Shown: piece by piece, positions 1-43,355 of the stretch
How positions within the stretch are numbered: the stretch's first letter is position 1
Layout of the letters: every line of letters begins with the position of its first letter
Source of the DNA: Octopus bimaculoides
Lineage: Eukaryota
Direction: 5' to 3'
Length of the DNA stretch: 43,355 nt
Assembly (NCBI RefSeq): GCF_001194135.2
Contig: NC_068983.1
Coordinates: forward strand, 8,443,791-8,487,145
Notes under the pieces: generated by a model
Database searches by the model: none
Seen by the model: the letters and a program-made list of their open reading frames with translations, nothing else
Told to the model about the DNA's origin: nothing
Translations under genes and position numbers: made by a program

Positions 1-230
1 TTTGAACCAGTTGAAGACACACGAGATGTCGAAATATCGTTCACCAGATAACAAATGGCACTCTTCTTTTAATTTTGACTCTATATCTTCAGGAGGAGTT
101 ACCTCAATCCTTTCTATATTAACCAAAATGAAGTAGATTGACAAATTTATTTTTTGAACCAGTTGAAGACACACGAGATGTCGAAATATCGTTCACCAGA
201 TAACAAATGGCACTCTTCTTTTAATTTTGA
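1..230 (+). repeat. 78-bp exact direct repeat (1-78 and 153-230, period 152 bp); candidate Penelope pseudo-LTR tandem
   Basis: TTTGAACCAGTTGAAGACACACGAGATGTCGAAATATCGTTCACCAGATAACAAATGGCACTCTTCTTTTAATTTTGA occurs twice. It is followed by (TAT)n and lies about 450 bp upstream of a Penelope-like ORF remnant. The repeat is certain; the pLTR call is inference. Confidence 0.75.
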
Positions 231-260
231 TATTATTATTATTATTATTAATATACCCAC

Positions 261-346
261 GGGCATATGGCGTTGTAGTTAAGTGCGCGGGCTACTAACC
301 CCAAGACTTCGAGCTCGATTCTAAGCAGTGACATGAATAATAATAA
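261..346 (+). mobile_element. Short tRNA-derived SINE or tRNA pseudogene with (TAA)n tail
   Basis: A-box-like TGGCGTTGTAGTTAAG, anticodon-arm-like CGGG-CTACTAA-CCCC and B-box-like GAGCTCGATTC, then AATAATAATAA. The acceptor stem does not pair. Confidence 0.7.
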
Positions 347-666
347 CACCTAACCACACCTCAATACAGCCCTAAACGTAGGCGAATGAAATACTGTGGA
401 ACGAAAGCAAGTACTAAGTGATTGTAGATAATAAGATGGCAGATTGAGACGAGGTAAGGCTCCGAGAAAGTTTTGGGACAGTTACGATGTAAAAGGTAAC
501 CTCACTGGAAGAGGATGAGCATTATAAGATTTCCTGTTCCTAACTAGAGGTAGCTTCTCATACTTTCCTGTGTTGAATACCTTTATACGCATGTATCTGG
601 TTTTGTAATGTTTACCAAATTTTAGTCTTCCAGAGTATATGCATTGCGTATTTTATCCCTTGAAGA

Positions 667-1065
667 TCTAATCAGAATGAAATCAAAGACAAAACCATAG
701 AATTTATGAGAAAATTGCGCCTTAGAGAAATATTACTTATCTATGAAAACAATGACGTCTCTCTTGTTGAAAACAAAAATAACTACGTTCGACCTAAAAA
801 TAGGCATAAAACGCCCGACGACTTTTGAGACCACATCCTGAATTTCCCATACAATACCATACATAAATAAAGTCAAACCTCAGAACTAGTGAATGGGAAA
901 AAAATTAATGTGATTACAAAATGTGATTACAAAATGATTAACAATGAAAGTATCCGATAAGAGGAATAGTGTATTACTGATGGACAGAAAATACAACAAA
1001 AGCCCAGTACTATCCATGCTAGAAAACGATTCCTACTTCGAAACATTTGAAGATTACAAATAACA
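667..1065 (+). pseudogene. Penelope-like element (PLE) ORF remnant, region N-terminal to the RT
   Basis: Manual translation gives EFMRKLRLRE (700-729) and MKVSDKRNSVLLMDRKYNKSPVLSMLENDSYFE (from 944). These match the PLE motifs FxRKLRLKE and IKxADKGxxVVIMD(R/K)xxY. Stops and frameshifts lie between them. Confidence 0.7.
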
Positions 1066-2174
1066 GGAAATAATGAAAACATCGTTCAGCCGTATTGACT
1101 AGGGTTTTGCTTCGCTATCATTTAGTTTTCGTGATTTTCTACTTTATAGTTACTGGTACCGTTTCGTTTATATTTGAGAGCACTGTATTAGTATTCTGAA
1201 AATATTTGTGCACGCTCCTTTACTGACATATTATTGAATTTAAGCAATCTTTTACTAGGTTTTCTCTATGGTTTCATACACTCCATCAGGATTAAAAAGA
1301 AAAAAATTCTCTGATGCAAAACGCTCGAAAGGGTTTATTGCGTCATCCAACTGCTTAATTTCAGTCGTGCTTCGTTTTTCACTTGATAAATGCAGAAACC
1401 CCAAAATATCAGATGTAATCCGTAGTGTCTAGCATCCATCCATCCATCCATCCATCCATCCAAGTATGGCTAGTTGCAAAATGCTAAAACCTTCAAACAG
1501 ACCTTCGATGTGAACTTTAGGTTGGGGTTGATCTATCTTTTAGTGGTCTGTGATGAGTCGCTATTTAAGAGAAGCAATCAGTTGACAATCGTACAGGCAA
1601 GCATAGCTCTATGGTAATGAATCCTTTATCGAGAGCTATAAATTGTTTTGATCAGCCCATTTGCTAAACGATATCATTTTAGTATTCCTTGGTCGATGTT
1701 CTGTCTGAAACGTTAACATATCGGACAAATGCTTTCCGCTTATATTTCTAATTCTTTCTGCTCTATATTTTGAACTGAAATAAAAAGCAGTTGAAGAATG
1801 AGGTCGGCTACATAAAGTATTTCAATGTGTTTGTGTTTACGGTTTTCCATTATATGTGAACTTCTAATAAGTGTTGATAACACTATATTGTATATCTCTT
1901 TAAATCAGAGGATTACGTCGTGTATTCTTTGTATCACGTTTTATCGATATTATTCCTTCTGTTGCGTATTGCTTTTCCACATTCGAGTTCCATCAATTGC
2001 CGATCATTTTCATCAGCAGGTCACCTCTAATGAAACAAGTCTGTTATAAAAGGCATTCCAGTCACGGCGATTTTTCTTCCTTTGTTAACTAGTGTATATA
2101 GAAACCTGTTAAACATACGTATAAATACGGACAGGGACACATACACACATACACATAAACAGAAAAATATACAT

Positions 2175-2217
<43 letters not shown>

Positions 2218-4054
2218 NNNNNNNNNNNNNNNNNNNNNNNNNNNNNNNNNNNNNNNNNNNNNNNNNNNNNNNNNNNNNNNNNNNNNNNNNNNNNNNNNNN
2301 NNNNNNNNNNNNNNNNNNNNNNNNNNNNNNNNNNNNNNNNNNNNNNNNNNNNNNNNNNNNNNNNNNNNNNNNNNNNNNNNNNNNNNNNNNNNNNNNNNNN
2401 NNNNNNNNNNNNNNNNNNNNNNNNNNNNNNNNNNNNNNNNNNNNNNNNNNNNNNNNNNNNNNNNNNNNNNNNNNNNNNNNNNNNNNNNNNNNNNNNNNNN
2501 NNNNNNNNNNNNNNNNNNNNNNNNNNNNNNNNNNNNNNNNNNNNNNNNNNNNNNNNNNNNNNNNNNNNNNNNNNNNNNNNNNNNNNNNNNNNNNNNNNNN
2601 NNNNNNNNNNNNNNNNNNNNNNNNNNNNNNNNNNNNNNNNNNNNNNNNNNNNNNNNNNNNNNNNNNNNNNNNNATATATATATATATATATATAAGCATA
2701 CACACACAGACACATGCGCATATATATTTATTTGTAGTTGTATCTGCATCTACCTATATGTCTTTATACATGCACACAAACATACAGTCACACACAACAC
2801 ATACAAACATTCACACGTACACCTAAACACACACAGATACATCCATACATATATATGTGTGCGTGTTTGTGTATTTGTGTGTGAGTGTGGTATATATATA
2901 TACATATACCAGTAAATTATTGGCGACGATTCATTTGACTTAAACACTTTCACCCACCAAATTATATGACCTCATGCCAAAGTTAGAAAACATCATTATT
3001 GATGCCTTTGGTAAACATTTGTCTGCCAACTAACACAACCCAGGTGTAATACTTATCGAAGAAAAACTTGTTGTTGCTCATACAGTTTTATTTTATTTAT
3101 TTTTTTAAAGTTGTGGATAAAGTTGTTGTTTTCATGCTATATTTAACAGACTTCGCTTTCTCTTTTTGTTATGCAGCGAAATTTATATTGTCTGAAATTT
3201 TATTGGCGTCAACAAAGCGAAGAAAATATGTCAAACCCGATAAACATTTAAATGTTTTGCGAGATTCTTTCTCTTGTTACCGCTGCCGTTGTTGCATTAC
3301 ATTGAAAAAAGAAAATAGTACTTTCAAGTAAATATTGTTGAGAAGTGAATACACCGAAGGTTAGAAATCTAAATGCTTCTTACATATAAACATTCATATC
3401 TGAATATGATGCATATAAATTAAACATACACAAGCTGAATGAAATAGAAAAAAACAGATAAAACAAGGATATATTTGTTTTGCCTGAAAATCAAATAAAT
3501 TATAGCACTTTACTTTTTACAATAAAACACTAAACCTTTCATTTTAAAATAGAAGAAAGTAATACATAAAATAGAGATTTTTTTTGTTTCATACAGTCAT
3601 ATCTATTCTTTAGATTATTGATCTAAGTTTGAATATCCGGCTGAATTATGTACAAAACACGATGTGTATTCTCAATCAAGAATAGGATTCAATCTGGATA
3701 AAAGAAACTACAAAGCTGTATAAAAGTTTACATTATTTTTTTATTGACATCGTAAAACATGAAATGTTTCCATCTTTTTCCTTTGATTCTAATGAGAAGA
3801 ACCAACGTGGGACTACCTAGACACTCAAAGGATCTATTAAAAAAAACACCTAGATATCTACTACGCCTCACTCTTCCGTCATAAAACAACCCGTAACGGA
3901 AAACAGTTTCTAGATTTAAAACAACTGCCCGAATTAAAATGGAATGCTAAGGATTGAAGTCTTCTCAATCACAGCCTTCATGTGGCTAAACAACAACAAT
4001 GACAACTCATGTCCAACTCTATTGAAAATATATATTTGGTATATTTTTGAATGT

Positions 4055-4298
4055 GGAGGCGCATGGATTACTGTGTCATGATCATAAGATTGTGGTTTCG
4101 ATTCCTGGACCAGGCAACGCGTTGTGTTCTTGAGCAAAACACTTCATTTCACTTGCTCCAGTCCACTCAGCTGGCAAAAATGAGTAACGCTGCGATGGAC
4201 TGGCGTCCCGTCCAGCTGGGGAACACACACGCCATTGAAACCGGGAAACCGGGCCCATGAGCCTCACTACGCTTTAAAAGGGCGCATTTATTTATTTT
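4055..4298 (+). mobile_element. tRNA-derived SINE, family A (partly deleted head)
   Basis: B-box GGTTTCGATTCC, central GTTGTGTTCTTGAGCAAAACACTTCATTTC...GCTCCAGTCCACTCAGCTGGC, and a TTTA-repeat tail. Related heads occur at 21760-22080 and 25080-25190. Confidence 0.8.
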
Positions 4299-4794
4299 AA
4301 TTTTATATTTTTGAATAGAATCTAATGTGGCAAGTCCTATTCCTTTACATGTTCTTCATTCTCGTGTAGAATTCCATATTCTTATTAACTTTTCAACGGG
4401 AGAAATACTTGTTCCATTGTCAGCCTAATTTTTTGATGAATACGTTCCTTATTTAGGCCCAGGTTTAGTTTTCTTGACTGTGACCCTTTGCACATTCGTT
4501 AGGCTTATGAAAGACTTCCATGTTTCAGCCATTTCGAGAGTAATTTCATCAAAAGCCTAGTGCTTTGAGGAGGACTACCAATGACGGCAAAATCAAAGAA
4601 GAGGACCCAGTCAGAACGCGAGTAAGCTTTTCAAGGAGAACTACTTGTAGAAGAGCAGCCTAAGAACAATGGGTTGAATACAAAAACATACTAACTAGAG
4701 AGGAATTTAATGAGAACCAGCAGCATTTTATGACAATTTCTCACCTGATAATATTTGTCTCACTCTCGGTGTTCTAAACCAAAAGTGTGTGACA

Positions 4795-4888
4795 CACTCT
4801 CTCTCTCTCTTTATCTATCTCTCTCTCTCTCTTTATCTCTTTCACTCTTTATCTCTCTATCTCTCTCATTGTCTCTCTCTCTCTCTCT
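4795..4888. repeat. (CT)n microsatellite
   Basis: Interrupted CT dinucleotide run that ends directly at the LINE LSET codons. Confidence 0.95.
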
Positions 4889-7040
4889 GAAACGGTTAAG
4901 TCCAACAAAAATACCGAGATCATTCAGCCGCTGGTTGATATCCTCTGAAAAAAATTACTTTCATAGAATTAACCTGAAAAGCTTATTGAAACGTGAAGCA
5001 GGTTTGGCGCAGTTCACCATTTCAACTATAAACCGAATATTGGCAGCAGAAGTATAACGTTCACACACTGAAGACACAATGATGATTTTTGTACACTAGT
5101 TCTATATCAGTGTTTGGGTATTTAGGAACGCCACATAACACTTTGAATGGGCAAGGCCGTACAAAAATGGCTTTTGCTACGAAATGGACAATAACAATAT
5201 TTTGAAGTATCAAGGTGAGAGAAGCTTCTACAATTAGGACATTTCAATGCAAAATATGAAGCGGCAGTTGGTTATGAGAAGATCTTAATGACAATATAAT
5301 CTTCGGTAAATATAATCTTCTTCTTTACTAGTACCCGGCTCCGATTTAGGACCTGATGCCATAGCGATCCCGAAACTGGCATTTTTGGGTCATATTATCG
5401 ACCAGTAATGATACAAAATATATTAGTGTCACCACAACATCTCTCGGTTTGATGGCTGTAGAACTGAACAGCTTATTGTCATCACACTGTCCGACGGTGG
5501 CAGCCGCAGGACACCACACCACAAGCATAACACAGCGTATGATAGACTCATCCTCGAACACCCAGGAAACAAAATAAAAATGCCTGTTGTTTATTTCCAA
5601 CAGGCGTTATCATTTGGAAGGAAATATGACATTTCAAATCTTGAAAATGCTCTCAACCAAGGAAAATTCCAATTAATTATGTCAAGTGTTTATCAAGGCC
5701 TCCAACCAGAGATCTTTTGATGAAGTATTGATGGTCTTTTCGAAATATCACATGTGACAGCAAAACGTGTTAGTTTTTGACAAATAAAAAACGAAAAAGA
5801 AAATTAATAAAATAGATCATAGCTTAGTTTGAACGACAAAATCAACAGATCTATCCTGAACAGGGAAATGTTCGGATGTTAGAGGCGAAAATCGCAAGAT
5901 TAGGATTTTAAAGAGTCACCATCAAAGATTCAAACTCCATTGTCAAAGCGAATTCAGTGAAATACAGACCATCCTATTGCAACAGGAAATGACAACGCTT
6001 CACACAAATGGAGATACTCGGCTCTCAAAAATGACTCTACTGGAACAACAGAAATATTCAGCCAAAGAGGAAAGTCGGTTCACAAAACCCCAGAGGAGGG
6101 CGGGGATTTCACAATTCATAATTCAACCTCCACAGGACACATTTGAACGCTGAAAGTAACATTTTCCTCACTTCGGAATAAATTCAATAATTCAATAATT
6201 CAATAGCAATGTATGTATAACCACTAATTCCGGCGATTGAAAATGCCATGAACAACATGATTAAATGTATCACGTCCATGCATCAACTCACTTAAACATG
6301 CAGGATTATCTGTCAGAATCAAGATATTCCTTCTGTTTTTTTTTTAATATGTAAAAAGATTGTTAAGCTTCCACAAAAATTAAAGGCTGTGTATATTATC
6401 AATATCTTCAAGAAAAGAGATCTAATATGGATGTAACTCTATTGAATACTATTATATTCGAACTGTGCAGATTAAAAAATGTAAATTTATCTAAAAAAAT
6501 AACAGTGAACATCGGTGACTGAGTTGTTTGGGATAAATACTATAGTTATATTTCCAGGCAGGAAAGTTATTTGCAAGAACGCTTCTAAAGTGACTTCAAA
6601 TCATTGAAAAAAATTTCACCTGAAATCTGAATGTGGCTTTTGTACCTCTCCTGGAACGACCGGCAATATTTTCTGTGCACTTCAGGGGGAAAAGAGAGAG
6701 CATCAGAAACAACGCTTCTTTGACTTTCCTTCTTGTCTGTGACCTGGGCGATGCTTTTCAAAGTTCACTATGGAATACCAAGCGGCTGGACCGTTATTAT
6801 TTTGATTAACCGAATAACATCGTTTAACTGCATAAGACACTGCACTATAACATGTCAGGTTGTATCGTGAAAGCACACATTCTGAACAGTCCCCTACTGG
6901 ACATAGAGTGAAGCACGGATGCAAACTATTTAGCTCTGGGGTATATGGAAATCAACTGTTAACCTGTTTCATTAACCAGCCTCAAAAATTTCGAGGATGT
7001 CACTCGTGCAACAGAACTCCGCAAGCCAAACGCGGCATAT
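4880..7040 (+). pseudogene. Highly decayed RTE-clade LINE (APE endonuclease + reverse transcriptase)
   Basis: Motifs occur in the expected order: LSET (~4885), KREAG (~4990), LGHFNAK (GDFNAK-like, ~5235), R*K*HF (RWKEHF-like, ~6148), AGKLFARTLLK...KSECGF (~6556-6640), VCDLGDAF (FVDLTKAF-like, ~6735) and RVKHGCKLFS (GVKQGC-like, ~6905). Many stops and frameshifts. The 5' end may extend to ~4600. Confidence 0.8.
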
Positions 7041-7220
7041 GATTGAGTCAAGAGTTGCAATAAAATGAAATACAAAAAGAATCAGTTTGGACCAAATTAT
7101 ATCTTGGAAAGGACAAAGTTTCCACCAGAAAACACAATTGTGCTTCAAGAAATAGGGAAAGAAGCGATAGAAAGTTAATGTGACGTATGTGTTGATCGCA
7201 ACACACACTGGCTGATCTGT

Positions 7221-7450
7221 ACATACATACATACATAAGACATGCATGCATATATACACACATACATACATTACACACATACAGACAGACATGCACACAT
7301 ACGTACATATAAATATACATATACATATATATATGTATATATATATATATGTGTGTGTGTGTGTCTGTGTGTGTATATATATCTATATATATATGTGTGT
7401 GTGTGTGTGCGTGTGTATATACATATATATGTATGTACGTATGTATGTAG
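7221..7450. repeat. Compound (CATA)/(CA)/(TA)/(TG) microsatellite
   Basis: Direct reading. It accounts for the Y/I/H/T/V/C-rich ORFs at 6972-7611. Confidence 0.95.
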
Positions 7451-7667
7451 ACGTATTCCAATACCTATATATAATAAACGCGTACGAAAATATAATCTAC
7501 TTGGCACTGGTTATAAACTTTCTGTCAAAGCCATTCTACATTCAAAGATTTACAAGATTGACTTCTGTAATATTATTTATAGATCGTTACTTTAAAGACA
7601 AGAACACCTAGTTCTTGTGTTTAATCAATAGTCAACTTGGCAAGCTGTTTCTGCATTATGTACTTTG

Positions 7668-7712
<45 letters not shown>

Positions 7713-8998
7713 GGCTATACACACACTGAAAAAAGAGAGAGAGAGAGAGAGAGTGTTAGAAGAAGTAGAATGCAGAATGAAATGATGCGTTCGTACTACT
7801 TTTTGCACGACATTGATGGAAATTTCGAGAATAAAGAAAGTTTGCTGAGTTTAAAAAGAATCGAAGAATTAAGTAAGTCAATGGAATCTATGACACAATT
7901 TAAAATATATTAATATCGAAATCAAATAAAATGGAAACTTTTCTGAAAGCTAGAGAGAAAATTCAATTAATATTTGAGAAATTCTTGCATATGATATTAG
8001 AATTACGAAAAATGTAAGGCAACATATTAATATTTACTTATTTGTTTCTTGTCAGCTAGTCTCACTGCCATTCTGTCATTATTTCTTGTAAGTAATTAAA
8101 GAATGTGAATTATCATAAGATCCGATTCTGTTTCAGTATTGTGCAACTGATACGTTCATCTCACATCAATGTCATTCTGGATTCGATAACATTGCATACG
8201 CTTCTGCAAGAATTTTCCAACATAGCCAAAGTGTCGTGAAAGAATTTTTTTGTAAACGAATTCATTGAGGAAGGCTGTCATATATAATCCAACGTACATT
8301 AATATACACCGACACATATACATATGAAGAGACGCTCGGACATACACACACCACGCTCACACACACACACACACGCACACACNNNNNNNNNNNNNNNNNN
8401 NNNNNNNNNNNNNNNNNNNNNNNNNNNNNNNNNNNNNNNNNNNNNNNNNNNNNNNNNNNNNNNNNNNNNNNNNNNNNNNNNNNNNNNNNNNNNNNNNNNN
8501 NNNNNNNNNNNNNNNNNNNNNNNNNNNNNNNNNNNNNNNNNNNNNNNNNNNNNNNNNNNNNNNNNNNNNNNNNNNNNNNNNNNNNNNNNNNNNNNNNNNN
8601 NNNNNNNNNNNNNNNNNNNNNNNNNNNNNNNNNNNNNNNNNNNNNNNNNNNNNNNNNNNNNNNNNNNNNNNNNNNNNNNNNNNNNNNNNNNNNNNNNNNN
8701 NNNNNNNNNNNNNNNNNNNNNNNNNNNNNNNNNNNNNNNNNNNNNNNNNNNNNNNNNNNNNNNNNNNNNNNNNNNNNNNNNNNNNNNNNNNNNNNNNNNN
8801 NNNNNNNNNNNNNNNNNNNNNNNNNNNNNNNNNNNNNNNNNNNNNNNNNNNNNNNNNNNNNNNNNNNNNNNNNNNNNNNNNNNNNNNNNNNNNNNNNNNN
8901 NNNNNNNNNNNNNNNNNNNNNNNNNNNNNNNNNNNNNNNNNNNNNNNNNNNNNNNNNNNNNNNNNNNNNNNNNNNNNNNNNNNNNNNNNNNNNNNNNN

Positions 8999-9127
8999 TG
9001 TAGCAAATTTATACAAGCCATATCGGTAGGTTATAGCCATAGTCGAAATGCTCGCTGTTGTGGAGTGAACCTGAACCTAAAATTATGTAGCTGCGCAGTG
9101 AACTTCTGACTCACAGACCATGTCTGC
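8999..9127 (-). mobile_element. Degenerate head of SINE family B
   Basis: Aligns by eye with the head at 31900-32032 (ACAAGCC...GGTTATAG...CTGAACC...ATG...CACAGACCA). It abuts the 8383-8998 gap. Confidence 0.5.
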
Positions 9128-9239
9128 AGGTAATTTTACGCAGGGATAGATAATAATATTCTAGTGCACACGTACTTACACAGCATATAAACACAACAAT
9201 ACTCAAACATTATACACATACATATTAAATATGCACCAC

Positions 9240-9282
<43 letters not shown>

Positions 9283-9292
9283 NNNNNNNNNN

Positions 9293-9334
<42 letters not shown>

Positions 9335-10577
9335 GGAGATATTGTCAGTGAATGCATGTGTGTTTCTGAAAGGTTTAAATTTTGGACGTTTGCTGCAAGT
9401 TAAATATATACACATTTTTATATAGTCACACAGGAAATCCATAATTTACGTTAATTTATTTCAATTACAACACTTGTCATTTCTCCAACTACTTTCTAAT
9501 TAGTTCTACAACAATCAATGCCGGCGTATTTGGCAATGACTTTAGATGTTGTATATAGAAGTTAACATATGAGTGTGTAGTTATGTATGTACATATATAC
9601 ATAAATATATGCTGTCATCTCTTTAATAGGCTCGATTAGTTTTCCACTCTCTGATCCTCTGTGTAAAGCGCCTTCAAGATAACAAATAACTACACTATTA
9701 TATCGAATCGAAGACACTTCTTCTCAAATATGGACGAGTCTCTTCTTGTAGTCCTCTAATTCTCGACAACAACAGCGATCGGATCATCACGGCTGCGCCT
9801 TTGAATTCTACAACCTCATTGTGCACTCAGTCGAGCGGAAACTCCAAAAGGATAGTTATCTATTTTTTCCGTATCATTCAAGATTTGTGAATCGAGTATA
9901 TTTTAGAGAACATTTTTCTTGGTTGCTGAAATATTTCTGCTTTAGGAAGTTGCTGAGACGCTCTATAAAGACAATAGTTTGTCGATGGAGATATAAGTAG
10001 CCTAGGAATTAGTTTCGAGGCGTTACTTGATTCGCTTGCAAAACTGGTTATGAGGCATTGTTATATAGAACAATTGCTTCTTTTCGAATTGACAGCAATG
10101 GACATATATTCAGCAATCCTTCTTAAATATTGTCAATATCATGGTGGTAATTTTTTTCTGGTGGGAAGGCGTATCGCCTAGCCTATGGATATCATTCATA
10201 ATGTCACAAGTTAGATTCTTGACACGGAAAACACATTGAAAAAAAAGGCATTAAATATCAGGTTGCTACTGAATAACATGAAGTAAATAATTTCCAACTA
10301 AATGATGTTGAATCCCTCTCCCTCTTTCTCCCTGTCTTTTCCACTTCCCACCTCTCTCCTCCTTTCACCCACTCTAGCAGTTATATATTGGATGTGTAGC
10401 TGGGTCATTCANNNNNNNNNNNNNNNNNNNNNNNNNNNNNNNNNNNNNNNNNNNNNNNNNNNNNNNNNNNNNNNNNNNNNNNNNNNNNNNNNNNNNNNNN
10501 NNNNNNNNNNNNNNNNNNNNNNNNNNNNNNNNNNNNNNNNNNNNNNNNNNNNNNNNNNNNNNNNNNNNNNNNNNNNN

Positions 10578-10616
<39 letters not shown>

Positions 10617-11169
10617 CATGGAAAAATGCGAGCATGAAAATCATATTCTTGAGATTATAAACCAGGAAAAGTACAGAACAAGTTATTACACCTGTAAAAG
10701 AATAAGACAAACTATTACTTCAAATAAAGTAAAGAAGAAGAAACTTTTTACTTAAAATATTGCAGCAGAGAATGCCAGTTCTTCTAATTTATTACTCTTT
10801 ACAGTTCTCATCTTTTAAATTTATTGTACAAAACTGTTCAGCTAATTTGTAAGTTGTCTAATTAGTCACTTTTCTCTGTATTTAAGGAAGTAAATTATCC
10901 AAATCCTACTTAAATAACTATAGTGTTATTTGTCAACTATAATAAAATATTTTTTGATATTTAAATTTTAATTTTATCTGCAAAATTGTAAGTAAAAAGG
11001 TTTCTTATTCTTTACTTTACTTGACGTAATAGTTTGTCCTATACTTTTACAGGTGTAATAACTTGTCCTGTACTTTTCCAGGTTTATCCACGACTATGTA
11101 TATCCTCTCTGTCACACTCTAACATATCATCATCTGACACAAGATCACATCCTCCAAAGCCCCCTCCCT

Positions 11170-11516
11170 TCTGAAACATTCCTTGTCTTGCAAGTTATTT
11201 GGTGACCATTCCGTTGCTGGTGCCAGTAAAAAACATCCAATCGACACAGTCAAGTGGTTGGCATATGAAAAGGTCATCCATCCAACTGTAAAAAACCATG
11301 CCAAACTGACCTCGTCTATGCTCGTGTCTCGTGAAGAGAGCTCAGTCCACGGTGCAGGGTGGTTGGTGTTACAACAAAGTGCATCCAGCGTAAAATCCTT
11401 GTCAAAACCGACACAGAAGACTGGTGTAGTCTCCTGCCTCCTCGGCTTCTGTTAAACCATCCAAACCATGACAGTATGGAAGGCGGACGTTGAACGACGA
11501 CGATGATGAAGATGAT
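11170..11516 (+). mobile_element. RTE-type 3' tail fragment ending in (GAT/GAC)n
   Basis: GTGGTTGGCATATGAAAAGGTCATCC...CTGTAAAAAACCATGCC and CCATGACAGTATGGAAGGCGGACGTTGAACGACGACGATGATGA resemble the 3' end of invertebrate RTE-associated retroposons (recalled, not searched). Confidence 0.65.
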
Positions 11517-12404
11517 ATAATTATATATATATATATATANNNNNNNNNNNNNNNNNNNNNNNNNNNNNNNNNNNNNNNNNNNNNNNNNNNNNNNNNNNNN
11601 NNNNNNNNNNNNNNNNNNNNNNNNNNNNNNNNNNNNNNNNNNNNNNNNNNNNNNNNNNNNNNNNNNNNNNNNNNNNNNNNNNNNNNNNNNNNNNNNNNNN
11701 NNNNNNNNNNNNNNNNNNNNNNNNNNNNNNNNNNNNNNNNNNNNNNNNNNNNNNNNNNNNNNNNNNNNNNNNNNNNNNNNNNNNNNNNNNNNNNNNNNNN
11801 NNNNNNNNNNNNNNNNNNNNNNNNNNNNNNNNNNNNNNNNNNNNNNNNNNNNNNNNNNNNNNNNNNNNNNNNNNNNNNNNNNNNNNNNNNNNNNNNNNNN
11901 NNNNNNNNNNNNNNNNNNNNNNNNNNNNNNNNNNNNNNNNNNNNNNNNNNNNNNNNNNNNNNNNNNNNNNNNNNNNNNNNNNNNNNNNNNNNNNNNNNNN
12001 NNNNNNNNNNNNNNNNNNNNNNNNNNNNNNNNNNNNNNNNNNNNNNNNNNNNNNNNNNNNNNNNNNNNNNNNNNNNNNNNNNNNNNNNNNNNNNNNNNNN
12101 NNNNNNNNNNNNNNNNNNNNNNNNNNNNNNNNNNNNNNNNNNNNNNNNNNNNNNNNNNNNNNNNNNNNNNNGAACGACCCGTCCTCGTTTTCTTTGTATC
12201 ATCTATCTGGATGTTTTGTTCTCCCTATCTTGCGTAGCCTAACTGTCTGGATATTTTGCGTTCTTGTCCCATTTTGTATATATATATATATATATATATA
12301 AAACAAAACTTTTCGATGAACGCGAGCGTGAATCTCCGAGTAACGCTTTTTTGTTATATTTTTGCTGCTTTTAAATAAAGTAAATATATATATATAAGCA
12401 TATA

Positions 12405-12623
12405 TTTGTGTGTTTGTGTCTGTGTTTCTCCCTCCATCATCGCTTGAAAACCGATCTTGGTTTGAAAACCTCCCCGTTACTTGGCGGTTCGGCAAAAGGT
12501 CCCGATGGAATAATTACTAGGTTTCTAAAGAATAAGTGGTTGAGGACTATTTCTTCGACTGGTCATGCCGGAGCATGGCCAGTCAAAATGACTGAAATAA
12601 GTTAAAGAAAGAATAAAAGAATA
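12405..12623 (+). mobile_element. SINE family B, 3' half (degenerate)
   Basis: CATCGCTTGAAAACCGAT...GGCGGTTCGGCAAAAGG...GAGCATGGCC...AAATGACTGAAATAAG aligns with 37600-37790. Confidence 0.8.
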
Positions 12624-12914
12624 TGTGAGTATATGTGTGTGTGTGTCTGTGTGTATGTATAGATCACAGTTTGTGAATGAACTTTGGTAGACGGACCCTG
12701 TGTATAACATGATAAAATGGATCAACTCTGTAATTGCGTCAAAGACTTAGTTTCTCAGCTATTTTAAACAAACAACTCTCCTTGGATTCATAATTTTTGA
12801 GAAATCATATTCTGCATTTATGTTACGGCTCCGTTGTACAGATAATAGCAACACGCGAGGAATTTCTAATTATAGGATCTCAAGTAATTCTTTCCACTAT
12901 AAGAAGGAATTACT

Positions 12915-13075
12915 TGTGGAGGGTGGGAGAGCGGGGAGCATTGGATTCTGTCGATCTGAGTGGTCAGCTTGTAGGTATTGTCAGCGATCCGGAATAAATT
13001 AATGGCTAAGTCAACCATGGCATAACAGAACACAGAACGTAAGAACGCATGAAATGTTTAGCAACATTGCTTTCC
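12915..13075 (-). mobile_element. Degenerate SINE family C copy
   Basis: GTCGATCTGAGTGGTCAGCTTGTAGGTATTG...GCTAAGTCAACC...CAGAACGTAAG is loosely colinear with 36580-36690. Confidence 0.4.
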
Positions 13076-13989
13076 GCGTACAAAAGATGTTGTCAGCTCG
13101 CTTCCTCAACTGAATCACAAATAATAAATGGCTATAACAATAAATGTTACAATATTTGGGAAGTGAGGAAAGATATATACCCAGCGAGTGATTCTTTCAT
13201 TGACAACTTATTTATTTAGGGACAGTAAAAGAGATCGACGTCTACGGAGGTGCTCAGAGATTTGAGGGATAATACTTATACCGTTAAGTATTTCATTTAA
13301 AACTATTCCGATGGTATTGTTTTGAAATCGAAACAAGGTCAAACGTTTTATAAGGAAGAGATGTATCAATGAACCAAGTATTTGACTGCCGCTTATTATA
13401 TCGAATACTGATAGAATAACCGGAAAGCAATTCTCGGAAGAATTTGAACAAAAGCACATTTAAAAGTACAAGCCTACGCATTTTGTTCATGGAGGATGCA
13501 GGGAAAATATATCAGAAATGCTCAGTTTGCCAACCGTGCAAGGATTCAAGGCAAATTCGACATGTCCCGCTCGCTGGGCTTTGAATACAGAATGCTAAAA
13601 TATATTTAGAACTCTGCACAATGATCTGTGGCTTCTGGTATACACCTCAGTCGACCTAATTTCTAATAACAATATTACGATTCTCACCAAATATAAGATA
13701 AATATTAGCACTGTATCTATATTAGCCGTTAATATCCACATAATTTTACTTAATATGACACTCATTATATCAGTCTGTGCAAGATGTTATAAATATTCCA
13801 GTACGCCCTCAAATTGCTATAAATCTTATAGGTTATGAATAAGATTTTTTGAAGACATCACTTTTTATTGTAAAAATATTTTATATGCCGTGGAATTTTT
13901 AGAATATAATTGATGTATAATTATATATGTGTGGATGCATTATTTATAGGTTGCGTTAATTAGATTTTTTTATGTTTTATGTTAGTGAT

Positions 13990-14078
13990 TGTTTTTTATA
14001 CTCACAAACACACACATATATATATATGCATACATACATACATACATACATACACATATGCACACATATTTATTATTT

Positions 14079-14114
<36 letters not shown>

Positions 14115-14175
14115 GCATACATACATACACATAAACACACATATTTATTACTTGCACACACACATATATACATTG
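13990..14175. repeat. Duplicated compound microsatellite block
   Basis: The unit (CA)n(TA)nTG(CATA)n...CACACATATTTATTA is present twice. Confidence 0.85.
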
Positions 14176-14486
14176 TGTAAAAGTATATTTTTATTGTCAT
14201 TAAGTCATAATTTTTGCGATGTCATTGATTTTTACTGTATGATGTACGTGATGCTTTATCTTATGTTGAGGTACTCACATTTATTGTACTACATTTATTC
14301 CTAATTAATAAAATAATTGATTTGCGTATGTATGGTTGGGCTGGAATCATCTCAGAGATCTTCTGGTCTCTTCTATATTTCTGTTAGAGTACAGGCGTCC
14401 TCGCTATGAAAAAAAAAAAGAAAAAAAGAATACAAATACACACAAATAGCTTCGCGTTAACCAAGAAATAAGTACTGGATTTAAAG

Positions 14487-14627
14487 TTAGGAGTTTGCTT
14501 TCAGCTCTTATGGTTCCGGATTCAGGGTATCTGCGTAACACCTTGGGCAATTCTCTCCTACTGTAACTTCGAGTCGACCAAGGATTTATGAGTGGATTTG
14601 GCAAAGGGAAACTGAAAGAAAACTCTC
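14487..14627 (+). mobile_element. SINE family B, 5' half, followed by (TCTA)n and a gap
   Basis: TGGTTCCGGATTCAG...CACCTTGGGCAA...GTCGACCAAGG...GAGTGGATTTGG...GGAAACTGAAAGAA matches 37400-37515. Confidence 0.75.
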
Positions 14628-14629
14628 AT

Positions 14630-14691
14630 TTATCTATCTATTTTTCTATATATCTATCTATATATCTGTATGTGTGTCTGTCTGTTTGCCC

Positions 14692-14745
<54 letters not shown>

Positions 14746-14768
14746 ATACATCCATGTATATATGTATA
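14630..14768. repeat. (TCTA)n / (TCTG)n microsatellite
   Basis: Direct reading. It runs into the 962-bp gap at 14769-15730. Confidence 0.95.
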
Positions 14769-16724
14769 NNNNNNNNNNNNNNNNNNNNNNNNNNNNNNNN
14801 NNNNNNNNNNNNNNNNNNNNNNNNNNNNNNNNNNNNNNNNNNNNNNNNNNNNNNNNNNNNNNNNNNNNNNNNNNNNNNNNNNNNNNNNNNNNNNNNNNNN
14901 NNNNNNNNNNNNNNNNNNNNNNNNNNNNNNNNNNNNNNNNNNNNNNNNNNNNNNNNNNNNNNNNNNNNNNNNNNNNNNNNNNNNNNNNNNNNNNNNNNNN
15001 NNNNNNNNNNNNNNNNNNNNNNNNNNNNNNNNNNNNNNNNNNNNNNNNNNNNNNNNNNNNNNNNNNNNNNNNNNNNNNNNNNNNNNNNNNNNNNNNNNNN
15101 NNNNNNNNNNNNNNNNNNNNNNNNNNNNNNNNNNNNNNNNNNNNNNNNNNNNNNNNNNNNNNNNNNNNNNNNNNNNNNNNNNNNNNNNNNNNNNNNNNNN
15201 NNNNNNNNNNNNNNNNNNNNNNNNNNNNNNNNNNNNNNNNNNNNNNNNNNNNNNNNNNNNNNNNNNNNNNNNNNNNNNNNNNNNNNNNNNNNNNNNNNNN
15301 NNNNNNNNNNNNNNNNNNNNNNNNNNNNNNNNNNNNNNNNNNNNNNNNNNNNNNNNNNNNNNNNNNNNNNNNNNNNNNNNNNNNNNNNNNNNNNNNNNNN
15401 NNNNNNNNNNNNNNNNNNNNNNNNNNNNNNNNNNNNNNNNNNNNNNNNNNNNNNNNNNNNNNNNNNNNNNNNNNNNNNNNNNNNNNNNNNNNNNNNNNNN
15501 NNNNNNNNNNNNNNNNNNNNNNNNNNNNNNNNNNNNNNNNNNNNNNNNNNNNNNNNNNNNNNNNNNNNNNNNNNNNNNNNNNNNNNNNNNNNNNNNNNNN
15601 NNNNNNNNNNNNNNNNNNNNNNNNNNNNNNNNNNNNNNNNNNNNNNNNNNNNNNNNNNNNNNNNNNNNNNNNNNNNNNNNNNNNNNNNNNNNNNNNNNNN
15701 NNNNNNNNNNNNNNNNNNNNNNNNNNNNNNATATATATATATATATATATATAGATATATATATATATTTGCGTACAGAAGCATACAGATAACGGCAAGA
15801 AACAATACAGAATGACAAGCCATAATATATGATAGGCGTCATTCTTCTCTCGACGCCACTACCGTCGTTTCCTTCGTACTGTGCTGATACTGTATGTATT
15901 ATTGTGGGAGAATTGACACTAAAATCTGATTCAAGGTGTATAATGTACAACGGCTTTGTATTGTCTATTTACTGCTGTCAAATTTGTCACTTTATTTGTC
16001 TGAATAACTGTGATTACATCTGACTTATTCAGGCTGGAAAGAAACTACTATATAGCATAGCCACGAGATATATGGTCAGTCACTCCGCTAGAAATAACAG
16101 TGAAGGAAACCTTACAACATAAGCTAGATTCTTGAATGAAAATAAAACAAATAATTAAATCCGTTGGATAATGTAAGTGAAGATTTTACTGGCTGTTTTC
16201 AAGGTGATTATGGAAGGGACCATTGTGATCTTGAACTTGCTCAATATGTATCAAACGCGGCCTAAACATAACAACAATATTACAGGCAATGTGCTGACAA
16301 ATGATGAGAAGCTAATTAAAAAGTCCCTTGCGTTTAATACATGACATTGTACCCGGCGCCTAACTGAATAGACTATCCTTTACCATAATAATAATTCCGA
16401 AATAGGAACAAATAAAGTTATAGTTGATGAAATCAAGCGTTCTATTCAACTAGTAATTTCCTGTATCTAATCGGAAAGAATAAAGGGCACATCTACCTCT
16501 TGAATATTACGACGAAGCGCAGAAAGAAGCCTACGTGAAAATTGCAAGGTATTCTGTCCAATGCTTTCGAATTTTTGTCATCTACCGCTTTGAGAATACT
16601 ATCAACATTTACTGAAACACAAACAAAGCATAAAACAAAATGTAGAGAAAAAGTCACGTACAGATCATTATATTGATTACGGATTTGTCTAGAGATTATT
16701 TTATGGATCGTTAAATGCGCAATC

Positions 16725-16886
16725 GTGGCTGTGTTATTTCGTCCTTTTCATCCTTTCGCAGCCGATGAAATACGTAGCAGTTGAACGCTTGGGTCGATTT
16801 AATTGACTTATCCCAACCACGAAACTGGTAATCGACCTACCCCCTCTCCCGAACTTGTTGTCCATGTACCAAAATTTGAAACCAAT
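16725..16886 (+). mobile_element. SINE family C body and tail
   Basis: CCTTTTCATCCTTTCGCAGCCGATGAAATACGTAGCAG...GGGTCGATTTAATTGACT...CAAAATTTGAAACCAAT is reverse-complement homologous to 36533-36650. Confidence 0.7.
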
Positions 16887-19470
16887 ACCTGGTGCTTCCG
16901 TTACTGTATGATAGTAACTGTACTATACTATCTTAGTTATCTGCATTGCCCTCTTCATTCTATGAATATATTCGTATGGTCGTTCCCTACAAAGGTCCAT
17001 CATTGTAAACTACATTTAGATGGTATCTTTATAAGTTTTCACTTATATTCCAGCTGCTTAAATTAGATTGGAACGAAGCCAAAAATATTGATTTCAATTC
17101 TAGTTTGGCATTCCGTTACATTTTGATCTATTTTCAGTCTTCTTAAAATTCCACTATCGAAAACTACTTCAACAATGCTGAAGTAGATATTACTTGAATG
17201 TTAGTATGAGACTGATTATTGCAGTCCTACGGCCTAGTGTACCTGTAATGAAATAAAATTATATTAATTTTCCATAACCTATAGGTAATGTTGGAGCATC
17301 ACTGAAGTAAACTTCATTTACTCGAACTAATGAGGAGACATCTATCAGTCTCACGACCTGTTAGATTTGGCAGTAAGAGCTCCAACACCGTTGAAACGGA
17401 GAAGGATACATTGGAAATTGTAGTCGTATATACTCATAAAGAATAGCATGATTAAGATTGGAATATCTTCAACTAGTACATCAAAGAAAACTATTGGACA
17501 TATAGAAAAACCGAAGAGCGCATCAACATTGTAGTCATGCACTTGACATTTCTTTTGATTTCTTTCGTCATTAACAAACGTATGTCTAAACTGACCTCTA
17601 CGGATACAGTATCAACTTTTTATATTACTACGTGGTTTACTTTATTAATGTAAGCAGTGGTTGTACAATATATTGCTAATACCTCGTCTGCTTACTGCGT
17701 TCAAATGTTATCAATGGAAAGAAAGGAGAGTGGCTGCATTTGAGGATTCCCCGAGTCTCCTTTTTATGCTTAAAACAGATGAGGACTAATGCAGTGTCTT
17801 CAAATTTTTGATACCAAGGCGAAAGAATCTCGCGCCTGAATTTCATTGTACTAGAAGCAATGTAATCAGAAGGCAGTCGTTGTGTGCTTCACTAGTCTTA
17901 ACGCCACTAAACCAAAGAATAGCTCCTCAATTAAATAGAATCTAACCTACCTATTTACAATGAGATCATGAACTGAATATTGCACCTTATGTCGATATTG
18001 TTATTGCAGTAGAGTCCAACAAAACATACCTGTCAAGAACTTCATTCAAACTCTGAGAGTCCAGATTGTGTTTCAGATATTACGTAACATGTTACATTTC
18101 GTATAATGTCTTCATTTCAACAGAATAGACTCTGATTTGATGAGGGTTTTTTTTGTCCACATTGGGCAACTTCCAACGAGAAGTCACATCACTGGCTTCT
18201 TGAAAGTTCAATCATTTTAAAATTGTTTGATTAAAATTAACTAAAACACTCTTCACAATTTATGTATCGCTGAAATGCAGCGAATATGGGTTACATGTTT
18301 TTGTAGGATATTTATCTGATGATCTTACTTCACTACTCCTACACATCTCTATATCCATATATTTTCCACATTTTACTTAAGAATAAATACGTAAATTGGG
18401 ATGTTGTGTGCTTAGATATGCAGGCACATGCAAAATGTATTAACATTTAAAATGAATTTAAGCAAAGAATTGACACTAAATCACTTGTCATCTAAAGAAG
18501 GAAATAAAGCTCTCAGTTGCTAGTAATGTTTTCAGATGCATGAACTAGGAAAGGAAATTAGATTATTTAAATTTCTGAATCTTGCGAAAGCTTGAGCTAC
18601 GCAAATGAAATTAGGAAAGGAACAACTTGCCAAATTTATGTGATATATGCTGTTAAGATGCATTAAATTTTTCTTTAAGCTGTGTTACATAAAAGGGAGC
18701 AGCTATTTTAGTATTGAGTAGATAACATGGTTCAATATGCTTTCTCATTCATTCGTCTCCTTTACATTTCTAAGTCTTTTCTATTAAAACTTCTGAAATT
18801 AGTATACACAAATATTAATTGTTTAGTACATATTTAGAGGCAATCGCAAAGTAATAAGAAATCTGTCTGAAATAACAACCATAAAGCTGTTATCTCATAC
18901 GATTTTAAATGCAAGAGCTGAATCATTCTAAAAATTAAAAAAAAGACGAAAGAATACTGACGGTATTGTTACGGCTGGAATACTGTAGCTCAGATAACTG
19001 CTAGTTGAGGATTTATATGGGAGTAGGCGGCAAAAAAGCAGAACAAATGCAACACCATAGCACCAAGAATTCCTAAAGTGAGGTGAAGGATCAACCAAGA
19101 ATATCAATCAACTTAACTGCCAGCTCAATCGCAATTCCCAAATGAAGCTATTCCAGTTTACTTGCATCTCCTGAGTAAAGACGAAAACTTCTTTAAAGAA
19201 GACTGGATCATTAAAGTTGACCTGTGTGTCGTATTCAGGGTGGTAATTGGATAACTTAGACGAGAAGAACTTAACAATCTTCATCGTATTGATATAGAAC
19301 AAGAGCACATTTGATTCAACTAGTATGTTGATTTTGCTTTTTCATGAATTTCCGCAATAGAAATGTGGCCGTACTGGAGCAAGTCTTTCTGTAGTATAGT
19401 CGACCATATATTAGAACTCTTATTTTATGTATCTCTATTTATCGAATCGGTAACTACCTGAAATAAAGGG

Positions 19471-19519
19471 ACACACACACGCACGCAAGCACACACGGAG
19501 GCACGAACGCATGCACGCG

Positions 19520-19575
<56 letters not shown>

Positions 19576-19577
19576 CA
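19471..19577. repeat. (CA)n tract with an embedded (CG)6 run (19516-19527)
   Basis: Direct reading; alternating purine-pyrimidine tract. Confidence 0.95.
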
Positions 19578-19625
19578 AATAAAAGAGAAAGTATGAACGT
19601 AGAAATATATGTATTTATGCATATA

Positions 19626-21241
19626 CGAGGTTGGACAAAATAATCGATACACATTAAAATTTTAAACAAATTTATTTTAATATGGAGTAGGAACATCTTT
19701 AGCAGTAATTACAGCTTGAATTCTACGATATATGAACTCGTACAACACTTAAATTGTTTCCAAAAGAATTTTTGTCCATTCTTCAGCTAAAACAGATACC
19801 AGTTCTTGTAGTGATGATGGTGGAGGATACCGACTCTAAAATGCACCATAAATGTTTAATAATATTAAGATCTGGGGACTGCGGTGGCCAGATAAGACGT
19901 TCAGCTTCACTAGAATGTCCCTCGTGCCATTCAGTAACAACCTTAGCTGTCTGAATTGGTGCATTATCATCCTGAAAATAACGGAAACATCTAGCATCAT
20001 AGCATCATCATTTTATAATATCTATAAAACCGTCAAAAACTTGTCTATTTTTATATCTTTTGATTTATTATTAGTATTGGTTAATATGTTTTGCTAAAAT
20101 TGCTATTTGTTTTCAGATATCCTCACGAAAAAGTAATTAAAATTCATTAAAATGACAGATCCATCGGACTTTCAAAGAGGTCAAATTGTTTGTGCTCGGA
20201 TGGCAGTTACTGGCGTAACGAAAACAGCCGAACTGTTTGTTGTATCAAGAAGTCCTGTCTCAAAAGCAATGACAGCATTTGAGAAAGAGGGAAAAAACCT
20301 CCTCCTTGAAACAAACTCCGGAAGAAATCCAAAGCTTTCACATAGGGACCGTCGGACTCTTACGCGAATTGTTAGAAAGGATCACTAAAGGACAACTCCC
20401 AAAATTACTGCGGAGTTTAATGACCACCTCGAGAACCCAGTTTCCACAAAAAATGTTTGCCGGGAACTAAACAAAGCCGGATTTCACGGGAGGACTGCAT
20501 TCAGAAGACCACTACTTTCAAAACTAAATGTTGCAAAGCGTTTGGAGTGGAGTAAAAAAAACCTACAGAGTCGGACCCTTGAGCAGTGGAAGAATGCTAT
20601 TTTCTAGGACAAGTCAACCTTTACCTTATTTCCGACCACAGGCCGAGTATACATGTTGAGACAGCCAAAAGAAGCATGTGACCCAGACTGCCTTCTTCCA
20701 AGTGTTAATCATGGAAGAAGATCTGTTATGATCCGAGGGCGGAGCTATATCTTGGAAATCCGGCGGCACTATGGCTTCCTTTCATGGCAGAATTAATAAT
20801 CAAGACTATTTATGCATTTCATCTGGTCAAATTCATCCTATGGTAGCGGAACTGTTTCCGGAGGAAAAACGCAATATTTCAGGATGATAATGTACCAATT
20901 CACACAGCTAAAGTTGTTACGGAAAGGCACGAGGAACATTCTAGTGAAGTTGAACATCTTATCTGGCTACCACAGTCCCAGATCTCAATATTATTGAACG
21001 TTTATGGTGCATTTTAGAAAACAATTAAGGAGTCGATATCCTCCATCATGATCACTACAAGAACTGGAGACTGTTTTAGCTGAAGAATAAACAAAAATTC
21101 TTTTGGAAACAATCCAGGCTTTGTACGAGTCCATGCCTCGTAGAATTCAAGCTGTAATTAATGCCAAATGCGTTCCTACCCCTTATTAAAATTAATTTGT
21201 TTGAAATTTTAAGGTGTTTCTATTATTTTGTCCAACCCCTG
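19626..21241 (+). mobile_element. Full-length Tc1-like DNA transposon (1616 bp), TA target duplication, long inverted ends
   Basis: TA at 19624-25 and 21242-43. The left end reads CGAGGTTGGACAAAATAATCGATACAC and the right end (reverse complement) reads CAGGGGTTGGACAAAATAATAGAAACAC. A transposase remnant lies inside. Confidence 0.95.
20152..21189 (+). pseudogene. Tc1-family transposase pseudogene, DD36E spacing
   Basis: MTDPSDFQRGQIVCARM...NSGRNPKL (paired-like HTH region), IF*DKSTF (WSDE-like, first D at 20608), FQDDNVPIHT, QS(P)DLNIIE and a C-terminal ...VPTPY*. Several stops and frameshifts. Confidence 0.95.
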
Positions 21242-21242
21242 T

Positions 21243-21354
21243 ACATACGTACATACATTCGTACACACATACACACACGCGCTAGCGCACACGCACTAGC
21301 GCACACGCACACACACACGCGCGAGCGCACACGCACACACACATGCACGAGCGC

Positions 21355-21403
<49 letters not shown>

Positions 21404-21410
21404 GATACAT
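21243..21410. repeat. (CATA)/(CA)/(CG) compound microsatellite
   Basis: Direct reading; forms the right flank of the Tc1 element. Confidence 0.95.
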
Positions 21411-21759
21411 AGGATTCTGTATTTGATATTTCTTTAAAATATCTCAAATATATTTCTTTTAACCAATAAGACAAATAGTTACAGCTGACTAATTAAGATA
21501 TTGGCATTTTTGCCTGACGAGACAAAAATATATTGAAAGATAAATCAATCAACTGTCAGGTAACTGTTTGTGACCAAGGATATTCATTTCCTGTAAGTGA
21601 CAGTGTACTGTGTCCACGGATCTTAATATTTATTGCTCACTTGACTGGAAATTCGAGTTTGTTAATTTCAAATCAACCGTAACCAAGCTGTCATGTGATA
21701 TAAAGATATTCCGGACACGGTGCTCCTGTGTTTTATCAGATGTGGCATACCTATGATTT

Positions 21760-22080
21760 GCCACTTTGGCAGTTATGACGACGCGGGTTTTTGTTGTTCC
21801 GATCAAAGTAACAGCCTTATCATTAAACGAAAGTGTAAGTGGTTGAGCACTTCACAGATACGGGTGCTGTTAACTTAGTTCTCCAGGCGATTCAGCGTGA
21901 CAAAGGATGCGACAAGGTTGGTCCTTTGAAATACAGGCATTACTTATTCTTGCTAGTTGAGTAGACTGAAGCAACAAGAATTAAAATGTCGTGCTCAAGG
22001 ACACAGCGCCCTGCCGGTAATCGAACACGCGACCTTACGATCGCAAAACGAATATCCTGAACACTACGCCACGCGTCTTC
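21760..22080 (-). mobile_element. tRNA-derived SINE with family-A-like head and a different tail
   Basis: The reverse complement reads GAAGACGCGTGGCGTAGTG (A box)...GTGTTCGATTACC (B box)...GCTGTGTCCTTGAGCACGACATTT...GCTTCAGTCTACTCAACTAGC. Confidence 0.75.
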
Positions 22081-22264
22081 TTATCATGTGTCATTATATT
22101 AAATATATACCTGAGTGATTTGGCGGCTACTTTTTGTAGTTCAGTTGATCGCACTACGGTTCCATTGCGTAACCGAATTCTGCTGCTGATAGCCGGCAAT
22201 CGTGAGTGTCTTTAGAATTATTTAACCGTTTCTCAGCAGGCGGTATGCTAAAGTTACTAGTGTA

Positions 22265-22833
22265 CGAGGGTGAGTCAAAAATAATGCCATTTTGTTTAGG
22301 ACAGGTATAATTATTAACAAAGGAACATTTATCATACATCAAAATGAAGCTGGTCCGCTGTGGATCACATCCCTACTTCTCAACATAGTCACCGTTTCTC
22401 TCAATAGCAATGTTCTACCTTCGAATGAGAGCATGTATCCCTGCTCCGTAAAATTTTGTTGACTGTTCTTTGAGCCAATTCTTCACTACAGTTTTTCACT
22501 TCCTCGTTACTGGAATAATGTTTGCCTCTCAAACCCTCTTTCATGGGGCCGACGAGATAATAGTCTGAAGGCGTTAAATTATTCCAGTGACAAGGAAGTG
22601 AAAACTGTTGTGAAGAAGTGGCTCAAAGAACAGTCAACAGAATTTTACGGAGCAGGGATACATGTTCTCATTCGAAGGTGGTACATTGCTATTGAGAGAA
22701 ACAGTTTACTATTTTGAGAAGTAGGGATGTGATCCACAGAGGACCAGCTTCATTTTGATGTATTATACATGTTCCTGTGTTGGTAATTATACTTGTCCTA
22801 AACAAAATGGCATTACTTTTTGACTCAACCTCT
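22265..22833. mobile_element. Mariner-derived fold-back element (~570 bp) with ~255-bp inverted arms
   Basis: It starts TA|CGAGGGTGAGTCAAAA and ends TTTTTGACTCAACCTC. Arms 22265-22520 and 22579-22833 are inverted repeats. The minus strand of the left part translates as PSDYYLVGPMKEGLRGKHYSSNEEVKTV...GIHALIRR*NIAIERNGDYVEK*, the mariner transposase C-terminus (one 1-nt insertion). Confidence 0.93.
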
Positions 22834-23776
22834 AACACAAAAGTTGCTTGGATGAGTGTCACTAAATGGCATGGTTTCTTTTAGGATATTCTCCGTTGTC
22901 TTTGGTGTTGACAAGATCCTACCACTTCGGTTTTGTGACAAGCATACTAAGAAAAGACATGTAACTACTCTGCGCGTTACATATCTGCAGACTTCATAAA
23001 TATAGCAAATTTATACGATTGTTGTCTTGGTCTAAAATACCAGGTTCAACTTTTTAATATGATCATGGGAGTTACAGTGTTTTTAATGTCTATGCTCGCG
23101 CATCTTGGCAAATCAGTATCTCAAAATTTCTGTCCTAAGAACATTTTTGGTAAGAAGACTGATGAGTTCTGTGTTGTATTTTCGTATCAGTGTTTCATTC
23201 TGTAGGTGCAGATTTATGATTAAAAACGTTTCGTGTAAGGGGTCCATCAATGGACGTGTCTGTTACGTTATCATTCTTACCTGCATTAAGTAAAGTAAGA
23301 TGTAATTGAAAAAGATGTTGCTGCTATTTCTTCAAGTTAGAATAGCCATTTAAAAGTCCTTCATCGATTGGTATATGTTGTGCCATTAAATAAAACATTG
23401 AATATCTTCCAACAAATTGTATTAGTAATAAAATAGTAAAATGAAGGTGGGATAGATAGTGATTGATAGATATAGAGATAAATAAATGCATATANNNNNN
23501 NNNNNNNNNNNNNNNNNNNNNNNNNNNNNNNNNNNNNNNNNNNNNNNNNNNNNNNNNNNNNNNNNNNNNNNNNNNNNNNNNNNNNNNNNNNNNNNNNNNN
23601 NNNNNNNNNNNNNNNNNNNNNNNNNNNNNNNNNNNNNNNNNNNNNNNNNNNNNNNNNNNNNNNNNNNNNNNNNNNNNNNNNNNNNNNNNNNNNNNNNNNN
23701 NNNNNNNNNNNNNNNNNNNNNNNNNNNNNNNNNNNNNNNNNNNNNNNNNNNNNNNNNNNNNNNNNNNNNNNNNNNN

Positions 23777-23824
<48 letters not shown>

Positions 23825-24419
23825 GAGAGAGTGTAGAGAGAGAGAAAGAGAGGGGGAAAGAAAGAGTAAATATAGAGTGAACGAAGGCAAGGAAATCATT
23901 TGGAGTTAGAACATGAAATTGATTAGATGGTCGGAACGCAATTTGATATTTTCCTGTGCATAGATCAAATGATTTCACATAAATAAACACAAGTGTGGCA
24001 TAACAAGTGTATTTGATTAAATGCATTATTTTATTCCATTATATATTATTACAAAATCTTACATAAATATCGAACGGGATAGTATCGTAATAGTATGTGC
24101 AATGGTTTCAAACATGAATCAAAACTAGTTTGTGGATTGCTCTCACTGGGAGGTTACGCTTTGGTCTACGGCGCACGCAACTCTACTTTATTTTAGCTCA
24201 TAATATGAAATGGCTTATACGGATGTGTTAACGGTAAGAGCGTCGAGTAAACTAATAGGAATTATATTTGCCATGATGCATATTTTGCATTTATTAGATT
24301 TCAATAATAATTGTAGCGAGTTTCAAAATGGGATTTCTGCATTAATGTTTCTAACAATAAGAGCTGAACACTAAAAAATGGCTTCTGAACATAATAGAGT
24401 AAAGCCTCACATACGTAAC

Positions 24420-24782
<363 letters not shown>

Positions 24783-25079
24783 ATGGGCGCGTCAATGTAT
24801 CTGGATTTATGTTTAATTCTCCCTGTAGAAGTTTCGTCATGATTTAAATACAGCTTGTATACAATTCATTGTATTTCAAGATTACTTAAACTGATAAAAT
24901 ATTAACAATTTCCCTGCTGTTCGGATGTCAGATGTTTATTGCTTAAATGTCTTAGATAAACATGTATGCACAGCTGTGAAGACTGTTTTAAATTGTATAA
25001 ATCTACAATATATAGCTCATAGCCCTTTAATTTACTGCTCTTATATTTTACATGTGTCGTATTGCAATAATGATTAACC

Positions 25080-25190
25080 TGTTGACTCGCTGAGAGGATT
25101 TGTGCAGACTAAAAGGGCGCAGTTTTCTTAAGAGCACAGCACATCATCTGATCTGGGATCGAAACCAGGAACTTGCATGTGACATCCTAA
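25080..25190 (-). mobile_element. Degenerate family-A SINE head
   Basis: AGTTTTCTTAAGAGCACAGCAC...GGGATCGAAACC resembles the reverse complement of 4095-4145. Confidence 0.45.
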
Positions 25191-25543
25191 GATTTAGGAT
25201 ATATATCTTCACCCGTTATTATCATATTGTCGTTATGTTGCCGGTATACAGCAATAGTGGATGAGCAGCTGTTGCTCTCTTACCTGTTTTAGCCATTCCA
25301 ATGTGGTCATGCTGGAGTACTACGTAGAAGATATTTTTTCAGTGGTTGCTTAATCTTTTATTTCGATCTCAGTAGTCATTTTAAGTTTATTGCCGATTTA
25401 ATTAAATCTGCTTCTCACAGCGCTACGTGACGAGGAATATACACAGCCATACTGCTTTTCTTTTCAAAAGTTTTCAGATAAAATGACACGCATACATACA
25501 AATACGCACGCGCGCGCCCTCAGACACACAGACCACATGCACG

Positions 25544-25582
<39 letters not shown>

Positions 25583-28500
25583 GCATCTATGTATCTTTAT
25601 ACACACATATATATATATATACATAATNNNNNNNNNNNNNNNNNNNNNNNNNNNTATATATATATATATATATATATATGTTAATTCTCTAAATTAGGTA
25701 TTAACAGTAACTGCACGATAAAGTGAAGTATATTGCCACTTAAATGTGGCTGACCCATAGGGGTGGATGTTACTGTTGCTTTTAGCCCCAGGAGGACATC
25801 TCCTCCAGCTGGCTTATCGACACACTTCTGGACACAGAAGTCGGACTAAACCCTAGACCATATGGTTACGATCTGAACGTCTTAACCATATAGCCATACC
25901 TATATGTTAGAACAGAAGTATTTACTCGAAAGTAATTTTTGAGAAATCGATCAGACTGAGATAAATAACTCTTTGAAACAAAGTGTTGTGGTTCTGGGGC
26001 TTTCTTAATATTAGAACCGCAGCTGCTGGTAGAATCAATACAAAACAAGACAACATGTGGAGAAGTCACTGGCTTTATCATATTAGAATTATCGCTGTGT
26101 ATTGTGGTCAAGAGACTTCACTTTCATTGTTTCAAGCCATGTAACTGACGATTATTACTGTTGTTTAATCTACGTTTAAGCTTTATCAAAGAGATCTCAA
26201 ACTGAAGAGGACCAGCCGTGACCATACTGTATATGTGTATACACATACTGTTTTAATGTACATCTATTGTTCAACATTTATTTCCTTTTGTTTTGAAGAT
26301 GTTGGTGTATGCTTTAGCAGAAATAAGTGTAGACTACCCAACATATTCTGCTTATTTTGATCAGATCCAACGTATTTCAGCTACAGTTATCCATACTCTT
26401 CCTCAAACCAACCAAACTCAGGACTACATTATTCAATGTGGTATCTTCTAAGAGAGATATTGCTTGATTAAAAAGAGATGGTTGTCTGCTATATCTACCA
26501 TGCAGAGTAACCCCATAGAGGCTTTACCAGAACCACAAAATCATAGCATGGGGCTGTGTCAATATATATATTTATGTATTTTTATTGCCTCCTTAGTCAG
26601 AAGAGGACAGTTCATATCTCTGGTCCCTTCTATTTGTTCAAACATGCCGTGAATGATTTTCAAGGTCCCCATTGATATGCATAATGGAACAATGGGATTT
26701 CCAGTGTCCCTATTTAGGTGGACCCTCCGTTTACATTGCCCCTATTTGTATATTCCTTTCCTCGTCATAGCTAGATAACTTGCGATCACGGTTATGCTGA
26801 AGTGGGGCGAATTGTGAGATGAACATCAATAACATAAACAATGTTAATAGCAAAAAAAAAGAAAAGAAAATCTATATAAAAGACAGCAACAACATCTACA
26901 ACAATTGCAGCTGCAGTAACATGCTGCATCCTCTTATGTTAAAATAGAAAAAGAAAACGTTAGAATTGAAAAATAGAATTCAGAAATTGATTTTATTTTT
27001 CTATTTTAAGAGTATCAAAATTAATTACTTGAGTGATAATACAAAGCGGCTTATAGATATATAAACGCATGGGATCGTTTCCGCACGTATTTACTTTCCC
27101 AGTGAAAGTTCACGAGAAACGTTTATGTAGGTTTCGATGAAGATCAATCTAGATGGTTTAATTTCTATTTAAGAATAAACAATGATATTCTCCCATCCAC
27201 TTCCCACCCCACACCGATAATATTATTTGATGTTTACGTATCATAATGTGCTCGGGTGTCACGTTGACAGGCAGAGTGATAGTTATTAAGTACCATACCA
27301 ATACAACAGCAGATCTGTAAATCTTAAATCTACGGATTTATAATATATACCAGTAGCTACAACGTAGACCTAAAACTATGAGTTTTGTAATATTTTTCCC
27401 ACATGGAAATCCTTTTGGAATTTGATATCAAGAAACAATCTTGTTTTAAAAATGGGTAATACCTCATTCTCCTTCCGATTTTCGGTGGAATGTACTTTTT
27501 TTATCATTTAGGCTAATTTTGCTTGTAGAAAATACAACAGATTTTACGATTCCATAATTCATTCTAATAGAATATATATAAGTATAAGATCTGTGAAAAA
27601 AGCAATAAAAATAGAAAAAAACTAGTCCGTACTCATTGGAAAAAAACAATATGAATTCATTTCCAAAGTAAGCGAACTTCCTTCGTATACGCAATTAATA
27701 ACGTTGGGAAAAGGCGGTGACGTTACGTTTAACTTTCTATCTACAGATTAACAGAAAGTCAGTGTGTATGACATGGTTCCGAAGCAATTACCAATAACTT
27801 CTGGTGCTTCTGTGTTATTCTTATAAAAGTCCCTTTTGAATTAATGCCTTTCACAAAAGCTTTCTCCTAGATAGTTGTTTCGTGTTCTATGAGAAGCGTT
27901 CGTGTATTAGAAAGATAAAAGTGTAAAGTAGCCGAATATAAAACATATGTTTTTTTTTTCCTTCCTAGAAAAGCAAATGAAGTCAGCATTTTAACATTGA
28001 TATTATGAAGAGAAGGGGTGCATCTGTGATGCGAATATATTGTTAAGGGAGCAGTCTTCTCAAAGGACGTGACAGAATGAATATATATATATATATAATG
28101 AATATATATNNNNNNNNNNNNNNNNNNNNNNNNNNNNNNNNNNNNNNNNNNNNNNNNNNNNNNNNNNNNNNNNNNNNNNNNNNNNNNNNNNNNNNNNNNN
28201 NNNNNNNNNNNNNNNNNNNNNNNNNNNNNNNNNNNNNNNNNNNNNNNNNNNNNNNNNNNNNNNNNNNNNNNNNNTATATATATATATATGTATACATATA
28301 TATATATATATATGTTTGTGTGTGTGTATACATACATATATACACACATATGTACATACACACGTATATATATATATGTATATATATGTATATATTACAA
28401 TGATGAAAGACGTAGTTATTTCCAGATCGTGATGTTTCATGTATCAAAATCGTTTGATCAATATTCAGGATGCGCTTTCAGATCAAATGCCGCTGTGGAA

Positions 28501-29290
28501 ATATTCAGAAAAATTAATATAAACATTACTAATAATGGTATTAAAAGACTTGGAAATATATCATTAACTGAAGCTGCCTCTTCCTGTATGAATTTTGATT
28601 TCTGCTATTGTATTGTTGTGATTGAAACTACACCATCCGATTTCAATTGGTGCCGTAATGCATCAGAGAAACATGTTTCCCAACTATATTTTTTGCAGTT
28701 CGGTTATTGGTTCAAAAGGAAATAATTGTATTTACATGAATGATGGAAGTAGTATTAACGCGTTATTTTTAGGTCTTCCTCTCTCTACTGAGGCTGATTG
28801 GGTTTTTACGATTATTCTGTTCAAAGCGTGAAAAATAATAAAGTGTAGATTTAGGAATTTTATAGCGTGAGGACAATTTAGTTGGGCAGAATGTGTTTAG
28901 TACAGTCTTTGTAATGGGTGCTAAAGAAGGGTTTAGGTACAGATGAAAAGGAAATCTGATAGGGTTGTATATAGCTTGCACGTTCCAAGGAGCAGAAGTT
29001 ATTACAATAAAGATAGAATTCATATATTATATCTGTACACAGGGAAGCTGATCCTTAAAAAAATATTGCTTTGCACGGAATTAAATCAGAGGCATCTCAT
29101 TCATAAAGATTTCCACTGTGCTACACACCACTCACAATATTTTTTCTTCTTTCAGAGGCTGTTCTGATATGAATATTCAGCAATAATGCGCAGTTCTCCT
29201 TGCGGACGAATCTTGTCTCTTAATAGTTTGAAAGAAGCATGTTTTCATGTGTTCGGTACAATTCCGCGGTGGATTTCAACTTTAGGATCA

Positions 29291-29292
<2 letters not shown>

Positions 29293-29338
<46 letters not shown>

Positions 29339-29440
29339 GACACACACACAATCACACATACACACACAAACATACACACACACCACAAACATACACACAC
29401 GCACACCACATACACAGCATACACACATACAGAGATAAAC
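29293..29440. repeat. (CA)n-rich microsatellite
   Basis: Direct reading. Confidence 0.95.
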
Positions 29441-31630
29441 ACCCATATGTAGAAGAATTCGCAGATATCAACTCCAGAGTGTAGAACGATTGCGGGGAAA
29501 GAGCGTTTTGCTGTTGGACCAAAATGGCTAGGATAATAAGAAACGAATGAACAGAATCATTGTGGTGGTATAGCACACATATTTTGCTTGTTCATGCCTC
29601 AGAGATATTTAGTTGTCAATAACCTCTCTGCAGCTATTCAATAAATCCATGTAGATCTCTTTACTGGTTTTGACCATGCGGCACAAACTCATGATGGACG
29701 ACGTAGTTCTGATAATAAGGTAAAGAAGACCCTATAACTGCATTTGAGTACAGTCCGTCTTGATCACGTTGGTCCCCCGCTATGAACCAACGAATTTCGC
29801 TTGCTGCTCTTTTGTTTGAAAGTCCACGTTTTTCTATCGCTTATAAAACTCCTCTAATCGTTTATTTCATAACTACTTGCTATGAACTTTTACACACATC
29901 TTTGGAAACTGTACGGCATACATTTTTCCAATGTGGTCATGGTCCGTTGTTGGGAAAGATTGTTTCAATTTGGAAATCTGTTTTAGAAGAAAAGCTTCTA
30001 GATTTCAAACACAGTTATCACTCCTCATACCGCGTGTTATTAATAAAGTCTTGCCCATTGTTCTCTGTGTTGTTAGAGATGATTCTGTAATAGTTCTCTT
30101 TATTTGAAACAGATATCCAAAGGAACACACTGATCTTCAAAATCCACCATTGACCAACATGATGGAAACAGCCAGCTACACCAAGCAAGCGTTTACTCTG
30201 ACATGCAAATTAAGACTTTAAAATGAAGTGCATCATGGGGCTATTATTAGATTATCAGGCATGATTCACTTCTTGGATTTAAGGTATAAGTTAGCTCTGA
30301 GGCAGTCTCAAAATACTCACATCCTTCTATTTACTCATGGAAAAGCAGTTCTTGTTAATCATATTACTTGTTAATACATCGCCATAGCTATTAGGCTAAA
30401 CAAGAGTGAGTACTCAATGACCTTGTTGTTAGAAAATATTTGATATTTTAGCTCCGATTTAGTCAAATATGTATTACGCAGAGAGGCCATCACTATATTT
30501 TTTTAGCGTAGATGTGATTCCATTGCGCAAAAAAATATCATAACAAAGCACTGTGCGTGACTATTTTGCTCTGCTTCCCTTTATAGAATATATTTCTCCA
30601 CAATGTTAATACATAATTCGGCATTGGTTATAAACCTTCTTTGCGTGATCTATTAAATATATACAACTTTGAATTTGAGAGTTACAATAATGCAATCAGC
30701 ACCCAGATGTGGCTGTACAGCTCGTTACAATATGCATTAAGCTTCAACAAATATAGAATATTAATTTCCCTTTTGCTGTGGGCATAACACCTTATATTTC
30801 GAAGCGAAAGAACGTGTCATTATGAATATCATTAGTGATGTAGTAAAAGTAAAACGGCTAAAACCTATGTACCTAAGCACCTCTGAGAAATTAGTTTACC
30901 TAATTTCCTTAGGTGGTCACCTTCTTTGCTAGATTATTAAAATAACCATCTGATATATCAAAAGATATAGCGGTAACATGCTTAAATTTCAGGCTAAATA
31001 AATTCATACTTATGTATTAATAATCTGTGAATCAGAAGTGGTGACTTTATAATATATTCTACAGTTTGCTGCTGTCTTTAACCCACACTCTGTAAAAATG
31101 GTAAGATATTAACATAAAAAGCTGGTGAATGGTGAATAGGGAAAACTTATTGTTATTCAGCACAGAAACGTACAATAATGTGTATAGAGATAAATGGAGA
31201 CATGTCTTCTAAAGGTCAGCATGAAAATACTCAAAATTTGTAGTTTAGTTGTAAAATGAACACACAGGTCTCTCTTAAGTTTTATTTGTTTGTTTCCTTA
31301 CGAATATCCAGCAACAAATGATGGTTAAATTACTTACCCTAACCGTTATTATTAAACTCAAAAGACATGAGTTACAAAGAAAATAATCATTGTCCAATTA
31401 TGATTCTTAAAATCTGGTGTCTTAAAATCTCTTCTCAATGTAAACGTGATCTCTTGGAATTTTACGCTCATATTACTGGATACGATGAAAGAAGAGAAAA
31501 TCAATGACACTGCTGTTGAATGACAATCGAAACATCCTGAAATTTGTGGAAACAAAACATTGTAAATGTCTTCAAAATAATTTATTCTTTTCGAAGACAT
31601 TTTGTGTCGACTTTTTATACTTTTGTGTAT

Positions 31631-32032
31631 TTACTCTTTTACTCTTTTACTTGTTGCAGTCATTTGACTGCGGCTATGCTGGGGCACCACCTTTAGTCGA
31701 GCAAATCGACCCCAGGACTTATTCTTTGTAAGTCTTGTACTTATTCTATCGGGCTCTTTTGCCGCACAGCTAAGTTATGGGAACGTAAACACACCAGCAT
31801 CGGTTGTCAAGCGATGTTGGGGAGACAAACACAGACACACAAATATATATATATATATATATATATACAGTATACGACGGGCTTCTTTCAGTTTCCGTCT
31901 ACCAAATCCACTCACAAAGCTTTGGTCGGCCAGAGGTTATAGTAGAAGCACTCGCCCAAGGTGCCACGCAGTGGGACTGAACCCGGAACCATGTGGTTGG
32001 TAAGCAAGCTACTTACTCCACAGCCAATCCTG
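31631..32032 (-). mobile_element. Full-length SINE family B with internal microsatellite
   Basis: Near-complete reverse complement of 37356-37790: tRNA-like head at 31960-32032, internal (CA)/(TA) at 31828-31868 and a (GTAAAAGA)n tail. Confidence 0.92.
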
Positions 32033-32211
32033 TTAAAGAAGTCAACTTCATATTTCATAAATAACACGATAAATTTACGTGTTGTAAATAGAATTGAATT
32101 CCGATCTATTTGAGAAAGAGTACCTTGTTCGAAACATTATTATTCGTTTCTTTATACAACACGTGAACTTACTTATCTAGATTAACATATATAACAATCC
32201 TTCCTGATATA

Positions 32212-32287
32212 GCGGAATTTAAACTCAGAACATAAACACGGACGAAAAGCCGCTATGAATTATATCCAGCGTGCTAACAACTCTGCC
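32212..32287 (-). mobile_element. SINE family C tRNA-like head
   Basis: GCGGAATTTAAACTCAGAAC...GGACGAAA...GTGCTAACAACTCTGCC matches 36655-36744. Confidence 0.7.
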
Positions 32288-32546
32288 TTTATAACTGTTA
32301 TAATTCTAGTAACAACTGGTAATAGAGGATGGAACATAGATATTAGTAGATGATATATGGCGCAGACTAAAATGTAAAATTGCACATCTATGCATAACAC
32401 TCAAAGTTATCTTAAAGAATTTAAAATTTTATTGCTATTGCTTTTCAGACCTTCACTAGATTTCTCGAACTCGTTTCTTACAATTTTTAATAAATATCAC
32501 TCATAGCTAATCAAGCTAACATATATTTTTCAGAACAATTCATGGG

Positions 32547-32832
32547 AGATGATCCAGCATTGTTTGTTTTTTTCCTCAATTAACGCTTTGTCTGGTTTCC
32601 TATTCTCTATCCCATGGTTGCACTGAATCATAAAATCCCATAGGATCTTTGCATTATCATTTTCGATGATGCCTTCCGGTTTATGTCCGTACCACTTTTT
32701 TGCTTGGTCAAGTCCATACTTGTTGCAAAGTGTTCAATGGAGAATCCTTGCTATACTGTCATGACGTCTCTTATATTGTTTCTGGGCTTTTGTACACACT
32801 CTGCATTTATCACTTTCTGGCGTGTTGTCTAC
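32547..32832 (-). pseudogene. R4/Dong-like (RLE-endonuclease) non-LTR retrotransposon fragment
   Basis: The minus strand translates as DNTPESDKCRVC[deletion]TKAQKQYKRRHDSIARILH*TLCNKYGLDQAKKWYGHKPEGIIENDNAKILWDFMIQCNHGIENRKPDKALIEEKNKQCWII. This contains the start of the Cys knuckle, RHD, ILWD and PD motifs. Confidence 0.9.
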
Positions 32833-32900
32833 TATTATTATTATCATCATCATCATTATCACCACAACCGCCACCACCACCACAACCACCACCGCCGCCG
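32833..32900. repeat. Trinucleotide tract drifting TAT>CAT>CAC>CGC
   Basis: Direct reading; it produces the spurious poly-His and poly-Pro ORFs. Confidence 0.9.
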
Positions 32901-32961
32901 GATGTTTCTATTGTCATTCAACCGCAGTATCATTGATTTTTTCTTCCTTCATTGCATCCAG

Positions 32962-33345
32962 TAATATTGAGTGAGAGGGCAATGCTTGCCATCAAAGTAA
33001 CACTGGATTAAAATATACGAAGCCAAATATAACGATCATGTGTACCCGTCTGATAAGGGTACACCTGGCACAACCATATGTGCGCGACATAGCGATATCA
33101 TATCAAGAGAAACAGTGCATGATTTAGGAGAAGGTGTCCTGTTAAAATTTTCTTCAGTTCGAGTAGCCCATCCAGCTCAAAAGACTTGTCTAATGATGCT
33201 GAAGAAAACACCCATGTTTCCGAAGGTGAATTATCCAAACCCCAAAGAATTCCTCTCAACACATGGTTATGATACTGCCCCACTACTTCTGCTCGTGATC
33301 AGAGATGCACATATCGTTAGCCACTAAGAGACATGCTCAACTGTC
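32962..33345. repeat. Unclassified ~380-bp interspersed repeat
   Basis: A more GC-balanced block (TACCCGTCTGATAAGGGTACACC...GAGTAGCCCATCC...GATCAGAGATGCACATATCG) that I recall as an abundant Octopus repeat. It is single-copy in this window, so its repeat status is unverified here. Confidence 0.45.
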
Positions 33346-33646
33346 AAACAACTGAGAAGCAAATCTCTGGTCTTTCGCTACGTTCTGAGTTCAAATTCCG
33401 CCTAGAAAGGATTATTATCACCATCATTATATCTTTTTATTAGATATAAATGTCTGGGAATTAGCAAGAGCCTTTCAAGAAAGCCGGCATACTTGGATAA
33501 ACATCGAAATCTTAATTATTCCGTTGCAATGAAAGGGAAATCATGTGAAACCTGGTGTCCGACGAAGATTACCTGTCTGAGCTTAGAACTCAGAGCGGGA
33601 AACAGAGAGCGCAAGTGTTGGAAGGAATTATAATTATTATTTTTAG

Positions 33647-33928
33647 TATTATTATTATTATTATTCAGTAGTTTTATTTTTATAACGTGCTTTCACTTCA
33701 CTACCGAGCGCAGCTCTGTGCGCCTTGGGTATGTGCTGTGGTTTGCTGTGGTGCCCTTATGTTTACTGTATTGAAAGTGTTTTGCGTAGAATGCGTACAG
33801 TACCCAGTAGTGCAATTTTCTGTATGTTATATATATTTGTAAGTCCTGGTGTTTTTGTTATGTATTTGTCTGAATATTTTTTTATTATACCTAAGGCACC
33901 TACTATGATAGGAATTGTTTCTGTTTTT
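33647..33928 (-). mobile_element. 3' end of an R4/Dong-like RLE LINE (C-terminus, 3' UTR, (TAA)n tail)
   Basis: KTETIPIIVGALGIIKK...IQKIALLGTVRILRKTLSIQ* (33928-33763), a ~100-nt UTR, then (TAA)n. The 5' part is lost in the 33929-34413 gap. Confidence 0.9.
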
Positions 33929-35486
33929 NNNNNNNNNNNNNNNNNNNNNNNNNNNNNNNNNNNNNNNNNNNNNNNNNNNNNNNNNNNNNNNNNNNNNNNN
34001 NNNNNNNNNNNNNNNNNNNNNNNNNNNNNNNNNNNNNNNNNNNNNNNNNNNNNNNNNNNNNNNNNNNNNNNNNNNNNNNNNNNNNNNNNNNNNNNNNNNN
34101 NNNNNNNNNNNNNNNNNNNNNNNNNNNNNNNNNNNNNNNNNNNNNNNNNNNNNNNNNNNNNNNNNNNNNNNNNNNNNNNNNNNNNNNNNNNNNNNNNNNN
34201 NNNNNNNNNNNNNNNNNNNNNNNNNNNNNNNNNNNNNNNNNNNNNNNNNNNNNNNNNNNNNNNNNNNNNNNNNNNNNNNNNNNNNNNNNNNNNNNNNNNN
34301 NNNNNNNNNNNNNNNNNNNNNNNNNNNNNNNNNNNNNNNNNNNNNNNNNNNNNNNNNNNNNNNNNNNNNNNNNNNNNNNNNNNNNNNNNNNNNNNNNNNN
34401 NNNNNNNNNNNNNGGAGAGTATTGTAGTTTGCTTGAAGCATCGTGTATTGTTTGTAAAGAATAAACAGTTTTGAATGGTACAACAATGCATTATAATACA
34501 AAAAATGGACTATATACCTGTTGTAACTTAGCTATCTACAGTCCGATGATATTTCGGAATCCAATTCCGTTTTCAGATATTCTAAGAAGCTACTTACCAC
34601 ACAGCTACTCCTACGCCTATGTACATTCGTATATTTTCCATGGCTTTTTTGCAATAACTAATATACACATCTTGAAGTTGTCATAGTCTTTTTGTTGGAT
34701 ATTTCCTTTCCCTATTTCCTACCTATCCTTTGTAAGATTGCAAAAATTACAATCTTTACGTTCGAATCACCTTAAATTACATGAGTGTCGGCTTTGTATT
34801 GCTAACCCTCTGTTTTCCTTAGATCTGATAATATTTCTTCACATCTTCATCATTATAATTACCTGTAGGAGAATAAATTTGGATGATTAAAATGGATTAC
34901 GGCTCAGCTGATGTCCCATAGTGCATATAAGAGAATCAGTGTGCATTACATTGCGGATTTTAACGTATTGTGTTGGAGCTTCAATGTTACATTCATTATA
35001 TGATTGCTTTCCTTCCCTACTAAACCATATTTTATTCACGTTATCTGCGGTGAATTTTCCACGTTTTGTTCAGCGTGTTCCAGCAACCATATCATACTGA
35101 AAGAATAAACCTTTATCTCAAAAGTTAGTTATTGAATACTAATACTATAGAACGCAAAAGTGGTTTAACTTAGTTTTCCAACGTTGATTTGATGCATTAG
35201 CGTATTTACTAGATTCGTCGTAGAAAAAAAAAAAAAAANNNNNNNNNNNNNNNNNNNNNNNNNNNNNNNNNNNNNNNNNNNNNNNNNNNNNNNNNNNNNN
35301 NNNNNNNNNNNNNNNNNNNNNNNNNNNNNNNNNNNNNNNNNNNNNNNNNNNNNNNNNNNNNNNNNNNNNNNNNNNNNNNNNNNNNNNNNNNNNNNNNNNN
35401 NNNNNNNNNNNNNNNNNNNNNNNNNNNNNNNNNNNNNNNNNNNNNNNNNNNNNNNNNNNNNNNNNNNNNNNNNNNNNNNNNNNNNN

Positions 35487-35720
35487 TATAAGCGTGTGTG
35501 TGCGTGCTTGTATGTATATATTTGTTTGTCCCCCCAACATCGCTTGATAACCGACGCTGGTGTGTTTACGTCCCTGTAAATTAGCGGGGCGAGAGAGGCC
35601 GATAGAATAAATACTAGGTTAGAAAGAATAAGTCCTGGGGTCGAATTGCTCGACTAAAGGCTGTGCTCCAGCATGGCCGCAGTCAAATAACTGAAACAAA
35701 TAAAATAAAATAAAATAAAA
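35487..35720 (+). mobile_element. SINE family B, 3' half
   Basis: TTTGTCCCCCAACATCGCTTGATAACCGACGCTGG...GGGGTCGAATTGCTCGACT...CAGCATGGCCGCAGTCAAATAACTGAAAC with a (TAAAA)n tail. The 5' part is not visible; a gap lies immediately upstream. Confidence 0.9.
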
Positions 35721-36532
35721 GATCCTCTAATTGTTGCTAACGGAGCAAGCGTTAATATAGGATGCACAGAAGTTTCAGGTTATCATTTTGAAGATGACCG
35801 AGGAACAGTAGAAAGGGTTGTTGCACAGCTAAGGTAAGAACGTTTGGAAACCTTGAACGTATACCTATATGACAAGTAAGCTTTTGATAACCGTTGAAAT
35901 AATTCGAGATAATTTCTTTCCCGGAGATATGATAGCAAGGATATTAGCGAAAAAATTTCAAGAAATATTGAATAGAATTATGCAAAATAATAAATTTGGA
36001 ATTGAGCAAGGCGTGTTATATTCATTTAAATTCAAGTAGCAAGGAAAGACTCATGCTCAATAACTCATAAATTTGGGAATAAAAGATGAATTTATGCTCC
36101 AGGCAAAATTTATCCGATGGAGCGTACGAAAACCATGTTATACATATTCCGACTCAATATTTGACATAAGATGGTTTCAAAATATGATTTACGACTCCTG
36201 TGGCATTTTATTTCTTAATGCGATATGTAGGAACAATAATAAATGTTGTGAAGGCTACTAATATAAGGAATTTAAGAAAAATATTGAAGGCATCTATTTT
36301 ATATTCAATGGCCAAATATCACAACAATATACTTGGCATCAAGTACACTGTGCATTTCAAAAATAAAAATCAGACCGTCTGTAATCCCGATGATGTCACA
36401 AGATACAAACTGTTGACTCATAAGATGTTACTGGTGACATATCGGCAAAGTATTTCGTTATTGATACGTTTAATAAGAATAATGAGAAATTACGGTAATC
36501 TTGGCTGAATAAGACAACATAATAATAAAAAC

Positions 36533-36744
36533 GGTTTCAAATGTTGGCACAAGGTTAGCAATTATGGTGAATTGTTCGAGTCGATTAAATTCACCTCGGT
36601 GCTCAACTACTACTTATGTTATCGAGTACGAAATGAGGAAAGGCAATGTCGGCTTCGGAGGAATTTGAACTCAGATTGAAAAGGTGGACGAAATACTGTT
36701 AACCACTTTACCCGGCGCTGTAACGATTCTGTTAGCTCGCTGCC
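36533..36744 (-). mobile_element. SINE family C (tRNA head + conserved central domain)
   Basis: The reverse complement reads GGCAGCGAGCTAACAGAATCGTTA (A-box-like)...CTGAGTTCAAATTCC (B box)...GCCTTTCCTCATTTCG...CGATAACATAAGTAGTAG...TTTGAAACC. Confidence 0.85.
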
Positions 36745-37355
36745 TTCAACATAATAATAATACTTCTCGAAGATTTGAGTCCAAAGATTGGACATATAAT
36801 ATTTGTACAGCTAGGCGTACTCTCAATGTATGGGCTATATATGTTTACAGGTAACGAAGCTACGGACAATAGCTGATGTAAAAACTAGACTTACAGCGGC
36901 ACAGTCTACCATTAATATATAAAATGAGAAGATGTCTAGTTGTTTCTGTAATTTCAATGAACTAAACAGACTCTAAAGCTGTTTCAGACTTTTCGCAACT
37001 ATTTTCGACTTCATGAATGCACTTTAGATTGATGAAAATCTTTGAATTGGGAAAATTCGTAATTACACATTAACTGAATAAGCGAAAAAAAAACATAGAA
37101 TAAAATATCTTTACAAAGAATGTTCTAATCGTGTAATTATTGCAATAATTTTTTTCACTTGGTTATCAAGGTTCTTGATGTGAACTCATGTGTTGAAACA
37201 GATTTTGCTGTATATCGTGGCTATGTCACTGGTAAGGGCGCATATGATGACAAAATGACTTTGACAAATCTTGCTGGTTGAGTGATCGACCGAAGACATA
37301 CTAGAACAATTGATTACTTAATTGGTTAAATGGTTAGCCAATGGATAATAAGTAA

Positions 37356-37531
37356 GGCGCAGGAGTGGCTGTGTGGTAAGTAGCTTGCTCACCAACCACA
37401 TGGTTCCGGGTTCAGTCCCACTGCGTGGCACCTTGGCCAAGTGTCTTCTACTATAGCCTTGGGCCGACCAAAGCCTTGTGAGTGATTTGGTAGACGGAAA
37501 CTAAAAGAAGCCCGCCGTATATATGTATATG

Positions 37532-37562
<31 letters not shown>

Positions 37563-37790
37563 ATGTGTGTGTGTATGTGTGTCTGTTTGCCCCCCCCCCC
37601 TCAACATCGCTTGACAACCGATGCTGGTATGTTTACGTCCCCGTAACTTAGTGGTTCGGCGAAACAGACCGATAGAATAAGTACTAGGCTTACAACGAAT
37701 AAGTCCCGGGGTCGATTTGCTCGACTGAAGGCAGTGCTCCAGCATGGCGGCTGTCAAATGACTGAAACAAGTAAAAGAGTAAAAGAGTAA
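37356..37790 (+). mobile_element. Full-length SINE family B with internal microsatellite
   Basis: GGCGCAGGAGTGGCTGTGTGGTAAG (A box), GGTTCAGTCCC (B-box-like), CORE-like GCACCTTGGCCAAGTGTCTTCT, internal (TA)/(TG) at 37518-37585, a second domain and a (GTAAAAGA)n tail. Confidence 0.93.
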
Positions 37791-39022
37791 TAATAAATGA
37801 AGGGAAATGGAACAAGTGCTAGATTTAACTAGTAGCATAATGACCCACCCAAGACACAAGAAAATTACATTAACTATTTGTAGAGCAGAATTTTCGTTTG
37901 TATACATATATTCAGTTACAAATAAGCCCATCACTTTTGATGGGTACCAGATAGTTTACATCTGAGCAGCTACTTGAATGGCTGCAATCATTAACTATAA
38001 CCAATTAAACGATATTGAAATATATGCTAATTTAATCAAATACATTATTTTTGGTTTTATTTCCAATCGCCTGCAGTTTCAACCGAACACTCCTAGCATA
38101 ATTTATGAAGTGGGTAATCTAAAATAGAAGAAAAATTATTTAGGATGGGAATATTTGCTCTATAATTCTATCAACTTTTATATGATAACATACGAGCACA
38201 CACACACACACAAACACACACAGACACACAGACACATACACAAACACGCGCGTACACACAGAGTAAATTTAAGGAATGTTATTAACATATGAACTAGTTC
38301 TCAAAGTGTACCTTCTAGCGTTGAATATTTTATATAACCAAACAAAACTCATTAAGGAATTTCGGATGAATTTTGCCATTAGTTATTTTAACTCTCTCAC
38401 ACAAACGCATACATACATACATACATACATACATACATACATACATAAATAACTACATACATATATACATATAAAATATCTACATTCACCGACATATGTA
38501 TATATATATATGTATATGTGTGTGTGCGTGTGTTAAATATTAATGAGACATCCCAAATGAAGAAGAATTTCCTGGTTGAATCATACCTCAGCTAAATATT
38601 CTATTAACCTTCATCTTCGTACGAGCTTTATGCGCTATTAATAAACTAATTAGGGTTGAGCGATAAATATTCAGAAATAATAATTGAAATGCAATAAATA
38701 TTTCGTGAGAAACAATGTAAAAAATATCAATTTCTAATCATATATTCATTTATTCTATGATTCATGTCAGTAGTTGGTTTACGATTTGACTTGTGTATCG
38801 TTTATCTCCATCGAAGAGGCCAAACGCAAAAGAAACCGATATTATGGTGCAGTTTCGAGTTACAGCTTTGGTAATTTCAGTTAATTTTTTACAGTCTTTG
38901 GTAAAACCATAAATAGGTTATTTCACCTACTTCATTAAAATATTTTCTCTCAGATATGAATGAATCAGGTGCATATAGGACTCCCATTGGAATCAGAATT
39001 AAGTTGTATTCTAAATGTCAAT

Positions 39023-39090
39023 TATAGGTGTTACCTATATTATAGGTGTTACCTATATTATAGGTGTTACCATTTAACTATAGGTGTTAT
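39023..39090. repeat. 18-bp tandem repeat with a palindromic unit
   Basis: TATAGGTGTTACCTATAT occurs as two perfect copies plus two degenerate copies. Confidence 0.9.
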
Positions 39091-39946
39091 CATACTTTAT
39101 ACGCGTTACCATTTAATTCAAATTACAACATTACGATATAGGGAAAAGAAGGAAAAACACCTCACCCTAAAAGAATTAAGTTATTATTTTTGTCGAAAAC
39201 GGCATTTATATCTGGCACGTTTTCTGCAAGCTGCTGTCGGTTCGATATGGTTTAACCTTTTGGCTTGATCCCTTTCCATCTCTTTAAATACTGTAACAGA
39301 GTAAGATATCAGAATGATCCGAGTGTAGATATGCATCAGAAATCCCTATCGGTTCATAAAGTAAGATTAGCAATGTTTGTTAAAAAGCATTAGGCTATTC
39401 GGCAATCAGTCAAGTTTATTGTTTATATCTTGGTATTGTATCTACATTAAGTCTATGCTGAATGAACTTAATTCTTAGTATCAAGACCGGTTTGGCTAAG
39501 TATGTTACGAAGGAGTGTATAAGCCAATTGCTATAATTGCCATAGTTTCATTACAAGTTATTATTTTGATTTCATTCATGAACCATATCCAGAGTAAGAT
39601 GTGTGTCTATATTTGAAATGTGTCAAGAATGGATGTGGTGCAGTCTATTAATTTGAAGAAATTCGTAAACACCTGGTATAAGGTTCACCGAGCAAAGTGT
39701 GTATACGACGACGATGGAAACTAGTACTTTGTTATAATAACAGCGCAATGAAACCTGTAACATATTTCAGTAGAATGTGTATTTCATTCTTCTCTCTTCC
39801 ACCTTCGGAATAATGCTGAAGGAAATCAATATTAAGTCCATTGCTTGTATTGGTACCCATACATATATAGATACAAATAAACATGTGTGTATATATATCT
39901 GCATATAATATATATATTTATATCTATGTGTGTGCAAACAGAGACA

Positions 39947-39993
<47 letters not shown>

Positions 39994-40695
39994 TTATATA
40001 TAAATATAACTTTATGTTTATGTATGTGTGACAGTGTGTGTGTGTGTCTGTATGTATGAGTGAATACACGCGCAGATTCGCAAACATGTATACACAAACA
40101 TATATTTTTGTGACATATAATAACACAAAATAATATTTAAATGAAGATATATAATTTGATAACTGCGAACCATTGAAACCAGTACAACTGGTGGCGTTGT
40201 CAGCTTATGAAACTATAACTTCTGAAAATCAAACACACACATTCATACATACAAACACACACACACACACACAAACACACACTCTCTCACACACACCCAC
40301 ACGCACAAAGATGTACACGTAAACACACTAACCATGAAATTGGAAGCTACATCCAAATATATGATTTATTAACTAAAACAAGGTGATTATGTTCTTTGAC
40401 AGCCAGATAATTTCTATTTCAGTTTTCACAAAAGTAAATGCGGCATAAGTTATAAACTACGTCTGTATGTTCGATTAATTTTATATTTGACTTCATCGTT
40501 ATCATGTAATTATTGTCTTTTGTTGCTGCTTGAAATTGTAATGTTTGTTGCCGTTGCTGATGTAGTTTACCTTAGAATATTTTTCATTGTTTTTCATATC
40601 TTTCCTATGTATTTAGAAAGCACATAAAGCACAAATCTAATGAAGTATACATATATAAGCAAACATATACGTACATGTGCATATGTGTACATGCC

Positions 40696-40758
<63 letters not shown>

Positions 40759-41031
40759 ATACATAGTTAATACAAATCAACTAACAATTGAAAAACAAAG
40801 AAAAGAAAGAAAAATGGAACATAACGAATGTGAGCACGTGCACAAGAAGTATACTAATTAGACGGTCGGTGAGGGGCAAGAGGTGTTGTTAACGTCTCGT
40901 GCATAGCTCTTCGTCGGAAACAGGGATATCGAAAGAGAAAGAACGTAAAATAAGGAATAATCACCAATAGTCCACGTGTGGATTTATATATGTGTGTGTG
41001 TGTGTTTGTGTATGTATGTACGTAAATAAAT

Positions 41032-41070
<39 letters not shown>

Positions 41071-41119
41071 TAAACAAAGAGACGCACATCGTCTCCACAT
41101 ATATTTAGTATTTATAAAT

Positions 41120-41291
41120 CACAGTACGGGTGTGTATATTTACTAAAGCATACATTTCGACAATTCTCAACCGATTTTCACCAAACTTTACACACACATT
41201 ACTTATTTCAAGGATGTTCATGCACTATAACATTTTACCCAGAGTTCCCGCATAAATGGATAGACCAGGAAAAACGGTGGTTTACACTAGT
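41120..41291 (+). mobile_element. Possible non-autonomous Helitron-type remnant
   Basis: CAACCGATTTTCACCAAACTT resembles a motif common in Helitron/HINE elements, and the segment ends with CTAG|T (41287-41291) after a weak subterminal hairpin. Confidence 0.4.
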
Positions 41292-41418
41292 TTTTGTCTA
41301 TTTTGTTGTATGTACATAGTTTTCTTGCATGCACAGTTTTCCATACTTTTTAAATCTATATCGTCGTATATTTTGACATTAGAGAAATGTTTTAGCGGTT
41401 TTCACATATTTTTTTTAT

Positions 41419-41615
41419 TTATTATTTATTTATATGTTGTAATTGTGTATTATATCTTGGTTAGAAATATTACAAAGTGAAAGGATTAGTCTATTTATTC
41501 CGACTGTCCACTTCTTATTATTTATTTATATGTTGTAGTTGTATATTATCACTTCATTAGAGAATGCTATAAAAGTGAAAGGATTTTTTTCTCTTTATTT
41601 ACTTCGACTGTCTAC
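41419..41615. repeat. Diverged 96-bp tandem duplication
   Basis: TTATTATTTATTTATATGTTGTA...AAAGTGAAAGGATT...TTC(C)GACTGTC occurs twice. Confidence 0.85.
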
Positions 41616-42294
41616 CTGCGACGGAGATTAAAGTGACTAAGGATATCCAATACCAAACAATCTTAATCTCCATATTTAAGCTGTATTAAACTTTAGCAAG
41701 CTTACCTTTACCTATTCTGAGTTACTTGAAAGATGATGTTCCCTTCTCTCTCTTTGATTTGCTGACACATTTGTTTACCTACCAATGCGTTGTTTCGCTT
41801 TAAAGATGCTTATTTACCCATCCATTATGATATTTCGAACGCGAAATCTTTCACTGCGAACTGCTAAAGCTCCAAAGCAGTATTCGTAACCTGAAGTCAA
41901 ACTCTTCATGTCTTCATTGTTCCTTACCTGAAGTCAATTCCAGAGTGGTCGTATACTGTAAACACGTAGCAAATACGTTCCCTTAATTCTACTTTTTCAA
42001 GTACTATATTGCCATTTTTGAACGTACCACTCATACTTCTCTTCGAAAAAAAATAGCTCCCTTTGCTGTTGAATAAAATGAATTCGTAGAGGGTAAGTTT
42101 CAATGTATTCCTTCAATTGCCTTACACCATTTATGCGGCTGATTCTGACAAGAAATTTAGCTTTAATGTAAAACAACTATATTTTGTAGTTATTATCCAT
42201 AATCTACTCCCCAAACACTTCAGTAGCTCTACTTTGCATCGCTTGCCAACTTATATGTTCTATGATCATTAAAGTGCAACGACTTCCACAATAA

Positions 42295-42735
42295 CCCGCC
42301 TTCAAATCGGTTTTCTGTTCCGAGATTAATCGGAAATGTAGGTTGCCGTGCTACTCATAAATCTCGGTAATTCAATTATTTGGTGAAAAAAAATACCCCC
42401 AAAGCAACTAAAACATTTCAATGGACGGGCGTGTTTTCTAATATATATATAAAACAATCTATTTTTTTTTTATATACCAGAAATACCTTACAACAAACTA
42501 TCTATTTTTTATGCTGGCAAGAAGATGTTTGCCTAATAGCCAGCCTTCCCTTTGGTTTTCTGTTCCTAGATTAATCAGACACGTAGACTGCCGTGATGCT
42601 CATAAACCTTCTCGGTAGTTCAATTATTTGGTGAAAAATACCCTCAAAGTAACTTAAACAGTCCAAAGAAAGGGCGTGTTTGGTAGAATATATATAAAGC
42701 AATCTGAATTTTTATATACAAGAAATGCGTTACGT
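42295..42735. repeat. Diverged ~245-bp-period tandem duplication
   Basis: Shared blocks GGTTTTCTGTTCC.AGATTAATC, TGCCGTG, CTCATAAA, CTCGGTA.TTCAATTATTTGGTGAAAAA, GGGCGTGTTT, TATATATAAA and TTTTTATATAC occur in the same order in 42295-42500 and 42540-42735. Confidence 0.85.
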
Positions 42736-43268
42736 AAGGTAAAATTATAACCGTTTTATTTAGCAATGATTAGGTATGTCAAAAATTGGTACCGGTTACA
42801 AGATCTACTATAAAAATCTAAGAATTATATTCGTATAAATGTTAAGGTTTAACATGTATTAATGTAACAAGAATCATAATGCGACTCCTTTATTTCGTTG
42901 CATTGCGTTAGTGCTCCTTTCTGGCGACGAAAACGGTTATTGTGAAATACTGATATGCTCTAACATAAATCGTCTTAGAACGTACTCTCAGCATGAATAA
43001 AAAATGAGCTACCGTGCAGTATATGTACATAGATATATCATAGATATATGTGTGTATGCGTGTGTAAGTGTATGTGTGTGTGCGTGTGTGAGTGCGTACA
43101 TGTGCGGGTGTGTGTTTGGTGTGTATTTGTCTGTATGTGTGTCAGTCGAATTATGAAGTCGAACCTAATAACTATATTCTGAAATCATTTCATACGTACG
43201 TGAAAAGTATATATGAAATGAATTCAAAATATCACTATTTGGTCTGATCTCAAGAAATTTATATACGT

Positions 43269-43305
<37 letters not shown>

Positions 43306-43355
43306 AACACACACACATACACACGCATATATATACACAGAGTGAGTGAGAGGGA

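What the first reader, a model, noticed from the sequence alone, without database searches (positions are those of the whole stretch)
19626..21241. Tc1 element whose left end is a ~355-bp inverted copy of its own transposase 3' end
Seen: 19626-19980 is the reverse complement of 20875-21241, covering not just the terminal ~50 bp but about 300 bp of coding sequence. Its minus strand reads FQDDNAPIQTAKVVTEWHEGHSSEAERLIWPPQSPDLNIIKHLWCILE. By eye there are about 14 differences in ~130 aligned nt, plus a ~13-nt deletion in the left arm. The element therefore has two right ends around an otherwise complete transposase gene. Inference: either a family with very long TIRs overlapping the catalytic domain, or a derivative made by template switching during gap repair. 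A read-through transcript would fold into long dsRNA covering the catalytic region, which could act as built-in silencing.
Basis: partly seen in the sequence, partly recalled or inferred. Interest (0 to 1): 0.72.

Follow-up and report, generated by a model that had tools for sequence, protein, structure and literature searches.

The report
Rearranged dead Tc1 transposon, two right ends
This is a single decayed Tc1-type jumping gene whose normal short left end was almost entirely replaced, long ago, by a flipped 352-bp copy of its own right end; this kind of repair accident is already known for these elements, so it is real but ordinary.

Summary
Window 19626-19977 is the reverse complement of 20877-21241: 87% identity, blastn E 1e-117, one 13-nt deletion and two 1-nt indels. 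TA flanks both outer ends.

The "very long TIR family" reading fails. Directly right of the inner breakpoint (19975-20010) lie positions 13-30 of a canonical left TIR and the left-specific subterminal sequence. Sixteen related copies from other assemblies in which both ends could be read have TIRs of 22-60 bp that stay outside the coding sequence. The intact close relatives are about 1.28 kb with a 343-aa DD36E ("Incomer"-like) transposase.

The joint has a 3-nt microhomology (AAA). It links position about 907 of the element, inverted, to position 13-16.

This matches the published template-switch model for the Goblin MITE of the Ozma Tc1/mariner element. [quoted passage not shown] Here, however, the whole element body is kept.

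The transposase is a pseudogene with 4 stops and at least 4 frameshifts. The arms are as diverged from each other (12.5%) as from an unlinked copy (11.6-13.1%), so the event is old.

A different, mariner-type element with the same two-right-ends layout lies 1 kb downstream (22260-22838).

Hairpin RNA is predicted if the element is read through.

The parts
19624..19625 (.). TA dinucleotide flanking the outer left end (target-site TA)
   Evidence: Read directly from the sequence. Relatives also have TA next to CAGGGG termini.
19626..19977 (-). Left arm: an inverted copy of the 3'-terminal 352 bp of the element. It holds a right-type TIR, the 3' UTR and C-terminal coding sequence from FQDDN to the stop. 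It carries its own private 13-nt deletion, one stop and an E-to-K change at the catalytic E.
   Evidence: Gapped alignment to 20877-21241 at 87% identity. blastn E 1.3e-117. It matches positions 1270 down to 907 of the intact relative L004 in reverse. Translation.
19626..19655 (-). Outer-left TIR copy, now damaged at its tip (C-GAGG instead of CAGGGG). It is followed by right-type subterminal sequence.
   Evidence: Printed next to the right end and to the relatives' ends.
19975..19977 (.). Inner breakpoint with a 3-nt microhomology (AAA). Arm homology runs through 19977 and canonical left-TIR homology starts at 19975.
   Evidence: Register-anchored three-way comparison.
19975..19993 (+). Remnant of the canonical left TIR, positions about 13-30 (AAAATAACGGAAACATCT). 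The first 12-15 nt (CAGGGGTTGGAC...) are missing.
   Evidence: Matches the left TIRs of L004, L002, L037 and L009. blastn to L004 starts at element position 16.
19994..20152 (+). Left-specific subterminal region and 5' UTR. CTAGCATCATAGCATCATCA matches the L037 left end CTAGAATCATAGAATAATAA.
20153..21188 (+). Transposase pseudogene (HTH_Tnp_Tc3_2 + DDE_3, DD36E spacing) with 4 in-frame stops and at least 4 frameshifts.
   Evidence: Three-frame translation. Pfam E 6.6e-14 and 5.2e-10. 64-70% identity to intact 343-aa transposases. Spacing D243...E280 in relatives.
20877..21241 (+). Right arm: the native 3' end (C-terminal coding, 3' UTR, right TIR), partner of the left arm.
21212..21241 (+). 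Right TIR (...ATTATTTTGTCCAACCCCTG).
21242..21243 (.). TA dinucleotide flanking the right end.
   Evidence: Read directly from the sequence.

Best explanation
The locus is one old, dead copy of a short-TIR Tc1-type transposon. The family has DD36E, Incomer-like spacing. Its canonical form is about 1.28 kb with 30-bp TIRs and a 343-aa transposase.

In this copy the first 12-15 bp of the left TIR were replaced by an inverted copy of the element's own 3'-terminal 352 bp.

The most likely cause is a single aberrant repair event, inferred as follows.
1. The element was excised from one chromatid, and the gap was refilled by synthesis-dependent strand annealing from a sister or homologous copy.
2. 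The strand growing in from the left flank copied the left TIR.
3. It then re-annealed to the identical TIR sequence at the right end in the opposite orientation, and copied 352 bp inward from there.
4. The strand growing in from the right flank copied almost the whole element, down to position 13-16.
5. The two strands were joined by end joining at an AAA microhomology.

Shown directly: the structure, the left-TIR remnant, the microhomology, the short-TIR relatives and the decay. Inferred: the repair pathway itself.

Today the copy does nothing as a transposon. Its gene is broken and its outer-left tip is mutated. If transcribed across from outside, it would form a roughly 350-bp imperfect hairpin.
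For: Structure
- The inverted arm is real.
- Relative to the intact 1277-bp element in L004, the window reads positions 1270 down to 907 inverted, then 16 to 1276 forward.
- Right of the joint the sequence is the left TIR from about position 13, followed by left-specific subterminal sequence. This matches L037, L009 and L004. The outer-left arm carries right-specific subterminal sequence.
- The joint has a 3-nt AAA microhomology.

Relatives
- Intact or canonical relatives have TIRs of 22-52 bp: L002, L003, L004, L009 and L037.
- Eleven more distant relatives have TIRs of 26-60 bp. None overlaps the coding sequence.

No sign of spread
- No protein fragment in the 5.8-billion-protein set carries the junction residues. 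All those inspected read ...LFPEGNAIFQDDN.
- The junction 22-mer is absent from metagenome contigs.

Age
- Every disabling lesion in the arms is private to one arm.
- Polarised substitutions are left 19, right 11 and the unlinked copy L008 11. Only 2 are shared by left and right.
- The arms therefore separated while the sequence was still intact, about when the family was active.

Precedent and recurrence
- The Goblin MITE from the Ozma Tc1/mariner element has both subterminal regions derived from the right end and a microhomology at the joint. Its authors explain it by a switch from left TIR to right TIR during SDSA (PMC3814204).
- A mariner-type element with two right ends lies at 22260-22838.
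- Another relative, L005, carries an inverted internal segment.
Against: - No reads or other copies from the source genome could be examined. It is not shown that the junction is unique or that the assembly is right.
- The star-like relationship of the arms and L008 fits equally well with the arms coming from two separate insertions.
- A 3-nt microhomology is also what plain end joining after any deletion would give.
- The model does not by itself explain why synthesis from the right stopped 12-15 nt short of the template's end.
Confidence: 0.55

Rival explanations
1. Two separate insertions plus a deletion. A second copy landed head-to-head next to the first, at or near its left flanking TA (local hopping). 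A later deletion, possibly driven by palindrome instability, removed about 925 bp of the second copy and the first 12-15 bp of the first copy. The ends were joined at AAA.
For: - The left arm ends in a proper TIR next to TA, as an independent insertion would.
- The arms are no closer to each other (12.5%) than to an unlinked copy L008 (11.6-13.1%). Only 2 derived changes are shared.
- A 3-nt microhomology is typical of deletion junctions.
Against: - It needs two events and a chance placement of the second copy right beside the first.
- No trace of intervening flank or of the first 12 nt of the left TIR remains.
- The one-event template-switch model predicts every observed feature and has a published Tc1/mariner precedent.
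Confidence: 0.25
2. A propagated long-arm subfamily. Whatever its origin, the two-right-ends form was itself mobile and this is one of many copies, so it would be a real long-TIR lineage.
For: - Both outer ends carried a complete 30-bp TIR with TA. Left and right TIRs are interchangeable in this family; they are 100% identical over 33 bp in L004.
- The ORF was intact when the arms separated, because all lesions are private.
- Goblin shows that such derivatives can amplify.
Against: - No second copy lies in the 43-kb window.
- None of about 20 related loci has a long arm.
- No protein fragment with the junction residues was found, and there was no junction hit in metagenome contigs.
- These searches barely sample the source genome, so this evidence is weak.
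Confidence: 0.08
3. Assembly chimera. The left arm belongs to another copy and was wrongly joined in a short-read scaffold.
For: - The window is a gap-ridden scaffold with 11 runs of N.
- The element belongs to a repeat family.
- No reads could be laid on it.
Against: - No gap lies between 15731 and 23494.
- The joint connects non-homologous sequences with only 3 shared bases. Graph mis-joins instead occur inside shared k-mers.
- The arms differ by 12.5%, with a longest exact match of 29 bp, so they would not collapse.
- A second, unrelated element with the same layout lies 1 kb away, and similar structures are documented elsewhere.
Confidence: 0.05
4. Functional silencer, like Mu killer. Read-through transcripts fold into a hairpin covering the C-terminal catalytic region and feed siRNA, piRNA or ADAR pathways. 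This would have repressed the family in trans.
For: - In the predicted minimum-energy fold of the 1616-nt RNA, 317 of 352 left-arm bases pair with the right arm. Perfect helices reach 29, 26, 23, 23 and 20 bp.
- Precedents exist: Mu killer (PMC3440606) and Ac composite insertions that make dsRNA and siRNAs (bioRxiv 10.1101/2020.01.07.897926).
Against: - There is no evidence of transcription.
- The element's own 5' UTR and promoter region lies inside the left arm, so its own mRNA would lack that arm.
- No host gene is evident nearby.
- The arms decayed at neutral-looking rates, with frameshifts and a 13-nt deletion. That gives no sign of selection to keep pairing.
Confidence: 0.05

Closest known systems
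Goblin MITE family derived from the Ozma Tc1/mariner element of Aedes aegypti (Yang et al. 2013, PMC3814204)
   Same: - Both subterminal regions derive from the right end of the parent element, in inverted orientation and with unequal lengths.
- The joint has a microhomology.
- The parent has short TIRs and TA target sites.
- The authors' model (the nascent left TIR switches to the right TIR during SDSA, followed by end joining) predicts exactly the layout seen here.
   Different: - Goblin is a miniature element with 54-bp TIRs that lost the coding region and amplified.
- Here the inverted piece is 352 bp and reaches into the catalytic domain.
- The whole remaining element is retained, apart from 12-15 bp.
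- The microhomology is 3 nt rather than 6.
- Only one copy is known.
DD36E / Incomer family of Tc1/mariner transposons (Sang et al. 2019, PMC6875036)
   Same: - Intact relatives are about 1.28 kb, encode 343 aa, have roughly 30-bp TIRs and TA flanks, and have 36 residues between the second D and the E.
- The nearest named protein hits are from spiders and a frog, which are host groups listed for Incomer.
   Different: - Phylogenetic placement against reference Incomer sequences was not done.
- The paper lists no molluscs. The only named close hit to the window's subfamily is an Octopus bimaculoides protein model (P0063).
- The window copy is rearranged and dead.
Mu killer (maize), and Ac/Ds composite insertions made by alternative transposition
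   Same: - Both are natural derivatives of a DNA transposon that contain an inverted duplication of transposase sequence plus two copies of one TIR.
- Both can form a long hairpin RNA when read through from outside.
   Different: - Those loci have been shown to be transcribed, to yield siRNAs and to silence active elements heritably. Nothing of the kind could be tested here.
- They belong to different superfamilies (Mutator, hAT) and are from plants.
- Their origin is alternative transposition or re-replication rather than gap-repair template switching.
Long-TIR Tc1-like elements (Tc3 and the IR/DR group such as Sleeping Beauty or Minos); recalled from general knowledge, not tested here
   Same: They have terminal inverted repeats of hundreds of bp in a Tc1-type element.
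   Different: - In those families the long TIRs are non-coding, are family-wide and carry transposase-binding sites.
- Here the long 'TIR' is coding sequence and is present in one copy only.
- A remnant of the true short left TIR lies inside it.

Membership tests
Tc1/mariner superfamily | Transposase with paired HTH DNA-binding region and DDE catalytic domain | tested here: met
   Pfam HTH_Tnp_Tc3_2 E 6.6e-14 and DDE_3 E 5.2e-10 on the conceptual translation. 64-70% identity to intact 343-aa transposases.
Tc1/mariner superfamily | TA target-site dinucleotide at both ends, and terminal inverted repeats | tested here: met
   TA at 19624-19625 and 21242-21243. Termini are C(A)GGGGTTGGACAAAATAAT, as in relatives.
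DD36E / Incomer | 36 residues between the second catalytic D and the E | tested here: met
   Invariant D243 and E280 in the alignment of intact relatives. The same spacing is counted in both arms of the window copy. The E is now K in the left arm.
DD36E / Incomer | About 1.2 kb total length, a transposase of about 346 aa, and 22-32 bp TIRs | tested here: met
   Met for the canonical relatives: L004 is 1277 bp, 343 aa, with a 33-bp TIR, and L002 is 1276 bp. The window copy deviates only through the added arm. Description taken from PMC6875036.
DD36E / Incomer | Groups with reference Incomer transposases in a phylogeny | not tested
Goblin-type template-switch derivative | Both subterminal regions derive from the same (right) end of a short-TIR parent, in inverted orientation | tested here: met
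   Left arm equals L004 positions 1270 down to 907 in reverse. The right end is native.
Goblin-type template-switch derivative | Microhomology at the inner joint | tested here: met
   AAA at 19975-19977. This is shorter than Goblin's 6 bp.
Goblin-type template-switch derivative | Miniaturised (coding region deleted) and amplified as a family | tested here: not met
   The full element body (positions 16-1276) is retained. No second copy was found in the window or the searched sets. Genome-wide copy number could not be tested.
Family with genuinely long TIRs | Long TIRs shared by family members, with no separate short TIR inside | tested here: not met
   All 16 relatives whose ends could be read have 22-60 bp TIRs. 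A remnant short left TIR lies at 19975-19993.
Mu killer-like silencer locus | Inverted duplication of transposase sequence able to form a long hairpin | tested here: met
   352-bp arms at 87% complementarity. 317 of 352 bases pair arm-to-arm in the predicted fold.
Mu killer-like silencer locus | Read-through transcription, derived small RNAs, and trans-silencing of active copies | not testable with these tools

The most novel reading that the evidence does not exclude
The two-right-ends form may not be a one-off scar. It could be a recurrent, possibly mobile, hairpin-forming class of Tc1/mariner derivatives in this (probably octopod) genome. Two unrelated families show the layout within 3.2 kb. 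In that reading, read-through transcripts of such elements feed small-RNA silencing or serve as long dsRNA substrates for the very active cephalopod ADAR editing system.
Probability: 0.07. Interest if true: 0.6.

Novelty: new member of a known kind. Interest (0 to 1): 0.25.

Why it matters
This is a clean, fully readable example of how cut-and-paste transposons acquire long inverted arms. The remnant of the original left TIR is still at the joint, so the order of events can be read from one copy. It extends the published Goblin model from a miniature element to a full-length one whose arms include two of the three catalytic residues.

Two further points have modest value:
- The DD36E-type family appears to be present in a cephalopod-like genome, and intact copies occur in marine metagenomes.
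- A second two-right-ends element of another family sits next door. This hints that the repair outcome is not rare in this genome.

None of this changes current understanding. The copy is dead and no function is shown.

Tried and rejected
- **Sequencing reads.** Spanning reads, copy depth, small RNAs and editing were therefore not examined, and I did not try another route.
- **Inverted duplication running into the flanks** (a fold-back model). The local alignment ran about 18 nt past both termini. That similarity is not above background: 8% of random window segments score as high. Both flanks also carry (CA)n on the same strand. Rejected.
- **Nested insertion of one copy into another.** Rejected. 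The missing first 12 nt of the left TIR are not found outside the left arm, and no element sequence follows the right end.
- **Junction 22-mer in metagenome contigs.** No hits.
- **Protein search seeded with the junction residues CFRY plus the C-terminal consensus.** It gave 142 hits. The 20 inspected were canonical wherever they reach upstream of FQDDN.
- **L009's internal 119-bp inverted repeat.** This turned out to be foreign filler, not element sequence, so it was not counted as another example.
- **The repeat finder pairs I1 and I2** (2218-2700/11516-11998 and others). These are runs of N, not repeats.
- **Pfam on the C-terminal peptide of the second element.** Nothing useful. The PDB sequence search identified it as a mariner C-terminus.
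- **ORFs of at least 90 aa in the window.** Almost all are low-complexity or gap artefacts, and no host gene was recognised.

Full report
**Observation**

The sequence at 19300-21600 contains an element bounded by TA dinucleotides at 19624-19625 and 21242-21243.

- The repeat finder reports three collinear inverted blocks: 19629-19836/21030-21237, 19835-19876/20977-21018 and 19875-19977/20877-20979.
- One gapped alignment covers the whole arms and runs 17 nt past each terminus into the flanks (19609-19977 against 20877-21258). It has 321 matches, 47 mismatches and 15 gap columns (87%). The left arm has a 13-nt deletion, and there are two single-base indels.
- blastn of the arms gives E = 1.3e-117.

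The alignment's short run past both termini into the flanks is not above background in this microsatellite-rich DNA.

**What the element is**

- The plus-strand gene at 20153-21188 has Pfam HTH_Tnp_Tc3_2 and DDE_3 domains.
- It is 64-70% identical to many intact 343-aa transposases in the protein collection.
- It is a pseudogene, with four in-frame stops and at least four frame changes.
- In the intact relatives the invariant catalytic residues are D152, D243 and E280. That leaves 36 residues between the second D and the E.
- This spacing, the length, the protein size, the roughly 30-bp TIRs and the TA flanks match the published description of the DD36E/Incomer family (PMC6875036). I did not test phylogenetic placement.
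- The only named close hit to the window's own subfamily is an Octopus bimaculoides protein model that has swallowed a fragment of such an element (P0063). Together with the AT-rich, microsatellite-rich, gap-ridden scaffold, this suggests an octopod source. That is an inference, not a demonstration.

**Canonical structure of the family**

- Contigs carrying intact relatives show elements of 1276-1277 bp. They start TA|CAGGGGTTGGACAAAATAATGGAAACACC and have TIRs of 22-49 bp: L002, L003 and L004.
- Two further copies from a long-contig assembly have the same short ends: L009 and L037.
- Eleven more distant relatives from metagenome contigs have TIRs of 26-60 bp.
- In no case does a TIR enter the coding region.

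**The decisive detail**

- Against the 1277-bp element of L004, the window reads positions 1270 down to 907 in reverse (19629-19978). It then reads positions 16 to 1276 forward (19975-21243).
- Right of the joint the window reads AAAATAACGGAAACATCTAGCATCATAGCATCATCA.
- The left end of L037 reads CAGAGGTTGGACAAAATAATTGAAATACCTAGAATCATAGAATAATAA.
- The window therefore still holds the canonical left TIR from about position 13, followed by left-specific subterminal sequence.
- The outer-left arm carries the right-specific subterminal sequence (...CATTAAAATTTTAAACAAATT).
- Homology to the right arm runs through A19977 and homology to the left TIR starts at A19975. The joint is a 3-nt AAA microhomology.

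This copy descends from an ordinary short-TIR element that lost 12-15 bp of its left tip and gained an inverted 352-bp copy of its 3' end. That disposes of the 'family with very long TIRs' alternative as the ancestral state.

**Age and relationship of the arms**

- In a ten-sequence alignment of the arm region the raw differences are: left against right 12.5%, left against L008 13.1%, and right against L008 11.6%. L008 is an unlinked 5'-truncated copy, 86.5% identical to the main body.
- I polarised changes using the seven other sequences. Private derived changes number 19 (left), 11 (right) and 11 (L008).
- Left and right share 2 derived changes, plus 2 sites where both changed but differently. 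Left and L008 share 1. Right and L008 share 0. All three share 3-4.
- This is nearly a star.
- Every disabling lesion in the arms is private to one arm. These are the stops, the 1-nt deletion in the right arm, the 13-nt deletion in the left arm and the E-to-K change in the left arm.
- The arms therefore separated when the C-terminal coding region was still intact, about when the family was active. Both have decayed since.
- This excludes a recent duplication. It does not tell a one-copy origin from a two-copy origin.

**Mechanism**

The layout is what the published model for the Goblin MITE predicts. After excision, gap repair by SDSA copies the left TIR, switches to the identical right TIR in the opposite orientation, and extends into the right subterminal region. 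The product is then joined to the other nascent strand at a microhomology (PMC3814204).

Here the strand coming from the right copied nearly the whole element, so nothing but the left tip was lost. I rate this at about 0.55. The underlying claim, that this is a rearranged derivative of a short-TIR element, I rate at about 0.9.

The main rival is a head-to-head second insertion followed by a deletion, at about 0.25. It gives the same end product and cannot be excluded without an orthologous locus.

A chimeric assembly is unlikely:
- The joint connects non-homologous sequences.
- The contig has no gap from 15731 to 23494.
- The arms share no exact match longer than 29 bp.

**Recurrence**

- One kilobase downstream, 22260-22838 is a 579-bp element of a different family. 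Its arms are 22260-22519 and 22578-22838, at 92% identity.
- Both arms encode the last ~50-60 residues of a mariner transposase. The longer, left copy, 67 residues with the centre, matches Mos1 residues 279-345 of 345 (E 7e-8) and SETMAR (E 2e-8).
- The centre continues one of the two copies. That element too has two right ends of unequal length.
- In a relative from another assembly (L005), a 5'-truncated copy is capped by an inverted internal segment. Positions 697 down to 563 are joined to 606-1277.
- Strand-switch products are thus not rare among these elements.

**Is the long-arm form a propagated subfamily?**

I could not search the source genome. The available evidence is negative but weak:
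- There is no other copy in the window.
- The junction 22-mer gave no hit in metagenome contigs.
- The 20 highest-identity C-terminal protein fragments from a search seeded with the junction residues read ...LFPEGNAIFQDDN upstream wherever they reach that far. None reads CFRYFQDDN.
- The close copies L008, L036, L037, L038 and L039 show no long arm.

**The silencing idea**

- A 1616-nt read-through RNA is predicted to pair 317 of the 352 left-arm bases with the right arm. Perfect helices reach 29 bp.
- The arm covers the second D and the E of the catalytic triad, but not the first D.
- Real precedents exist for hairpin-forming transposon derivatives that silence their family: Mu killer (PMC3440606) and Ac composite insertions (bioRxiv 10.1101/2020.01.07.897926).
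- The element's own 5' UTR lies downstream of the left arm, so its own mRNA would not contain that arm.
- Only outside read-through would produce the hairpin. No neighbouring gene is evident, and the arms show no sign of being kept complementary.
- Transcription, small RNAs and A-to-I editing could not be tested.

**Verdict**

This is a real structure, correctly seen. It is best explained as an old, single, dead product of aberrant repair of a short-TIR DD36E-type Tc1 element, and so a new example of a known kind. Interest is low to moderate.

Noticed in passing
window 22260-22838: A second 'two right ends' element of a different family. The arms 22260-22519 and 22578-22838 are 92% complementary. 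Both encode the C-terminus of a mariner (Mos1/SETMAR-type) transposase (...VKKWLKEQSTEFYGAGIH.LIRRW.IAIERN...). The centre 22520-22577 continues the minus-strand copy. The ends read TA CGAGGGTGAGTCAAAAATAATGCC.
   Followed up: partly
L005:4957-5757: A relative nested between piggyBac-like ORF fragments is also rearranged. An inverted internal segment (L004 positions 697 down to 563) is joined to positions 606-1277. This is another strand-switch-type product in the same transposon family.
   Followed up: partly
L001-L004, L036 (contigs from ENA, Logan and TARA metagenome assemblies): Intact, or in L036 nearly intact, 343-aa DD36E-type transposases lie on 1.2-1.8 kb contigs from marine and other metagenomes, in protein clusters of up to 44 members. 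The family therefore seems recently active in some organisms. The 2019 Incomer survey lists no molluscs.
   Followed up: partly
protein hits P0093 and P0119: Two C-terminal fragments of this eukaryotic Tc1 family are annotated as 'transposase [Salmonella enterica]' on 742-bp and 978-bp contigs. These are most likely contaminating eukaryotic DNA in bacterial assemblies.
   Followed up: no
window 2218-2673, 8383-8998, 9283-9292, 10412-10577, 11540-12171, 14769-15730, 23495-23776, 25628-25654, 28110-28274, 33929-34413, 35239-35486: There are eleven runs of N, so the window is a short-read scaffold. The top 'inverted repeats' and several long ORFs reported by the mechanical tools are artefacts of these runs.
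   Followed up: yes
window 31631-31822, 35619-35705, 37599-37790: A SINE-like repeat (…AATAAGTCCTGGGGTCGAATTGCTCGACTAAAGGC…) is present in at least three copies in both orientations, at 84-89% identity.
   Followed up: no
window 33763-33930 (minus strand): An ORF tail reads KTETIPIIVGALGIIKK...IQKIALLGTVRILRKTL and abuts an assembly gap. It looks like the C-terminal end of a retroelement ORF, judged from memory. Pfam gave no hit.
   Followed up: partly
window 1-78 and 153-230: A perfect 78-bp direct repeat with 152-bp spacing lies at the very start of the window. It could be a tandem duplication or an assembly artefact.
   Followed up: no
window 19470-19580 and 21250-21400: Both flanks of the element carry (CA)n/(CG)n microsatellite on the same strand, and relatives (L004, L008) also sit in TA/CA/CG-rich simple sequence. 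This may reflect a target preference or simply the genome's microsatellite load.
   Followed up: partly
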